From the NCBI GenBank assembly GCA_001790815.1, contig MGDU01000018.1, positions 788-64,787 of the forward strand: a stretch of 64,000 nt of DNA, read 5' to 3'. Made by a program: the position numbers and the translations under genes. Position 1 is the first letter of the stretch; the number at the start of each line of letters is the position of its first letter. The DNA is from Candidatus Uhrbacteria bacterium RIFCSPHIGHO2_02_FULL_46_47. GTDB lineage: Bacteria > Patescibacteriota > Patescibacteriia > GWA2-47-26. This document shows, one piece after another, positions 1-64,000 of this stretch. The notes below the pieces were generated by a model, which was not told the DNA's origin, did not search any database, and was given only the letters and a program-made list of their open reading frames with translations.

Positions 1-24
1 GGCGTGATTAAAAGTATGGTTTTA

Positions 25-55
25 CACCCTGTGTCGCTATGGTATACTGTATTTG
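25..55 (+). promoter_or_regulatory. candidate sigma70-like promoter (TTTACA-16/17-tgGTATACT extended -10) upstream of a small three-gene operon
   Basis: 'ggttttacaccctgtgtcgctatggtatact' read directly; extended -10 TG present. Confidence 0.3.
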
Positions 56-96
56 TGGTGAGAACTCTTTCAATGTATAGCGAATATAGGGTGATA

Positions 97-276
97 TGAA
101 AGATCAATTTTTCAAAATCTACGCGAATCTACCCCTCAATCTCCGCTCTGAGATTGTTTTAGTTTTGTCTGACAGGGGCCCCATTACATGGAATGTGGCA
201 TACACTGAAATTAATAATGATACTAAGCTCGGGGAACTTATACTACAAAAATTACAAGAATTAAAGATTATCTGAA
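97..276 (+). CDS. small hypothetical protein (59 aa, MKDQFFKIYANLPLNLRSEIVLVLSDRGPITWNVAYTEINNDTKLGELILQKLQELKII); below the ORF-track length cutoff
   Basis: Open frame ATG97..TGA276, translated by hand; immediately precedes 282..497 with a 5-nt gap. Confidence 0.4.
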
Positions 277-281
277 CCTGT

Positions 282-497
282 ATGGAAGACGAAATCAAAG
301 AACTTGTTATCGCTCGCCTACAAACATTGCCTGACGATATTTCTGTTTCGGTGGGAGCCGATGGGGAATATTCGAGAGATCAGATCATTCAACATGTCGA
401 AGAAGGGGATGAAGTTGGGAAAAAAATGGTTGAGATTGAAATGAATTTTTTGCGCAGCCTTAAAGAGGGAAAACTTTACGAAACATATGGGGAGTAG
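282..497 (+). CDS. small acidic hypothetical protein (71 aa)
   Basis: ORF track; overlaps the next gene by 11 nt, indicating an operon. Confidence 0.45.
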   Translation: MEDEIKELVIARLQTLPDDISVSVGADGEYSRDQIIQHVEEGDEVGKKMVEIEMNFLRSLKEGKLYETYGE

Positions 498-1146
498 TGT
501 TCTTTTTACGCGTCCCCGGCATGATTATCCAACTCGATATCTTGCAACATGGAATGATGAAATAATTGAGCGTGCAAAAGAAAAGCGGATGGATGTGTTC
601 GATTTAGAGGGAAAGAGGGCGAAGCGTAAAAATGTAGAGAGTTTTTTGCAACATAAGCAACCGAATCTTGTTTTATTCAATGGCCATGGGGGCCCTGATT
701 TGATCATGGGTCATGAAAATGAGATTATCATGCGGGTGCGGAACAATGAGAGTATGCTTGCCAAAACTATCGTGTATGCGCTTGCATGCGCTTCTGGGGC
801 GATACTTGGTCCTGCATGTGTAAAGGCCGGTGCTCGAGCATATATTGGTTATGACGCTGATTTTACATTTATGCGTTTGAATAATTTTCGTACCCATCCT
901 CAGGATGACTCTCTCGCCAAGCTTTTCTCTGGGCCATCAAATTTAATAGGTACTACCTTAATCAAAGGTCATACAGCGGGAGATGCATATAAGCGTTCTC
1001 AAAAGGCTTTTCGCCGAAATATCAACCGCTTGATTTCAAGCGAGACGAGGCCGGAGGAAAGTGCAACACTGCGATATCTTCTGTGGGATATGCAGCATCA
1101 AGTTTGCCTTGGCAATAAAGAAGCAAAGATAGTATCGGATATTTGA
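487..1146 (+). CDS. hypothetical protein with candidate clan-CD (caspase/CHAT/legumain-like) His-Cys dyad: hydrophobic strand+HG ('LVLFNGHGG') and hydrophobic strand+C-x-S-G ('IVYALACASG') about 45 aa apart
   Basis: Motif spacing and context read from the translation; no alignment possible here. Confidence 0.4.
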   Translation: MGSSVLFTRPRHDYPTRYLATWNDEIIERAKEKRMDVFDLEGKRAKRKNVESFLQHKQPNLVLFNGHGGPDLIMGHENEIIMRVRNNESMLAKTIVYALACASGAILGPACVKAGARAYIGYDADFTFMRLNNFRTHPQDDSLAKLFSGPSNLIGTTLIKGHTAGDAYKRSQKAFRRNINRLISSETRPEESATLRYLLWDMQHQVCLGNKEAKIVSDI

Positions 1147-1261
1147 TATTACGCTGAAATATAGGCGCGATTCTCCCTAAACCACGTTCCCACTTCGTTC
1201 ACTAGCGCCCGCCAGAAAAAAATAAAAATCCCCGCTTAAGCGGGGATTTTTCATTACAGAT

Positions 1262-1606
1262 TTATTTAACACTCATCACAATCTTTGAAAAGACCTGAGG
1301 GTATTCAATGGCCAGGGTGGACAGCACTTTGCGATCAAGGGCAATGCCTTTTTTATGAAGTGCCGCAATTAGAGTGGAGTACTTCATCCCTTCTTCACGC
1401 GCCGCGGCATTGACCCGGATATTCCAAAGCGCGCGAAATTCACGCTTTTTGCGGCGACGATCAACATAGGCGTGCGCGCCGGCTTTGAGCACAGCCGGAA
1501 TCATCAGGGTAATCTTGGACTTGCGTCCCCACATGTACCCTTTGGTAGCTTGTAAATATTTTTTGCGCCGCTTTACGCGGTGTGTTCCTCGTTTGACTCG
1601 TGGCAT
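1262..1606 (-). CDS. rplT: 50S ribosomal protein L20
   Basis: N-terminus MPRVKRG...; conserved infC-rpmI-rplT operon. Confidence 0.95.
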   Translation of the reverse strand: MPRVKRGTHRVKRRKKYLQATKGYMWGRKSKITLMIPAVLKAGAHAYVDRRRKKREFRALWNIRVNAAAREEGMKYSTLIAALHKKGIALDRKVLSTLAIEYPQVFSKIVMSVK

Positions 1607-1613
1607 AGTGTCT

Positions 1614-1672
1614 GGGTTATGAGTTACGGGTTATGAGTATAATACACTCTTAACTCATCAACTCTTAACTTA
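1614..1672. repeat. intergenic hairpin of tandem 'gttatgagt'-type units (gggttatgagttacgggttatgagtat ... actcttaactcatcaactcttaactta)
   Basis: Inverted arrangement read in sequence between rplT and rpmI. Confidence 0.7.
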
Positions 1673-1678
1673 ATTCCT

Positions 1679-1873
1679 TTAATTCCATGGCATTAATTTC
1701 TTAACATTAGGAGCATGGTGCTCAGAAAACGTAATATCGCGCCGTTTGGTGCGCGTTACATTTCCTGATTCCCGCGCGTTAAAGTGATCTTGCCCACCTT
1801 TGCGGATCAAAACCTTTCCCTTTTTGGTAACTTTAAATCTCTTGGAGAGTGATTTTGGAGTTTTTAATTTCAT
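1679..1873 (-). CDS. rpmI: 50S ribosomal protein L35 (start at internal Met MKLKTPKSLSKRFKVTKKGKV...)
   Basis: L35 signature KRFKVT.KGK; the track ORF is extended at its N-terminus. Confidence 0.9.
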   Translation of the reverse strand: MKLKTPKSLSKRFKVTKKGKVLIRKGGQDHFNARESGNVTRTKRRDITFSEHHAPNVKKLMPWN

Positions 1874-1959
1874 ACATGTGTACGAACCTACGAAAGGGGA
1901 CAAAACTACGAACAATTAAATTTCGTGATTTCGTTATAGTTCGTTGGTTCGTATACGAA

Positions 1960-2496
1960 TTATTTCTTAGCTACTACCATAGAGAGTATTCCTCCTTGAC
2001 GCTCAAATGGTTGATCTATCCTTATATTTGGCAAGGAGGCAACAAAATTCTCAAGAATCTTGCGCGCGAGATCTGCGTGCTCACGCTCACGGCCCTTGAG
2101 AATAATTTCAACACGCACTCGATTCCCCTCTGACATAAAACGCTCCGCCTGATCGCGCCGCACCTGAAGATCATGCTCACCAATACGCAGTGAAAGACGG
2201 ATTCCTTTTACCTCCACGGTCTTGGCGTGTACTTTTTGCTTGCGAATCTCCTTCTCCTTTTGATATTTAAACTGGCCATAGCCGATAATCTTTGCAACCG
2301 GCGGATTGGCTCCGGGATTTAATTCCACCAAATCCATTCCTCGCTCGCGCGCAAGCGCAAGCGCCTTGGAAGTATCCATAACATCCAGGTGTTCGCCATG
2401 CTCGTCAATCACGCGTACTTGCGGTACGCGAATCCACTCGTTGTAGCGAACGAGCGTGGCTTGAACTGGCTTTGGTCTGTGTCGTGATATTCGCAT
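1960..2496 (-). CDS. infC: translation initiation factor IF-3
   Basis: IF-3 N and C domains (…VRVIDEHGEHLDVMDT…GMDLVELNPGANPPVAKIIGYGQFKY…); the true start may be an atypical codon inside the listed ORF. Confidence 0.85.
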   Translation of the reverse strand: MRISRHRPKPVQATLVRYNEWIRVPQVRVIDEHGEHLDVMDTSKALALARERGMDLVELNPGANPPVAKIIGYGQFKYQKEKEIRKQKVHAKTVEVKGIRLSLRIGEHDLQVRRDQAERFMSEGNRVRVEIILKGREREHADLARKILENFVASLPNIRIDQPFERQGGILSMVVAKK

Positions 2497-2502
2497 TTTT
2501 AG

Positions 2503-2881
2503 TGGTGGAGATGAGGGGTATCGAACCCCTGTCTGGAAATAGTGAACTCTTGATGCACTACAAGGTTAGTACTCTTTTGGTTTTAAGCAGAAATCGAAGT
2601 GTACAAACAATATTCTGCCGAGTACCTGCCAAGATTCGGAAATCACATCGTGGCACATAATGTGATACCTATCCTCTTATTACACCAGCAACCCTTTAGA
2701 GGAGTCAAGGACTGATGTGCCCAGCGTTATTAGGCGCGGGCAAAAGCAGGAGCGCGAAACGCGCTCGCTACTGTTGAGAATACGTTTTTGGCATGTATCT
2801 CTTTGCGCGAAGATTTTAGAGCGTACGCGCGTGCTCTCCTTGCACACCTTGAGAATCTTCTCCATCAAAGCCGTTCATCCC
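2503..2881 (-). ncRNA. ssrA: tmRNA (ssrA), about 379 nt. 5' GGGGATG pairs with 3' CATCTCC-A-CCA including a G3:U70 pair. T-arm is GGTTCGATACC. Candidate tag frame ends ...APAFARA with a TAA TAA double stop
   Basis: Reverse complement read directly: 5'-ggggatgaacggctttgatgg...gacaggggttcgatacccctcatctccacca-3'; adjacent to smpB. Confidence 0.85.
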
Positions 2882-2888
2882 CAAATTT

Positions 2889-3374
2889 TCAAGCTTTCCG
2901 TTTTAACTTCTCTCGGATTTCTCGATCAACCGCGCGTTTCTTAATTACCTCGCGTTTTTCGTATTTTTTGCGGCCGCGACCAAGCCCAAGTTCAACTTTC
3001 AAACGGCGTCCCCTAGTATACACGGATAACGGTACAAGTGTCAAGCGCTCGGCCTCAAGCTTACCCATAAGCTCTTTAATTTCCCGGGCGCGCAATAAAA
3101 GCTTGCGGCTACGGGTCGGATCATAACTGGGAAGCGCTCCGGCCTTTTTATACGGGCTGATATGCGCGTTTAACAGCCAGACCTCGCCGGCTTTGAGCGT
3201 GGCATAAGCGCCTTTAAGCGAAACATTACCGCCACGCACGGATTTCACCTCTTGTCCGGAAAGCACAATGCCGGCCTCATAGATTTTAAGGATATCATAA
3301 TCAAATTTTGCTCTAGAATTAGTGGCAAGGGTGGACATAGATAAGTGTAACGTGAAACGTGTAGCGTGTAACAC
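2889..3374 (-). CDS. smpB: SsrA-binding protein SmpB
   Basis: KFDYDIL..YEAGIVLSGQEVKSVR... signature. Confidence 0.95.
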   Translation of the reverse strand: MLHATRFTLHLSMSTLATNSRAKFDYDILKIYEAGIVLSGQEVKSVRGGNVSLKGAYATLKAGEVWLLNAHISPYKKAGALPSYDPTRSRKLLLRAREIKELMGKLEAERLTLVPLSVYTRGRRLKVELGLGRGRKKYEKREVIKKRAVDREIREKLKRKA

Positions 3375-3455
3375 TAGTATAGCATATTTTAAATAAGAAG
3401 ACGGCGCCGAGGTTGAACCAAGGCGCCGAGGAACGGAAACGGGCGGGGAGGGACA

Positions 3456-3638
3456 TCAGGAGTCGATGTCCTTGATGATGGCGTGGCAGGCAACCACGCC
3501 GGAAAGGACGAACATCGTGAGCGCGGCCGCCACAGCGTGCATCGGGATCTTCACGCCCTGGCAGTAGCCATAGGCCATGCCCGTTAGCGTGAATCCCATG
3601 GCAACAGCCAGCGGACCGCCAACCATCACCCGCAACAT
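3456..3638 (-). CDS. small membrane protein (60 aa, MLRVMVGGPLAVAMGFTLTGMAYGYCQG...) in a GC-rich islet
   Basis: Internal Met of ORF 3456..3914; its start overlaps the stop of the upstream ORF (TGATG coupling). Confidence 0.45.
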   Translation of the reverse strand: MLRVMVGGPLAVAMGFTLTGMAYGYCQGVKIPMHAVAAALTMFVLSGVVACHAIIKDIDS

Positions 3639-3844
3639 CAGCGCACCACCACGACGTGGCGGGGCGAGCGGATGCGGCGCAGGCGGGCGATCAGACAGCG
3701 CGGCTCGATGGTGAACCGGGCGAGTTGTCGGCCGCGCCAGCCAAGCTCGCGCCAGCCCTGCTGGCGCATGTACTCGCGCACCACGATGGACACGAGCGTG
3801 AGGATCAACCCCGCGACGAACAGCTGTCCGATGATCTCTCGCAT
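3638..3844 (-). CDS. small membrane protein (68 aa) in a GC-rich islet, translationally coupled to the downstream small ORF
   Basis: Hydrophobic N-terminus; SD-like 'gaaaggggg' upstream; local GC well above background. Confidence 0.45.
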   Translation of the reverse strand: MREIIGQLFVAGLILTLVSIVVREYMRQQGWRELGWRGRQLARFTIEPRCLIARLRRIRSPRHVVVVR

Positions 3845-4074
3845 GGTAAGAACCCCCTTTCAAGGGTGATGACCGCGCGACATGCGCGGTCTCAAGCTTG
3901 CCTTTTAAAAACAAAAAGCATCCTTGAAACCACGATGCTACATAATATCACGAAGTTGCGACTTTGTCAACCCCTAAAGGGCAAAGAGAATCGTATTCAG
4001 CGCTCAGTTTACAAATGAGAGCCAGCACCCGGCTCAATGGGTGGGCGGGGTTACGCAATGAACAAATATGATCC

Positions 4075-4254
4075 CTAACTGGGAAGCCGGCTCGCGTGCA
4101 TGATGGTAAGACCCACGATGCGCTCGCCACGCCGACGCACGAGTATATTATTTTCAAGCAGTTCACTATCGGTGGCCTGTTGCGGACGCTCAAACGAAAC
4201 ATACAGGACATCTGCTTCTTTATCATAATCAAACCACGCATGAGGATATTGCAT
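4075..4254 (-). CDS. DUF2283-like protein (candidate antitoxin); start at internal Met MQYPHAWFDYDKEADVLYVSF...
   Basis: DUF2283-type motif 'YDKEAD.LY' and C-terminal 'GERIVGLTIMHAS'. Confidence 0.55.
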   Translation of the reverse strand: MQYPHAWFDYDKEADVLYVSFERPQQATDSELLENNILVRRRGERIVGLTIMHASRLPS

Positions 4255-4277
4255 GCGCAAAAAAATGGGAACTGCTT

Positions 4278-4601
4278 TTAATGTTTCTTGGATTGCGATT
4301 TGCGCCATATAGTTGAACGATGTTTGGTAAGTTGGTCAGATTTTGAAGTTTGAAAGGCGGTAATAATAAATCCATTCTTTGGCGGCATTTCTCGATAGAC
4401 CACGACAAGTGCAAGCGGTATAAGTTCGCGCACGGCAAGCAATTCACCTTCCTCTCCTTGCACAATATAATCCGGTTCAGCCACTGCTTCGAGTACCTCG
4501 TGAAATTGTCCTGCCAGATCATCGTGGTTTTCAACAATATGCACCCACCGCTCACTGGTAAGCCGAATCGGCACGGAATTTATTGAGAGCACCATCTCCA
4601 T
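4278..4601 (-). CDS. DUF4258/RelE-fold toxin-like protein (…VHIVENH…L.VVY.E…FIITAF)
   Basis: Pattern similarity to DUF4258/BrnT-type toxins; paired with a DUF2283 gene. Confidence 0.5.
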   Translation of the reverse strand: MEMVLSINSVPIRLTSERWVHIVENHDDLAGQFHEVLEAVAEPDYIVQGEEGELLAVRELIPLALVVVYREMPPKNGFIITAFQTSKSDQLTKHRSTIWRKSQSKKH

Positions 4602-4664
4602 AGTGATTTACAAGTGTGGGTAGTTTCACTATACCATAACGATCTGATGTGTCAAATCCTACCA

Positions 4665-6110
4665 CTAAAGCGTTTTTACCACGGCAAAACTTTGCGCGTG
4701 CGGGGCAGGGTGATCACTACTGACTATCACGATTTTACTTCCCTTTTTAAACCCACTGGCGTGCGCTTGAGCAATCAGTTTTTCTTCCAATTCTTTGCGT
4801 GTCGCAACTTCAGGAAGCAAAAATGGCCGTACTCCCCAGGAAAGATTTATTTGGCGCAAAACTCGCGTGAAAGGCGTTCCAATAATCAATTCCACCTCAC
4901 TGCGATAGCGGGAAAGCAAGCGCGCGGTGTGCCCGGTAACCGTGCCGGCCACAATGGCCTTGGCCTCTTCAGTGCGCGCCTGCATGGCGGCCAAAAGCGC
5001 CGTCTCTTCTTCGGGATTTCCATGATGGATTTCTCCGCCAATGGAAAGATCATCAAAGCGGGATTTTTCTGTTTTCTGAATAATGGCGGACATGATGCGC
5101 ACTGTCTCAATAGGATACGCGCCGGTTGCGCTTTCTCCGGAAAGCATGACCGCGTCTGTATGATCAATCACCGCGTTGGCCACATCTGAGGCCTCGGCGC
5201 GGGTTGGCCGCGGCGCGCGCTCCATAGAAGCCAGCATTTCAGTTGCCACAATAACCGGCACAGCCCTCCGGCGGCATTTTTCAATCAGTTCTTTTTGAAT
5301 AAGAGGCACTTCTTCAGGGCTGGTGGCAAGCGCCAAATCACCGCGGGCAATCATCACTCCGTCACAGACGCGCAAAATTTCTTCAAAATTATGTACGGCC
5401 TCGCGGGTTTCTATTTTGACGATAATTTTAATACCCGGAAGCTCAGCTTCCGTACGGAAGCTGAGCTTCCTCAACATCAATTTTCGTAATGCCAGCACAT
5501 CCTCAGCTTTTTTCACAAACGACAACGCCACAAAATCAATGTCTTGGGTTTTACTCCAGGCAATGTCTTTCCTGTCTTTTGATGTTATGGACGGCAACGG
5601 AAGCGAACCGCCGGCAATCGCGATGCCTTTGTGCGACTTAAGCTCTCCGCCAAGTATTACCCGCGCATGAATATCCTTTCCTGTAACACGTTCAACCACG
5701 CACTCAATTGTGCCGTCCGCAATTAGCAAGTGTGCGCCTTTTTTCACATATTTATGAAAATTAGGCACGGCAATAGGAATTTTGAAGTTATGAGTTATTG
5801 AGTTATGGGTTATGAGTATTGAGTTGCCTGTTGTAAAAATAATCTTTTGTCCTACTCTTAACTCATAACTCCTAACTCCTAACTCTCCAATCCTCGCCTT
5901 TGATCCTTGCAAATCAACTATTATTGCAATTGGCTTGCCGGTTTTTTTCTCTATGGCGCGCAAATTGGAAATAACGCGGCTATTCCAATTATAATCTCCA
6001 TGCGACATATTCAACCGCGCCACATTCATCCCTGCGCTTATCATTTTCTCAAGCGTGGCTGGTTTTTCTGATGCAGGACCTATTGTGCAGACAATTTTGG
6101 TTCGTTTCAT
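4665..6110 (-). CDS. pyk: pyruvate kinase carrying two in-frame palindromic-element insertions
   Basis: MKRTKIVCTIGPAS...NVARLNMSHG...; full-length PK. Confidence 0.95.
   Translation of the reverse strand: MKRTKIVCTIGPASEKPATLEKMISAGMNVARLNMSHGDYNWNSRVISNLRAIEKKTGKPIAIIVDLQGSKARIGELGVRSYELRVGQKIIFTTGNSILITHNSITHNFKIPIAVPNFHKYVKKGAHLLIADGTIECVVERVTGKDIHARVILGGELKSHKGIAIAGGSLPLPSITSKDRKDIAWSKTQDIDFVALSFVKKAEDVLALRKLMLRKLSFRTEAELPGIKIIVKIETREAVHNFEEILRVCDGVMIARGDLALATSPEEVPLIQKELIEKCRRRAVPVIVATEMLASMERAPRPTRAEASDVANAVIDHTDAVMLSGESATGAYPIETVRIMSAIIQKTEKSRFDDLSIGGEIHHGNPEEETALLAAMQARTEEAKAIVAGTVTGHTARLLSRYRSEVELIIGTPFTRVLRQINLSWGVRPFLLPEVATRKELEEKLIAQAHASGFKKGSKIVIVSSDHPAPHAQSFAVVKTL
5437..5470. 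repeat. perfect 15-bp inverted repeat ggaagctcagcttcc-gtac-ggaagctgagcttcc inside pyk (encodes …LSFRTEAELP…)
   Basis: Read directly; same family as two copies in der. Confidence 0.8.
5786..5888. repeat. hairpin of tandem 'gttatgagt' units inserted in-frame in the pyk B-domain (encodes …TGNSILITHNSITHNFKIP…)
   Basis: Arms agttatgagttattgagttatgggttatgagtattgagtt / aactcataactcctaactcctaactc. Confidence 0.75.
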
Positions 6111-6117
6111 AGATATG

Positions 6118-6200
6118 CAATGCGGATGACGCGGATTACCATGCGGATCTACAGATGTCGCGGATGAATTATCCGTAGATCAGCATGAATCCGTAGATCG
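6118..6200. repeat. intergenic hairpin of 'gcggatctac'/'gtagatccg' tandem units between pyk and htrA
   Basis: Read directly. Confidence 0.6.
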
Positions 6201-6212
6201 GCGTTGCGATTA

Positions 6213-7523
6213 TTATTTTAACTCCTCCAACACCACTTTTATTTCTTTTTCCTTTCCTTGGCTTAACACTTTGAGCACCAGCGTATCTCCAACTTTATGC
6301 TTTTGAATCTGTGATGCAAGCGATGTTTCCTCGGTAATCTTGACCTTGTCAATCTCTAAAATAATATCATTTTCACGCAGACTGGCTTTGTCCGCAGGAG
6401 AGCCGGGTACAACTGCAAGATCCGTTCGGCGATCTCCGCGCACAATAAGCGCGCCGTAGTCCACTGGCAATTTATTTTCCTGCGCAAGCTCTGGGTTGAT
6501 AATAATATAGCGCACGCCAAGCCATGGTCGTACAATCCTTCCTACGCTTCTTATACTCTCAATAGCCAGTTTGGCTGGATTTATAGGAATCGCAAAGCCA
6601 ACGTTCTGTCCTGCTGAAGATACGGCGGTATTAATGCCAACTACTTCCCCGCGCAAATTCACCAACGGCCCCCCAGAATTTCCCGGATTAATTGCCGCGT
6701 CGGTCTGTATCGCCTCCTCTATAACTTCAGAGCCAATGCCCGGACCACCGGCAGTAACTCTGCGCTTAATGCCAGAAACAACACCTTTGGTAATAGTGTT
6801 GGAAAATTCTGAAAGAGCGTTTCCGATTGCAATGACTGTTTCGCCGATTTGCAGCTTATCTGAATTGCCAAGCTTTGCTGTTGGAAGATTCTTTGCCTCA
6901 ATCTTAAGAAATCCTAAATCAATGAAGGGATCGCGAGCAAGAACCTTTGCCTCGTAGCGTTTGCCATCTGCGGTCACCACAGTATAGCTTGCCTGATCAT
7001 CAAATATAACGTGCTTGTTCGTAGCAATAAGACCGTCGGAGGCAATAATAAATCCTGTGCCTCCACCAACCTGCCTCCTTTGCGGCGGGCTTTGCGGTTG
7101 CTGCTGCTCCGGCATTTCAATTTCAAATCCAAACTCCCGAAAAAGATCCTCGGGGAAAATAGGGCCGGTTGAGCGCGCAGAGATTTCTTTGGAGATGACA
7201 ATGGAAACCACCGCGGGAGATACTCGCCGCACTACTTCTTCAGTGCTAAGCTCAACTATCGCATTTTTACCCTCACCCTCCCCTCTCCCTAAGGGAGAGG
7301 AATCTACTTTTACTCCCTCTCCCCGTGTGGGAGAGGGTTGGGGTAAGGGGAAGTTACGCGGCACGATCCATTGTAACGACGACGGCAATGACGTACGCAA
7401 ACTCTGTCCCAAATTCCCCGCGGCAATCTGGGTCACCACAATACCGCCGGCAAGTCCTGAAGCGCCACCTACCACAAGACTAATGGCAACTGAAATAATA
7501 ATGGTTTTTCTGAATTCGGACAT
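6213..7523 (-). CDS. HtrA/DegP-family serine protease (trypsin-like domain plus PDZ), membrane anchored, with an in-frame GEGEG-element insertion
   Basis: GNSGGPLVNLRGEVVGINTA; PDZ-like segment; N-terminal TM. Confidence 0.9.
   Translation of the reverse strand: MSEFRKTIIISVAISLVVGGASGLAGGIVVTQIAAGNLGQSLRTSLPSSLQWIVPRNFPLPQPSPTRGEGVKVDSSPLGRGEGEGKNAIVELSTEEVVRRVSPAVVSIVISKEISARSTGPIFPEDLFREFGFEIEMPEQQQPQSPPQRRQVGGGTGFIIASDGLIATNKHVIFDDQASYTVVTADGKRYEAKVLARDPFIDLGFLKIEAKNLPTAKLGNSDKLQIGETVIAIGNALSEFSNTITKGVVSGIKRRVTAGGPGIGSEVIEEAIQTDAAINPGNSGGPLVNLRGEVVGINTAVSSAGQNVGFAIPINPAKLAIESIRSVGRIVRPWLGVRYIIINPELAQENKLPVDYGALIVRGDRRTDLAVVPGSPADKASLRENDIILEIDKVKITEETSLASQIQKHKVGDTLVLKVLSQGKEKEIKVVLEELK
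7279..7362. repeat. GEGEG palindromic element copy (ccctcaccctcccctctccctaagggagagg … ccctctccccgtgtgggagagggttggggtaagggg) inside htrA
   Basis: Read directly; encodes …SPLGRGEGEGK…. Confidence 0.8.
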
Positions 7524-7711
7524 GGGGTAGGGATTAGGTTTTAGGTTTTAGGGGTTAGTAAATTATTTTACCACGCGATGGCAAGGGATTTCAATGGGGT
7601 GTGGATCGCATACGAGAAATGGCTCGTACCATTGTGCGTCAGGCGGAGGAAATGCCTACACCAGAACTTCCAACGCTGTATGTCCACCTCGGACCTACGG
7701 CACTTTTTTAA

Positions 7712-7747
7712 TCACAAAAGCCCCATAAAGGGGCTTCCATGCGGGAT
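7712..7747 (-). terminator. rho-independent terminator candidate (gcccctttatggggc followed by a U-run) downstream of tRNA-Asp
   Basis: Hairpin plus T-run on the minus strand. Confidence 0.45.
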
Positions 7748-7839
7748 CCTAGTCCCGATGACTTAGAAATCGTTGTCAGCATTTTAAATATAACATATTC
7801 TCAAGATATTGTCAAGTGTTCTTATCCACACCTAACCGG

Positions 7840-7912
7840 TGGTGGACCGTAGGGGAATTGAACCCCTCTGGAATCGCTGACAACGATTCCTGGTCACCAG
7901 ACACAACGGCCC
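7840..7912 (-). tRNA. tRNA-Asp (anticodon GTC) with encoded CCA. The D-arm is atypical and short
   Basis: Reverse complement GGGCCGT…GGAATCG-TTGTCAG-CGATTCC…AGGGGTTCAATTCCCCTACGGTCCACCA. Acceptor, anticodon and T arms are canonical; the D-arm is uncertain. Confidence 0.55.
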
Positions 7913-7952
7913 GACCCACCGGGTCTGATATTTTATCACATTATTTACTACT

Positions 7953-8588
7953 CTAAAAGTCAATCCCTTTTTGCGCCTTTATCCCTTTATCATACGGGTG
8001 TTTTACTTTTTGCATTTTTGTTACAAGGTCAGCCAGTTCGGCAAGCTCCGGGTATTCTTTATGTCCGGTCATGATTAAATATACCTCGGGCGGTTTAGCA
8101 CGGATCAACGCTTTGATATCTTCCACACTCAAAAGCGCGCTATCTACCGCTGATAAAATTTCATCTAAAATCACTACATCAAATTCCCATTGCGAAGCAC
8201 TGGGCGACCCAGTGCTTCGCAATATTTTCATCACAAATTCCAATCCTTCGCGCGCGGCTTCTTCATGCTCTTCAATTGGCTTTTTGTCTCCCATGATACG
8301 CACCCATCCTTTTCCAACGATGTGAAATTCCAATTTCCCCTCACCCTCCCCTCTCCCTAAGGGAGAGGGTGGCCGTAGGCCGGGTGAGGGCAACTGCTCC
8401 AACCACTTAAACATCTTTCCCTCCCCGGTTTCCCATCCCGCGTCTTTCCCGCCTTTCATAAATTGCATAAACAGCACGCGCTTGCCTTGCCCCAAGGCGC
8501 GCACCGCCAGTCCCACCGCGGCGGTGCTTTTCCCCTTCCCATATCCCCAATAAATCATCACCAAACCTTTTTGTATATTGATATTCAT
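7953..8588 (-). CDS. cobO: cob(I)yrinic acid a,c-diamide / ATP:corrinoid adenosyltransferase (BtuR/CobO family) with an in-frame GEGEG insertion
   Basis: YWGYGKGKSTAAVGLAVRALGQGKRV..QFMKG … GIKAQKGIDF matches BtuR end to end. Confidence 0.85.
   Translation of the reverse strand: MNINIQKGLVMIYWGYGKGKSTAAVGLAVRALGQGKRVLFMQFMKGGKDAGWETGEGKMFKWLEQLPSPGLRPPSPLGRGEGEGKLEFHIVGKGWVRIMGDKKPIEEHEEAAREGLEFVMKILRSTGSPSASQWEFDVVILDEILSAVDSALLSVEDIKALIRAKPPEVYLIMTGHKEYPELAELADLVTKMQKVKHPYDKGIKAQKGIDF
8337..8390. repeat. GEGEG palindromic element copy inside cobO
   Basis: cccctcaccctcccctctccctaagggagagggtggccgtaggccgggtgaggg. Confidence 0.8.
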
Positions 8589-9385
8589 AATTCCATACCG
8601 GCAGCTTTCCATGCTAATTCAAAAATACTCCGATGCGTATCCGCAATTACCGCGCTTTCAATAATAACACCAACCAATTCTTCTTCTTTTAAGGACATAA
8701 TGGCCACCTTATTACCGTATATATTGATCTCCGTTTTAAAAATGAATTCATCCGGGGGTAAAAATCGCGTTTGCGGAATGGCCACTGGGTTAGCTCCGGT
8801 ATAATATCGCGCGTTAAATTTACGAGCAAGCGGCGTATCAGCAGTGATACCGCGCAGTGGAATCCCCAGTTCTGCCCGGCGTTTAGTATAGCTTTTCATA
8901 TAATCTCCAAACACATTTACTAAATCATCAAGAGAAGTAAAATCTAAAATTTCTTTAGGACGACTTGTCAGTGTGTCTTCAAAAATTGTTTTGATCCCTT
9001 CCACTCCTTCATAAAAACGAACGCGGGGCTTGGCCGGTGTTGCACTATATAATAAATTCAATTCCGGAAGCAATAATTCCAGCGCGGTTTTCTTGCTTTC
9101 CAGTTGAGACATTATCGTAGAGGGATTTTCCGCAATAAAAATTTGCTTTTTACCTTCAATAGCGCGACTCACCAGTCCGTCCGCTTCCAGGCCTTGTAGC
9201 ACACTGTACACCGTAGTGCGCTTGATCCTTGCCGCTTTGGCAACCATCTGCACCGGCGCTTTTCCCATTTGCAAAAGTGCGACATATACCGCCGCGCGCT
9301 TTTTATCAAAGCCAAACTGAAGCAAATCCCGCTCTAGTCCTAATTTTGTGGAGTGCTTAAGCATAGTGAGTGTCCAAGTTTCCAA
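8585..9385 (-). CDS. TrmB-family transcriptional regulator
   Basis: N-terminal wHTH (…AAVYVALLQMGKAPVQMVAKAARIKRTTVYSVLQGLEADGLV…). Confidence 0.7.
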   Translation of the reverse strand: METWTLTMLKHSTKLGLERDLLQFGFDKKRAAVYVALLQMGKAPVQMVAKAARIKRTTVYSVLQGLEADGLVSRAIEGKKQIFIAENPSTIMSQLESKKTALELLLPELNLLYSATPAKPRVRFYEGVEGIKTIFEDTLTSRPKEILDFTSLDDLVNVFGDYMKSYTKRRAELGIPLRGITADTPLARKFNARYYTGANPVAIPQTRFLPPDEFIFKTEINIYGNKVAIMSLKEEELVGVIIESAVIADTHRSIFELAWKAAGMEL

Positions 9386-9450
9386 ACATATACATGATAC
9401 TATGCTAAAAATATGTTGTCAAATTTGGTCAAAAAAATGACGAAAACTAT

Positions 9451-9480
9451 TGACAATACTTATATATGCGGGGTATGATT
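9451..9480 (+). promoter_or_regulatory. sigma70-type promoter TTGACA-18-TATGAT for the small membrane-protein pair, divergent from the TrmB regulator
   Basis: 'ttgacaatacttatatatgcggggtatgat'. Confidence 0.45.
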
Positions 9481-9531
9481 TTCTATAGAAAGAGTTGCTC
9501 CTTGACAACAACAAACAAGGAGGAGGAGAAA

Positions 9532-9738
9532 ATGAAACATCTCACTGTGGCATTCTACGGCATTGCTCCTCTGCTACTTCAGGGCTGCTACGCCATGGAC
9601 AACGACGGCATGAAATTTGATGATGATTTTGCCGAATTATGCGGATGGCTGGGGATCATCATGTTCTGTATCGCCGTGTTCGGAAAAAGCAAAAGCGGCG
9701 GACTTGCATTCGCAGGGGTGATTCTCATCCTGGCCTAG
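9532..9738 (+). CDS. small lipoprotein-like protein (68 aa; signal peptide with LLQGC lipobox) with a strong SD, GC-rich
   Basis: SD 'aaggaggaggag' 6 nt upstream of the ATG; start at an internal Met of the track ORF. Confidence 0.5.
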   Translation: MKHLTVAFYGIAPLLLQGCYAMDNDGMKFDDDFAELCGWLGIIMFCIAVFGKSKSGGLAFAGVILILA

Positions 9739-9781
9739 GTTCCCGCCGCAAACAACCTACTCCACACCAAAGGAGGACTCC

Positions 9782-10063
9782 GTGCCGACGAAACACGAAC
9801 TGAACTATGTCGGAGCTGTAACGGCCTTGATCGGCAGCCACGCCGGAATGTTCATCGGGATGGTGGCGCTATTCGATGCCGCCAGGAAAATCGCTCGCGG
9901 AGCACCTGCCGCCGCAACTCTGGATGATATGGCTTGGCCATTCATCTACATGGGATTCATGCTCAGCGCAGTATGCGTGGGCTACCTGGGACTGACCATT
10001 GGCAAAATCATCTGCCACCTCGACTCGTGTCACCTCGACACGCTCCCTCACGACGAAAGATGA
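9782..10063 (+). CDS. small membrane protein (93 aa), GTG start with SD 'aaaggagga'; GC-rich
   Basis: Two hydrophobic helices; SD present. Confidence 0.5.
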   Translation: MPTKHELNYVGAVTALIGSHAGMFIGMVALFDAARKIARGAPAAATLDDMAWPFIYMGFMLSAVCVGYLGLTIGKIICHLDSCHLDTLPHDER

Positions 10064-10278
10064 TCTGCTTCTACTCGTACACCCCATTACGAGGAGGTTC
10101 GCAATCAGTGGACGGCTGAAGCGGAAGCAAAAAACCTATGCGAACGCGATGAGCCGGGGGCTACTTGCAGGCAGTGCGACTGCGCGAGATAGTCCCCGCA
10201 CTCCGTTCCACCGCGTCCGTGCGCGCATCCCTCGCCTTCCGCTCCAGCGAGATTCGCGCCACGGCGCTTTTTTTATTT

Positions 10279-10390
10279 ACTCCCTCACCCTACCCTCTCC
10301 CGCGGGGAGAGGAAAAATCAGGAAAATCCATTTATATACCCTCTACCTCTGGGAGAGGGTGCTCCGACCGCGGTCGGAGCGGGTGAGGGT
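10279..10390. repeat. composite GEGEG palindromic element (two modules, including 'gtgctccgaccgcggtcggagcgggtgaggg') flanking the DUF559 gene
   Basis: Read directly. Confidence 0.8.
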
Positions 10391-10392
10391 TA

Positions 10393-10737
10393 CTATTTAC
10401 GAAGTTCCGTAAGTATAGTCTCGAGCACAACTTCCGTTTCTCGTACCGCAGTATCTGCACCAAATCGGATGACTCTATACCCATGATTTTCTAAATATCG
10501 CGTTCGTGTAGCATCTTTTTTAACCCTGGCTCCATGTTGACTCCCATCGATCTCAACAATCATACACATTTCTTCACAACAAAAATCCGTAGTATATGGT
10601 CCTACTGGATGCTGGCGCCTAAACTTATAACCGCCTAGTTGTCTATTGCGAATAAAATACCATAACTTATTTTCAGCATCCGTCGCATTATGGCGAAGCG
10701 TGCGAGCGCGTTTGATGGTTTCCATATACCCCCTCAC
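10393..10737 (-). CDS. DUF559 endonuclease-domain protein (Vsr-like fold)
   Basis: …ENKLWYFIRNRQLGGYKFRRQHPVGPYTTDFCCEEMCMIVEIDGSQH… typical of DUF559. Confidence 0.8.
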   Translation of the reverse strand: MRGYMETIKRARTLRHNATDAENKLWYFIRNRQLGGYKFRRQHPVGPYTTDFCCEEMCMIVEIDGSQHGARVKKDATRTRYLENHGYRVIRFGADTAVRETEVVLETILTELRK

Positions 10738-10778
10738 CTATCCTTCGGCCATCCTCTCCCGCGGGGAGAGGAACTAAA
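10733..10778. repeat. GEGEG element copy (intergenic, other flank of the DUF559 gene)
   Basis: ccccctcacctatccttcggccatcctctcccgcggggagagg. Confidence 0.75.
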
Positions 10779-10787
10779 ATAGTGAAT

Positions 10788-10958
10788 TTATTTGATAAAT
10801 TGTTTCCTCTTCAAAATCTTTAAAATACCACTACCGCACTTTTCACATAGCAACAAATCTTTGAGTAATCCCCATTTTCCACTACCAATACTCACTGCCT
10901 TTTCTTTTGCATTCTGATCTAATTCCTTCTTACAGCTATCGCACTTATACACAAACAT
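10788..10958 (-). CDS. small zinc-ribbon protein (CxxC…CxxC; MFVYKCDSCKKEL…CEKCGSG…)
   Basis: Internal Met of ORF 10788..11141; the upstream part of that ORF is repeat-derived. Confidence 0.4.
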   Translation of the reverse strand: MFVYKCDSCKKELDQNAKEKAVSIGSGKWGLLKDLLLCEKCGSGILKILKRKQFIK

Positions 10959-10998
10959 ATATGGCAGAACTTTAAGCGGGGCGTAAAGCCCCGCATGT

Positions 10999-11032
10999 AC
11001 CCTCACCCTACCCTCTCCCATGGGGAGAGGAA
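10999..11032. repeat. GEGEG element copy between the zinc-ribbon gene and the end of nrdJ
   Basis: ccctcaccctaccctctcccatggggagagg. Confidence 0.75.
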
Positions 11033-11043
11033 TTGGAAAGGGT

Positions 11044-13551
11044 TTACCCGCATCTTGAAAACCCGCAGGCGCCGCATTTGGCGCAACCCTCCTGAAAGGC
11101 CAGCACGCCTCCGCAATCCGGGCAGGCCGGCGCAAAACCATTATCCAGCATGCTCTCGGTTCCTTTTTCCAGTGTAAGTTTTACCGGCTGGGCAAGTTTT
11201 TCATCCGAAACCCCCCATTGCAAATCCAATCTGCTTTGCGAGGATTTCATATGCTTTTCCAAAATCTGCGCAATGGCATCTGGCAACGACAGAATCATCT
11301 CGCCCTTGTACCAAATTGGCTGTGGATCGCGAATGCCTTTAATCTGGCGAATTACTGAATCAATATGCACGCCGCTTCTCAAGGAAAGCGAAATCATGCG
11401 GCAGATTGCCTCAAGATTGGCGGCAAAAAATCCACCGGCCTTGCCCATTTGCGAAAATACTTCAAAAGGACCTTGGTCATCTTCATTTATCGTAATATAA
11501 AGATTACCATAGGCGGTCTTGAGCTTATAGGTCGTACCGCGCAGGATTTCCGGACGCGGACGCGGCTCCAAAACATTTATCGTCTGCGCCGTGGCCGTAG
11601 CGCCATCTGTGGCCTGGCCACTATTGACCGTGGCCTGGCCACGATTAGTTTCTGTTTTCTGATCTTTTCTATTATTCAAATTCAAAACCTGCTCCTCGCG
11701 GCTTCCGTCACGATAAACTGTGCCTCCTTTGCATCCAAGCTCCCAAGCCAACATATAACCGGCCCGCACATCTTCACGCGTCGCGCTATTAGGAAAATTA
11801 ATTGTCTTTGAAATTGAATTGTCCGTATGTTTTTGAAACGCGGCTTGCATTAGAATATGATCTTGGGCCGAGATATCCATGGCGGTCACAAAAGTTTTCC
11901 GCAAATCCTCTGGCAATTCAGTGCGGTGCGCAATGGTGCCGGTTGCTGTCACATCCTCAACAAGCTCATCCGAGTATACTCCGCGCTCACGCAAAGCATT
12001 AACCAAATAAGGATTTACATAATTCAAACTATCCCCTCCCATGATATTTTCTTTTTTGTAAGCCAGAGCAAAGAATGGTTCAACACCTGAAGAACACTCA
12101 AAAAACATAGAGATGGAACCAGTGGGAGCAACGGTCGTGAGCGCGGCATTACGTTGAAGTCTATTTTGACCCTGCGGTCCAAAAATACTCTTTTCCCAAT
12201 TGGGAAACACACTTTTTGTACGCGCCAAATCCTCTGAAGTATCATGCGCCGCGTCATTAACAACCTTCATAACACGCTGTGCGGTTGTCAATCCTGCTTC
12301 GCTATTGTAGGGCACATTCATCTGATAAAGCAGGTCGGCAAAACCCATAATACCAAGACCCACCCGGCGATTGTCGCGAAAACGCGAATTGACTTTTTCA
12401 ACCGGAAAGTCAGAAATATCAATTACATTGTCCAGCATGCGCGTGGCAATCGCGGTCGTGTAGCGCAAATGTTCCTCGTCAATTTTTCCGTCTTTTATAA
12501 ATTTTGCAAGATTGATTGATCCTAAATTGCACACATCGCCATCATGTAAAAACTGTTCACCGCATGGATTTGTCGCTTCCAGCCGTCCCAAATGCGGCAC
12601 GGGATTAGTGCGGTTTGCCGCGTCCGGAAACAGCACGCCCGGCTCGCCGTTTTGCCAAGCTGATTCCACTATTTTATCCATAAGCTCGCGCGCGGTAAGC
12701 GTTACGTCCTCATGCCCCGCATAAGCGCCCCGACTATTTCTCTGAATACGTCGCGGTTTCATTTTCTTTCCTTTCCACTCGCACAGCCACGGCTCTTTGG
12801 AATCCGCGCGCACCTGCTTCATAAATTCGTCTGTCATTCCCACGGATACATTAAAATTCACAATCGTGCCTTCTTTGCGTTTGCAATCTATAAATTCCAA
12901 AATATCCGGATGATCAACGCGCATAACGCCCATATTCGCGCCGTGTCTATTTTGTTGCTTAATCACTCCAAAGGCGGTATTGTAGGCATGCAAAAATGAA
13001 ACTGGTCCGGAGGCTTGCCCGCGGGAAGCCACGGTCATGGTTCCGGCTGGACGAAGCAAATGCCAAGCAAATCCCAGACCTGATCCGGCTTGTTGTAAAA
13101 GCGAGGCATCGCGAAGCGTTGAAAAAATTCCATCCATGCTGTCGTCAAAATGAAGCACGATGCAATTAGCTACCACGCGCGTTGGACCGCCGGCATTGGT
13201 AATTGTGCGTCCAGCTGGCGTAAATTCAAATCGGCTAAGTACTCCGTAAAATTCATTTTCCCAAAATTTCACTTCTTCTTCTGTCGCGCCGTAAGCGCGT
13301 TCCACCTCCGCAAGCGCCCGGGCAATGCGAGAAAACATGCCTTTTGGCGTCTCCACCACTTCCCCCTGCTCATTGCGTACAAGATAACGTTTCTCAATAA
13401 CGCGAATGGCGTTATCGGTAAAACCCAGCTCGCGCCCATCGCGCCAGATCTCCTCTTTGGTTACTGGCTTGGCATTTTGCACTAAATTAACAATGTTTTG
13501 TTTGGAAACTGACGCGGAAACGGATGGCGACATAAAGTGAAAAAAATACAC
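11044..13551 (-). CDS. nrdJ: adenosylcobalamin-dependent (class II) ribonucleotide reductase, with a C-terminal Cys cluster and an in-frame tandem-repeat insertion (QATVNSGQATDGATATAQ)
   Basis: …ATNPCGEQ…, …TYKLKTAYGNLYITINEDDQGPFEVFSQMGKAGG…; 835 aa. Confidence 0.9.
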   Translation of the reverse strand: MYFFHFMSPSVSASVSKQNIVNLVQNAKPVTKEEIWRDGRELGFTDNAIRVIEKRYLVRNEQGEVVETPKGMFSRIARALAEVERAYGATEEEVKFWENEFYGVLSRFEFTPAGRTITNAGGPTRVVANCIVLHFDDSMDGIFSTLRDASLLQQAGSGLGFAWHLLRPAGTMTVASRGQASGPVSFLHAYNTAFGVIKQQNRHGANMGVMRVDHPDILEFIDCKRKEGTIVNFNVSVGMTDEFMKQVRADSKEPWLCEWKGKKMKPRRIQRNSRGAYAGHEDVTLTARELMDKIVESAWQNGEPGVLFPDAANRTNPVPHLGRLEATNPCGEQFLHDGDVCNLGSINLAKFIKDGKIDEEHLRYTTAIATRMLDNVIDISDFPVEKVNSRFRDNRRVGLGIMGFADLLYQMNVPYNSEAGLTTAQRVMKVVNDAAHDTSEDLARTKSVFPNWEKSIFGPQGQNRLQRNAALTTVAPTGSISMFFECSSGVEPFFALAYKKENIMGGDSLNYVNPYLVNALRERGVYSDELVEDVTATGTIAHRTELPEDLRKTFVTAMDISAQDHILMQAAFQKHTDNSISKTINFPNSATREDVRAGYMLAWELGCKGGTVYRDGSREEQVLNLNNRKDQKTETNRGQATVNSGQATDGATATAQTINVLEPRPRPEILRGTTYKLKTAYGNLYITINEDDQGPFEVFSQMGKAGGFFAANLEAICRMISLSLRSGVHIDSVIRQIKGIRDPQPIWYKGEMILSLPDAIAQILEKHMKSSQSRLDLQWGVSDEKLAQPVKLTLEKGTESMLDNGFAPACPDCGGVLAFQEGCAKCGACGFSRCG

Positions 13552-13639
13552 CCCCTTGGAGAGTTAATTAGTACTTCGTTTACTCATTGTACGCCACCCC
13601 CTCCATAGTGTGTCAAATATCAAAAAATCCCCTGCAAAT

Positions 13640-13675
13640 GCGGGGGATTTTTCACAAAGTGTCGCAAAAATTTTC
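13640..13675. terminator. bidirectional rho-independent terminator (aaaaaatcccctgcaaatgcgggggatttttc)
   Basis: GC stem flanked by A-run and T-run. Confidence 0.55.
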
Positions 13676-13709
13676 TGCGCTGTGGATAACGTCATGTGCA
13701 AAACTACTC

Positions 13710-13940
13710 TCACACTCCAGGACGGATCTGATCCTTAAATTCATCCCACCGATTTTGAAGTTCTTCGCGAAGTAAATCCCAATCCTCATCATCATGCAGC
13801 TCGCCAAACGGCTTTTTCTCTTCCAGAACTTGTTCAACCAAATCATCCCATGCTTCTTCACCATACGCGCCCTCGGCCTCGGCCCTTGCGCGTACTTCGT
13901 TATAAAGTTGCTCTGGATTAAATGCTGTGTACTCTACCAT
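13710..13940 (-). CDS. small acidic hypothetical protein downstream of ftsZ
   Basis: ORF track; gene spacing consistent with the ftsAZ operon. Confidence 0.45.
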   Translation of the reverse strand: MVEYTAFNPEQLYNEVRARAEAEGAYGEEAWDDLVEQVLEEKKPFGELHDDEDWDLLREELQNRWDEFKDQIRPGV

Positions 13941-13945
13941 ATTTT

Positions 13946-15136
13946 TTATGATCCGAGTTTGCGGCGAATAAAGGCGGGAATTTCCAAGTCTTCGTCATCG
14001 GTTGGCGCGGCGGCTTTAACTGGCGCGGCTTTGGCTTCTTCGCGCTTGAGCGGTTTTACCTCAAAAGTTTTTGCGGCTTGTTTTTCTTCTTTACGAAACG
14101 GCTTTGGGGAGGGAGGCGTATAGCGAGAAGGTGGCGGGGCAGCGGAGACCGAGCGCATGCCTACAAATGGCGAGGGCTGATTGCTTGGCATAAATCCGGT
14201 GGCTATAACCGTAACCTTCATCTCATCCTTAAGTCCTTCATCTAAGACCGCGCCAAAAATCACTTTTGCGGACGGATCAGCATTGCCGGTAATAAGTTTT
14301 GCGGCCTCATTAACTTCATGCATACTCATTGAGGTTCCGCCAGAGACGGTAAAGAGCACGCCTTTCGCGCCGTCAATTGATATATCAAGAAGCGGAGAGG
14401 CCACCGCGGCTTTCGCGGCCTCGGAGGCACGATTCTCGCCTTGCGCCCGCCCAATACCCATCAGCGCTGAACCGGAGTGCGACATAATGGCTTTTACATC
14501 AGCAAAGTCCACATTAATCAGCCCGGGAATGGTAATCAATTCGGAAATTCCCTGCACGCCTTGGCGAAGCACGTCATCAACCGTATCAAATGCCTCCAGC
14601 AAAGATGTTTTTTTATCAACAATTTGCAAAACTCGATCATTGGGAATTGTAATAATAGTATCCACTTTATCAATAAGTTCGTCATGCGCGCGCTCGGCAA
14701 TTTCACGACGCCCCGCACCCTCAAAGGTAAACGGTTTTGTAACAACCGCAACCGTAAGCGCTCCGGCGTCGCGGGCAAGCTCAGCAACCACCGGAGCCGC
14801 TCCGCTTCCTGTGCCGCCCCCCAGTCCGCAAGTAATAAAAATCATATCCGCGCCTTTAAGAGCGTCGCGAATTTCATTTTGCGATTCTTCAGCCGCGCGC
14901 CGCCCAATTTCCGGATCCATACCGGCACCCAGTCCCCGCGTTACGGTCTTGCCCAATTGCATCTTGGTGGCGGCAAGGCAATAATGCAGGGCCTGCAAAT
15001 CCGTGTTCATGGCAATAAATTCCACGCCGCGAATTTTGGATTGAATCATGCGATTTAGCGCGCTCCCCCCTGATCCTCCAACACCAACTACTTTGATTTT
15101 TGCAAACGTCTCAATTTCTGGTTTGACTTCTGGCAT
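13946..15136 (-). CDS. ftsZ: cell division GTPase FtsZ
   Basis: GVGGSGGSALNRM…, GGGTGSGAAP tubulin signature. Confidence 0.97.
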   Translation of the reverse strand: MPEVKPEIETFAKIKVVGVGGSGGSALNRMIQSKIRGVEFIAMNTDLQALHYCLAATKMQLGKTVTRGLGAGMDPEIGRRAAEESQNEIRDALKGADMIFITCGLGGGTGSGAAPVVAELARDAGALTVAVVTKPFTFEGAGRREIAERAHDELIDKVDTIITIPNDRVLQIVDKKTSLLEAFDTVDDVLRQGVQGISELITIPGLINVDFADVKAIMSHSGSALMGIGRAQGENRASEAAKAAVASPLLDISIDGAKGVLFTVSGGTSMSMHEVNEAAKLITGNADPSAKVIFGAVLDEGLKDEMKVTVIATGFMPSNQPSPFVGMRSVSAAPPPSRYTPPSPKPFRKEEKQAAKTFEVKPLKREEAKAAPVKAAAPTDDEDLEIPAFIRRKLGS

Positions 15137-15137
15137 A

Positions 15138-16391
15138 TTAAGGAATTAAAGACTTAAATAATTTTCTAAGTCCTCCTGTTACGCGGCTAAGACCTTTTAA
15201 ATTGATCATTCGAGAAAGTTTTCCACCGCCGCCTTTGCGCTCCATTTCCGCTCCCCAAACAGTCAGTCCTACCGCGGTTGCAAAAGAAAGGTCGCTTACA
15301 CGGTCAAGAGTTGACGATACTCCGCCCGGATAACCCAAAGAAGCCGGCAAGCGCAATTTTTCTTTGGCCAGCTCAATAAGCCCGGAAAGTTTCGCGCCGC
15401 CTCCGGTAAATACAACGCCGGAGGGAAGCATTCCGGAGCGTCCGATTTTTTTAAGCTCACGGTCAAGTTTTTCAAAAACCTCTTCCATCCGCGCCTGAAT
15501 AATTTCTGCCACGTATTTTCGCGACACAGTTTCCTGCTCGCCCCCGATTTCCTCAAGATTAATCTCTTCTTTCTTGTTAAGTTCTTTGGGAATCGCGGTT
15601 CCATACTCGATCTTCACTCTCTCCGCCACGTCAATTGAGGTTCTAAGTCCAATCGCGATATCCGCGGTTACATGATCTCCTCCAATCGGAATAATGCCGG
15701 TGGTAAGCAGATCTCCTTCTTCAAATACCGCGTAACCTGTTGTTGAACCTCCAATATTTACAACCGCGACTCCCAATTCTTTTTGGCGCGCGGAAGTTAC
15801 CGTCTCCGCGGTTGCCAGAACCGAAAGTACTAGATCTTCAATGTCAAATCCTGTGCGATAGATGCACTTTGTCAAATTCTTGATCTGTGAGGAAAGTCCT
15901 TGAATAATCTGCGCGTCAACCTCCAAACGAATGCCGGTCATACCAACAGGATCTTTAATTCCCGATTGTCCGTCAACCGTAAAACTTTTTGGAATCACAT
16001 GCAAAATTTCGTAGTTCAAAGGAGTGGCCACCGTGCGCGCGGCTTCAATGGCGCGTTCCACATCTTCCTCGGTAATTTCTCCATTTGGTTTTCCCACTGC
16101 CACAACTCCCCGCGATTCCTCAGTCAAAATATGGAGTCCGGAAATGCCTACCCAAGCCCGCTCAAGCGGCGCTCCCAGCATGCGCTCCGCCTTCTCCACG
16201 CAGGAAGACACTGCCGCGGTTGCATCTTCAATTGAAGAAATAACCCCTTTTGAAATACCCGAGGCCGGAACTTCGGAGACGCCGACGATTTGCAGCTCCG
16301 TCTCAGCTCCTGTGGGAACAATTTGTCCCACAGCAAGACGTACTGCAGTTGATCCGATATCAAGTCCGACAACGAAAGGCTCTTGAGGCAT
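15138..16391 (-). CDS. ftsA: cell division protein FtsA
   Basis: Actin-fold motifs; adjacent to ftsZ. Confidence 0.93.
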   Translation of the reverse strand: MPQEPFVVGLDIGSTAVRLAVGQIVPTGAETELQIVGVSEVPASGISKGVISSIEDATAAVSSCVEKAERMLGAPLERAWVGISGLHILTEESRGVVAVGKPNGEITEEDVERAIEAARTVATPLNYEILHVIPKSFTVDGQSGIKDPVGMTGIRLEVDAQIIQGLSSQIKNLTKCIYRTGFDIEDLVLSVLATAETVTSARQKELGVAVVNIGGSTTGYAVFEEGDLLTTGIIPIGGDHVTADIAIGLRTSIDVAERVKIEYGTAIPKELNKKEEINLEEIGGEQETVSRKYVAEIIQARMEEVFEKLDRELKKIGRSGMLPSGVVFTGGGAKLSGLIELAKEKLRLPASLGYPGGVSSTLDRVSDLSFATAVGLTVWGAEMERKGGGGKLSRMINLKGLSRVTGGLRKLFKSLIP

Positions 16392-16456
16392 ACAATTTTC
16401 ACTTTTGGTTTAGTCATCCATCATAAAACAAAAAAACCACTTTGACAAAGCGTCAA

Positions 16457-16477
16457 TGTGGATATATTGAACACAAT
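16457..16477. promoter_or_regulatory. perfect palindrome TTGAACACAAtTTGTGTTCAA upstream of ftsA (candidate operator); a TTGTCA-17-TATGAT promoter candidate lies just downstream on the minus strand
   Basis: Read directly. Confidence 0.35.
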
Positions 16478-16487
16478 TTGTGTTCAA

Positions 16488-16577
16488 CCATGATACGAAT
16501 CTACAAATATTTGCGAATCTACGAATATACTAATTCGCATATTTGTTGATTCGTCATTGATTCGCTGATTCGTATCA
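16488..16577. repeat. long imperfect hairpin 'atgatacgaatc…gattcgtatcat' built from tandem 'attcg' units. Same family as the copy at 49670..49783
   Basis: Ends are exact reverse complements. Confidence 0.7.
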
Positions 16578-16931
16578 TAAAAAATACGGCACGAAGATAA
16601 GCAATCCCACAATCAGCGCACCAAGCGATGCGATGAGCACCGCGCCGGCCATCAAGTCTTTAATCTCCTGCACCATAGGATGAATACGCGGTTTAAATAC
16701 ATCCACAAACCGCTCTAAAATGCTATTTATCAACTCCAAAGTAAGCACTAAAATTATCAGCAGTAAAAGGGCAATCGCTTGCCACAAAGGAAGTTGAAAC
16801 CAAAATATCAACGCGACAATTACAAGCGCCGCCGCAACTTGAATGCGAAAACTTTGCTCGTATTTCCAGGCAATGACAATACCACGGGCGGCATAACGGA
16901 AACTTTGAAATAGACGACGTAGACTTAACAT
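16575..16931 (-). CDS. dgkA: diacylglycerol kinase / undecaprenol kinase (DgkA family)
   Basis: 118-aa three-TM protein with the DgkA pattern. Confidence 0.8.
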   Translation of the reverse strand: MLSLRRLFQSFRYAARGIVIAWKYEQSFRIQVAAALVIVALIFWFQLPLWQAIALLLLIILVLTLELINSILERFVDVFKPRIHPMVQEIKDLMAGAVLIASLGALIVGLLIFVPYFL

Positions 16932-17438
16932 AAATTCACCTAATTCATCTAATTCCTAATTCACCTAATAAAAATTAAAAGGAAAAATTCATAAATTATT
17001 GTTGAATACCCTTCCTGTTTTCCGTTTCTTTCGCTCGTTTAATGATAGTCATAAATATAAGATTAAGCTCGTGTGCTTCTTTCCAGAGTCTTCTCGCTTC
17101 AGAGGTGAATTCCGGACATGCTTTGGATACCATGCGCAGAAAATGCTTTGATTCTTTTGCTTCTTTATTGGCAATAGCCATTTTGTGGATGAAATCTTTA
17201 TTGCTTTCTGCACAATCCGCCTCACAGTAGTTTGCACCTATTGCCGTCGTACATCCTATCAACTGGGGGATAATACGTTTTGTAATCTCATCTTTGGGCA
17301 ATTGCCTGCAAAATACAATCGCATCTTCACCGAATTTAGCCGTTCTTTCTTCTAAATCATAGTGCTTTTTACTTTCCTCCTTTGGCATTTGGTATTTTAT
17401 TAGGTGAATTAGGTGAATTGTAATTTAGGTGAATTTTC
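16926..17438. mobile_element. hairpin-flanked cassette carrying a four-helix-bundle (23S rRNA IVS-type) protein gene. Inverted repeats aattcacctaattcatctaattcctaattcacctaat / ttaggtgaattaggtgaattgtaatttaggtgaatt
   Basis: IRs read directly; inserted between ybeY and dgkA. Confidence 0.6.
16996..17388 (-). CDS. four-helix-bundle protein (TIGR02436, 23S rRNA intervening-sequence protein family)
   Basis: …ERTAKFGEDAIVFCRQLPK…IGANYCEADCAESNKDFIHKMAIANKEAKESKHFL…. Confidence 0.85.
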   Translation of the reverse strand: MPKEESKKHYDLEERTAKFGEDAIVFCRQLPKDEITKRIIPQLIGCTTAIGANYCEADCAESNKDFIHKMAIANKEAKESKHFLRMVSKACPEFTSEARRLWKEAHELNLIFMTIIKRAKETENRKGIQQ

Positions 17439-17871
17439 TAAGCACTTTCTCTTCTACCTTTTCCATCTGCTTCGCTTCCTTCTCCTCCTCATGATCATAT
17501 CCTAGCAGATGCAAAAATCCGTGCAAGACAAGACGCGCGATTTCGTAGCGCATAATCCAGCCGTATTTTTTTGCCTCGCGTCTGGCCTCGGGGAAAGAAA
17601 TAAATATATCACCCAGATCCCCCCTCACCCTGCCCTCTCCCCCAGGGAGAGGGGTTGGGGTGAGGGTAGAAAACGACAACACATTCGTCGTCTTGTCTTT
17701 TCCTCTATACTTTTTATTTATTGCGCGCATTTTTTTATCGCCAATAAAACTAATGGATATGGCTACATTGCGCGGACATTGTATTATTTTTACGGCTTGA
17801 TTGACAATCTGTTTCACCGCGCTTTCATATCGCCTTGCCGCTGATACTTCATATCTAACAATGATTTTCAT
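17425..17871 (-). CDS. ybeY: rRNA maturation RNase YbeY with an in-frame GEGEG insertion
   Basis: HGFLHLLGYDHEEE metal motif. Confidence 0.9.
   Translation of the reverse strand: MKIIVRYEVSAARRYESAVKQIVNQAVKIIQCPRNVAISISFIGDKKMRAINKKYRGKDKTTNVLSFSTLTPTPLPGGEGRVRGDLGDIFISFPEARREAKKYGWIMRYEIARLVLHGFLHLLGYDHEEEKEAKQMEKVEEKVLRKFT
17619..17668. repeat. GEGEG element copy inside ybeY (encodes …PTPLPGGEGRVRG…)
   Basis: cccccctcaccctgccctctcccccagggagaggggttggggtgaggg. Confidence 0.8.
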
Positions 17872-17883
17872 GATTCATGATTC

Positions 17884-18798
17884 CTAATTCATAATTCTCA
17901 CACTATTGAGCATCATTTCAAATGTTCTCTTATACGCGCCCTCCACTGCTGTTCCATATAAAACTACGTAGATAAAGCCTTGTCCCGCAAACACACCTCT
18001 TAGCGTCGCGCCCTCTTTTGCGAAAATACCCGGCAGTCCGGCTTTATTGGTTGTCCAATCGGAAATTTCCGCGCTTTGAAAATTGGAAGCGGCATAAGCG
18101 CGAGCAGTGGTATTTTCCGGATTGTCAATAACGCTTACCAAAATAGATTCGCCCGTGGCGCTTTGAAAGATAACTTCACGGGAAGCTATATCGCCTGCGA
18201 TTGTCCAGGGTTTTGGATACAGAATTTCATAACGGTACGTTGAACTTATAAATCGCACAGCAAACCCAGCGGCTTCTAGACGCTCCGGCGCAATGCCTGA
18301 CGGATTATACAGGTTAAACACTTCATGGCCGTCCAAAAAACCATCGTTGTCAGTATCCGGAACTGAGGATTGGCTTCCGTACAAATTTTCTTCTAAATCC
18401 GAAAGGCCATCGCTGTCAGTATCTTGCGTAGCAGTTGGTTGCGCGGGCAGGGTTGGCGGTGCAACAGGGGGCAAAGCCGGAGGAAGTTCAGGAATTTCAG
18501 GAGCGGGCGGTGGCACTTCAACCGCAGGAGGCGTGGGAGTTACTTCTGGGGCAGGAGTAGGCACAGCGGGCGCTTCCCGCAGGCCGCGCGTAAAATACCA
18601 GACCGATCCGCCAACCACTGCCACAAATAAAATACTAACCGCGCTTATAAAAAGCACTTTCGGCGATATTTTGCGCGGCGTTTTTGTTGGTTTTCCCGGA
18701 ATCAAACCAATCTCAGGCGCCTCTTTGTGGGGCACCTTCTTTGGCACTGCCCCGCCATAGTAGGCATCGGGAATAGTGTGGATGATAGTATCCGGCAT
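17884..18798 (-). CDS. membrane-anchored, Pro-rich secreted protein with thrombospondin type-3-like Ca-binding repeats (DSDGLSD…DTDNDGFLDGHE)
   Basis: N-terminal TM; D-x-D-x-D-G repeats. Confidence 0.65.
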   Translation of the reverse strand: MPDTIIHTIPDAYYGGAVPKKVPHKEAPEIGLIPGKPTKTPRKISPKVLFISAVSILFVAVVGGSVWYFTRGLREAPAVPTPAPEVTPTPPAVEVPPPAPEIPELPPALPPVAPPTLPAQPTATQDTDSDGLSDLEENLYGSQSSVPDTDNDGFLDGHEVFNLYNPSGIAPERLEAAGFAVRFISSTYRYEILYPKPWTIAGDIASREVIFQSATGESILVSVIDNPENTTARAYAASNFQSAEISDWTTNKAGLPGIFAKEGATLRGVFAGQGFIYVVLYGTAVEGAYKRTFEMMLNSVRIMN

Positions 18799-18890
18799 AA
18801 TGACGAATGACTAAACCAGAATAACGAATGAATTTCCAATGACTAAATACCAAAATAACTCGTCATTAGTCATTCAGATTTCGGATTTCT

Positions 18891-19529
18891 TTACTGTCCC
18901 GCAGGGACAGTAAAGAGCTTCCCTTCTCCTTTCGGATTATATCCATTTCTTACTTCTTGCCCGTCAAGAAAATTATCTCCATCAGTATCTGCGTCTAAAG
19001 GATCCGTCTGATAGGTATTTACCTCTTCCCCATCCAAAAGACCATCATTGTCTGAATCCGGATTTTGCGGGTCAGTTCCGCGTGAAGTTTCATCTTCATC
19101 TGAAAGCCCGTCATTATCCGAATCTGCCGGCGGAGCAGGCGGTACTTCTTCCACAATAGTTTCTTCAGTTGGCGCAGTAGTAGCTTCGGGCAAAGTAGGA
19201 ATTTCCGGAGGAACTGGCTGTGATACTTCTGCTTGAGGCGGCGCTGGCGGCGCAGCACTGCGGCGCGCAAAACGAAGCACTGCCACTGCTATTCCGGCAA
19301 CAACAAGTATGCCAAGCACAATACCGCCAATTAAAATTGTTTTGCGCGAAGCAATAAGCGGCTGTTTTACTTCTGCCGGTGTTCCCTCACCCTCCCCGCG
19401 CCCTTTGGGAGAGGGTGCTCCGCCCGCAGGAGGAGCGGGTGAGGGAGCTGGCTCCACTTTTTCAAAAATATCTTCTGGCGCAGGGCCTGTGGGTAAATTA
19501 GGAGGCGTTTGTTCTTCAAACATTGGCAT
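18891..19529 (-). CDS. membrane-anchored protein with TSP3-like repeats and an in-frame GEGEG insertion
   Basis: DSDNDGLSDEDE…DSDNDGLLDGEE…DTDGDNFLDGQE. Confidence 0.65.
   Translation of the reverse strand: MPMFEEQTPPNLPTGPAPEDIFEKVEPAPSPAPPAGGAPSPKGRGEGEGTPAEVKQPLIASRKTILIGGIVLGILVVAGIAVAVLRFARRSAAPPAPPQAEVSQPVPPEIPTLPEATTAPTEETIVEEVPPAPPADSDNDGLSDEDETSRGTDPQNPDSDNDGLLDGEEVNTYQTDPLDADTDGDNFLDGQEVRNGYNPKGEGKLFTVPAGQ
19403..19465. repeat. GEGEG element copy inside the TSP3-repeat gene
   Basis: ccctcaccctccccgcgccctttgggagagggtgctccgcccgcaggaggagcgggtgaggg. Confidence 0.8.
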
Positions 19530-19697
19530 AAAGGTTATGAGTTATGAGTTATTGGTTATTAGCCATGTGTATAACAAAGTATACCATATTTATTGATATT
19601 GACACAATGTAAAATCGGCGCTATGGTGTAAAAGTGGTTCGGAAACCAAATCCCCCACCAGCCTAATGGCTTTCCTCTCCCTTAGGGAGGGGGTAGG

Positions 19698-21071
19698 GTG
19701 AGGGTCAACAAGGAGGAAGAGATGAAGACGTTCCTTTTCACGCTAGTGCTGGCATTCACGCTTGGCCTGACCATGTTCTCCTGCGGAAGCGGGGGCGGCA
19801 ACGGTAACGAAGGCGAGTCCGAAGCAGAAGCCGAAGCGGAAGGCGAAGAGGCCGAGGCTGAGTCTGAGTCCGAATCCGAGTGCGAACCTGAATCCTGCGA
19901 CGACGGCGTGGACTGCACAGATGATACCCTTGACGAAAAGGTGTGTGCCTGCGCATTCCAACCTCTCCACGGCCGTTGCGATCTCGGCATGATCTGCGAT
20001 CCTGCGGAAGGCGGCTGTGTCAGCCCGCCTCCCTGCGCCGTGGCGAGCGACTGTCCGGATCGCGATGGCGCTTGTTTGCAGGAATCCTGCAACACAGCCA
20101 CGGCGACCTGCGCATACTTGCCGCTGGACAGTGACGAGGACGGCCATTCGCCCCAAATCTGCACCTCGGTTGGCGGCGACGACTGCTACGATGATGCCAG
20201 CGAGATCTACCCCGGCGCTCCGGAGTTCTGCGACGGGCTGGACAACGACTGCGATGGAGAGGTGGACAGCTTCAGCCGTTCCTGCGGCTCCGACACCGGC
20301 GAGTGCGTTGCCGGGGAGCAGACCTGCGCAGACGGCGAGTGGTCGCAGTGCGATGATGTCGGCCCGGCCACCGAAGTCTGTGATGGGTTGGACAACGACT
20401 GCGATGGAGAAGTGGATGAGTTTCTCATCAACGATTGCAACGAATGCGGGCCGCTTCCGGAAGAAGTCTGCGACGGGGAGGACAATGATTGCGATGGAAC
20501 AACTGATGAAGGCCTGTTGAACGCGTGTGGGCAGTGCGGGCCTCTTCCGGAAGAAGTCTGCGACGGGGAGGACAATGACTGTGATGGAGAAGTAGACAAT
20601 GGTCTTCCAGAAATTGCTTGCGATGGGGAAGACGGCGATGAGTGTGAGGAAGGGTTTTGGCAGTGCGAAGATGGTGTGAGTTTCTGTGATGACCAAACCG
20701 GAAATACAATCGAATGGTGCAACAATAGTGTAGACAACGATTGTGATGGAGAAGTAGACGAGGGATGCGGTGATGCGTGTATCATGCCGCCATCCGCGTG
20801 TCCTTATGGCGGTTGGTGCGTCCCGGAGCCCGGGTGCCCCTACTGCGTCTGGACCTGCGCTACAGTTTCTGACTGTCCCGGAGGCGCCGCCTGCTATACT
20901 TGCGATTACTTTGGTGACGGGCTTTACCTCTGCAATCCCAAGTGGGACCCGGAGGCGAGTTGTCCCGCCGGTGAGATCGGGTACCCGCTTGGCGCGAGTT
21001 CGGAGTGCGATGGCGGCTTTGATCTATCCTTTTCAAGTGCACCTCTATGCACCATTGAGTGCACTCCGTAA
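19698..21071 (+). CDS. secreted/lipoprotein-like Cys-rich protein with MopE-type 'putative metal-binding motif' repeats (CDGxDNDCDGxxDE); GC-rich with a strong SD
   Basis: Signal peptide; at least 6 CDG.DNDCDG repeats; SD aaggagga. Confidence 0.75.
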   Translation: MRVNKEEEMKTFLFTLVLAFTLGLTMFSCGSGGGNGNEGESEAEAEAEGEEAEAESESESECEPESCDDGVDCTDDTLDEKVCACAFQPLHGRCDLGMICDPAEGGCVSPPPCAVASDCPDRDGACLQESCNTATATCAYLPLDSDEDGHSPQICTSVGGDDCYDDASEIYPGAPEFCDGLDNDCDGEVDSFSRSCGSDTGECVAGEQTCADGEWSQCDDVGPATEVCDGLDNDCDGEVDEFLINDCNECGPLPEEVCDGEDNDCDGTTDEGLLNACGQCGPLPEEVCDGEDNDCDGEVDNGLPEIACDGEDGDECEEGFWQCEDGVSFCDDQTGNTIEWCNNSVDNDCDGEVDEGCGDACIMPPSACPYGGWCVPEPGCPYCVWTCATVSDCPGGAACYTCDYFGDGLYLCNPKWDPEASCPAGEIGYPLGASSECDGGFDLSFSSAPLCTIECTP

Positions 21072-21096
21072 ATTAGAAGAAAATACAACGGCCGAG

Positions 21097-21140
21097 TCTG
21101 CCCCGCGCAGGCCCGGCCTCTTTTAATTGCCACGGATGAA
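21097..21140 (+). terminator. GC-rich hairpin followed by tctttta (terminator candidate for the MopE-like gene)
   Basis: ggccgagtctgccccgcgcaggcccggcc…tctttta. Confidence 0.4.
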
Positions 21141-21245
21141 CCCGCTCTTATTTTCACCCTCATCTAGCATTGCAAAACTTGACGTATTATACTCGCCACG
21201 CTCGTGAAGCACTTCAACTCGGAACAAATACAAGCAAGCTTGTGC

Positions 21246-21312
21246 TTGATTCCTCGTTTTGTGCTATAATATCTATGCGGTCAAAAGTATACGATCGTAT
21301 ACTTTTGACCGC
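21246..21312 (+). promoter_or_regulatory. extended -10 promoter (TGcTATAAT) immediately followed by a perfect 36-bp palindrome GCGGTCAAAAGTATACGATCGTATACTTTTGACCGC (21277..21312)
   Basis: Read directly; no downstream plus-strand CDS. Confidence 0.4.
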
Positions 21313-21440
21313 AGTTGATTAATAACGCAGCTAAAGTGATTTTTTCCTAGTTACTGAAGCGGCGCAAATTTATAGAAACAAATTACAAAACTCACTACCC
21401 GCCTAGATGCGGGAATTACCGCATACCGCGCAAACAATAC

Positions 21441-21478
21441 TACGGTCAAAAACCTACGATCGTATAGAATTGACCGCA
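21441..21478. repeat. degenerate second copy of the 36-bp palindrome (ctacggtcaaaaacctacgatcgtatagaattgaccgc)
   Basis: Read directly. Confidence 0.5.
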
Positions 21479-21575
21479 ACCAAAGTGCGGGGTAATGGTA
21501 AGCGAGTCACTTATTTAAAAAGGGAAGAAAAAGAAACCGCGGCCTATTTTAATTGACAAAATAATTTTGACATCA

Positions 21576-24500
21576 TTAAGGAGTTACATTAATCTTATAC
21601 GTTACTGAGCCGGCATCATCTAGTCCCTTATAAATTGTTCCATTGGAATCAGAGCACACAGCTGTTTTAGAACCGGTTTCAACTGCATCGGCTTTTCGTG
21701 CCTCGTCATGTAAAGTTCCAGTATGTACATTATTTGCTGCTGTTCCAGTTTGTGTTGATAAAGAACTACCAGAGGAACGGTGTAAAATCCAATTAGGTGA
21801 AACAAAACTTATATTTGAACTTTTTTGAAATCTATATGTTCCTGAATGATCACCATTGGGGGAATGCTGGTGAGGTATAGAAACAACCAATCCTCCTGCA
21901 AGCGTGGTAGTATGCGTATGAATAAAACCATCACTATGATGGAAAAGAATTTCAAGATCATACTGTCCAGGTAATAAAGAAGTAACACTGGTCTGTTTTG
22001 CATTTCCGCCATATGCAAAATCAATTAGCTGATCATCAAGATATACACAGAAGGTATCATTTGAATCACTATAGTCACTTACCTGTAAAGTTACCGCCAC
22101 ACAGTCAGTTGCCGAATTACAATCTTCATCAACCGCATTGTTGCATAGCTCAGTTGCATCAGGATTTACCTTGGCATTGTTATCATTGCAATCCGTTGAA
22201 GCAGGATAGTTGTCATTGTCTTGATCATTGTCACAGGTATCAGAAACACGATCCCCTGCGTATTGCCCACTTGAAAGATTAGTGACTGCAGATGTTGGTT
22301 GTGATTTATAACTAACAGAGCCTTGTAAGATATTTTCCCTATCAAAATTATTTTCCGTACAAGTGCCTCCAGTACAAACCGTACTGGGTTCCGTGCAATT
22401 TGCTGTAGGATTATTACCGCCACTACACTGCTTTAATTTATTTTGGCAAAACGATCCGCCGCGGCATGCTTGCGTACAATTATTGGCGGTACAAGTCGGC
22501 GGCCCCGGCCGCAGGCGAACTTGGTCTACATGAATATCATCATCATAGTTTTCCACACGAATACGCAACCACCCATCATAAGCACGATTAGGACCAGCAT
22601 CATAAGCCGCGGTAAGCTCAATATATTGCCAAGTATTGGGATCGTGGTCTAATTGGAAATAGGAGTTTGGCGAGGAGTCTGGCGGATATTTATATTCCGT
22701 ATCATTTGGAGCGCCTTCCCGATCCATAATTAATCTCACCCCTTGCGATCCGGTAGTTTGATCAGTATTGACCCAAGCAGATGCGACATACGTTTTTCCA
22801 TCAGTATCAGGAAATCGATATCGAACTTCGCCTGCATTTGCAGATGGATCAATTCGCATTGTGTAAGTACTGTTGTATCCTGGAGTATGGCGTACAGCAA
22901 CTGCATTGCCCTCTACCCATGCATCAACATCAGCAACGGTAGCAAAATTCCCAAAATACTCATTTGTGCCAACTGTTCCTTTGCATACATATTTGGGCGC
23001 GCCGACAATGCCAGCGGTATAACTCAACCCTTGCGTGCCTTCGCACTGTTCAGAGGGCGGTTCATAAATTGTGTTGCCGCAAAAACCGCCGGTGCGCGTA
23101 ATAGCATTGCATTGGTTGTCGCAATAGGTACAGTTTCCTCCATATTGCGGTGTGCAAGGAACGCCGTTTTGCGCGCCTAAATCACAATCTTCAGGATCTT
23201 GGCAAACTCCACCGGTTCCGCATTGTTCGTTAGTCGTGCATGGTCTGCCTTTTTGCGCGTCAGTTCCCGTGGTACAAACTTTGATTTGATTCTTGCCATC
23301 ACCACACTGCGCGCGCGTGCAATTGTTAAGACATCCGTCTTCGTCGCCGTCCGGAGTGCTGTTATTATTCGCATCCGCGGTATTTTGCTGCCCATCATCA
23401 CACTGCTCCGTGCCATTTGTTGTTCCGTCGCCACAGCGCTCGCCGGTTTGCACACACGAGGAAGACCAACCTCCCGAAGCTCCCCAAGTGCATCCGCTTG
23501 TACAAGTACGTTCAAACGCTGTGCTATATCCTCCGATAAAGGTTGGTGCCGAGGTTGTGCTTACTGAAATATCATATTGAATGTAGCCGGGGTCTGTGGA
23601 ATGAGTCCGCGCGCACCATGCAGTTGTACCATTATCACCATTAGGCAATTGGCAACCATTTGTAGCGCTGCGTCCTGTGCATGTTTCTCCTGCTAAAGGA
23701 CAATCCGCATCGCGTGCACAGAGCGTTGTACTTATAGAACAATGTCCAAAAAGTATCGTTCCCACCGGAAGCGCTTGGGGCATATGCAAACGGCCAACTG
23801 TGTAATCATCTGCAGTACCAGCAGCAGGACCATATAGAGAGCTGCCACCTGTTGCTCCGGCAGAAGTGTGTATGATTGGCGTCCTTCTGAAACTTACTCC
23901 TGATCCCCAAACAAGCTGATAATGACCTTGATTATATCCGTTTTTATATTTTATTATTACGGAGTGAGTTCCGAGTGGCAGAGTGAATGTTTTGGGTTCA
24001 TCTTGATACCCGGCAGTGCCAATACCAATACTGGATCCATCCAAAAATATTTCAAAAGTATCCAAGGCCACATCCTCTTCTGGTTGTTTTTGTTGAATCG
24101 TCAAAGTTGTAGTTAATCCTCCAAGCGTGCCTGCAGGTCCGCAAATTGCGCAGGTTTGTCCGGGGTCGCACTGCGCATTGCTTGTGCAGGGCGTTGCAGT
24201 AAGAGCTCCGCTGGAAACAATTCTACACCTGCCTGCTGAGCGGCCAGTATTGCCTAGTTCGCACTGCTCAGTGCCGTTCACGAAAGTATCTCCGCAGTGT
24301 TGCGCAGGGCCGCCGCAATCAAATTTGCAACAGCCATAATCTCCATTTACGCAGGCAGTTGATGGTGCAGCCGCTGTTCCGGCAGTTGAAAAGGTTTCGG
24401 TTGCAAAGTTATAAGTTTGCCGATCACAAACCTCTGCTCCGGTTTTAATGCCATCTCCGCAGTGCGCGGCAAGGCCTGTACAGGTCGCGTTGCACTTTCC

Positions 24501-27500
24501 ATAATTTCCGTTCAATAATCCATCGTCGCAGACTTCATGTTCTCCTGAATCATTAGTATCACCGTCATTATTCAAATCAATATCTTCACGAAGGCCATTG
24601 CCGCAAAAAGTACCGCCTGGAGAGCAATCCGCCGCATCAACCGTACCGCCAGGCCAATCATTCCAATTAGAACAATCACTCTTGCACTCTCGCCGCGCCG
24701 TGCAAGAAGTTAATTTTTGACAAAGGCCTTGCGAGTTACCATCGCCGTCAAGCGGGCAAGGTGTATTTTCCGCAAGTGTTGGGCAAGTTACAGATGGATT
24801 GCCGGTACAGCGTTTTTCGCCTCCAGGAGCAAAATTTACCACCGCAGTATTTTCAGTTCCTAATTCACAAATCTCTGGAGGTTCAATAATAAGATTTCCG
24901 CTTTCTGGAAGTTCAATAATACGATTTCCGCATACCGCAGTCGCATTGCTCCAAGTAGTTCCCGCGGCCTCAACTTCGCATCCGCCGCTGGTATCAACTT
25001 CTTGCTCGCCTGTTGAAGGATCCCAACCATAAACATCCCAAGCCATAGTTTCATTCTCCACCTTTTCCACAAGCTCAAACGCGGAGGATAATTTATAGCC
25101 AACCCCGCCCAAGGATTGATATTGATAAATATGGCTTCCTTTTGGACAAATATACTTTTGCATTTGCTCATTCCAGCAAGTTGCCGGGTTATATGTTCCT
25201 TTCTCTGTCGGGCCTGAAACACATGGCGCGCCAAACCGATCTATCGGATCTTGCGGCAAAGGCGCACCAAGAGCGGAGCCAAACGTAGCATTCCAAGAAG
25301 GCCATTTTGAAGTGGAAAGCGAACGGATAAAGGTGCCGGCTTCTAAAGTGGGATAGCGGCCGGTGCGCGCCTTATATCCGGCAAGGGCGGCCTGCATTGC
25401 GGTTACCTGTTGTATGCGGATAATATCGCGGGCAAGTTTTTCTCTGTCGGAGCGGCACACTACGGTTTCACCGGTTGCGCAATCAAGATCCTTAACGCAT
25501 GATTTTTGCACGCATAAACCATCCACACCATCTGTTTCGCAATCATCATCATTATTGTCCTCGCAATCCTGAGTTGGATTATTGGCGCAGAAATTTTTCT
25601 CGCAGGTTTTCAGATTTTCAAGATTTACGTTGAATTTAAGATTTTCAATCAACTCATCAAACACTACTTTAAGATTTGCTGGCGCGCCTTCAGAAAGAGA
25701 GATCAAATACACATTATCAAATACCTTCTTTGTCGGAGGGCTTGTTGTTGTATCAGTTGTGGCATTTGTCGCGGCAATGTAAATAGTATTGCCTTCCTGA
25801 AGCGCTTGATAGCCGTCAATGGGCGCCGGCGTTGGCGAAGGCGTACCGCCAAAACCCATGCGGTTGTACCAAGCAGCTAAGGGCAAACGCTCCGGATTGG
25901 AAAGCACGCGTATACCAATGGCATCATCTTTAACCCGTCCGCGGCGCAAAGTTACTTTATGAATTTTCAGATTCGGATCCCAAATAGAACCTTCAGCATA
26001 AGTTGTCCCGTCAACGATAAGCTGAGCGCTTGGTAATTTATCTTCATTAGTCCAAGTTTCATCTTCATTGGTCCAAGTAAGTTTGACGGCGTGATCGCCT
26101 TTGGAAACGCCGCGCAAAATTAAACGACCGTCGTTACGCTTGGTTTCAGATCCGGCTTGATTAACAACAAAACCTTTAACAGCGCCATCGAGGCTAATTT
26201 GAATACGGTGATAGTATGCGCCAGTCAGTTCTTTAACATCATCGGACCGATTGCGAAGCGCGGCTCGCACAGCATCAGGAATATTCTTTGCCTCCAGCAC
26301 CGCGGCAAGATTGGAAAGATCATCATCTTTAGGATCATTATTATGATCGTAATTGGAAGTTTCAACCGCGATTTCATAATCGCCCGGCTCAGGGAAATTA
26401 AATGTATAGTCAGGAAACGAACCATTGTTCTCTCTTATGTCATTAGCTGGTTGACGCACGCCATTGGGCACAGAAACACCTTGAGTAAATGATTTGGCAG
26501 TAAGCAAGATTTCCTTAAGCGTCTGCGGCGCTGGATTATCATGCGAGCTTGCAATATAATAAGCATTTTTTGGTTTTGGGAAAAGTCCGGTAATAAGCGG
26601 GATGAGCACTGGCGGCGGATAAGAAAGCTCAGGCAAAAGCGTTGCGCCATCGCGGCAATAGTGCGTTCTAAAATTCAACGGCCGCTCAGTCCCTAAAATA
26701 TGCGCGTCTATGACGGGTGCTGTACCATACTCCTCATTATCAATCAAATAATACGTGGTTGTCGCATCAGCCGGCCACGGGTTGTCACAGCGGAATAAAC
26801 TAAATTCCGCAAAACCCACGCGCGTTTGTCCGGCTTGTTCGCCGCAATCCTGATCAGTTACGCAGGTACGACTGCTATTGTTGGCGCACTTCAGCGCGCC
26901 TGAAATTTCACGGCAAATCCCCGGTTGAATAATGGATTCTGGACGCACAAAATCTTCGGTAATCGTGGCGGTGGCATTAACTTGCGCTGTGCCGTCTTTA
27001 GTGCCGGCTGTTACGGTTTGTTCAGGAAGCGTTACTGGACTAAGAGGATTTGTTGCGGAACAACCAGTTGTGGCCCCATACGGTTTTCCTCCACACCTCT
27101 GTTCAGTTCTATTTGTTGCGGTTACGGTTTCCAGCTCAGAGGATCCCCAAGACCAAGCCCAGCTATAACCCGGCACCGGATAAATCGGTTGTCGTTCGTG
27201 ACTTTGTGTAGCAGTCCTTGTGGCAGAAGTATAAGCAGTTGCCTCAACATCCGCGGTCTGCGCTGTTGCGGTAAGGGCCGCAGTATCCGGCGGTACCACG
27301 ATTACCTCCACCTCATCAAGGGTGCAAATATCCTTGCCGGTTGTAAATTCCCAGCTCATGTCCAGACCAAAGGCCCCGCCATTAAATCCGACCCCAGCTT
27401 GGGAGCGCAGGCCGCCTTTTACCACTTCCCCGGTTGCGGTAAATTTATCGCCGGCAATGCCAACGCGATATGTTACAGGGTCGTCTTTATCGCCAAGCAT

Positions 27501-30500
27501 TTTTGAGGGCTGTAAAATAACCGCTTGTCCGTTTTGCGCCGCCGTAGTCGTAAGCTCAATGTCAGATTCAACACACCAAACCGGATTTTGCGCGCGCGCA
27601 GATGGCGTTAAACGCTTGAATAATTCCACAATCCAGCGCCAAGCGCGCGCGAAAATATGGGTTGACTTTGCTTGCGTGATAACAACTTTGCGCAATTCCA
27701 CCTGATCAAAAAGCGCTTCGGTTTCTCCGCCAACAATGGCGACAAAAACCACGTATTCTCCGGCCTCAACTGTGGTAAAAGTTCCGCTGACATTTACCCA
27801 GCCGGATGTTTGTGTCAAAGGTCCGCGCGCAAATCTCAAGTAGGGATCCGCGCCGGTTCTTTCTTTATATAATCCAATTCCAATCGGGCTTTCCGTAACT
27901 GTTCCCATGCTGATTACGCGCACTTTTGCGGAAAGAGTGTAGGAGGTATTGGCCGGAAGAGTTACGGTTTGCGTGGCAGTTACTGATGGGCCGTCAGGAG
28001 GCGCTTTATCCTGTTCAATGGCGAGCACGTCGGTTTCCACCATTTCTGCACTTATTGCGTAAGTGCCGGCAATTTGATCAGCAGAAGACAGTTCACGGCG
28101 AGAAATATTATCGGCGGCATTGGCAGTTTGGTCTTTCTCCAGTGTCCACGCCAGAGGCGTTTCTTGCTCAAAACTACTATTGCGCAAAATGTTTGGAGAG
28201 ATAATTTGCCCGTTGTCGCGAACTTCAGCCGTGCCTGCCGGACATTTATCCTCATATTGCCGCGCTAAAATGAAATTACCTGATAAGCTTTCTTGATCCA
28301 TGGGCTGGCTAAAAGTGGCGCGAATAAGCGCGTTGCGGCACACTTCGCCAATGGTCGGCGTGCGCGCGGTAACCGTCGGACGATTGTAACAGCAATTGTC
28401 GCTTCCGCGACCGATTGTTGGACTGGCAGAGCCATTTGGCACTGGACAATCTTTATCAGTTTTTGCCACGCAATAAACCGTAAGCGGAGAAGCGCCGGTT
28501 TTTCCACCCGCGGTTGCTTGCACATCAGTGGTGGACCAGGGATTGGTTGGCGCGCAAATGCCAAAACCTGCGGTGGTGCAGTTAGTATTTGAAGTGCATG
28601 ATACCAATTGACCTCCCACAGTTTCTTGAAAATCCGGCGTGGTATCGGAGCGGCAGAATTTTTTAATTCCTTCCGCGCGCGCTTGCTGAAATGGATCGCG
28701 GCGCGGCGGAGTTTCAGGTAAGGTTGCCGGCGACACTGGTCCGGCTTCTGCTTTCGTTCCTTCATTCAAACACGCGCTGGAACAGCTATCGCCAGATGCG
28801 GCATTGCCATCATCGCAGTCTTCTCCCTTGTCAAGTTTTCCATTGCCGCAAGTGCGGGGCGATCCTTCATGCAAACAGTCTGCGGAACAGCCGTCGCCAA
28901 CATTTCCTATTGCGCATGGTTGTCTTACAGGATGACCTCCGCAATCTTTGCTGGCCTCATCACATTCCTCGCCGGTTTCAATAATTCCATTCCCGCATTT
29001 CGGTTGCGGTAAAGTCCCGCGCAAAAGACAAGTTTCCGGATTGCAAAAATATTTGCGTATGCCGGTTGTTTCGTTTGGATCGCATTCTTCTCCGCCAAGT
29101 TCCGGATTATTTTGCGGATGATCAACTGTGCCATTTCCGCACTGCCCAGTTGCGCGGCTTGTGCCTTCATTTAAACAAATCGGAGAACATCCATCACTGG
29201 CGAGATTATTGCCATCATCACAATCTTCGCCGGATTCCACAATTTCATTGCCGCAACAATTAGTTGTTGCTCCAAGCGGACATGGCGTACTGCCGCGATG
29301 CAAACAATTGTTAGAACACCAAGGCGTTTCATACTCGAGGGAGGTTTTTTCACATTCCTCTACAACATCAGGATCGTCACCTTCTCCACAGGCAAACTCA
29401 AAATCTGACCCTTCATTGAGACAAAACTCGTCACAACCATCGTCGGCAAAGGTATTTCCATCATCGCAATCTTCTCCTTGCTCGGAAATTCCATCACCGC
29501 AAGAAGGAATAGTATTGACTCCGGGCTGGTTTACAATTGTGGCAATAACCTGATCTTGCGTGTCCCAGCTCCAATTATAAATAAACTGATTTAATTTTTG
29601 TCCTTGCGGAGAGCAAGAATCCGGCGGGCCATAGGGCTGGGAACTGTACGGCTGACGCGCGCCAATCACATATAAAGAGGCCTGCGCCGGATTTACTTCA
29701 ACGCGGTCAACGCCGCAAGGCAAATCTTTAGTTTTGAAAGTCCAGGAAAAGGTATTGCACCGCTCGTCTACCGGAGCGCTTGGCAAAAGACTGCATCGTA
29801 CACCCTCTTCGTGCGGAGCGCCTGACACTTCCCAGTTATATATAAAATTCAAATTGCTTAAAGTTTTTCCAAGCGCGCCGCCGCTGGCCAGGCCATGCAG
29901 GCCTTCCACTTGTACAGTTGTTGCCGGATTGTCCGCGCCGCGCAAAAGTACGCGATAATTAGTATTGGGGTTAAGCATGCCTGCATCTATAGACACTGCG
30001 TTGGTATTTGTATCCCAAGTTAATATCAGATCATTGCTATTAACCGACTCCGCCGGGCGGCCTTCATTTTTGCATACGTTGGAACAACCGTCGCCATTTG
30101 CAACATTTTTATCATCACAATCTTCGCCATTGTCCAGCGCGCCATTGCCGCAAACAGGCGCCGCAGTGCCTTCATTTGCGCATATTGATGAACAACCATC
30201 ATTATTGGTCGTGTTGCGGTCATCGCAATCCTCCCCGATTTCCGGCTTTCCGCCATTGCCACAGGTTGCGCTGGGCCGGCCTTCATTTAAACATTTGCTG
30301 GAACAGCCGTCGCCGGAAACTGTGTTGCCATCGTCACAGTCCTCGCCGGCGTCAGCCGTGCCGCCATTGCCACAGGCCGGAATCGTACCGGGTGATGATC
30401 CTTCATTGCGGCATGCTCCATCACAGCCGTCCCCCGGCTGAAGATTTCCATCATCACAATCTTCGCCAATTTCAATTTTACGATTGCCGCACCCTTGCCC

Positions 30501-33500
30501 AACCGGGGAGGCCGGCCGAAGCGTGCCAGTCCACTGGCAAGGATATTGCGTGCCCGCGTCAGCGCAAAGCGCTTTTTTTGCCACGCTGTCCAAAAGCGGC
30601 ATATTGTCATCGCATTCTTCCCCGGCATCAACCCGGCCGTTTCCGCAAAGCGCGGCTGGTTGAGGCCCTTGACGCAAGCAAGTTGTGGAGCTGCACCACG
30701 GCGCGAAAGTTTCATCGGCTTGCTTTTCACATTCTTCTCCGCGATCCAACCGTTTATTTCCGCAAATCGGAATATCCGAGCGCGTACCTTCATGCAAGCA
30801 TTTGGAAGAACAGCCGTCCCCATCTTGCCGATTGCCATCATCACAGTCTTCGCCAATCCCTACTGTGCTGTTACCGCATATAGGAGTATTTGTCCCCTCA
30901 TTTAAACACTTGTCTGAACAGCCATCTCCATTTGTAAGATTGTTATCATCACAATCTTCAAACAAATCAATATTCCCATCACCACAGCGCAATGCAAAGT
31001 TTGATCCTTCATGCACACATGCGCTTGAACAGCCATCGCCGCTTATTATATTTCCATCATCACAATCTTCGCCCGGGTCAAGGGCGCCATTGCCGCAAGG
31101 CACGGACCAAACTTGCACATTGGCCTTATTGGTAACGGCCGCGGTATTGCCGCTATTGTTTACCATGGCTTTGCTAAATTGCGCGCCCATGCCGGCGTTT
31201 GTACAAACTCCGTCCGCGCAACTTGGCCAGTATGAAATAACGCGCGGCGGCTCAAATTCAACAGTCAAATCGCCTTGTCCGGTTTTATTTTCAGTCGTGG
31301 CTTGGATATGAACCGGGATTGGTTTTCCGGTTTGCTGATCTAGCTCAGTTTCCGCAATCGCGGTTGCGGTGGTGGTCCAGCCCATTTGCGTGCAATATCC
31401 GGAAACGCAAGCCGGAAGCGCGCCAATTGAGCAGTCCGCGTCAGTTGCACAAGCATGTCCAATATGAGGCGGACTTGCTCCCGGATTATAACTCACGGTG
31501 GCCTTGGCAGTATCAGTGCTTTGCCAGGCCCAAGCATAACTTCCGGGTTTTGGAATAACGCAAGGATCTCCGGCGGCAACCGGTACTGCCGAGTACTCAA
31601 TCATTTCATTTTCCGCGCGCGCGGTATATTTTTTCGGCACAACCGCAATGCCACCCACTTTGCAAAGATTGTCTTGCGCATTTGGCTCATTTTTAGTTTT
31701 GAACCTGAAACAGTAGGCCGCGCTGGCATCCCCACAACGCGCTGGCGCGTCTTTTAACACTTCCATGCCTTGCCCTTGACGGACTCCAATATCTTGCGCT
31801 TTAATGCCGCTTGCTCCGCCAATCAATGTTACGCGATACCAGGTATTGGGATCGAAATCAGAAGATGAATAATAGCGGAAGCCGATGTCGCCGGGATATT
31901 CATCAATAAGATTCGCATCTACCGTATTGGCTTCAACCGCGGTGCAAGGATCACCAGTGACTTGCACATCATCAACATACATAGCAAACAATTGCGCTGG
32001 ATCAGAATATTGCGCAATGGTAGCCGCGTCATTGGCTTGCGTCTTAGTTCCTTCGCGCAGATCATACGGCGCGCCTTCCATAAATACGCGCACAAATCCG
32101 GGGGCGGTATGCGCGTCAAAGGTAAGCGATACAGAAACCTGTCGCCAACTTTCTGTAAGCATGGTTTCTTGCGACGCTTTTTGCCACGCATTTGGCGTAT
32201 TTGCCGCAAGTGCAGAACCGTCCCGCTGAATCAAAATTCCGGCGCGCTTGCCAAATGCGGCCGCGTTTCCCGCGCGCACCCAAGCCGTGGCAGTATAGGT
32301 TTTGCCATTGGTGTTTTCAATTGCATTGGCTTGATATCCAAACCAGTGCTCATAATTTTGTTGAATACCAGTCTCATTTGCCCAGCCCGGTCCGGTATCA
32401 TCATCAAGCTTGGTCAGATGCAAAGCATACGTGTCAGTATCATTTGGATTGCGTCCTTCCCCTGGCGCGAGCACTGCGTCAAGCACTTGATTTTCCAATT
32501 GCGCGACAACATCAGTCGGATGCGGCGGATGCGCCCATTTTGCCGTTGTCCCGGCAAACGAAGAATCATTGCCCGTAAGCAGTTCTTGCGTACCAGTGCA
32601 CTTTTGCAATTTGATATTGGTAGCGTTAAGCGTGGCCGGCAAAACCGGCGTGTTAAAGGTTACTGCCACTGCGGCGTTGACGCAGACATTAACATCTTTA
32701 TTGCGTCCGGACTGCGCGGCCGGGCTGGGCGAAGGCGGAAATTCCGGATGATCTATGCCTCCGTCTTCAAATGTATCGCACTGCGCAATAACTTCCGGCA
32801 CAAGCGGCTTGGGAGAAGTGGAAAATTGCCAGCCATAGGCCGAAACAGGCGTTACAAAAGTTGGACACGGGCTGTTGCAACTGCCATCTAAACAGCATAT
32901 CAGCGAAGAGCCGCAATTAAGATACAAGGGGCCAACCGGCGCGCGGCAAGAGCCCACGGTAAATAAGAGCGGATTGGAATAGCGCGTAACGTCGTCAATA
33001 TCCTGCTCCACTATCACCGCTCCGGTGCGCGCCACATTTGGCGGGGTTGCGCTTGGATCATTAGGCAAAGCGGCGCAAGCTTTATTTCCGGACCAGCCGC
33101 TTAAGGGACAAGTATCATTCGGAACCCCGCCAATGTTGGTCGGAGTGGCGCGAGCGGAAACCCAAGATGCACTGCGTGCTCCAGTTACTGGATCAAATGC
33201 CACAGGAGGATCTGGTGAATCTTTGCGCGTAAAGAATAGCCCGCGATCCGCTATAACGCTATTTCCAAAATTCTCGCCATATACGCTTACACGACTCGTA
33301 AGCGGTCCGCCTGTGGGACGAATGCAAGCCAAAAACGGCCCGGGCGTGGTATTGGTAACTTCAAAGTCCTTTCCAGCGGATTGCTGGTCATAACGATAAA
33401 CTTGTACATTATATATTGTACCAATGCTAAGTCCTTGCGGCACTTTGACAGTAATAACATGCGGCGTCCACCAGGTCGTGCCGCATTGAGACGGAAAATT

Positions 33501-35603
33501 AACATCGGCCAATACTGCAACTCCACTGGTGGGATGCACAAAATAAACACTGCCGCACGGGGCACCGTTTGGCGCGCAAAGATCACCAAAATTATTTCCT
33601 AAAATTGAGATTCCCGTACCTACTCCTCCGGAAGGCGGGGTAATGCTTAAAATTTCCGGAAGTGTTCCTTTAAGCGGGGAAAGAACTTCATAAGGCAGGG
33701 CGTTTGAAGCAATGCCTTCCGTGTTCAACACCTGCACTCCAAAAGTTTCATAGTCAATCGGGATAACCGCGGTTTGCGCGCTAGTATCAGTCCAGTTGGC
33801 AACCCCTGCTCCGCCAAGTCCGCCAAACAAAACTGCACCAGGAGTTGCCCCAAACTGCGCGCCTCTAAGGGCAACCGCAGTTCCCCATCCGCCCCTGGCT
33901 TGATCCGCCGGAGGAGATTTTACTGAACACAGACCCGGACGCGCCGTATTATTTACCTCAAACGAGCCGTCTGCGACAATTGATCCTTGCGGAGGCGGAT
34001 GAAGCGGCACCACAGGTCCGCGCGTGTCATCTGTGGAGTCGCGGCAAAGTGAATCGTTTGCCGCGCACCCGGCAGTGGCAAGAGTAATTGGCCCGGTTAC
34101 CGCGCTCTCAGGCAAGCCAGGCAAGCCAACCAGCACAGAATTATCTGTCCAGGTATTTTCTCCAGCGCAGGCCTGTGGAGCAGAAGCCACCTTATCATCT
34201 TCCGGCGCGGAAGTGCCTTTAAATACCACGGTTCCGGCTTGGGATCCAAAACTATATCCGGCCAGCGCCACAAATGTGCCTGGCCGTCCATCACCCGGGG
34301 ACACGCCGGTAATTTTGGTGGGTTCAGCGCATATGCCATTGATGCAAGCTCCGCCGGAGCACTGAATATTTTGAGTGCAGGACGCTCCATTGCAAAGCCC
34401 GCATCCTGAAGGACCATTCACTTGACTGTCGCAATCCACCTGATCTTCATCATCATCTTTAATATCATTGAAACAGTGCAAAGGCCGCACCATTACCGCC
34501 ACTGGTGCTGACAGCGTATTATTATCATCCACATCATACGCCCTGGCCGTGAGCCGACGCGCTTTGGGAGCTGGAGGCGGCGGATACCAGCAAGGAATTT
34601 CCAGCACAGTATCAGTAGGGGTTGTGTCATTGGAAGGCATGATGCTCCCACCCGTTATCAATTGTCCATCCATGTAAAATTTGACCAACGAAACTCCGCC
34701 ATCATCAGTCACTTTTGCCTGCACTCGCACACACGTACCAACTGCCACTGGCTCGCCTTCATCCGGATATTCCAGGGTTACAGTTGGTGGCGCTACATCA
34801 ACCAAAGATCCGCTATGAAAAGCGCCAGTGCATGAGGGCGCGAGCCCGCCGCAAATCAGTTTTTTGCCGTCAGCGCTTAACAGTTTTTCTTTGGCTTCTA
34901 CAGTAAAGTCAGTTTCGGCGTCAAAACACTTGCGATCAGTGTTTGGCGCCGGACATGCCGTGCGCGGCCGCAGTTCAATAGTATAGTCATTTACAATTGG
35001 ATCCGTTTCCACCAGCACTCCTTCATCTCCATCACTTGCTTTGCGGCGCACTTCTATAGTTGAACGTATATTTTCAAGGTCGCCAGTTGGTTTTTTGCTC
35101 AAAGTTACGCGCACTACAATATTGCGTATCGTGCTTGCGCCGCGCGGCGTAATTCCTTTGACAATAAAAGCGTCTTTTGGCAAACCTTCGGGACAATCCG
35201 GGCCAAGACAAGGAGTAGCAATTATGACTTCCCTCGGACCGCGCGTTGCTTCAATCAGTTTATTGATAACAAATTGTGTAATGGCAAATGAGGTTAAGAT
35301 AATAATCAACCCGATAATGGCATTGCGCAGAACTTTTTTTGCTTTTTCAATTGTTTCTTCATTGCCAGCCGCGGTCATCCACAAAAATCCACCGTAGATA
35401 ATTAGCGTTAGCACGACAATGCCAAGAAAACCGAGCGCCACTCGAATAATCCGCGCCGCAATCAGACGCGGGTCAGCCGCCGTCAAAGCCAGCCCCTCCA
35501 CTTCGGCAGAAACCTGAGCAAAACTTGTATATGCTAAAAGCAAGCCCAGTAGTGTAGCTGCGCTTATTATCCAACCTCTCAATTTTTTCATGAGTTTTGC
35601 CAT
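21576..35603 (-). CDS. giant (4675 aa) cell-surface protein. Signal peptide plus TrbC/VirB2-like two-helix N-terminal anchor, IPT/TIG-like domains, and at least 15 'Myxococcus cysteine-rich repeat' units (CGNG..E.GEECDDGN…DGCS..C)
   Basis: Single 14-kb ORF; repeats read from the translation. Confidence 0.9.
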   Translation of the reverse strand: MAKLMKKLRGWIISAATLLGLLLAYTSFAQVSAEVEGLALTAADPRLIAARIIRVALGFLGIVVLTLIIYGGFLWMTAAGNEETIEKAKKVLRNAIIGLIIILTSFAITQFVINKLIEATRGPREVIIATPCLGPDCPEGLPKDAFIVKGITPRGASTIRNIVVRVTLSKKPTGDLENIRSTIEVRRKASDGDEGVLVETDPIVNDYTIELRPRTACPAPNTDRKCFDAETDFTVEAKEKLLSADGKKLICGGLAPSCTGAFHSGSLVDVAPPTVTLEYPDEGEPVAVGTCVRVQAKVTDDGGVSLVKFYMDGQLITGGSIMPSNDTTPTDTVLEIPCWYPPPPAPKARRLTARAYDVDDNNTLSAPVAVMVRPLHCFNDIKDDDEDQVDCDSQVNGPSGCGLCNGASCTQNIQCSGGACINGICAEPTKITGVSPGDGRPGTFVALAGYSFGSQAGTVVFKGTSAPEDDKVASAPQACAGENTWTDNSVLVGLPGLPESAVTGPITLATAGCAANDSLCRDSTDDTRGPVVPLHPPPQGSIVADGSFEVNNTARPGLCSVKSPPADQARGGWGTAVALRGAQFGATPGAVLFGGLGGAGVANWTDTSAQTAVIPIDYETFGVQVLNTEGIASNALPYEVLSPLKGTLPEILSITPPSGGVGTGISILGNNFGDLCAPNGAPCGSVYFVHPTSGVAVLADVNFPSQCGTTWWTPHVITVKVPQGLSIGTIYNVQVYRYDQQSAGKDFEVTNTTPGPFLACIRPTGGPLTSRVSVYGENFGNSVIADRGLFFTRKDSPDPPVAFDPVTGARSASWVSARATPTNIGGVPNDTCPLSGWSGNKACAALPNDPSATPPNVARTGAVIVEQDIDDVTRYSNPLLFTVGSCRAPVGPLYLNCGSSLICCLDGSCNSPCPTFVTPVSAYGWQFSTSPKPLVPEVIAQCDTFEDGGIDHPEFPPSPSPAAQSGRNKDVNVCVNAAVAVTFNTPVLPATLNATNIKLQKCTGTQELLTGNDSSFAGTTAKWAHPPHPTDVVAQLENQVLDAVLAPGEGRNPNDTDTYALHLTKLDDDTGPGWANETGIQQNYEHWFGYQANAIENTNGKTYTATAWVRAGNAAAFGKRAGILIQRDGSALAANTPNAWQKASQETMLTESWRQVSVSLTFDAHTAPGFVRVFMEGAPYDLREGTKTQANDAATIAQYSDPAQLFAMYVDDVQVTGDPCTAVEANTVDANLIDEYPGDIGFRYYSSSDFDPNTWYRVTLIGGASGIKAQDIGVRQGQGMEVLKDAPARCGDASAAYCFRFKTKNEPNAQDNLCKVGGIAVVPKKYTARAENEMIEYSAVPVAAGDPCVIPKPGSYAWAWQSTDTAKATVSYNPGASPPHIGHACATDADCSIGALPACVSGYCTQMGWTTTATAIAETELDQQTGKPIPVHIQATTENKTGQGDLTVEFEPPRVISYWPSCADGVCTNAGMGAQFSKAMVNNSGNTAAVTNKANVQVWSVPCGNGALDPGEDCDDGNIISGDGCSSACVHEGSNFALRCGDGNIDLFEDCDDNNLTNGDGCSDKCLNEGTNTPICGNSTVGIGEDCDDGNRQDGDGCSSKCLHEGTRSDIPICGNKRLDRGEECEKQADETFAPWCSSTTCLRQGPQPAALCGNGRVDAGEECDDNMPLLDSVAKKALCADAGTQYPCQWTGTLRPASPVGQGCGNRKIEIGEDCDDGNLQPGDGCDGACRNEGSSPGTIPACGNGGTADAGEDCDDGNTVSGDGCSSKCLNEGRPSATCGNGGKPEIGEDCDDRNTTNNDGCSSICANEGTAAPVCGNGALDNGEDCDDKNVANGDGCSNVCKNEGRPAESVNSNDLILTWDTNTNAVSIDAGMLNPNTNYRVLLRGADNPATTVQVEGLHGLASGGALGKTLSNLNFIYNWEVSGAPHEEGVRCSLLPSAPVDERCNTFSWTFKTKDLPCGVDRVEVNPAQASLYVIGARQPYSSQPYGPPDSCSPQGQKLNQFIYNWSWDTQDQVIATIVNQPGVNTIPSCGDGISEQGEDCDDGNTFADDGCDEFCLNEGSDFEFACGEGDDPDVVEECEKTSLEYETPWCSNNCLHRGSTPCPLGATTNCCGNEIVESGEDCDDGNNLASDGCSPICLNEGTSRATGQCGNGTVDHPQNNPELGGEECDPNETTGIRKYFCNPETCLLRGTLPQPKCGNGIIETGEECDEASKDCGGHPVRQPCAIGNVGDGCSADCLHEGSPRTCGNGKLDKGEDCDDGNAASGDSCSSACLNEGTKAEAGPVSPATLPETPPRRDPFQQARAEGIKKFCRSDTTPDFQETVGGQLVSCTSNTNCTTAGFGICAPTNPWSTTDVQATAGGKTGASPLTVYCVAKTDKDCPVPNGSASPTIGRGSDNCCYNRPTVTARTPTIGEVCRNALIRATFSQPMDQESLSGNFILARQYEDKCPAGTAEVRDNGQIISPNILRNSSFEQETPLAWTLEKDQTANAADNISRRELSSADQIAGTYAISAEMVETDVLAIEQDKAPPDGPSVTATQTVTLPANTSYTLSAKVRVISMGTVTESPIGIGLYKERTGADPYLRFARGPLTQTSGWVNVSGTFTTVEAGEYVVFVAIVGGETEALFDQVELRKVVITQAKSTHIFARAWRWIVELFKRLTPSARAQNPVWCVESDIELTTTAAQNGQAVILQPSKMLGDKDDPVTYRVGIAGDKFTATGEVVKGGLRSQAGVGFNGGAFGLDMSWEFTTGKDICTLDEVEVIVVPPDTAALTATAQTADVEATAYTSATRTATQSHERQPIYPVPGYSWAWSWGSSELETVTATNRTEQRCGGKPYGATTGCSATNPLSPVTLPEQTVTAGTKDGTAQVNATATITEDFVRPESIIQPGICREISGALKCANNSSRTCVTDQDCGEQAGQTRVGFAEFSLFRCDNPWPADATTTYYLIDNEEYGTAPVIDAHILGTERPLNFRTHYCRDGATLLPELSYPPPVLIPLITGLFPKPKNAYYIASSHDNPAPQTLKEILLTAKSFTQGVSVPNGVRQPANDIRENNGSFPDYTFNFPEPGDYEIAVETSNYDHNNDPKDDDLSNLAAVLEAKNIPDAVRAALRNRSDDVKELTGAYYHRIQISLDGAVKGFVVNQAGSETKRNDGRLILRGVSKGDHAVKLTWTNEDETWTNEDKLPSAQLIVDGTTYAEGSIWDPNLKIHKVTLRRGRVKDDAIGIRVLSNPERLPLAAWYNRMGFGGTPSPTPAPIDGYQALQEGNTIYIAATNATTDTTTSPPTKKVFDNVYLISLSEGAPANLKVVFDELIENLKFNVNLENLKTCEKNFCANNPTQDCEDNNDDDCETDGVDGLCVQKSCVKDLDCATGETVVCRSDREKLARDIIRIQQVTAMQAALAGYKARTGRYPTLEAGTFIRSLSTSKWPSWNATFGSALGAPLPQDPIDRFGAPCVSGPTEKGTYNPATCWNEQMQKYICPKGSHIYQYQSLGGVGYKLSSAFELVEKVENETMAWDVYGWDPSTGEQEVDTSGGCEVEAAGTTWSNATAVCGNRIIELPESGNLIIEPPEICELGTENTAVVNFAPGGEKRCTGNPSVTCPTLAENTPCPLDGDGNSQGLCQKLTSCTARRECKSDCSNWNDWPGGTVDAADCSPGGTFCGNGLREDIDLNNDGDTNDSGEHEVCDDGLLNGNYGKCNATCTGLAAHCGDGIKTGAEVCDRQTYNFATETFSTAGTAAAPSTACVNGDYGCCKFDCGGPAQHCGDTFVNGTEQCELGNTGRSAGRCRIVSSGALTATPCTSNAQCDPGQTCAICGPAGTLGGLTTTLTIQQKQPEEDVALDTFEIFLDGSSIGIGTAGYQDEPKTFTLPLGTHSVIIKYKNGYNQGHYQLVWGSGVSFRRTPIIHTSAGATGGSSLYGPAAGTADDYTVGRLHMPQALPVGTILFGHCSISTTLCARDADCPLAGETCTGRSATNGCQLPNGDNGTTAWCARTHSTDPGYIQYDISVSTTSAPTFIGGYSTAFERTCTSGCTWGASGGWSSSCVQTGERCGDGTTNGTEQCDDGQQNTADANNNSTPDGDEDGCLNNCTRAQCGDGKNQIKVCTTGTDAQKGRPCTTNEQCGTGGVCQDPEDCDLGAQNGVPCTPQYGGNCTYCDNQCNAITRTGGFCGNTIYEPPSEQCEGTQGLSYTAGIVGAPKYVCKGTVGTNEYFGNFATVADVDAWVEGNAVAVRHTPGYNSTYTMRIDPSANAGEVRYRFPDTDGKTYVASAWVNTDQTTGSQGVRLIMDREGAPNDTEYKYPPDSSPNSYFQLDHDPNTWQYIELTAAYDAGPNRAYDGWLRIRVENYDDDIHVDQVRLRPGPPTCTANNCTQACRGGSFCQNKLKQCSGGNNPTANCTEPSTVCTGGTCTENNFDRENILQGSVSYKSQPTSAVTNLSSGQYAGDRVSDTCDNDQDNDNYPASTDCNDNNAKVNPDATELCNNAVDEDCNSATDCVAVTLQVSDYSDSNDTFCVYLDDQLIDFAYGGNAKQTSVTSLLPGQYDLEILFHHSDGFIHTHTTTLAGGLVVSIPHQHSPNGDHSGTYRFQKSSNISFVSPNWILHRSSGSSLSTQTGTAANNVHTGTLHDEARKADAVETGSKTAVCSDSNGTIYKGLDDAGSVTYKINVTP

Positions 35604-35605
35604 TG

Positions 35606-35685
35606 CTATATTGCTATATTGCTATATTGTTTCCGTACCTTCCATATAACAATATAACAGTATAACAATTTAACAATATCTCTAG
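35606..35685. repeat. intergenic hairpin of tandem 'gctatatt' units (gctatattgctatattgctatattg … caatataacagtataacaatttaacaatat)
   Basis: Read directly. Confidence 0.65.
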
Positions 35686-37808
35686 AATCCACACGCTGCC
35701 CCTTGCGCCACGCCATTGCAACAATATGGAAGCGCAACTGTAGTTGCGCAGGAAACTGTAGCGCTTCCCGACACTATTCCATCCGCGCCGGCTGGATAAT
35801 AACAATTTTGATATAAGTCCCGCACTCTGGAAGTTGCTTCATTTGCGTAAGCGGTTTTTTCCCAAAGCCCGCCATGGACAATTCGCGCTAAAGTCCAGCC
35901 ATCCGGATGCGGATGAGCCGCATCTGCTTGCAGATTTTCACCTTGGAGTGTCCACCAACTGTCCCAAAATCCGCCGGTTATCTCATCAGTGCCGGAAAGC
36001 AAGATATTCGCGCTTGAAAAAGTTGTCATGGCCATGAAACGGTCAAAAGTCATTTCAATGGGATTGACAAGCGAGGCGCCGGAGGTCGCGTCGGAATAAG
36101 TAGTAACTGGGGCGGTTTGCTCAATAATCGCTGAACCCAAAAGAATCGTATTGCTGGTAGAAAACGCAAAACGCGCGTTATCGCCGGGCGGCACTACTGC
36201 GGGAGCATATACAATATTCATGTCATAATATGCGGCCGGCCCTTGCGCTGTCCCATTGCTATTTCCATCTAAAGAATTGCCGGCAATATCTTCAATGCCA
36301 TCAAACCGTCCAGCGGACGCGGGGTCGTTCCCGCCCGGTTGAGCCAAAGTAGCGGCCAGCACTCGCGTTTCAATCCTACTGCTTGCCGGCAAACAAAATA
36401 CGTCTTCTCCGCAAGAATTTTGTCCGCAAAGATCAGCACTTATAAACTCAGAGGTGCGATATTGATTGCCCAACCGCCAAGCGCCGGCAAGAAATTCGGA
36501 GGTGTCCGCGCTAAAGACCTGCATCACCCTATAGGAACCAGGCTGAATGCTCAGCCCTGCGGTGGGCCGCGTTCCTGAAACCACCGTGGTGCTACCGGAG
36601 GCCACGGTCGGAAGCACGCCCTCATTAAAATTCACTTGCAACATGGAATTGCGCGGACGGTTTTCCGCGCCCGGAGTTGGAATCACGCTTTGAATGCGTG
36701 GCGGCGTTACATCTAAAAATGTTCCGGTGGTAAATGGCCACTGATAATCCTTAAAGCGCCCTTGAAACGCGGAGGTCTGAGTGGATAAAAGCTTAATGCC
36801 ATTACTTGCGCAATTGCCGCGGCTTGGAAAGGTGCCGCAAAGATATACTTGATATAAAACATCGTCTTTGGGATCGCCAAACAGCGCGCGATGCGTCCGA
36901 TTTGCCCGTTCAACCGGAGCTAGTACAAACGTGCGCAAATCTTGAGTAAAGCTAACCAGCACATCTATATTGCTGGCGTTGCTTCCCAGATATTTTGTCC
37001 CATCGCTTGCGCGCACAGTGCTGGCATTCATGTCCGTGGATTTGATAATCTGAATCGCGCTGGGTATTCCGTCGTTTCCTTCTCGTTTAAGGCGCAGAGC
37101 CGACACTGGGATTCCGCCGATATCCAGAGTGGGAAAATGATAAGCGCCATCTTCGCTTTGCGTAAAAATTTCGGTTCCCTCCGTCGCCTCTGGCACAAGT
37201 TCTGCCAAACTTTCCGGATCAATCTTTTCTTTGAATGTAATAATGATACGCGTGTTGCGCGCGACATTTTCAGCGCCGCGAGGCGGGTAATGACTTTCAA
37301 TTATTCCAGAGCCCAACGCTCCTCCGCCCAGCCGCGGCGGAGCCGCGGAAGGAGAAGGAAGCGGTGGCACTCCCTGATCAGCCAAAAGTTTATTTATTAT
37401 GAATTGAGTAATGGCAAAAGCAGAAAGAATAATCGCCAAACCAATCGTGGCATTAATAAGTACTTTTTTGGCTTTGGCAATGGTTTCTTCATTTCCCGCG
37501 GAAGTCATCCAAAGATATCCGCCGTATAGAATAAGCACAAGCGCCACCATGCCTAAAAATCCTAAGGCAACGCGAATAATTTTTGCCACAATAATGCGCG
37601 GATCAGTTGTAGGCAAGGCCAGCCCGGCAAGGCCTGGAACCTCGGCAATTTGTGTTATCGGAACTGCGCCCGGCGCAGGAAGAGCTTGCGGGGCAGGAGG
37701 CGGCGGCGGAGGGGCAATCTGTTGTGCAAAAACAAAAATTGGGACAACCAAAAATATGGCAAGTCCCAATATGATGAAAAAATACCTTTTTTTAGCTAAG
37801 CTTCGCAT
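35682..37808 (-). CDS. 708-aa surface protein paralogous at its N-terminus (about 85% identity over 80 aa) to the giant protein; C-terminal Cys cluster
   Basis: DPRIIVAKIIRVALGFLGMVALVLILYGGYLWMTSAGNEETIAKAKKVL… versus the giant protein N-terminus. Confidence 0.85.
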   Translation of the reverse strand: MRSLAKKRYFFIILGLAIFLVVPIFVFAQQIAPPPPPPAPQALPAPGAVPITQIAEVPGLAGLALPTTDPRIIVAKIIRVALGFLGMVALVLILYGGYLWMTSAGNEETIAKAKKVLINATIGLAIILSAFAITQFIINKLLADQGVPPLPSPSAAPPRLGGGALGSGIIESHYPPRGAENVARNTRIIITFKEKIDPESLAELVPEATEGTEIFTQSEDGAYHFPTLDIGGIPVSALRLKREGNDGIPSAIQIIKSTDMNASTVRASDGTKYLGSNASNIDVLVSFTQDLRTFVLAPVERANRTHRALFGDPKDDVLYQVYLCGTFPSRGNCASNGIKLLSTQTSAFQGRFKDYQWPFTTGTFLDVTPPRIQSVIPTPGAENRPRNSMLQVNFNEGVLPTVASGSTTVVSGTRPTAGLSIQPGSYRVMQVFSADTSEFLAGAWRLGNQYRTSEFISADLCGQNSCGEDVFCLPASSRIETRVLAATLAQPGGNDPASAGRFDGIEDIAGNSLDGNSNGTAQGPAAYYDMNIVYAPAVVPPGDNARFAFSTSNTILLGSAIIEQTAPVTTYSDATSGASLVNPIEMTFDRFMAMTTFSSANILLSGTDEITGGFWDSWWTLQGENLQADAAHPHPDGWTLARIVHGGLWEKTAYANEATSRVRDLYQNCYYPAGADGIVSGSATVSCATTVALPYCCNGVAQGAACGF

Positions 37809-37876
37809 GGGGAAGGGTTACTGCATCTATCATACACCACCTTGGTTGTGGGTTTCAAGAGTGCTTGCAAAAAAAA

Positions 37877-37906
37877 CCACCCTTTTAGGGTGATTTTGTC
37901 TTTACC
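37877..37906 (-). terminator. rho-independent terminator after yqeY (caccctaaaagggtg followed by a U8 run on the minus strand)
   Basis: Read directly. Confidence 0.55.
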
Positions 37907-37918
37907 ACTTTTATATAA

Positions 37919-38401
37919 CTAGCCCAATAGCTCTTTTACGATCTTGCTCACTACCGTCCCATCGGCTTGGCCTTTGGTTTCTTTCATGACCGCGCCCATT
38001 ACTTTGCCGAAGTCAGACGGCGCCACCTTTCCCATTTTGGCAATCACGCCCTTGGCTATTTCGCGCACTTTTCCCTCTTCCATTTGCGCCGGCAGATATT
38101 TTTTCAACACCACAAGCTCGGCCTGATTTTGCGCGACTAGATCCTCCCGTCCACCTTGCTTAAACAATTCTCCTGCTTCTTCAGTTTGTTTCACTTGTCT
38201 TTTTACAATGGCCAGCGCCTCATCATCAGTCAGTTTTGCCTCGCGATTACTGGTTTTCGCGCGCTTTTCAATTTCCGCATTTTGCACCGCGGTCTTTACC
38301 CCACGCAAAACCTCAATCGTAATTTTATCTCCACCCCGAAAAGCCTTCTTGTAATCTTCGTCTATTGTTTGCATCAATCCCATATTTTTATTTTCCCTCA
38401 C
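37919..38401 (-). CDS. yqeY: GatB/YqeY-domain protein
   Basis: YqeY pattern; conserved rpsU-yqeY neighbourhood. Confidence 0.8.
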   Translation of the reverse strand: MRENKNMGLMQTIDEDYKKAFRGGDKITIEVLRGVKTAVQNAEIEKRAKTSNREAKLTDDEALAIVKRQVKQTEEAGELFKQGGREDLVAQNQAELVVLKKYLPAQMEEGKVREIAKGVIAKMGKVAPSDFGKVMGAVMKETKGQADGTVVSKIVKELLG

Positions 38402-38409
38402 GAAGGCGC

Positions 38410-38638
38410 GGGCATATTACTAACACCGAATTCAGACCACCGAAGGGCATGCCCGCAAAGAAAACCCTGGCGTAGCCGAGCATTGCATTATTGATTTCTG
38501 TTTAAGTGGTGTTGCGAGGCGAGCCGGAGCGCGGCGGAAATAATTTTGCCCAACCTTGCGGTAGCGCCGACGCGAGTTTTCGTGCGGGCTGCCCGAGGTG
38601 GTCGCATATCGTGAAATGCCGTATGCCGACGCCAACAC
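38410..38638 (-). ncRNA. candidate structured RNA / GC-rich conserved leader between rpsU and yqeY (about 60% GC; terminal pairing GGTGTTGGCG…CGCAACACC)
   Basis: Compositional and secondary-structure impression only. Confidence 0.2.
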
Positions 38639-38639
38639 C

Positions 38640-38882
38640 TTACCTCCGCCCTCTCTTCATCGTCTCCTCCGGCAATTTTCCAAGCTTTTTTAATTTATCG
38701 TACTCGCGCTGAAGTTCCACGCGCCTAAGCGCTGATTTTTTAAGTTCAGTCTCGTTTTTCTTTCCGGCATGAAACCGAATTTTCTTGGCATGACGGATTT
38801 TTCCGGAAAGCTGAAGCCGACGGCTAAAACGCCTAAGCATGCTTTCAAATGATTCTCCGCGTCTTCGTTTTACTTCTACCAT
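38640..38882 (-). CDS. rpsU: 30S ribosomal protein S21
   Basis: MVEVKRRRGESFESMLRRFSRR…. Confidence 0.9.
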   Translation of the reverse strand: MVEVKRRRGESFESMLRRFSRRLQLSGKIRHAKKIRFHAGKKNETELKKSALRRVELQREYDKLKKLGKLPEETMKRGRR

Positions 38883-38925
38883 ATTCCACACTCCTTTCTA
38901 TAATATTATAGTTATAATACCGCAT

Positions 38926-40431
38926 TTAAGCATCACCGGCAAGTTTTTTCTTAATCTCGCCGACAATCTTATTGTAATCCACAACCTCTTGTATCCCCGC
39001 TTCCATATCCCGAATAATCGCGGTTTTATCAAGGATTTCTTTTTGCCCAATAATGATGGCGTAACGCACTTGCAGACGATTTGCGATTTCAAGTTGCGCC
39101 TTCAGTCCATCTTTAGAAAGCGAGGCAACAGCAGGTACTTCTTTACGCAACTCATGCCAAAGCAATAAGGCTTTGCGGCGCGCGGCATCTCCAAGCTGGG
39201 CAATAAATATGCGCGGCAGACGCCCGGAAACAGGTGAAAACCCGCGGGAGCGCATATATGAAATAATTCGCTCCAGTCCTAGAGAAAATCCTACCGCAGG
39301 CGTTGACCGTCCGCCCAATTGCTCAATCAGACCGTCATACCTTCCCCCTCCTCCCAGCGCGCTTTGCGCTCCGGAAGACAGAAGATTGAGGACGGGAGAC
39401 GGATTTTCCTCATCCTCATTCAGCTCTGCTTCTTTTTTCTCTCCCCCATGCTCTCCTTCAGTTCTGTCTTCTGTTTTCTGTTTTCCGTCATCTGAGGCAA
39501 CTGGAAATATCTCAAACACCGTGCGATTATAATAATCAAGTCCGCGCACAATATAAGGATTCAAATTGTACGAGACTCCAGCTTCATCAAGATATTCAAG
39601 CACATGCATAAAGTGATCGCGGCAGGCCTCGCAGAGAAAATCAGTAATTTGCGGCGCGCCCTCGCGCAAAAGTTCACACTGCGCTTCTTTGCAATCCAAA
39701 AGTCGAAGCGGATTGATTTGCAGTCGCATCTTGCAGGCATCACATAACAATTCTTGTTTAGGAGTGTAAAATTTTACAAGCTCATTTTTATAAGAGGCGC
39801 GGCACTGGCTGCAGCCGATACTGTTTATTTCCAGTTTCACCGGCAATTCAAGATCGCGAAAAAACGCCAGCGCGATTGAAATCGTTTCCGCGTCTAAAAC
39901 TGGGTGACTGTCGCCAAGCGCCTCAAGCCCCCACTGATGAAATTGTCTGAATCGTCCGGCTTGCGGCCGCTCGCGACGGAAAAACGGTCCAAGATACCAG
40001 AGTTTAACCGGCTGAGGAAGATTGAGCATCCCATGATTTACATAGGCCCGCGCTACTGCGGCAGTGGCTTCTGGCCGCAAGCACAATTCATCTCCTCCTT
40101 GATCCTTAAAACAATACATTTCTTTTTGCACAATATCCGTCACTGTGCCAACAGCGCGCGCAAAAAGCGCTTTATGCTCCAAAATAGGAGTTTCAATAAA
40201 TCCATACCCAAACCCATTTGAAAGCTCCTCGGCTTCTTTTTTTACTGCATGCCACAAATGCTCGTCGGCCGGCAATATATCACGCATGCCGCGGGGCGCT
40301 TGCGGAACCTCCGGAGGCTTGGGTGGAATTGCCGGAGCAAGCGGCAGAACTGCCTGTTTGACCGTCTTCGCGCGCGCGCCCATTTTCTTTGTCTTGATAA
40401 TTTTCTTTTTTGTTATTTTCTTTTTCGGCAT
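38926..40431 (-). CDS. hisS: histidyl-tRNA synthetase with a Lys-rich N-terminal extension and an acidic internal insertion
   Basis: …APRGMRDILP…; class II motifs; C-terminal anticodon-binding domain. Confidence 0.9.
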   Translation of the reverse strand: MPKKKITKKKIIKTKKMGARAKTVKQAVLPLAPAIPPKPPEVPQAPRGMRDILPADEHLWHAVKKEAEELSNGFGYGFIETPILEHKALFARAVGTVTDIVQKEMYCFKDQGGDELCLRPEATAAVARAYVNHGMLNLPQPVKLWYLGPFFRRERPQAGRFRQFHQWGLEALGDSHPVLDAETISIALAFFRDLELPVKLEINSIGCSQCRASYKNELVKFYTPKQELLCDACKMRLQINPLRLLDCKEAQCELLREGAPQITDFLCEACRDHFMHVLEYLDEAGVSYNLNPYIVRGLDYYNRTVFEIFPVASDDGKQKTEDRTEGEHGGEKKEAELNEDEENPSPVLNLLSSGAQSALGGGGRYDGLIEQLGGRSTPAVGFSLGLERIISYMRSRGFSPVSGRLPRIFIAQLGDAARRKALLLWHELRKEVPAVASLSKDGLKAQLEIANRLQVRYAIIIGQKEILDKTAIIRDMEAGIQEVVDYNKIVGEIKKKLAGDA

Positions 40432-40465
40432 ACTCGATTCTCATTCATAATTCATAATTCTTAAT

Positions 40466-41101
40466 TCATAATTCGCCCGTATTAATCTCATAGTTCGGTG
40501 TTAAAAATCTTGTAACGCGATCAAGCGGCCAGCCGCGAATCCAGGCACGGCCAACGATGTAGTCGCGCAATACTGGTCCGAATACTCGAGAATCAAGCGA
40601 AGAGGTGCGATTGTCTCCTATCACAAAATATTCTTCTGCTCCAAGACTGACTTCTTTGTCTCCAATCGTCACAGCTGACCGGCTCAAATATGGCTCTTCA
40701 AGGGTGGCCCATGTTTTGGAATCCTTGGACTTTATCAGCACACGGCTGCTTTGAATGCGCAATGTCTCACCGGGCAAACCAATCACGCGCTTAATAAAAA
40801 ATTGCGATGGATCGTTTGGATATCTAAATACTACAATCTCGCCGCGCTTAGGATCGCGAAATCTGAAACTTGCCTCATCAATAATCAAATATTCATGATC
40901 ATAGAAATTTGGTTCCATGGATGCGCCTTTCACATAAAAAGGCTGCACCAAAAAATAGCGAATCGGGAGAATGATTGCCAGTGAAATAACAATCACGCGT
41001 ATGAGTTCTCCGACGTAGGCTAGCCCATCCCGCAGCAATTTGCGCAATCCTTGAATATCTTGAATATTTTGTGATGGCATAAATAAAAATTCTATCCACA
41101 T
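40466..41101 (-). CDS. lepB: signal peptidase I
   Basis: GASMEPNF…, VIGLPGETL S26 motifs. Confidence 0.9.
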   Translation of the reverse strand: MWIEFLFMPSQNIQDIQGLRKLLRDGLAYVGELIRVIVISLAIILPIRYFLVQPFYVKGASMEPNFYDHEYLIIDEASFRFRDPKRGEIVVFRYPNDPSQFFIKRVIGLPGETLRIQSSRVLIKSKDSKTWATLEEPYLSRSAVTIGDKEVSLGAEEYFVIGDNRTSSLDSRVFGPVLRDYIVGRAWIRGWPLDRVTRFLTPNYEINTGEL

Positions 41102-41159
41102 TCTAACATATAATCAAGATCCTTGCAACTCAAATCAAAAGATGATAGTATAAGAAACG

Positions 41160-41260
41160 TTTCGGACGATTAGCCCGCCTAAATTTTGGGCGATTAGCCC
41201 CGACGCGCTTCGCGGTCGGGGAGCCGACCGAAGCGTCGGCTCTCAGTGTATCTAAAATGC
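41160..41260. repeat. two partial copies of the tRNA-Val 5' end ('ggacgattagc', three occurrences in total) plus a 44-nt GC palindrome (ccccgacgcgcttcgcggtcggggagccgaccgaagcgtcgg) upstream of tRNA-Val
   Basis: Read directly. Confidence 0.6.
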
Positions 41261-41337
41261 GGACGATTAGCTCAGCTGGTTAGAGCGTACGGTTCACATC
41301 CGTAAGGTCGGAGGTTCGAGTCCTCCATCGTCCACCA
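41261..41337 (+). tRNA. tRNA-Val (anticodon CAC) with encoded CCA
   Basis: GGACGATTAGCTCAGCTGGTTAGAGCGTACGGTTCACATCCGTAAGGTCGGAGGTTCGAGTCCTCCATCGTCCACCA folds as a canonical cloverleaf. Confidence 0.9.
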
Positions 41338-41348
41338 GCTTTCATAAT

Positions 41349-42797
41349 ATGGATCAACTCTCATCCAATTTTTTAAAAGAATCCTCACCAGAACCGAAAG
41401 AAAATCGGCGTGTAATTTTTCTTCTCCTTGGAGCACTGATTTTTCTTATCGTCAGTGCCTCAATTGGAGGAATGCTTTTTGCGTCCTCAGCGGGTTTTAC
41501 TCCTGCAAAGATTTTTGCGAAATTGCGTTCACTTACTCTTTCAAAAGAGAAAATGCTCAAAGGTGAAAAAGACGATCGGGTAAATATCCTCCTTCTGGGC
41601 ATGGGAGGAGTTGGTCATGATGGAGCACTCCTGACTGATACAATGATCTTTACAAGCCTGCGGCCATCTGATGGCACCGTCGCCATGCTTTCTATTCCAC
41701 GGGATCTGCAGGTTGAAATTCCCAGTTATGGATATCGCAGGATAAACAGCGTTAACTCCTATGCGGAACTTGAAAATAGTGGAAGCGGCGGGATGGCAAC
41801 GGCAAATCTTGTATCTAATATCTTAACTCAACCAATTCATTATTATTTGCGCGTTGATTTTGAAGCATTCAAAGAAATTGTTGATACCATTGATGGAATC
41901 GAGGTGAATGTAGGGCGCGCGTTCTATGATCCATTCTATCCTGACGAAAACTTCGGTTATGAACCCGTCTCCTTTGAAGCCGGGCCTCAAACTATGAACG
42001 GTAAACGCGCGCTCCAATTTGTACGCAGCCGCCATGGCACAAACGGAGAGGGCAACGATTTTGCACGCGCGCGACGTCAACAGCAAGTCCTTTTTGCGCT
42101 AAAAGAACGACTGCTCTCTTTTGACGTATTGCTTCGTCCAAAACGAATTCAGAGCATTCTTGAGTCTTTGCAAGATCATATCCAAACCGATATCGCGTTT
42201 TGGGAAGGAATGCGGCTTGCAAAACTTCTGCGCCATATTGATGGAAGCAAAATTGTAAGCCGCGTTCTTGACGCATCTGATGAAGGAGTACTTCAAGAGC
42301 GAAACTACAACGGCGCGTTTGTATTGGAGCCAAAAGGCGGAAATTGGGATGAAATTCGCGCGATTGCCGCGAATGTATTTTCACCCGCAACCCCCTCACC
42401 CCAACCCTCTCCCCAAGGGGGCGAGGGGGTGACGCTAAAATCCCCTCTCCCTAAGGGAGAGGGTGCTCCGACCGCGGTCGGAGCAGGTGAGGGAACACAA
42501 AAAGCATCCGCGCCTATTGTGGAAATCCAAAACGGCACTTTTACGCTTGGGCTTGCCTCAAAAATCGCGACTATTCTTGAGGCGCAAGGATTTAATCCGG
42601 CTAGCATCGGCAATGCGACACTGCGCGATGTGGATGAGACCATTGTCTATGACCTAACTGGCGGACAAAAGAAAGAAGAATTTGCAAAACTGCGGGAAAT
42701 TCTCAAAGCGCGCGATGGCGAAGGCGAGCCACTTCATCTTTTAAGTCAGGGTAAACTGGATTTCCTCGTCATCTTAGGGGCAAATTCAGTTAAGTGA
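41349..42797 (+). CDS. LytR-CpsA-Psr (LCP) family cell-wall glycopolymer transferase with an in-frame GEGEG insertion
   Basis: …NILLLGMGG.GHDGALLTDTMIFTSL…MLSIPRDL…. Confidence 0.85.
   Translation: MDQLSSNFLKESSPEPKENRRVIFLLLGALIFLIVSASIGGMLFASSAGFTPAKIFAKLRSLTLSKEKMLKGEKDDRVNILLLGMGGVGHDGALLTDTMIFTSLRPSDGTVAMLSIPRDLQVEIPSYGYRRINSVNSYAELENSGSGGMATANLVSNILTQPIHYYLRVDFEAFKEIVDTIDGIEVNVGRAFYDPFYPDENFGYEPVSFEAGPQTMNGKRALQFVRSRHGTNGEGNDFARARRQQQVLFALKERLLSFDVLLRPKRIQSILESLQDHIQTDIAFWEGMRLAKLLRHIDGSKIVSRVLDASDEGVLQERNYNGAFVLEPKGGNWDEIRAIAANVFSPATPSPQPSPQGGEGVTLKSPLPKGEGAPTAVGAGEGTQKASAPIVEIQNGTFTLGLASKIATILEAQGFNPASIGNATLRDVDETIVYDLTGGQKKEEFAKLREILKARDGEGEPLHLLSQGKLDFLVILGANSVK
42390..42492. repeat. 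composite GEGEG element inside the LCP gene (encodes …PSPQPSPQGGEGVTLKSPLPKGEGAPTAVGAGEG…)
   Basis: Read directly. Confidence 0.8.
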
Positions 42798-42892
42798 GTG
42801 ATGGGTTATTGAGTTATGAGGCAAGAATTAAGAGTTGATGGATTAAGGGTTAATTGCAATACTCATAACACATAACTTAATAACATAATAAC
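42797..42892. repeat. intergenic 'gttatgagt'-family hairpin between LCP and der
   Basis: gggttattgagttatgag … actcataacacataacttaataac. Confidence 0.6.
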
Positions 42893-42893
42893 T

Positions 42894-44345
42894 ATGTCCA
42901 CCCTCCCAACAATAGTCATCATCGGCCGACGCAATGTTGGCAAATCCGCCCTGTTTAATCGCTTGATTGAGGAACAAAAAGCGATTGTTTCTGAAATTCC
43001 CGGAACCACCCGCGATCGCACTGAAGGAATTTGCCGCTGGCGCGGAGTTGATCTGCGCATTGTAGATACTGGCGGGCTGGATGTTGGCGAGGAAAATACT
43101 ATTGATCGCGAAGTGCGCAAGCAAGCAAAGTTCGCTATTAAGCAAGCAGATCTTATTTTATTTATGGTGGACGCGCGAGTGGGTGTTTTGCCTGCCGAGC
43201 AAAAGTTAGCCAGGGAATTGAAGCTGAGCTTTGAGCGTGAAAAAGCTCAGCTTCGGATTCCATCTGTTCTCCTTGTTGCCAACAAAGCTGAAACGCCAAA
43301 GTTGCGCGAGGCCGCGCAAGATCCTACATGGAAACGACTGCGTCTGGGCACGCCATTTCCCATTTCCGCCATTACCGGCCAAGGCGTTGGTGATTTGCTA
43401 GATGAAATCTTCAAAACACTGAAGCTGAGCTTTGAGCGTGAAAAAGCTCAGCTTCGAACAACAAAACCTGACCTTCGCGTCGCGATCATTGGCAAACCAA
43501 ATGTTGGCAAATCTTCTTTGCTTAATAAAATTCTAGGTGAAGAGCGCGTTATTGTTTCTCCTATCCCCCACACTACTCGCGAACCGCAAGACACACTATT
43601 CACTTATTCTTTAAGTGGAATTGAGAAGAATATTCTCCTTGTTGACACTGCCGGCATTCGCAAAAAAGCCAGAAGAAAACCCGGACTTGAGCAAATGGGC
43701 GTTTACAAAACCTTAGCCGCAATCGGCCGCTCTGATGTGGTAATTTTTGTGCTGGACGCCAATGAACTTTTGGATAGCCAAGATAAACAACTGGCCGATA
43801 TGATTGAGGAAAAAGGGGTGGGGGTTGTGATTGCAGTTAATAAATGGGACTTGCTAGGCCAAGAACCTGTAGCCGCAGGTCTTCAGCCTGCGCGCAACCT
43901 AAAGGTTGCGACTACCATATCCAAGCGCACCACCCACGAAGGCGACCTCTTAATGAAAACCATTCACTTTGGCCTTCCCGGACTTACCTTCGCGCCGGTG
44001 GTCTTTATCTCGGCAAACACCGGGCACGGCGTGCAAAAACTTTTGCCTCTGGCTCTTGAAGCCCATGAAAATCGCAAACGCGTCATCCCCGATGAAGAAC
44101 TGGAACGCATTTTGCCAAAACTTATTTTGCGCCATCGTCCGGCGCGCTCCAAAGCCGGCAGCCGCCATCCCATTATCCGCGCGATTGTTCAAACCGGAAC
44201 CGAACCGCCAACCTTTGTCATTATCATTGGCCCAAAACAATCTTTGCACGAAACTTATTTGCGTTATCTTGAAAACCGCCTGCGCGAATTTTTTGACTTC
44301 GAAGGCACGCCGATAAAGATTTGGGTAAAACAGGAGCGAGGGTAG
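42894..44345 (+). CDS. der: ribosome-biogenesis GTPase Der/EngA (tandem GTPase domains plus KH-like) with two in-frame palindromic insertions
   Basis: Two G1-G4 motif sets (GRRNVGKSALFN…, GKPNVGKSSLLN…). Confidence 0.95.
   Translation: MSTLPTIVIIGRRNVGKSALFNRLIEEQKAIVSEIPGTTRDRTEGICRWRGVDLRIVDTGGLDVGEENTIDREVRKQAKFAIKQADLILFMVDARVGVLPAEQKLARELKLSFEREKAQLRIPSVLLVANKAETPKLREAAQDPTWKRLRLGTPFPISAITGQGVGDLLDEIFKTLKLSFEREKAQLRTTKPDLRVAIIGKPNVGKSSLLNKILGEERVIVSPIPHTTREPQDTLFTYSLSGIEKNILLVDTAGIRKKARRKPGLEQMGVYKTLAAIGRSDVVIFVLDANELLDSQDKQLADMIEEKGVGVVIAVNKWDLLGQEPVAAGLQPARNLKVATTISKRTTHEGDLLMKTIHFGLPGLTFAPVVFISANTGHGVQKLLPLALEAHENRKRVIPDEELERILPKLILRHRPARSKAGSRHPIIRAIVQTGTEPPTFVIIIGPKQSLHETYLRYLENRLREFFDFEGTPIKIWVKQERG
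43221..43255. repeat. palindromic element gaagctgagctt-tgagcgtgaaaa-agctcagcttc in der, copy 1 (encodes LKLSFEREKAQLR)
   Basis: Read directly. Confidence 0.8.
43421..43455. repeat. identical palindromic element in der, copy 2 (encodes LKLSFEREKAQLR again)
   Basis: Read directly. Confidence 0.8.
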
Positions 44346-44375
44346 TATGTAGTAAGTAGTGGGGTAGTATGTAGC

Positions 44376-44490
44376 CGCCGGTCTTTAGCCGGCGTCTCCC
44401 TCTCTTAAGTCCGACGCTTCAGTCGGACTCCGACCCCACAGGGCGTCGGAGATAAGAGAGGGTGGGGTGAGTTATGACAAACTCGTAGCG
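44376..44490. repeat. cluster of nested palindromes downstream of der. It contains hairpin cgccggtctttagccggcg and a 'ccctctcttaag…gataagagagggtggggtgagttatga' element with another palindrome nested inside it
   Basis: Read directly; the same element without the nested insert sits at 47606..47650. Confidence 0.65.
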
Positions 44491-44726
44491 CGACACTTTA
44501 CCTGCCTGCCGGCCCGCTTCGCCGGAGCGTCAGCGAGGCGAGCAGGCAGGTGTGCCGTTTTTTTCATTTTTCCTTTGTTGTCAGTTTAGCGCGATCGTGA
44601 TAAACTGACAACACATTGAATTACACTTTTCTTGATTAAAAAACACGGCGCCCCCTTTCGACAGGCGCCGTTTGTTCTCTCCTTTTTGTTGTCATTCCCG
44701 CGAAAGCGGAAATCCACGCATTTGGC

Positions 44727-45473
44727 CTACTTGGCTTTGTAGTCCGGCAACTCCAGCGGCGCGACAAGCATGCGCCATCCCGGCATACTACTCAGCTCGG
44801 GCCAGGCCGCAAACACACGCCGCGACCCGTCATCCTTGATCAGGGACAAGACGAAGCGCCCGCCTCCTCCGTGTCCTTCTTTGTGTGGATGGTTAAAAGA
44901 AGTGCCATCCGCAGAGATGGAGAACAGCAATGGCATCTCCCGTGTCGCCTTTTCAAACCCATTAAAGTCCTCCGCGCTTGCGCAACGCCGACCGGCTTTG
45001 TACAACGCCGCCTCCTGGTCCCTACCCTGACGCGTTGTCGATCCGAAATTCACTACCTCGAGCGGAACGACATGCGTACCTACGGGAATTCGCAAATAAT
45101 GATCCTTACGTTCGATACCAACCTCGGTGTTAACTAGTACCTGAGGCAGTTCGTACTTCTGATCGTAGTTCACGAGTACCGGGATGATCATCTCCACCGT
45201 GAAGGGCAACTGCGGCACAGGCCGATGGTTGATCAAGTCGATGATCGCCTGCACCATTGTGTCATCGGCACAATTGTTCTGCAGCGCGCTTGAGATGTTT
45301 GCCAGCGCTTCGCTGTATCTATCAAAACCGTGCAGGGCTAGTCCCCTTTCCCATCCACCTGCCCTCATTCTCTGCATGAGCCACTCCACCTGCCCTAGTA
45401 CTGCTTTGAAGTTGTCCTCCTGCTTCCTTACCCTTTCGCCCTTCGGGCCACTGTCGTCATCAGCATTTGACAT
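44727..45473 (-). CDS. hypothetical protein (248 aa from MSNADDDSGPKG…) on a GC-rich island; strong SD GGAGGAGG
   Basis: Long ORF plus SD plus ATG; GC about 58%. Confidence 0.5.
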   Translation of the reverse strand: MSNADDDSGPKGERVRKQEDNFKAVLGQVEWLMQRMRAGGWERGLALHGFDRYSEALANISSALQNNCADDTMVQAIIDLINHRPVPQLPFTVEMIIPVLVNYDQKYELPQVLVNTEVGIERKDHYLRIPVGTHVVPLEVVNFGSTTRQGRDQEAALYKAGRRCASAEDFNGFEKATREMPLLFSISADGTSFNHPHKEGHGGGGRFVLSLIKDDGSRRVFAAWPELSSMPGWRMLVAPLELPDYKAK

Positions 45474-45727
45474 GATCTTCCTCCTCCCATGCGGGCAGTG
45501 GCGGTACCACGGCGGCTTGAAACTATGCCGCCCCAATACCGGTAAACCCGCACACGAGTTTTCAATGTGCCGCGCAGATGATGGCGGATTGCCTTCACCC
45601 GAGCACATCTTTACCCTACTGCCTGTTTTACACAATGTCAATGGTACGCCAGTCGGTCTTTAGCCGGAGATTATTTTATGATACAATCCTTTACCCGGAG
45701 GGTCGGGTCGTTGTGTCCGGTGACCAA

Positions 45728-45850
45728 GGATAGCTATCACCTATCCTAGAGGGGTCCGACTCCCCTACGATCCACCTCCGGTTATGTGGATAAACCAATC
45801 TTGACAATTCTTATTTAATTTGTTACCTTATAATCAGGTGATAGCTATCC
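45728..45850. promoter_or_regulatory. 14-bp inverted repeats GGATAGCTATCACC (45728..45741) / GGTGATAGCTATCC (45837..45850) bracketing a TTGACA…TATAAT promoter-like region
   Basis: Read directly; the -35/-10 spacer is 22 nt, which is suboptimal. Confidence 0.35.
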
Positions 45851-45873
45851 AAAGTCACTGGGATCTCGGATCC

Positions 45874-45905
45874 CAAACAGGAGCCCTTCCGGGCTTCTTT
45901 GTTTA
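45874..45905 (+). terminator. hairpin agccc-ttcc-gggct followed by a tctttgtttatatttt U-tract
   Basis: Read directly. Confidence 0.45.
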
Positions 45906-45921
45906 TATTTTGAAAATTAAA

Positions 45922-45950
45922 AGAGCCCCGCCAGCTGTGAAAGCCGGCGG
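45922..45950 (-). terminator. terminator for the coiled-coil gene (ccccgccggctttcacagctggcgggg followed by ctcttttaatttt on the minus strand)
   Basis: Read directly. Confidence 0.5.
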
Positions 45951-45964
45951 GGCAGGTACATCTC

Positions 45965-46772
45965 TTGATCAGGTCCAGCGGAGCGCCTGGACCTCGCGGC
46001 GCCACGTGCGCCGCTTGTCGCGGTCGATCGTCTTGCCGCGGCGTAGCCACGAGTAGGTGCCGTAGGTTCTGTGGAGGCGCTTGTCCTCGCGCAGCTTCAC
46101 GCCGCCGCGCTCGGAGACCGTGTCGGCCCAGTCCGCGTACTCCTCCAGCAGGTCTTCGAAGCGCCGCTCCTCACGCGCGTACATGCACACGCGGCTCTGG
46201 AGCACGAGGAAGTCCGCCTGCGGCAGCATCCCGAGCTCCACGAGCTCGTTCGCCTCCGCCACGAGCCCCTCGTCCGCCTCGCGCTTGCTGCTCTTGAGGA
46301 AGACGCGCACGTCCTCCAGCGCGCCGACCATCCTCTGCTTGTAGAACTTCCGCTCCTGCACCCTGCGCTCGTGCTCCTCCTGCGCCTGCCGCTGCAGTTC
46401 GGCCTTGGCCTCCTTGCGGAGAACCTCAGCCTGCTCGATCCAGTGCGTGAGCTCTTCCACGCTCTGGGGCAGACGCGCATCGCCTGCCTTGATGAGGAGC
46501 TTGCCGACCTGGCGCAGGCCACAGTCGTACCCCGCACCGTAGTAGCGGTCCTGCCCGGCGAGACGGCGCAGCTCCTGCTGGAGCTTGCTGGCCATGGCTT
46601 GCAGCCGCTGCCTCTCCGCCTCGCCCGAGCGCTCACGCTCGAGCTGCTCCTCCTTGTGCCGGCGCGCTTCTTCAGCGTGCCGGTCGCGCATGGTGTAGGT
46701 GGCCGGACGGAAGTTGCGGCCCTGGTACCACGCGCGCGGAACCACGACCTCGATCTTATTCGTAGTCATCAT
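45965..46772 (-). CDS. hypothetical E/R/K-rich coiled-coil protein (about 65% GC) with a strong SD (aaggaggg) before MMTTNK…
   Basis: SD plus ATG. The plus-strand Leu/Arg-rich overlapping ORFs are antisense artefacts. Confidence 0.5.
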
Positions 46773-46977
46773 CGGACCCTCCTTGGGGTTGCGGTTGTGC
46801 CGCACCCTTGGAAGGTTCCCGCTGATGCTACTTCACCTCATGCGAGTGCGACGGTTTCTTCGCAAATAAACCGTCACTTCTGACTCTTCATGTTGTCCCT
46901 CCTTTCTTAGGACTAATGTGGATAGTAACACAAAATCGACGCTTTGTCAATAGTTTGGTAAAATACTCAATATCACA

Positions 46978-47012
46978 TTCGCAATTTGTAGATTGGCATT
47001 AAATTCGTAGAT
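46978..47012. repeat. tandem 17-nt direct repeat (ttgtagattggcatt / ttcgtagattggcatc) immediately upstream of the pth start
   Basis: Read directly. Confidence 0.55.
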
Positions 47013-47025
47013 TGGCATCATATTT

Positions 47026-47616
47026 ATGAAACTCATCATCGGCCTGGGCAACCCGGGAAAAGAATATGAAAAAACCCGACATAATGTTGGGTTTCTTGCG
47101 GTTGAAAAAATCGCGCAGGATTTACAATTTTCTAAATGGAAAATGGAGAAAAAATTGGAAGCCGAGGTGTGCCGCGGTTTTATTGCATCTTGCTGTGAAG
47201 ATGTAATCCTTGCCAAACCCCAAACCTTCATGAACCTCTCCGGCCGCGCAGTCCAACTACTTACTACGTACTACAAACTACATACGAATGACGTGCTCAT
47301 CGTCCACGACGATTTGGATTTAGAGCTTGGCACGCTTAAACTATCCTACGGTTCAGGTAGCGCAGGACATAACGGTGTGCAATCAATTATTGATACGCTA
47401 GGCACTAAAGATTTCTGGCGCCTGCGCATGGGCATTGGCCGCCCACCACAAGTTCGGGAGGGTTATGATGACGCGGCAAAATTTGTCCTGCACAATTTCT
47501 CCCGCACCGAAAACCCCAAACTCAAAAAATCCCTTGACCTTGCCGCGCAAGCCGTTCAAAAAATGTTTACCCTCGGCCCGGCCAAAGCCCAGACGGAAAT
47601 TAATTCCCTCTCTTAA
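47026..47616 (+). CDS. pth: peptidyl-tRNA hydrolase
   Basis: MKLIIGLGNPGKEYEKTRHNVGF…. Confidence 0.95.
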   Translation: MKLIIGLGNPGKEYEKTRHNVGFLAVEKIAQDLQFSKWKMEKKLEAEVCRGFIASCCEDVILAKPQTFMNLSGRAVQLLTTYYKLHTNDVLIVHDDLDLELGTLKLSYGSGSAGHNGVQSIIDTLGTKDFWRLRMGIGRPPQVREGYDDAAKFVLHNFSRTENPKLKKSLDLAAQAVQKMFTLGPAKAQTEINSLS

Positions 47617-47700
47617 GATAAGAGAGGGCGGGGTGAGTTATGAACGGTTCATAACCCCTCCTCCCTCCCCTTATCTTAAGGGGAGGAAATTGTGCTATAA
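47606..47700. repeat. three consecutive palindromes downstream of pth: ccctctcttaagataagagaggg, gggtgagttatgaacggttcataacccc, and ccccttatcttaagggg
   Basis: Read directly; related to the element at 44396..44490. Confidence 0.7.
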
Positions 47701-47925
47701 TGAATATTTCTTGACGAGCCTGGTCCCTGCATTTGCAGGATCTATCAAAAATCCGCCTCGCGGGGGCGGATTTTTGTTTGAAATTACATACTAACCAAAC
47801 GGCTCAATATTTTGCGATCGCAAATAGTTGAGTCGTGGGGATTTAGGTTTTATAAAATAAAAAAAGAGCGGCGCCAGGGGGTTTCCAGCGCCGGCCCCGC
47901 ACCATGATGCGGGGACTTTTGTACA

Positions 47926-48143
47926 TCAGTTGGAGGGTTTGTCGCCCTCCGTCTCCGTCCCCTGCTCCGAGGGGTCGCCGTCCGCCTCGGCCTCTGCCAC
48001 ATCGTGCTCCTCGAGCACTCTGTGTAGGAGCCACGCGGCCTGCCGATCGGCCTCCCGCGCCTCTTCGATCTGCCTCGGGTTGAGGCCGCGAGCCTGAGAG
48101 CGTCGGATCTTGTCCTTGGAAAAGGTTCTGCGTCCCATTTGGA
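47926..48143 (-). CDS. small hypothetical protein (72 aa, MGRRTFSKDKIRRSQARGLNPRQIEEAREADRQAAWLL…) with a perfect SD AAAGGAGGTGATCC; GC-rich
   Basis: SD is complementary to the canonical anti-SD; internal Met of the listed ORF. Confidence 0.45.
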
Positions 48144-48307
48144 TCACCTCCTTTCGTGGTGGATTCTTCCTTGCCGACCACGCAGGAAAGTTGACCCAAA
48201 GCAGGGATGGAGACATTTTGTTTGTACCATGTTTTTGGCAATTTGTCAAGGGGTGGGGTATAATGGCCCAAAGTTGCGCAAGGCGATAATTTATTTTGCG
48301 TAGCGCG

Positions 48308-48425
48308 GCACTTTATGTGCCGCTTAAGCGGGAGATAAACTCCCGCGCTACATTGCGCAGGCTAAAGACCTGCGACTACCTTCAAGCTACATTGCGCAGG
48401 CTAAAGACCTGCGACTACCTTCAAG
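48308..48425. repeat. dprA leader with two hairpins followed by a perfect tandem duplication of a 39-nt unit (gctacattgcgcaggctaaagacctgcgactaccttcaa x2), each unit containing a hairpin
   Basis: Read directly. Confidence 0.7.
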
Positions 48426-48434
48426 TAGAAAAAT

Positions 48435-49667
48435 ATGGAAAACGAAAAAATTTACTACCAAGCGCTGGCGAGGTTTGATAAAATCGGGCCGTTGCGGTTG
48501 CGGACGCTTTTGAAAAGTTTCACATCCGTGGAGCAGATTTGGCACGCCTCGGCCCAAGACCTTACCCGCTCTGGATTGGATGAAAATGTTGCGACGGAAT
48601 TTGTGTCCTGGCGCAAAGACCAGGATATTGAAAAGCAGTGGGAAGAGTTGCAGAAAGAAGGGATACAGGTGGTGACGTGGGGGGATGCTCCCCCTCACCT
48701 GGCCTCCGGCCATCCTCTCCCTCAGGGAGAGGGACGGGGTGAGGGAAAATATCCATCACTCCTTGCTGAGATTCATGATCCGCCGCATACATTGTTTGTG
48801 AGAACAGCACACCCCCTCCTAACCTCCCCCATCAAGAGGGAGGGACAAATTGGTAGTTCCCCTCCCCTGGTGGGAGGGGTTAGGGGAGGGGAAATTTTTG
48901 ACAACACCTTCACCCTTGCGGTGGTGGGGACGCGCATGGCTACTACTTATGGCCGACAAATTGTAGAGCAGATTGTTGGGCCGCTGGCGCGCTCAGGACT
49001 AACTATTGTTTCCGGACTGGCCCTGGGAGTTGACGCGCTGGCACATGATGTAACTGTACGCGAAGGTGGAACTACCATTGCCGTGCTTGGCGGCGGGTGC
49101 GATCGCGCTTCAATTTATCCTACGAGCAACCGCGCCTTAGCCGAGAGGATCATTGAAAAAGGTGGCGCAGTAATTTCTGAATATCCGCCAGGTACTTTAG
49201 CCATGCCATTTCATTTCCCGCATCGCAATCGCATTATCTCCGGCATGAGCCGCGGTACTTTTGTTATTGAGGCCACTGAAGATTCTGGTTCGCTCATTAC
49301 CGCAAAGCACGCGCTTGAGCAAAACCGCGAAGTGTTTACAGTGCCCGGCGATATTACCCGCGATACATCGCGCGGGCCAAACAATCTTTTGAAAATGGGC
49401 GCGCACCCGGTACTTTGCGCTGATGATATTTTGGACGCGCTGAATTTGCAAGATTTAAAAGCCACAATTGAAGCGCGAAAAATCATGCCGGATGATCCAA
49501 CTGAAGAGAAGATTTTGGCGCACTTGGGAGATGAGCCAGTGCACATTGACGAGCTTGTGGAAAAGACACAAATGCAAGCTGGCGAAACTGCTTCATGCTT
49601 GACACTTATGGAAATGAAAGGTAAAGTCCGGCATATTGGAGGAATGAACTATGTGCTCGCGCACTGA
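48435..49667 (+). CDS. dprA: DNA processing protein DprA (Rossmann-like plus C-terminal wHTH) with two in-frame GEGEG-family insertions
   Basis: …LTIVSGLALGVDALAHD…GGGTIAVLGGG…. Confidence 0.9.
   Translation: MENEKIYYQALARFDKIGPLRLRTLLKSFTSVEQIWHASAQDLTRSGLDENVATEFVSWRKDQDIEKQWEELQKEGIQVVTWGDAPPHLASGHPLPQGEGRGEGKYPSLLAEIHDPPHTLFVRTAHPLLTSPIKREGQIGSSPPLVGGVRGGEIFDNTFTLAVVGTRMATTYGRQIVEQIVGPLARSGLTIVSGLALGVDALAHDVTVREGGTTIAVLGGGCDRASIYPTSNRALAERIIEKGGAVISEYPPGTLAMPFHFPHRNRIISGMSRGTFVIEATEDSGSLITAKHALEQNREVFTVPGDITRDTSRGPNNLLKMGAHPVLCADDILDALNLQDLKATIEARKIMPDDPTEEKILAHLGDEPVHIDELVEKTQMQAGETASCLTLMEMKGKVRHIGGMNYVLAH
48691..48894. repeat. two GEGEG-family element copies inside dprA (48691..48747 and the variant 48812..48894)
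   Basis: cctccggccatcctctccctcagggagagggacggggtgaggg; cccctcctaacctccccc…gggaggggttaggggagggg. Confidence 0.8.
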
Positions 49668-49669
49668 TA

Positions 49670-49783
49670 TGATACGAATCAGCGAATATCTGACGAATCT
49701 ACCAATATACGAATTGAGTAAGGATTTCGTAGATTCGCATATTCGTTGATTCGCTATAAGATTTGTAGATTCGTATCATAATA
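49670..49783. repeat. long hairpin 'atgatacgaatc…gattcgtatcat' abutting the topA start codon
   Basis: Same family as 16488..16577. Confidence 0.7.
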
Positions 49784-51969
49784 TGAAGCTCATCATTGTT
49801 GAATCCCCTACTAAAGCCAAGACGCTCTCCAAATTCCTCGGGAGTGATTTTGTTGTTAAATCCTCCTTTGGCCATATTCGTGATTTGCCTAAAAGCAATA
49901 AAGACGCGGTGGATATTGCCGGCGGTTTTGTGCCGCGCTATCAGATCTTGAAAGAGAAACAAAAAGTCATTGCGGAATTACGCGAAGCCGCGGAAAAGGC
50001 GGACGAAGTCATTTTGTCCCCTGATCCTGATCGCGAAGGTGAAGCAATTGCCTGGCATTTGGCGCAGGTCATTGGCCTTAAAAACCCCAAGCGCAGTGTT
50101 TTCCATGAAATAACGCAGCGTGCTGTGGCGGAGGCGCTGGCGCATCCGCGCGAGATTGATAATCAACTGGTGCGCGCTCAAGAAGCCCGCCGGGTTTTGG
50201 ATCGCCTGTTTGGCTATGATCTTTCCGGTTTAATTTGGAAAAAAGTTCGCTATGGCTTGTCAGCTGGACGCGTGCAATCCCCAGCACTGCGCATACTTAT
50301 GGAGCGCGAGCGCGAAATTCGAGCGTTTGTGCCGGAAAAATTCTGGGTCATAAGCGCGAACCTTAAAACAAAGTCTGGCGGAGCCTTTACCGCCACTTGC
50401 GTAGAAGAACCAAAAACCGAACCAGAAGCCAAAAAGATATTAACGGCGGCGCAAACCGGAACATGGTTTGTCAAAGATATTGAAGAATCAGAGCAGTCCC
50501 GCGCGGCGCGTCCACCCTTTACCACCTCTACTTTACAACAAACTGCCAGCACCCGTTTGGGATTTTCTCCATCACGCACCATGCGTATAGCGCAAAAACT
50601 GTACGAAGCCGGACACATTACCTACATGCGCACCGACAGCGTACATCTGGCGCAGGAAGCACAAGCGAATTTTATCGCGGTGATTAAAAAAGAGTTTGGT
50701 GAAAATTACGCCGAGCCGCGTGAGTACAAAACCAAAAGCAAATCCGCGCAAGAAGCGCACGAGGCAATTCGACCAACTGACGCAGCTGTGCGCGCCTGCG
50801 GCGCGAATGAAGAAGAGAAAAAATTATACGTGCTTATTCGTGCGCGGGCGCTGGCCAGTCAAATGTCTGACGCGCGCATTGCCCGCACCAAAATCATTGC
50901 TAACATCTCCAACAGTTCCCTTCCTGATTTTGCCGTAAATGGTTCGCGCGTGGTGTTTGAAGGATGGCTTAAGGCTGACCCGTCTGCCCGCGGTGAAGAT
51001 GTTGAACTTCCCAAAACCGCAAAGAACGATCCGCTCACACTTATGGAGGCGGCCTTTGAAGGCAAGGAAACCCAACCGCCCGGACGCTATAGTGAAGCCG
51101 GATTGGTTAAGGAGCTGGAGAAGCGTGATATTGGACGGCCGTCTACCTATGCCTCCATTATCAAAACCCTGGAGGACCGCGGCTATGTGGAAAAACAAAA
51201 TCGCACACTCATGCCCACTGCGACCGGAGACGTGGTCAGCTCATTTATTGAAGAAAATTTTGGCGACTACATTTCCGATACTTTTACCGCGGAAATGGAA
51301 AATGAGCTGGACGAAATTGCCGAGGGTAAACGCACCTATGAAGGGACGCTCACGGAATTTTACGAGCCCTTTCACAAAGCTGTCAAAGGGAAAAGCGGAG
51401 TAGCCAAAATTACCGAAATGGGAGCGGCGCCAAAAGAATTTCCCTGCCCGATTTGCGGCAAGGCCATGGTGTATAAACTTTCGCGCACCGGCCGTTTTAT
51501 GAGTTGCGTTGATTTTCCAAAATGCCTTGGCGCGCGCAAAGAAGACGGCAGTGTTATCGCGCCACCCAAAGAAATTGGAGAAACCTGCCCGGAATGTAGC
51601 CGCCTGCCTGCCGGTAGGCAGGGCCAATTGATTGAACGTGAAGGACGGTTCGGCCGATTTATCGCGTGCAGTAATTATCCAAAATGCAAATTTATTAAAA
51701 AAGGTGAGGCGGAGGAAGCCAAAGGAAAAACCGGCGTGCAATGCCCGATATGCAAGAAGGGAGAGATGGTTGAGCGGCGCGGCAAATTCGGCGTTTTTTA
51801 TTCCTGCTCCAATTATCCAGATTGCAAAAATGCTATCAAAGCGCGGCCGACCGGACGACTTTGTAATTTGTGCGGCGCCCTATATATGCTCGGTACCAAA
51901 ACAATTCCGGAGCGCTGTTCAAACAAAGACTGCCCAAATCACAATCCGCATAAATTGAAAGCGAATTAG
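49783..51969 (+). CDS. topA: DNA topoisomerase I with C-terminal zinc ribbons
   Basis: TOPRIM MKLIIVESPTKAK…, multiple CxxC ribbons. Confidence 0.97.
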   Translation: MKLIIVESPTKAKTLSKFLGSDFVVKSSFGHIRDLPKSNKDAVDIAGGFVPRYQILKEKQKVIAELREAAEKADEVILSPDPDREGEAIAWHLAQVIGLKNPKRSVFHEITQRAVAEALAHPREIDNQLVRAQEARRVLDRLFGYDLSGLIWKKVRYGLSAGRVQSPALRILMEREREIRAFVPEKFWVISANLKTKSGGAFTATCVEEPKTEPEAKKILTAAQTGTWFVKDIEESEQSRAARPPFTTSTLQQTASTRLGFSPSRTMRIAQKLYEAGHITYMRTDSVHLAQEAQANFIAVIKKEFGENYAEPREYKTKSKSAQEAHEAIRPTDAAVRACGANEEEKKLYVLIRARALASQMSDARIARTKIIANISNSSLPDFAVNGSRVVFEGWLKADPSARGEDVELPKTAKNDPLTLMEAAFEGKETQPPGRYSEAGLVKELEKRDIGRPSTYASIIKTLEDRGYVEKQNRTLMPTATGDVVSSFIEENFGDYISDTFTAEMENELDEIAEGKRTYEGTLTEFYEPFHKAVKGKSGVAKITEMGAAPKEFPCPICGKAMVYKLSRTGRFMSCVDFPKCLGARKEDGSVIAPPKEIGETCPECSRLPAGRQGQLIEREGRFGRFIACSNYPKCKFIKKGEAEEAKGKTGVQCPICKKGEMVERRGKFGVFYSCSNYPDCKNAIKARPTGRLCNLCGALYMLGTKTIPERCSNKDCPNHNPHKLKAN

Positions 51970-52391
51970 CGGATTAGAGATTAGCGAATTAGCTTATGGC
52001 TCACACATTTTATGAACTTAACATTTGGAAAAAGGGGCATGAACTTCTTATAGAAGTATACAAAGTAACGGCCAAATATCCACCTACTGAAAAGTACGGC
52101 CTTAGTAATGATACTAGGCGTTCTGGCAACTCTATCATTGCAAATATCGCGGAAGCGCACGGTAGATATTTTTTTGCCGATAAAGTGCGCGTCCTTTATA
52201 TTGCCCGCGGGGAAGTGGAAGAAATACGGAGTCATTTGAGAGTTGCGGAAAGTCTTAGTTATATTTCAAATGAAAAATTCCAGTGGTTTGATCAAGAATA
52301 TGAGGGTCTCGCAAAAGGCATAAGTAGCTACATTGCTAGCCTGGAACAACAATCCCAAAATCAACACGACTAATTCGCTCAATTCGCTAAT
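51961..52391. mobile_element. second hairpin-flanked cassette carrying a four-helix-bundle protein gene (IRs gcgaattagcggattagagattagcgaattagc / taattcgctcaattcgctaattagc); the left IR overlaps the last codons of topA
   Basis: Read directly. Confidence 0.6.
51996..52373 (+). CDS. four-helix-bundle protein (23S rRNA IVS protein family)
   Basis: …GHELLIEVYKVTAKYPPTEKYGLSNDTRRSGNSIIANIAEAHGRYFFADKVRVLYIARGEVEE…. Confidence 0.85.
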   Translation: MAHTFYELNIWKKGHELLIEVYKVTAKYPPTEKYGLSNDTRRSGNSIIANIAEAHGRYFFADKVRVLYIARGEVEEIRSHLRVAESLSYISNEKFQWFDQEYEGLAKGISSYIASLEQQSQNQHD

Positions 52392-52570
52392 TAGCTAATC
52401 CTCTCTTAAATACAAAGACAGCCGGACAGGCTAACCCCTAAAACCAAAGTAATAAGAGGGCGCGCTGCCGGCCGTCACCGATTAGTATATCCACACGCGT
52501 TCCCCTTGACAATACCCGTGTCAAGCGATAACATAAGACTGTAATAAGAGGAATCCCAAAAACCAGGAAA

Positions 52571-52607
52571 TGCCCGATGTGCAAACACTGGGCATTTTCT
52601 TTTATCA
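52571..52607 (+). terminator. rho-independent terminator (aaatgcccgatgtgcaaacactgggcattt followed by tcttttat)
   Basis: Read directly. Confidence 0.5.
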
Positions 52608-52713
52608 TCTTGACAGGAATCTGCTTTTACTCTATTCTGAACACAGAAGTTGACGCATGATCTGCAATAATGTAGATGATGTAAGTTCAACTGCACCTTA
52701 ACAAGGAACAAAC

Positions 52714-54015
52714 ATGCCAGTCACTGAGCTGCTTGCGCTCGTAGATCCTGATCTACCGCGCACCAGTTCAGGGTTGCGCGGTCTATATAAAATCAATTGC
52801 GGCAAGGCCACAAGAATGCGGGAACTTACAAATCTTGTGAGATCACTAGAATCCGCAGGAGGCATCACTGCCCAACGGTACATCATCTGGGCATACTTCC
52901 AAAGGCTCGTGCTTGGGCCGCAAAACGTGTCAGACTCGCAACTCCCGCTTCCACTTCTTGGGGATCCAAACGAACTTTACCAGGCACTTTGCGAACGACT
53001 CATGATCGTGCGCAAAGCGTTACGTAAGTTCCTTCGTCCTTACATCCCAGAACATCTTATACGCGCGCTTTTTTCACGCCATGCTGAAGAAGAGCCACTC
53101 CAAGACATCACGGCAATCGTGATACCGAGTTTCGGGATCATGCCGAAGGAATGGAACCCTTCTTCAGAAGAGCGAAGACTTTCCTTTGAATTACAGCGCG
53201 ACTGTATACTTACGTTCATCAATTACGACCTGCTCAAGCGTGGCAAATGGATCGGTTATAAACGAAGTCACGAGGATTTTCAAGATGTGGCGGAATTCCT
53301 CGTATCGCAAGGGCTACTGGATTCAATACCCGAGCATAAAATAGTGGCTTCGCTGCACGATCCGGGAAACGCGCTACGAACCGTGTGGATTCATGGCATC
53401 GACGGCTTTGCGCCGCCTTATCAGAATCATCTGACGCATCGCACTACAAAACTTGCTTTCACGCATCTGCGCATGGAAGATCACGCTATCCCGGTAATAA
53501 TGCAAGTGCGCAGAAAAGGATTTCTGCAAACGCTCGGAAAATGGCGTGCGGTATATACAGAAAAGCAACAGAAAACGCTTGACCTGGTGCATGACCGGAG
53601 AGGCATTTGTTTTGCCTATAAGTCAATGGAAGAACTTGAGGAGGGAGCGGCTTTCTTGCGTAAACGCCTTCCCTTTAATCAAATTCTTGGAAACGTATGG
53701 GAGCAGTACCATGAATCGCCGGGAGACAACCCCCATAGTGCTTCCAACTTCAGAGCGATTGCCTACTACCGACTGCTTTGCAAATCACCCGGGCGGCGGT
53801 ATCAACTCCAACATCGCCTGATGTCGCAACACATTGGTCTTGTGCATTGCCGGGGAGCAGAAAATCATACTCTTTACCATCTGCGGCAATATACTACCAA
53901 ACCTAATGGCCTGCTTTACTGGCTATTTCCCAAAAGTATCTATGGGATTGATTGGGGAGATGCAACAGTCTTTGAGGAGCTCCTTCATCACGCACTCGCG
54001 TCGCTTCCCGCTTAG
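52714..54015 (+). CDS. hypothetical protein (433 aa), co-oriented with and 71 nt upstream of rel
   Basis: ORF track; no motif recognised. Confidence 0.55.
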   Translation: MPVTELLALVDPDLPRTSSGLRGLYKINCGKATRMRELTNLVRSLESAGGITAQRYIIWAYFQRLVLGPQNVSDSQLPLPLLGDPNELYQALCERLMIVRKALRKFLRPYIPEHLIRALFSRHAEEEPLQDITAIVIPSFGIMPKEWNPSSEERRLSFELQRDCILTFINYDLLKRGKWIGYKRSHEDFQDVAEFLVSQGLLDSIPEHKIVASLHDPGNALRTVWIHGIDGFAPPYQNHLTHRTTKLAFTHLRMEDHAIPVIMQVRRKGFLQTLGKWRAVYTEKQQKTLDLVHDRRGICFAYKSMEELEEGAAFLRKRLPFNQILGNVWEQYHESPGDNPHSASNFRAIAYYRLLCKSPGRRYQLQHRLMSQHIGLVHCRGAENHTLYHLRQYTTKPNGLLYWLFPKSIYGIDWGDATVFEELLHHALASLPA

Positions 54016-54086
54016 CGCTACTTCCGAGAGGTGGCGCTCTTTTTTATCTTGACGCACGCGATGTAAAACGCTATACTGCACAATAT

Positions 54087-55580
54087 ATGGATGAACTTCT
54101 GCAGTCACTTCTTTCCGCAGTTACAGGAACTTTTTCTTCCGCGGATATTCAACTTGTAGAGCGTGCGTATAATTTTGCATTTAAAGCACACACAAACCAA
54201 ACGCGATTAAATGGCATGCCTTTTATTACGCATTCCGTCGGCACGGCAGAATTGCTTGCACAATGGAAATTACCTCCTCTTCTTGTAGTTGCCGGACTTT
54301 TGCATGATGTACCGGAGGATACTCCTCTTACTATCAGTGATATTGAAAAAGAATTCGGCAAAGAAATTGCGAACATTGTTGAAGGAGAGACGAAGCTCGA
54401 TCATCTTAAATATCAGGGAGTTGAACGTTACGCCGAAAATCTTCGCAAAATGTTCCTTGCAATAGCAAGCGATATACGGGTTATTTTTGTAAAATTCGCG
54501 GATAGAATTCATAATCTACAAACGCTTGAAGGCATTCCGGAATATAAACAACAACGCATTGCGCTTGAAAGCCTTGAAATCTACGCGCCGATTGCCAATC
54601 GTTTGGGAATGGGCGCGATTCGCGGTGAACTAGAAGATCTTTCTTTCAAATATGTGCATCCTGCAGAATATGCATGGGTCACCTCGCTTGTTCAAGATCG
54701 TCTTAAATATAAAGAAGGGTACCTTGAAACAATCAAAACAATTATTGAGAAAGATCTTAAACAAGGCGGGATTATTCCGATTTCCATTCACGGCCGCACA
54801 AAACACCTTTACAGTTTGTACAAAAAACTTCTTGAAAAAGATCGCGATATTTCTAAAGTATACGATATTGTGGCCGAGCGTATTATTGTGCCAACTGTTC
54901 AAGATTGTTATGCGACGCTTGGCATTCTACACCAACGTTGGAAGCCATTAAAAGGACGCATTAAAGATTACATTGCTCAGCCAAAACCCAATGGCTATCA
55001 ATCTATACACACGACTATTTTTTGCGACGATGGCGAGATTGTAGAGTTCCAAATCCGCACCCCGCAGATGCATGAGGAGGCAGAGTACGGTATCGCGGCA
55101 CATTGGTTTTATGTGGACAAAGGCAAAAAAATCGTGGTAATGGATCACCACTTAAGCTGGCTTAAAGATCTGGTCAAGATTCAAAAAAATATCAATGACC
55201 GCACGAAATTTCTTGAAGCTCTTGAATCTCTCAAAATTGATTTTTTCAATAATCGTATTTTTGTCTTTACTCCCAATGGCGATGTTATTGATCTTCCGGA
55301 AGGAGCCACGCCGGTTGATTTTGCTTATGCCATTCATACTGAAATTGGCAATCATTGCACCTCCGCGCGCGTCAATGATAAAATGACCCAACTGAATGTA
55401 CCTCTACAATCTGGCGATGTAGTTAAAATTACTACTGATAAAAATCGCAAAGGTCCCTCGCCGGATTGGCTCGATTCTGTAAAAACAAATCATGCCCGCG
55501 CAAAGATTAAAGAAGCCGTAAAAAAAACAAAATTCTCGGGCTGGCTCCGAGAGCTCGTGCACCATCGGAAATCAAACTGA
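54087..55580 (+). CDS. rel: RelA/SpoT-family (p)ppGpp synthetase/hydrolase (HD plus synthetase plus TGS, no ACT)
   Basis: HD motif LLHDVPEDT; synthetase EFQIRTPQMHEEAEYGIAAHW; TGS FVFTPNGDVIDLPEGATPVDFAYAIHTEIG. Confidence 0.92.
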   Translation: MDELLQSLLSAVTGTFSSADIQLVERAYNFAFKAHTNQTRLNGMPFITHSVGTAELLAQWKLPPLLVVAGLLHDVPEDTPLTISDIEKEFGKEIANIVEGETKLDHLKYQGVERYAENLRKMFLAIASDIRVIFVKFADRIHNLQTLEGIPEYKQQRIALESLEIYAPIANRLGMGAIRGELEDLSFKYVHPAEYAWVTSLVQDRLKYKEGYLETIKTIIEKDLKQGGIIPISIHGRTKHLYSLYKKLLEKDRDISKVYDIVAERIIVPTVQDCYATLGILHQRWKPLKGRIKDYIAQPKPNGYQSIHTTIFCDDGEIVEFQIRTPQMHEEAEYGIAAHWFYVDKGKKIVVMDHHLSWLKDLVKIQKNINDRTKFLEALESLKIDFFNNRIFVFTPNGDVIDLPEGATPVDFAYAIHTEIGNHCTSARVNDKMTQLNVPLQSGDVVKITTDKNRKGPSPDWLDSVKTNHARAKIKEAVKKTKFSGWLRELVHHRKSN

Positions 55581-56498
55581 CTATTCTGCTGAACCAGAGA
55601 TTTTACCGATAATTTCACTATAATCCTGATCTGAATAAAACTGGATCACAATCTTGCCGCGCTCGCCACTTTTTTCTATTTGTACTTTTGTATTAAGCGT
55701 CTCGCGCAACCGCATCTCATCCGCAAGAAGTGCTGGATCTTTGGTACTGGTACGTTTTCTTCGAATTTTAGGCGCGGCAAGATCCTGCGCCTCGCGCACT
55801 GTTAGACCTTCCCCGACCATGCGGTCAAACACTTCCTTGCGCGCGCGCGGATTATCAATGGATAGAAGGATACGCGCGTGTGCCGGACTGATTTTGCCTG
55901 AAGCAACTGATGTCTGCATCTCAGTTGGAAGCTCTAAAAGCCGCAAGGCGTTAGAAATTGATTCTCGGCTTTTACCAGCTTTCTTTGCGGCTTCTTCCTG
56001 CGTCAAACCAAATGTCTCAACTAGTTCGCGATATGCTTCTGCTTCCTCTATAGGATTGAGATCTTGCCGCTGTATATTTTCAATAAGCGATAGTTCCAAT
56101 TTTTCAAGATCGTCCGCATGGCGCACTACCACTGGCACAGTTTTCAATTTCAGCATTTTGACTGCCCGCAAACGCCGCTCGCCAGCAATAAGCTCAAAAC
56201 GCCCATCGTTTTTTTCAGTAACAATGAGCGGTTCCAAAATCCCGTACTCTTTAATTGAAGCTTTCAGCTCCTGGAGTTTTTCCTCATTAAAAATCGTGCG
56301 CGGCTGGCGCGGATTAGGATCAATGCGATCAGGCGCAACCTGAAGCACGCTCATCACCTCCCCCTCATCAGGATCGTGGGGCGGAAGCACCCTCACCCTA
56401 TCCTCTCCCTGGGGGAGAGGGTGGCCGGAGGTCGGGTGAGGGGTGGGGGCAATGACTCCCGGAATAAGCGAACTTAAACCCTTGCCAAAAGTATCCAT
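55581..56498 (-). CDS. parB: chromosome partitioning protein ParB with an in-frame GEGEG insertion near the N-terminus
   Basis: …KGLSSLIPG…; HTH …GLTQEEAAKKAGKSRESISNALRLL…. Confidence 0.92.
   Translation of the reverse strand: MDTFGKGLSSLIPGVIAPTPHPTSGHPLPQGEDRVRVLPPHDPDEGEVMSVLQVAPDRIDPNPRQPRTIFNEEKLQELKASIKEYGILEPLIVTEKNDGRFELIAGERRLRAVKMLKLKTVPVVVRHADDLEKLELSLIENIQRQDLNPIEEAEAYRELVETFGLTQEEAAKKAGKSRESISNALRLLELPTEMQTSVASGKISPAHARILLSIDNPRARKEVFDRMVGEGLTVREAQDLAAPKIRRKRTSTKDPALLADEMRLRETLNTKVQIEKSGERGKIVIQFYSDQDYSEIIGKISGSAE
56388..56452. repeat. GEGEG element copy inside parB
   Basis: ccctcaccctatcctctccctgggggagagggtggccggaggtcgggtgaggggtggggg. Confidence 0.8.
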
Positions 56499-56501
56499 AC
56501 T

Positions 56502-57704
56502 TTATTTGAAATTTGAAAAAGCTAATTTCTGCTGATTAATGAACGCTAAATTTCGGATATCAATTTTTTTAACTTTAATTTCGGATATTGCTTCTGTTTT
56601 TCCGGTTTTATGAATTACAAATAGATATTCTTTATTAGACCCATTTTTTTCGTTAATCCATTCGTTCGTTGTTCGGGTAATTGTTGACATCACATTCTTT
56701 TTATAATCCATCTCAATAATAGAAACTTTTTTCTTTAAATCTTTGAGAATTTCTTTTATTGCTTGTAAAGTAGCCCTACCATTATTGTTATATGATAAAA
56801 CCACATATTTAGCCGGTGCATTTTTTATCAATTTTTCTATAGCATCAATAACTATATATTGACCTTTATCATTTTTTCTAAACTCTTCAAAAACAGAGCC
56901 TGAGATCATATCGCCCACATCTTCCCGTCTGTTTGCTACTCCAACCAATTTTGGTTGATCATTCAAACAAATTGTTTTCCAAATATGATAATACGAGGCA
57001 TATCGCACCCGAGAGGGTGGCATTAACTCGTTTGAAGAACCATAAGGCGGATCATAATACGCCAAATCAACTTCAATATCATTTACTAAATCAAAAATAT
57101 CTTTTTGATAAACTTTGTGTGGCTTTTCATCAATAATCAAACGAGGCACCTCCATTTTCATTATATTGTAGGCGCGAGGAGCCCATTTTTTCAAATACGA
57201 AACTTGATGACCAACAGAACTATCAACTTTATCCATCGCTATAATTAAACTGGTAAGTAGTACTGATTTTTCAATTTCTTCATTCGCGATTTTATCAATT
57301 TCTTCTCTTATTGCGTCCAATTTTTTAGTATTGTGTATTTGCCAAATTCTTTTTCTGCCGTCTTCTTGTATAGCCGAGCCGCCGTTCGGCTTGCCGCCAT
57401 AATTTTCAGAAAACCAGCCGTATTTCCCGGGAAGTTTATTAAGATGCTCTATCATCGGCAAATAATAACTTACTGGTCTTCTATTTAGAAGATAGCATTC
57501 ACCAAAAACTTTGGACCAATCCGCGATATCGTTGGCATAAACGGTATAGCCGGCTTGCTTTAATGCTTGGGAAACTCTTGTTGTCCCGGAAAAACCATCT
57601 AAAACCGTTTTAACATTCATTGGCCTTATCAATTCTAACAAAGCAGGAAGTATTTCCCTTTTAGAACCGGTGTATTTTACTCCTTGTGTTTTAAGATCAA
57701 ACAT
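56502..57704 (-). CDS. Dam/DpnM-family N6-adenine DNA methyltransferase (type II); AT-rich
   Basis: N-terminal KYTGSKREILPALLELI; DPPY motif (LAYYDPPYG); GC about 38%. Confidence 0.85.
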   Translation of the reverse strand: MFDLKTQGVKYTGSKREILPALLELIRPMNVKTVLDGFSGTTRVSQALKQAGYTVYANDIADWSKVFGECYLLNRRPVSYYLPMIEHLNKLPGKYGWFSENYGGKPNGGSAIQEDGRKRIWQIHNTKKLDAIREEIDKIANEEIEKSVLLTSLIIAMDKVDSSVGHQVSYLKKWAPRAYNIMKMEVPRLIIDEKPHKVYQKDIFDLVNDIEVDLAYYDPPYGSSNELMPPSRVRYASYYHIWKTICLNDQPKLVGVANRREDVGDMISGSVFEEFRKNDKGQYIVIDAIEKLIKNAPAKYVVLSYNNNGRATLQAIKEILKDLKKKVSIIEMDYKKNVMSTITRTTNEWINEKNGSNKEYLFVIHKTGKTEAISEIKVKKIDIRNLAFINQQKLAFSNFK

Positions 57705-57705
57705 A

Positions 57706-58584
57706 CTAAATAGTCATTGATTGCGTCCTTTTTAATTTATCAATGTCTTTCTGCAAAATTTGATTTGCTAGTTTATGGCCATCTTCAGTGCTATTTAACG
57801 CAAGGCCGAATAATTTCACTAATGTATGGTTGTGTGAATAATCTATCCAACCACTGGTTAACGATTCAAAATACGGCAAAGCATTTTTAGTGTGTGTCCA
57901 TAATCCTCTTTGCAATGCGTTCGCTGATGCTCCTCCATATCTTACTTCACATATGTACCCGCCATTATCATTTACGAACATAAAGATAGGGTGTGATCTA
58001 CCTTTACCGGATACCACTTTTTGAGTTTCGAAATTAAATCTTTTATTGACTCCAATATAGACAATTCTTTTTGTCTCGTTAATTGCTTTATTATGATCAA
58101 AAATCATGATATTGCATCGCTGGTTTGTCTCATTATATATAAGAGGTAGTATATTAATGGCACCAAAATTCGCAAATGCCACCGAACTGAAAATAGATTT
58201 TATAATCTTTAAATCGGAAGTGTCTTTCCCCTGTTTTTCAAGAAAGGGGAACATTTTTTGATCGCTATCCGTTGATAATTGAAGTGGGCCGTCACCATAC
58301 GTTTTCAAACTGACAGGAAATTTTTCTTTTGTTATTTCATTGATGATCATTATATCCTCCTCATGTTCTTTTGCGCGAAATAAATCTTTACCTACATGAA
58401 TACTTTTAAAGTCGTACATGAATTGATTAACAAACTCAACCATTCCAATTTCCGCTAAATCACCGTGTGTTTTATTGCCAATAAGGCGCATTGTGAAAAT
58501 ATTGGACAGAGTATTAACAATGAGGGATTTGTTTTTACTGGCCAATAACTTAAATCTTTTTTTAAAATTTTCGAATTGAGTCAT
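57706..58584 (-). CDS. candidate type II restriction endonuclease partner of the Dam-family MTase (DpnII/MboI-like is plausible)
   Basis: Adjacent, co-oriented, same AT-rich composition, 1-nt gap to the MTase; family not verifiable here. Confidence 0.55.
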   Translation of the reverse strand: MTQFENFKKRFKLLASKNKSLIVNTLSNIFTMRLIGNKTHGDLAEIGMVEFVNQFMYDFKSIHVGKDLFRAKEHEEDIMIINEITKEKFPVSLKTYGDGPLQLSTDSDQKMFPFLEKQGKDTSDLKIIKSIFSSVAFANFGAINILPLIYNETNQRCNIMIFDHNKAINETKRIVYIGVNKRFNFETQKVVSGKGRSHPIFMFVNDNGGYICEVRYGGASANALQRGLWTHTKNALPYFESLTSGWIDYSHNHTLVKLFGLALNSTEDGHKLANQILQKDIDKLKRTQSMTI

Positions 58585-58589
58585 AGCTA

Positions 58590-59360
58590 CTAGGTAAGAT
58601 TGAGTATTTTGCTAATTTCGTGCGTTAAATAAATATAGGCCTTGGCGCCTTTACTTTTGGAGGCGTGTTCAAAAATAGTCTTGCCTTGCGCCGGAGCTTC
58701 GGCCAGTTTTACCGTGCGCGGTACCACCACCCGAAAAATTTTGCGCGGAAAGTACCGATACAGTTCAGAAAGAACTTCAGCAGAAAGTTTTTGATTGCCA
58801 GCGTACATGGTAATTAGCGCACCTAACACCATAAGGTTTGGATTCAAATTTTGCTGAACAAGTTGAATCACTGAAATGAGCTGGCCAACGCCTTCAAGCG
58901 CAAAATATTCTGCCTGCACTGGAATCAGCACAGAATCTGCGGCCACAAGCGCGTTTATCACAAAAAGGCCAAGCGAGGGCGGACAATCAATTAAAATATA
59001 ATCATATGAATTGCGAACTTGTGCCAATGCTTCTTTAAGTTTGAACTCACGCCTCTCTGCAGTGACCAATTCCACAGTTGCCCCTGCCAAATCCATAGTG
59101 GCCGGCGCGAGCGAAAGCCGATTAATGCGCGTTGGCACCACAATTGCGGCAAATGGCGCGCGACCAACCAGCGCGTCATACACGCTGGTTTTTAAAATCG
59201 CGCGATTAATTCCTAATCCAGCAGTCGCATTGGCTTGCGGATCAAAATCAACAATTAGCACTGATGATCCCAGCACAGCCAATTGTGCGCCAAGATTAAT
59301 TGTAGTCGTGGTTTTTCCCACGCCACCTTTTTGATTGACAATAGCGATCACTTGTGCCAT
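58590..59360 (-). CDS. parA: ParA/Soj partition ATPase (start at internal Met MAQVIAIVNQKGGVGKTT…)
   Basis: Deviant Walker A KGGVGKTT. Confidence 0.92.
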   Translation of the reverse strand: MAQVIAIVNQKGGVGKTTTTINLGAQLAVLGSSVLIVDFDPQANATAGLGINRAILKTSVYDALVGRAPFAAIVVPTRINRLSLAPATMDLAGATVELVTAERREFKLKEALAQVRNSYDYILIDCPPSLGLFVINALVAADSVLIPVQAEYFALEGVGQLISVIQLVQQNLNPNLMVLGALITMYAGNQKLSAEVLSELYRYFPRKIFRVVVPRTVKLAEAPAQGKTIFEHASKSKGAKAYIYLTHEISKILNLT

Positions 59361-59465
59361 AATAGTATTCAAGTGTATCACGAAATGCAACAAAGCACAA
59401 CGTGCCGGGATGGTGGAACTGCTAGACACACAGGACTCACCTTGCACCACGTTGGGTGCATGGTG

Positions 59466-59500
59466 CCCTGCACTCCACGTAGTGCAGGGCAAAATCGTAT
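59466..59500. repeat. palindrome-containing element copy 1 (ccctgcactccacgtagtgcagggcaaaatcgtatg)
   Basis: Near-identical copy at 59893..59930. Confidence 0.7.
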
Positions 59501-59517
59501 GCCACAAAAATAAATAT

Positions 59518-59766
59518 ATGCACTACGTTTATATCTTGCTCCTATCAAACAAACAGCTCTATACGGGGCGAACAGATGACCTGCGTCGCCGGTTTCAAGA
59601 ACATAAGGATGGCAAAGTTGCGGCGACCAGATACAGACGCCCACTTAAACTTGTATTCTACGAAACGTTCCTCTCAAAAGAAGATGCTATACGAAGGGAG
59701 CGATACTTGAAAACGAGCAAAGGTAAGAGTACACTCAAAATGATGTTAAGAGATTCATTGAAATAA
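59518..59766 (+). CDS. small GIY-YIG nuclease-family protein (UPF0213-like, 82 aa)
   Basis: MHYVYILLLSNKQLYTGRTDDLRRRFQEH…ETFLSKEDAIRRERYLKTSKGK…; internal Met of the track ORF. Confidence 0.8.
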   Translation: MHYVYILLLSNKQLYTGRTDDLRRRFQEHKDGKVAATRYRRPLKLVFYETFLSKEDAIRRERYLKTSKGKSTLKMMLRDSLK

Positions 59767-59771
59767 TATAC

Positions 59772-59855
59772 GCCGGCGTGGCGGAATTGGCAGACGCGCT
59801 GGACTCAAAATCCAGTGGTAGCAATACCGTATCGGTTCGACTCCGATCGCCGGCA
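59772..59855 (+). tRNA. tRNA-Leu (anticodon CAA), long variable arm, no encoded CCA
   Basis: GCCGGCGTGGCGGAATTGGCAGACGCGCTGGACTCAAAATCCAG…GGTTCGACTCCGATCGCCGGCA. Confidence 0.85.
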
Positions 59856-59892
59856 TTAAGACTCACCCTAAACCACGTAGGGTTTAGGGTAC

Positions 59893-59930
59893 CCTGCACT
59901 CTACGTAGTGCAGGGCAAAATCGTATGACC
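59893..59930. repeat. palindrome-containing element copy 2 (ccctgcactctacgtagtgcagggcaaaatcgtatg)
   Basis: Read directly. Confidence 0.7.
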
Positions 59931-59975
59931 GCAAGGTCGTGAGAGTTCGAATCTCTCCCCGGGCATTGACATTAT
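59931..59975 (+). other. orphan tRNA-like 3' half (GAGAG-TTCGAAT-CTCTC T-arm plus CCCGGGC-A acceptor strand) with no matching 5' half
   Basis: Read directly; no GCCCGGG 5' strand found nearby. Confidence 0.25.
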
Positions 59976-60004
59976 TTGCGTAAGAGCGCATAATTAAGGC
60001 TCAT

Positions 60005-60081
60005 AGCGGGGTGGAGCAGCCTGGAAGCTCGCCGGGCCCATAACCCGGAGGTCACTGGTTCAAATCCAGTCCCCGCAACCA
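60005..60081 (+). tRNA. initiator tRNA-fMet (anticodon CAT). It has a 1:72 mismatch, A11:U24, three G:C pairs at the base of the anticodon stem, and an encoded CCA
   Basis: AGCGGGGTGGAGCAGCCTGGAAGCTCGCCGGGCCCATAACCCGGAGGTCACTGGTTCAAATCCAGTCCCCGCAACCA. Confidence 0.85.
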
Positions 60082-60097
60082 TCAGAGCTCCACGAAA

Positions 60098-61168
60098 GTG
60101 GAGTTTTGTTGTAAACTATATCTCATGAATCTATTTTTTGACTCAATCATTATTTTATATCTTATCGCCGCGCTTACCTTTGCCGTAGCGATTTTTTGTG
60201 ACCGCAAAGTGCCTAATAAATGGGAATACAAGCATCCTCGCATTACTCTCGCTGTTTTCATATTTTTATGTTCTAGTGCTCTCGTGGTCTTCTGGGGCTC
60301 ATTTATTGAACCGCGAATTATTACAATCAATCGCGTTTCCATTGACTTGCCCAATTTTGAGCCAACCCAACCGGTTCGCGTCGCGCTTATTTCCGATGTC
60401 CATGTTGGCACTTATAAAAAAGACGGCTGGGTGCGCCGCGTGTCCAACCGCATCATAACCGAACATCCTGACCTTGTACTTATGGCCGGGGATATGATTG
60501 TGGACAAACCTGAACATGCGCAATATCTTTCTGGCTTCCGACTACTGACTACTGACTACCCCGTCTATGCCGTACTTGGCGATCATGATTATCATGTTAG
60601 AAAAAACCCCCGTTTCTCAATTGAAGAATCCACTGCGCAAGTCGTGAATGATACGCTTACCTCCGCCGGCATGCACGTACTGCGCAATGAAGCAAGAGAA
60701 ATAAACATTGGTTGTACAGGGCTTAGCCCTGGGCGTGAAAGGACTAAGCCCTGCAACTTTTGGCTTGTCGGTCTTGATGATTGGCTTGCCGGAAAAACTG
60801 ACTTTGCAACTGCCGTTTCGGTGACTAAACCACCAATCAATGGTAACTTAGTCACCACACCCTTTATCATTCTTGTGCACAATCCCGATTTTATTCTTGA
60901 TCCGCAATCAAAAAATGCCGATCTCATCTTAAGCGGCAATACTCACGGCGGACAAATTCGTATTCCACTGCTTGGACCTGCTCCGCGCCTTCCCTCAGAA
61001 CTTCCTCGAAGCTTTGACGAGGGATTATTTAATTTGCAATATACGGAGGCCTTGCCTCCGGAAAATCGGAGGCAAGGCCTCTTATTTATCACCTCCGGCA
61101 TTTCCGAGTCCGGCCCGCGCGCGCGCCTTTTCAATCCTCCCGAAATCGTTCTTTTAGAACTCCGCTAA
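60098..61168 (+). CDS. membrane-anchored metallophosphoesterase (calcineurin-like)
   Basis: …RVALISDVHVG…LVLMAGDMI…GNTHGG…. Confidence 0.85.
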   Translation: MEFCCKLYLMNLFFDSIIILYLIAALTFAVAIFCDRKVPNKWEYKHPRITLAVFIFLCSSALVVFWGSFIEPRIITINRVSIDLPNFEPTQPVRVALISDVHVGTYKKDGWVRRVSNRIITEHPDLVLMAGDMIVDKPEHAQYLSGFRLLTTDYPVYAVLGDHDYHVRKNPRFSIEESTAQVVNDTLTSAGMHVLRNEAREINIGCTGLSPGRERTKPCNFWLVGLDDWLAGKTDFATAVSVTKPPINGNLVTTPFIILVHNPDFILDPQSKNADLILSGNTHGGQIRIPLLGPAPRLPSELPRSFDEGLFNLQYTEALPPENRRQGLLFITSGISESGPRARLFNPPEIVLLELR

Positions 61169-61443
61169 TATTTTATCTTCCCCTCCCTATCCCCAATTTT
61201 TTGCCCGCATTGCTGACGGACGGGCACAAATCTTTTTGGGGCGGCTCTCTTTACAAAATCCACCACAAATGCTAAGGTATTGTATTCCTTGGAAAATCTC
61301 AAGGAGTGTGAAAAATAGTTTTTTGACAACCTGAAAGCACGGTGGCTCGGTGTAATGTGCAGGGATTACCCTGATCTATGCCGCGCTTACCCACAGCATT
61401 CTCTGTCACGTTCCAAGGAACACAACGAGGAAGGAAGAGACCG

Positions 61444-62766
61444 ATGAAAAAAGTGTATGCAGTTGATTTGCTCAACCGCACTTCAAGTGGTATGCGGGTT
61501 GAGCTTTACGGCTGGGTGAAAACTCGCCGCAGACATAATCACGTCGTCTTCTTGGACATCTGCGATTCCACAGGGACGGTTCAAAGCGTGGTTGATGAGA
61601 CCAATAAAGAACTGTTCGAACTGGCAAAGCGGATCAATCAGGAAACGGCAGTAAAGGTTGCTGGAATCCTCACGGAGACCGGGCGACCGAATCCGCCAAA
61701 GGAAATCCGTGTTCGGGAGATCAAAATCGTCGGCGTTGCCACAATCAATGTCTCACCGTATCCGCGATCGGACATTGATATCTTGGACCCAAAACTCCAA
61801 AAGCAACTCCTGGACAAACGGCACTTCTACCTTCGAAATGAAAAGATCGCAGCGATTCTGAAGTTCCGTCATGTCCTCACGCGTATTGTGCATCAGTGGT
61901 TCCATGAAAATGGGTTCATTGAGATTCATGCTCCCGTGCTCACACCGACGCCGCTCTACGATGACCGTTCGGCGATGGCGCTCAAAGTGCATGGGCAAGA
62001 TGTATTCCTAACACAATGTGTCGGGTTCTATCTCGAACAGGCAGTCCATGCCTTCGAGAAGATCTACAATATCGGTCCCAGCTTTCGAGCCGAAGAAAGT
62101 CGCTCCAAGAGACACCTCATGGAATACTGGCACATCAAAGCCGAATTGGCGTTCGTGGATTTCGAGGACATGGTCGCAACGGTAGAGCGGTTCATCCAAG
62201 ATGTAAGCAAGCAAAGCATCCATGAAGGACGTGAGCTTGCACATATCATCGGCACCGAAATGTGCGACGACGGGCTGAAAATTCCGTTTCTGCGCATTGG
62301 CTACGACGAAGCAGTTGAGTGGCTGAAGGCGCAGGGTTCCGACATGGAATTCGGCAAGAGCTTGGGTTCCAATGACGAATCTTTGCTCAGTAGCCGGTTC
62401 GGCAATACCCCATTCTGGGTCGTTGGCATTCCGCGATCCATCGAACCCTTTCCGTACGTGATTGATTCAGCTGATCCGCGTCGCACAAAGACAGCTGATT
62501 TGATTGCAAGCCGAGGGTTCGGCGAACTTCTCGGTATCGCTGAGAAGATTCACGTTCTGTCAATGCTCGATGAGAGATTGACGGAGAAAGGCAAAGCCGG
62601 TGATACCCGCTACGAATGGGTGCGGGAGCTTCGTCAGTACGGCTGTGTGCCGCACGGAGGGTTCGGCATGGGGCTGGAGCGGTTCATCCGTTGGCTCCTG
62701 CAGATTCCGCATGTGCGGGACACCATTCCCTTCCACCGAGCGTTCGGTAGGAGGATCGATCCATGA
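61444..62766 (+). CDS. asnS: asparaginyl-tRNA synthetase (class IIb)
   Basis: FRAEESRSKRHLMEYWHIKAELAF; HGGFGMGLERF…IRDTIPFHR; start at internal Met with an AGGAAG SD. Confidence 0.85.
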   Translation: MKKVYAVDLLNRTSSGMRVELYGWVKTRRRHNHVVFLDICDSTGTVQSVVDETNKELFELAKRINQETAVKVAGILTETGRPNPPKEIRVREIKIVGVATINVSPYPRSDIDILDPKLQKQLLDKRHFYLRNEKIAAILKFRHVLTRIVHQWFHENGFIEIHAPVLTPTPLYDDRSAMALKVHGQDVFLTQCVGFYLEQAVHAFEKIYNIGPSFRAEESRSKRHLMEYWHIKAELAFVDFEDMVATVERFIQDVSKQSIHEGRELAHIIGTEMCDDGLKIPFLRIGYDEAVEWLKAQGSDMEFGKSLGSNDESLLSSRFGNTPFWVVGIPRSIEPFPYVIDSADPRRTKTADLIASRGFGELLGIAEKIHVLSMLDERLTEKGKAGDTRYEWVRELRQYGCVPHGGFGMGLERFIRWLLQIPHVRDTIPFHRAFGRRIDP

Positions 62767-62821
62767 ATGCCACATACACCAAGCCAATCAGGCAAGGCAC
62801 CACCACTGAAAGGAGAAGGAA

Positions 62822-64000
62822 ATGGAACGATCGTTGATCAAAGAACTCGGGTCCAAGAACGGCGAAACCGTTCGGATCTGCGGATGGCTCGAAACGCTTC
62901 GCGATCAAAAAAAGGTACAATTCGTCATCGTGCGCGACCACACCGGCAGAGTCCAGGTCGTGCGCGAGAAGAAGCAAGACTCACTCAGCGCCCTCATCTC
63001 CACGCTCACGGCGGAATCCGCCGTGGAGGTGACCGGCACGGTCGTCGCCAACGAGAAGGTCAAGCTCGGCGGCATCGAGATCGTACTCGATGATCTCAAA
63101 GTCAGCAACGCGGCTCCTCCGATGCTCCCCATCACGGAGGAATCCGGCCTCGACCTGCGACTCGACTGGCGCTTCCTAGACCTGCGCCGTCCTGCCAACC
63201 ATCTGATCTTCCAGGTACAGACGGCAGCGGAGCATGCCATGCGCGAGTACTGGATTAAGGAGGGGTTCATCGAGATCCACTCGCCGAAGTTCATGGGCAG
63301 TGCCAGTGAGTCCGGCGCGGAGCTCTTCCGCGTCGAGTACTTCGGTGGCCACGCCTACCTCGCTCAGTCGCCGCAGTTCTACAAGCAGATGGCGATGGCA
63401 GCGGGCTTCGATCGCGTGTTCGAGATCGGACCGGTGTTCCGTGCAAATCCGTCGTTCACATCCCGCCACGACACGGAGTTCACCAGCGTGGACGTGGAGA
63501 TCTCGTGGGTCGAGTCGCACGACGATGTCATGAAGTTCGAGGAGCGGTGGCTGCAGTACGTGCTCCAGTCCCTCCGGGACAAGCTCGGCGAGGTCATCAC
63601 CAAGCACTTCGGTGTCGAGGTGACTATTCCCACGGTGCCGTTCCCGCGAATCAGCATGACCGAGGCCTATGCGATCCTCGCGCAACGCGGTCACGTCCTC
63701 TCCGCCGAGACCAAGGGCGACCTTGACCCGGAGGGAGAGCGTCAGCTCTGCGCTCACATCAAGGAGCAGACGGGTCACGACTTCGTGTTCGTGACGGACT
63801 ATCCCATCTCCGTGCGTCCTTTCTACCACATGCGCCACGCGGACAATCCCGCCATCACCAAGAGCTTCGACCTTCTCTGGAAGGGGCTCGAAGTAACGAC
63901 GGGTGCTCAGCGCGAGCATCGGTACGACATCCTCACGCAGCAGGCGAAGGAGAAAGGACTCACTCCCGAGCCGATCAAGCACTACCTGGACTGCTTCCGC
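62822..64000 (+). CDS. aspS: aspartyl-tRNA synthetase, archaeal/non-discriminating type (5' partial at the window end); GC-rich (about 62%) with an SD
   Basis: MERSLIKELG…RFLDLRRP…GPVFRANPSFTSRHDTEFTSVD…HYLDCFR; not in the ORF track because it has no stop codon. Confidence 0.85.
   Translation, partial: MERSLIKELGSKNGETVRICGWLETLRDQKKVQFVIVRDHTGRVQVVREKKQDSLSALISTLTAESAVEVTGTVVANEKVKLGGIEIVLDDLKVSNAAPPMLPITEESGLDLRLDWRFLDLRRPANHLIFQVQTAAEHAMREYWIKEGFIEIHSPKFMGSASESGAELFRVEYFGGHAYLAQSPQFYKQMAMAAGFDRVFEIGPVFRANPSFTSRHDTEFTSVDVEISWVESHDDVMKFEERWLQYVLQSLRDKLGEVITKHFGVEVTIPTVPFPRISMTEAYAILAQRGHVLSAETKGDLDPEGERQLCAHIKEQTGHDFVFVTDYPISVRPFYHMRHADNPAITKSFDLLWKGLEVTTGAQREHRYDILTQQAKEKGLTPEPIKHYLDCFR

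Follow-up and report, generated by a model that had tools for sequence, protein, structure and literature searches.

Among the described restriction-modification (R-M) loci, one of the closest to that reported here lies in Neisseria meningitidis, where unrelated R-M systems occupy, by lineage, one short interval between the linked housekeeping genes pheS and pheT (PMC7973814, PMC3082526). Replacement of one R-M allele by another within conserved flanks, termed 'allelic substitution', is among the recognized classes of R-M rearrangement (Furuta et al. 2010, PMC2853133). CRISPR is missing from most CPR/Patescibacteria, which are believed to depend on restriction-modification and abortive infection (PMC4742961). 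Here, we analyzed a 64-kb window (by which we mean the whole stretch of DNA under study, 64,000 nucleotides in length) from a groundwater Candidatus Uhrbacteria genome, in which an R-M gene pair lies between the partition genes parA and parB; our literature search found no paper reporting an R-M system between these two genes. To our knowledge, the acquisition, retention, and exchange of defence systems by streamlined CPR genomes are poorly understood. We consider it likely that the pair represents a horizontally acquired type IIP R-M cassette of the SspI family, recombined from two sub-lineages (A and B) of that family, which sits in the few-nucleotide parA/parB spacer, forms one parA-R-M-parB unit, and occupies a recurrent slot.

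Organization of the locus

The genes follow one another on the minus strand in the order parA, R (the endonuclease homolog), M (the methyltransferase), and parB. All four open reading frames are present at the coordinates listed below, with two genes parting parA from parB as the original prediction had held, and the gaps of 1-5 nt that it had described were read from the sequence as 5 nt (parA-R), 1 nt (R-M), and 3 nt (M-parB).

55534..55552, minus strand: terminator-like hairpin just 3' of the parB stop (consensus match only)
55581..56498, minus strand: parB, 305 aa, last gene of the unit (ParB_N, E 6e-30; HTH_ParB, E 1e-33; TIGR00180, E 4e-54)
56502..57704, minus strand: M gene, 400-aa alpha-class (D12) N6-adenine methyltransferase, sub-lineage B (PF02086, PADLOC)
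57690..57730, minus strand: R/M junction, at which the two sub-lineages are joined (alignment ends of A-type R and B-type M)
57706..58584, minus strand: R gene, 292-aa type II restriction endonuclease homolog, SspI family, sub-lineage A (PADLOC profile)
58590..58640, minus strand: AT-rich, divergent 3' tail of parA, approximately the last 16 codons (...AYIYLTHEISKILNLT, then the stop; composition and identity drop)
58590..59360, minus strand: parA, 256 aa, Walker-type partition ATPase, first gene of the four-gene unit (Pfam AAA_31, E 1e-64; CbiA, E 1e-27)

The parA start was placed at the ATG at 59360, as in all relatives (the ORF lister extends the frame out to a TTG at 59507), and the encoded ParA is 77-82% identical to those of the clade relatives L108, L109, L112, and L114. 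By its domains, the locus is a chromosomal ParABS operon: a Walker-type ATPase of the ParA kind precedes a ParB that has both N-terminal and HTH domains. Its chromosomal neighbors are topA, relA/spoT, and an aminoacyl-tRNA synthetase gene. The canonical parS (TGTTNCACGTGAAACA) is absent from the 64-kb window at up to three mismatches, and the parS of CPR bacteria may differ from it; no replication origin was found within the same window.

Identity of the two enzymes

The M protein matches PF02086 (MethyltransfD12; E 3.3e-22, 79.9 bits against a gathering cut-off of 22) and the PADLOC MTase_II profile PDLC03342 (E 5.8e-138), and it carries the AdoMet-binding motif LDGFSGTT and the catalytic motif YYDPPYG, both of which are conserved in both sub-lineages. 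It shares PF02086 and the motif order FxGxG ... DPPY with the D12-class, alpha-group enzymes Dam, DpnM, and M.EcoRV, and the Dam/DpnM-family assignment first made for it is borne out, as a D12/Dam class, at the Pfam level; no significant sequence match was found among the solved Dam-family structures.

The R protein matches the REBASE-derived PADLOC profile REase_II PDLC03568 over nearly its full length (E 7.8e-109; residues 4-290 of 292, profile positions 6-279 of 281), which upholds the earlier view of this 292-aa protein as a candidate restriction endonuclease. R also shares 78% identity with P0034, which two NCBI records (KKT24480.1 and OGZ41788.1) name 'SspI'; its tie to the SspI family is indirect, by record name and profile match rather than by alignment to the characterized R.SspI and M.SspI. 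Homologs of R number in the thousands in CPR bacteria and other phyla (78-81% identity); IMG/VR holds five, at ∼50% identity, and none was present in the plasmid or phage collections searched. The residues E45...D77...S92-x-K94 are invariant across both sub-lineages and form a candidate catalytic motif. R has no match in Pfam, NCBIfam, or PDB sequences, and a profile built from both R sub-lineages found no PDB match either. Both AF2 models of R are poor (pLDDT 62.5 and 64.7): the top PDB matches of the first are weak, namely the PD-(D/E)XK nucleases R.SwaI (E 0.012, TM 0.20-0.25), HincII, PaqCI, the SPARDA nuclease, and Hjc, and there is no nuclease among the structure matches of the second.

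SspI is a type IIP enzyme that cuts AAT^ATT. Because the R partner is an SspI-family homolog, AATATT would be the expected target of the cassette and appears likelier than GATC; for the same reason, the GATC methylation assay suggested with the original prediction would probably be aimed at the wrong site. The M protein bears no sign of GATC specificity, and the family of its R partner points to an AT-only hexamer. AATATT is not depleted in the 64-kb window (25 observed versus 27.7 ± 5.1 expected), a count that is compatible with such a specificity, and GATC occurs 266 times (237 ± 13 expected). A Dam/GATC reading of the methylase was set aside, since the family of the partner enzyme argues for another site.

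Evidence for a hybrid cassette

R and M are adjacent and co-oriented, as in a type II R-M pair, and such pairing was found in 16/16 distinct loci of the family that we examined. The hybrid nature of the pair had not been noticed in the original prediction. The two sub-lineages of the family are collinear homologs: in sub-lineage A, an R of ∼287 aa and an M of ∼372 aa overlap by 4 nt, and in sub-lineage B, a C-protein is followed by an R of ∼272 aa and then by an M of 393 aa. Compared directly, R is 78% identical to A-type enzymes (81% to its nearest homolog) versus 44-46% to B-type enzymes, and M is 86.5-88% identical to B-type enzymes (up to 90% among homologs) versus 47-50% to A-type enzymes. 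An A-type R is paired with an A-type M (370-376 aa) in 6/6 distinct loci examined.

The change-over falls at the R/M junction, where (i) the A-type R alignment stops at residue 285, (ii) R continues in a C-terminal extension of 7 residues (RTQSMTI), after which come the 1-nt spacer and an M start of novel sequence (MFDLK), and (iii) the B-type M alignment begins at residue 4. Further, the sequences ATGACT and ATGTTTG at this junction resemble the 5' end of A-type M genes, of which they may be remnants. Judged by these alignments, the cassette is a hybrid with its R from sub-lineage A and its M from sub-lineage B.

A mismatched A-type R and B-type M might be tolerated if the system were decaying or partly inactive, with a silenced or inactivated endonuclease and a methylase acting on its own as an orphan. 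Such decay would suit (i) the hybrid origin itself, as R and M did not co-evolve, (ii) the unusual extension of R and the lost native ATGA overlap with M, (iii) the absence of a visible ribosome-binding site for R, (iv) the lack of AATATT avoidance in the window, and (v) the unconfirmed nuclease fold of R, given the poor AF2 models. However, R is full length, without a frameshift, and keeps every invariant column of an alignment of 120 homologs; the R protein is identical in contigs of many samples; and the collinearity of the two homologous sub-lineages makes a shared specificity plausible. We therefore regard decay as an unlikely account of the locus.

The parA/parB junction in relatives

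Our preferred reading, that the recombinant cassette was acquired horizontally into a recurrent slot, bears on how the same junction looks in other genomes. In 79 relatives with both genes (among the matches listed), parB starts a median of 8 nt after the parA stop, and the distance is shorter than 100 nt in 68, in agreement with the premise that parA and parB are normally adjacent. While our first genome scan with the whole ParB missed the closest relatives, a clade-specific C-terminal ParB alignment reached them in a metagenome scan; only five relatives were examined in this close clade. The comparison of related parAB loci that had been suggested from the outset revealed empty sites in two of them, namely L109, with a clean 9-nt gap and an SD-like AGGTGA before parB, and L114, with a 131-nt AT-rich spacer containing internal repeats.

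Two other relatives hold different occupants. In L108, the slot contains a 263-aa protein (named 'restriction endonuclease' by NCBI) and an m5C methylase (PF00145, E 7e-77), at ∼30% GC; in L112, it contains a gamma-class N6 methylase (PADLOC, E 9e-140) and a 219-aa ORF, at ∼38% GC. The six cassette proteins of the window, L108, and L112 are mutually unrelated, the flanking synteny (Metallophos, parA, parB, and a convergent RelA/SpoT) is retained, and TTTGTT-ATG directly precedes parB in both L108 and L112. This junction is a recurrent slot for R-M cassettes, as shown by the unrelated R-M pairs found there in two sister species. At the level of sequence, the insertion, the empty sites, and the alternative cassettes are all established. 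That sister species hold unrelated R-M pairs here was likewise not noticed originally.

The cassette of the window stands out by its composition. Its GC content is 33.7%, lower than the ∼38% first put forward, against 48.5% for the whole window, which matches the background of ∼48% given with that figure; it is the lowest among 290 windows of the same size (z ∼ -5; the next is 41.9%), and the GC content steps abruptly at each cassette junction. Cassettes of the family elsewhere have 31-38% GC, independent of the GC content of the host flanks. Foreign composition and empty sites in close relatives thus sustain the proposal that an AT-rich R-M pair was inserted here. The last 48 nt of parA have 31% GC versus 44-62% in four relatives, and the last 32 aligned residues of ParA (its C-terminus in the window being ...YIYLTHEISKILNLT) are 47-56% identical to those of relatives versus a typical 80-90%; this divergent parA tail may mark the left boundary of the imported DNA. 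No target duplications and no flanking or terminal repeats (direct repeats >30 bp and terminal inverted repeats were sought) were found where the cassettes of the window, L108, and L112 join their flanks, and no integrase, tRNA, or repeats were associated with the parA-parB slot in the contigs and junctions inspected.

The occupied and empty sites could also be ordered the other way round, with an R-M pair between parA and parB ancestral to the Uhrbacteria clade, the empty sites arising as secondary deletions, and the cassettes being replaced in place. Three of five clade species are occupied, the AT-rich spacer of L114 with its internal repeats could be a scar, and the TTTGTT-ATG before parB is common to L108 and L112. 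Nevertheless, parA is adjacent to parB in every examined genome of more distant Uhrbacteria and of other CPR bacteria, the L109 spacer is clean with its SD-like sequence in place, and the cassettes are unrelated to one another, each with a foreign composition. An ancestral occupant is in our judgment improbable, and it differs from the horizontal acquisition that we favor in the order of events alone, not in the nature of the element.

Recovery in sampled populations

Contigs carrying identical proteins retain the arrangement. Among 23 contigs read with an identical endonuclease, parA-R-M-parB was found in 6/6 distinct places shown, with several JGI and ENA samples represented, and among 23 contigs read with an identical ParB, it was found in 4/5 places shown, the fifth being cut inside the methylase. 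No empty-site contig of the species occurred among the contigs read with an identical endonuclease or ParB, and the slot displayed no within-species polymorphism, the same cassette being present in every informative place shown. The cassette is fixed in the sampled population.

Fixation in all sampled contigs of the species, together with the tight fit within parAB (spacers of ≤5 nt and no terminator), might suggest domestication for chromosome biology, for example, with the methylase marking DNA near the origin or used in partition and its partner having a role linked to segregation. We hold this to be very improbable: relatives manage with adjacent parA and parB, near-identical cassettes occur in unrelated contexts in many phyla, the composition is foreign, and sister species hold biochemically unrelated pairs (m5C and gamma-class m6A) in their slots, so that conservation of any specific function is lacking. 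A chimera made in assembly or binning, in which an AT-rich R-M fragment was joined to parA and parB, would explain the sharp GC step at both junctions, but the chance of it is negligible: different samples and assemblies (JGI, ENA k141, and ANAN16 scaffolds), with contigs as long as 159 kb, yield the same junctions at each informative place shown for the 23 contigs, and an assembly artefact was accordingly rejected.

Expression and proposed mechanism

For the horizontally acquired cassette that we favor, transcription from the parA promoter as one parA-R-M-parB unit seems most likely, because the genes are co-oriented with spacers of 5, 1, and 3 nt, and no controller gene, terminator of its own, or flanking repeat was found. 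Four terminator-like sites occur in 55400..60100, and the only minus-strand one inside the unit is a weak site within parA (59276-59258) that lacks a T-rich tail; the stretch from the parA stop to the parB stop contains none. R, M, and parB all lack a visible Shine-Dalgarno-like sequence upstream, so that translation would rely on coupling, which we assume. The original proposal that the pair is co-expressed with parA and parB, and is hard to lose, is plausible on this arrangement. The methylase would modify an adenine in the site recognized by the endonuclease, for which AATATT is the prediction, and incoming DNA without this modification would be cut. As to the route, cassettes were most likely exchanged or replaced through recombination in the conserved genes on either side, parA and parB, as suggested by the absence of repeats and mobility genes and by the anomalous 16-codon parA tail.

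A bolder and more tentative proposal, which may well be wrong, is that the parA/parB junction of this CPR branch acts as a minimal, promoterless 'defence slot', in which two-gene R-M cassettes are swapped between species via the conserved parA and parB flanks, the AT-rich parA tail is a remnant of a donor parA, and expression occurs only by read-through and translational coupling. If this were true, restriction and methylation would be tied to expression of the segregation machinery, imprecise loss of a cassette would damage parA or parB, and the arrangement would give genomes too small for defence islands a built-in addiction and safe harbor.

Comparison with known systems

The locus reveals no new kind of enzyme or mechanism. 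As in the SspI system, an endonuclease of ∼280-290 aa lies beside an N6-adenine methylase, whereas here R and M come from two sub-lineages of the family, there is no controller gene, and the pair lies within a housekeeping operon. The cassette is a case of R/M module shuffling, in which a matching specificity would have had to be preserved. As with core-gene-flanked defence hotspots and islands, one chromosomal position between conserved genes holds differing defence cargo in related genomes; in contrast to these, the slot takes a single two-gene cassette, lies inside an operon rather than between operons, and has no integrase, tRNA, or repeats.

A close parallel is allelic substitution as at pheS/pheT, and the same pattern is seen here, orthologous parA and parB genes enclosing three unrelated pairs, one each in the window, L108, and L112. 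Compared with pheS/pheT, however, (i) the flanks are the partition genes of CPR bacteria, (ii) the spacers are only 1-15 nt, so that the cassettes appear promoterless, and (iii) the variation lies between species, with none found within the species. Across sister species, a few-nucleotide spacer in an otherwise invariant housekeeping operon has thus received three or more unrelated R-M cassettes, including one visibly built, by its alignments, from two sub-lineages. Such a locus could be used as a marker of defence turnover in groundwater populations and could offer a natural test of operon embedding as a stabilizer of selfish R-M genes.

A putative restriction-modification pair inside the partition operon

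The ORF listing for the window shows four consecutive minus-strand ORFs, arranged head to tail:

59360..58590, minus strand: parA, 256 aa (AAA_31, E 1e-64)
58584..57706, minus strand: R gene, 292-aa ORF (PADLOC type II endonuclease profile, E 7.8e-109)
57704..56502, minus strand: M gene, 400-aa ORF (PF02086, D12-class adenine methylase family, E 3e-22)
56498..55581, minus strand: parB, 305 aa (ParB_N, E 6e-30; HTH_ParB, E 1e-33)

The ORFs, domain matches, and spacers, re-read from the sequence, agree with the coordinates and description in the original prediction. The junctions read TAG-tagct-ATG for parA/R (5 nt), TAG-t-ATG for R/M (1 nt), and TAA-agt-ATG for M/parB (3 nt). The R and M genes together have 33.7% GC (not the 38% first estimated, which was too high) against 48.5% for the window, the lowest among 290 equal-size windows (z ~ -5). 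The parA-R-M-parB order was present at 6/6 distinct places shown among 23 contigs with an identical REase, as well as at four of the five places shown among 23 contigs with an identical ParB, the fifth being cut inside the methylase; no within-species polymorphism of the cassette was seen at these places. Since these contigs stem from several independent samples and assemblies, an assembly chimera is excluded.

Family assignment of the R and M proteins

The R protein had no sequence match in Pfam, NCBIfam, or PDB; its match to the PADLOC type II endonuclease profile, which is REBASE-derived, spans the full length. The M protein matched a PADLOC type II methylase profile (E 5.8e-138) and contains FSGTT and DPPY motifs, and a member 78% identical to R is named 'SspI' in two NCBI records. 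On the basis of the profile matches, the SspI-named homolog, and the methylase motifs, we tentatively assign the pair to the SspI family of type IIP R-M systems. R has more than 3,800 homologs, counted as clusters at 90% identity. The top 120 are 74-81% identical and come from many CPR phyla, Deltaproteobacteria, Ignavibacteria, and Planctomycetes; R keeps every residue invariant in an alignment of 120 homologs. Both enzymes are unremarkable representatives of a family that is very widespread.

The target of SspI is AATATT. From this kinship, AATATT would be the expected target of the pair, rather than the GATC originally proposed. The window shows no shortage of AATATT, with 25 sites observed versus 27.7 expected. 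GATC is slightly over-represented there, with 266 sites against 237 +/- 13 expected, a count reached in 1 of 100 shuffles.

Two AlphaFold runs on R gave pLDDT values of only 62-65. One of these models weakly resembled R.SwaI, HincII, PaqCI, the SPARDA nuclease, and Hjc (best E 0.012, TM 0.2), all of which are PD-(D/E)XK enzymes; a structure search with the other returned nothing relevant. The residues E45...D77...S92-x-K94, invariant across both sub-lineages of the family (A and B, described below), form a candidate catalytic motif.

Homologs of R were found on five IMG/VR contigs, and none were found in plasmid and phage collections. Three predicted viral contigs (L116, L117, and L120) carry R homologs of ~50% identity with no D12 methylase nearby, and another IMG/VR contig (L118) carries both R and M homologs, again at ~50% identity. 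Apparently, the R module combines with more than one kind of methylase.

Hybrid origin of the cassette

Context look-ups of homologous loci distinguished two sub-lineages. Lineage A (loci L007-L011 and L098-L102) combines an R of ~287 aa with an M of 370-376 aa through a 4-nt ATGA overlap (1 nt in L098), whereas lineage B (loci L092-L097) has an R of ~270 aa, a 24-72 nt spacer, and an M of 393-404 aa, and some of its loci also carry an HTH controller gene. In direct comparisons, the window R is 78% identical to A-type genes (nearest homolog 81%) versus 44-46% to B-type genes, whereas the window M is 86.5-88% identical to B-type genes (homologs up to 90%) versus 47-50% to A-type genes. By these identities, the window cassette is a recombinant of the two sub-lineages, with R assigned to A and M to B.

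The switch from A to B falls in the stretch from R residue 285 to M residue 4. Here, (i) R has gained a 7-residue tail, (ii) the ATGA overlap with M has been lost, and (iii) the short strings ATGACT and ATGTTTG near the junction are similar to the start of A-type M genes, which together suggest recombination within the conserved M-gene start encoding KT(E/Q)GIKY. Because A- and B-type M proteins align collinearly over their whole length, a shared specificity of the two lineages is plausible. Cassettes of the SspI-like family have 31-38% GC irrespective of their host flanks (32% to 52%).

The parA-parB junction in relatives

We surveyed 79 loci having both partition genes, drawn from the 80 GTDB-species relatives listed (39-53% ParB identity) and four clade relatives. 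The estimated gap from the parA stop to the parB start had a median of 8 nt and was <100 nt in 68 loci; no locus of the 79 carried the window R or M gene. A protein search for ParB and a scan specific to the clade led to the closest relatives, which provided the informative loci.

Content of the parA-parB junction in the four clade relatives
L108 (GCA_030674435.1), ParB 75% identical: 263-aa protein named 'restriction endonuclease' by NCBI, and 401-aa C5-cytosine methylase (PF00145, E 7e-77)
L109/L111 (GW2011_GWA2_42_28), ParB 69% identical: empty; 9-nt spacer, SD-like AGGTGA before parB
L114/L115, ParB 68% identical: empty; 131-nt AT-rich spacer
L112 (OBEQ010008179.1), ParB 67% identical: 515/531-aa gamma-class N6-adenine methylase (PADLOC, E 9e-140; Pfam N6_Mtase and Eco57I), and 219-aa ORF

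The L108 cassette has spacers of 12, 12, and 15 nt and ~30% GC versus ~48% in its flanks. In L112, the methylase and the 219-aa ORF, to which searches assigned no family, overlap by 4 nt, parB lies 9 nt downstream, and the cassette has ~38% GC versus 50-56% in the flanks. No similarity was detectable among the six cassette proteins of the window, L108, and L112. All three pairs are co-oriented with parAB and tightly packed, and the flanks keep their synteny, with Metallophos upstream, a convergent RelA/SpoT gene abutting parB, and topA beyond. Thus, in three sister species this junction holds three unrelated, compositionally foreign, putative R-M pairs. In this one Uhrbacteria clade, the few-nt spacer within the partition operon is a recurrent slot for such cassettes. 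The insertion originally proposed between normally adjacent parA and parB is supported by its foreign GC, the adjacency in relatives, and the empty sites in L109/L111 and L114/L115.

Other junctions differ in content. In a CPR genome labelled 'uncultured Gammaproteobacteria' (L056, 5597-5988), a single 129-aa ORF (MKTYKFKYDKLVRDNIPELIEKNG...; 25% GC, spacers of 1-2 nt) lies between parA and parB; a family search gave no convincing match, and the junction therefore also accepts non-R-M cargo. The parA-parB spacers of L114 (6186-6316) and of three surveyed loci (L015, L025, and L076) are AT-rich and non-coding (124-309 nt, 15-25% GC) and contain direct as well as inverted repeats. Such spacers of 'empty' junctions may be what lost cassettes left behind, or else regulatory DNA. 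At positions 1-3277 of L109, an EcoRV-like endonuclease (Pfam Endonuc-EcoRV; PADLOC REase_II, E 1.5e-39) and a D12 methylase adjoin a phage-type integrase 2-5 kb upstream of parA, whose own junction with parB is empty.

Expression and route of acquisition

The window cassette has no controller gene. No terminator-like site occurs from the parA stop through to that of parB; one lies just past parB. Given spacers of ≤5 nt and no Shine-Dalgarno sequence visible at the three junctions, the simplest model would be transcription of the cassette from the parA promoter, with R, M, and parB translated through termination-reinitiation coupling. In the empty L109 locus, the AGGTGA for parB is located inside the parA end; it is absent in the window.

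Neither a target duplication nor a terminal inverted repeat was found at the insert flanks, and no integrase or transposase adjoins the cassette. The last 48 nt of the window parA have 31% GC, versus 44-62% in relatives, and the ParA tail (IYLTHEISKILNLT) departs from the clade consensus VHLAMEI... yet keeps its pattern. The cassette may have moved by homologous recombination via the conserved parA/parB flanks; an AT-rich, divergent tail would fit a left crossover within parA and donor DNA bringing its own parA end. Support for such transfer is thin, amounting to ~16 codons of parA. The pair would act as an ordinary defense and addiction module, and its position between parA and parB would put a cost on imprecise deletion. 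Activity and specificity of the enzymes are inferred, as are co-expression and the route by recombination.

Other features of the window

Canonical parS (TGTTTCACGTGAAACA) was absent near parAB with up to 3 mismatches allowed. A GC-rich palindrome, CCTCTCCC-N3-GGGAGAGG, has 17 copies in the window versus 0.12 expected, at 56391-56431 (in parB), 7282, 8350, 10294, 10753, 11012, 17634, 42444, 48714, and other positions. The parB copy is in frame within the N-terminal linker, encoding ...HPLPQGEDR...; two copies occur in the L108 ParB, and the same peptide insert recurs in several ParBs of the clade. The palindrome looks like a REP/MITE-like element able to sit within coding sequence.

A 433-aa ORF with no Pfam match (52714-54015, plus strand), between relA/spoT and a 23S-rRNA-IVS-protein gene, occurs in every complete contig shown for the species; L108 and L109 have other genes there. 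Just upstream of parA and divergent from it, a small GIY-YIG domain ORF (59533-59766, plus strand; Pfam E 8e-13) is called with differing lengths, or uncalled, among contigs of the same species. From 62400 to 64000, GC climbs to 0.56-0.62 versus ~0.48 elsewhere; this end holds a 268-aa ORF (63176..63982, minus strand), and a same-species contig has an IS200-like Y1 transposase beyond the adjacent tRNA-synthetase genes.

Comparison with known systems

R-M systems are known to be mobile, and one can replace another between conserved flanks, a process called 'allelic substitution' (PMC2853133). CPR bacteria rely on R-M instead of CRISPR (PMC4742961). A literature search turned up no R-M in the parA-parB junction, nor did we find one in a recent study of HGT in Patescibacteria. 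The nearest parallel is the pheS/pheT interval of Neisseria meningitidis, which holds different type II R-M systems per lineage (PMC7973814, PMC3082526); unlike there, no within-species polymorphism was seen here, and the long target duplication of the Kobayashi type is also absent. The parA-parB slot is a new instance of the known R-M substitution between conserved flanks. It differs from known cases in that (i) the host operon comprises partition genes, (ii) the packing is extreme, with cassettes apparently lacking promoters of their own, and (iii) R and M visibly come from different sub-lineages. The notable part is the context, a slot inside the partition operon and a recombinant cassette, rather than the enzymes.
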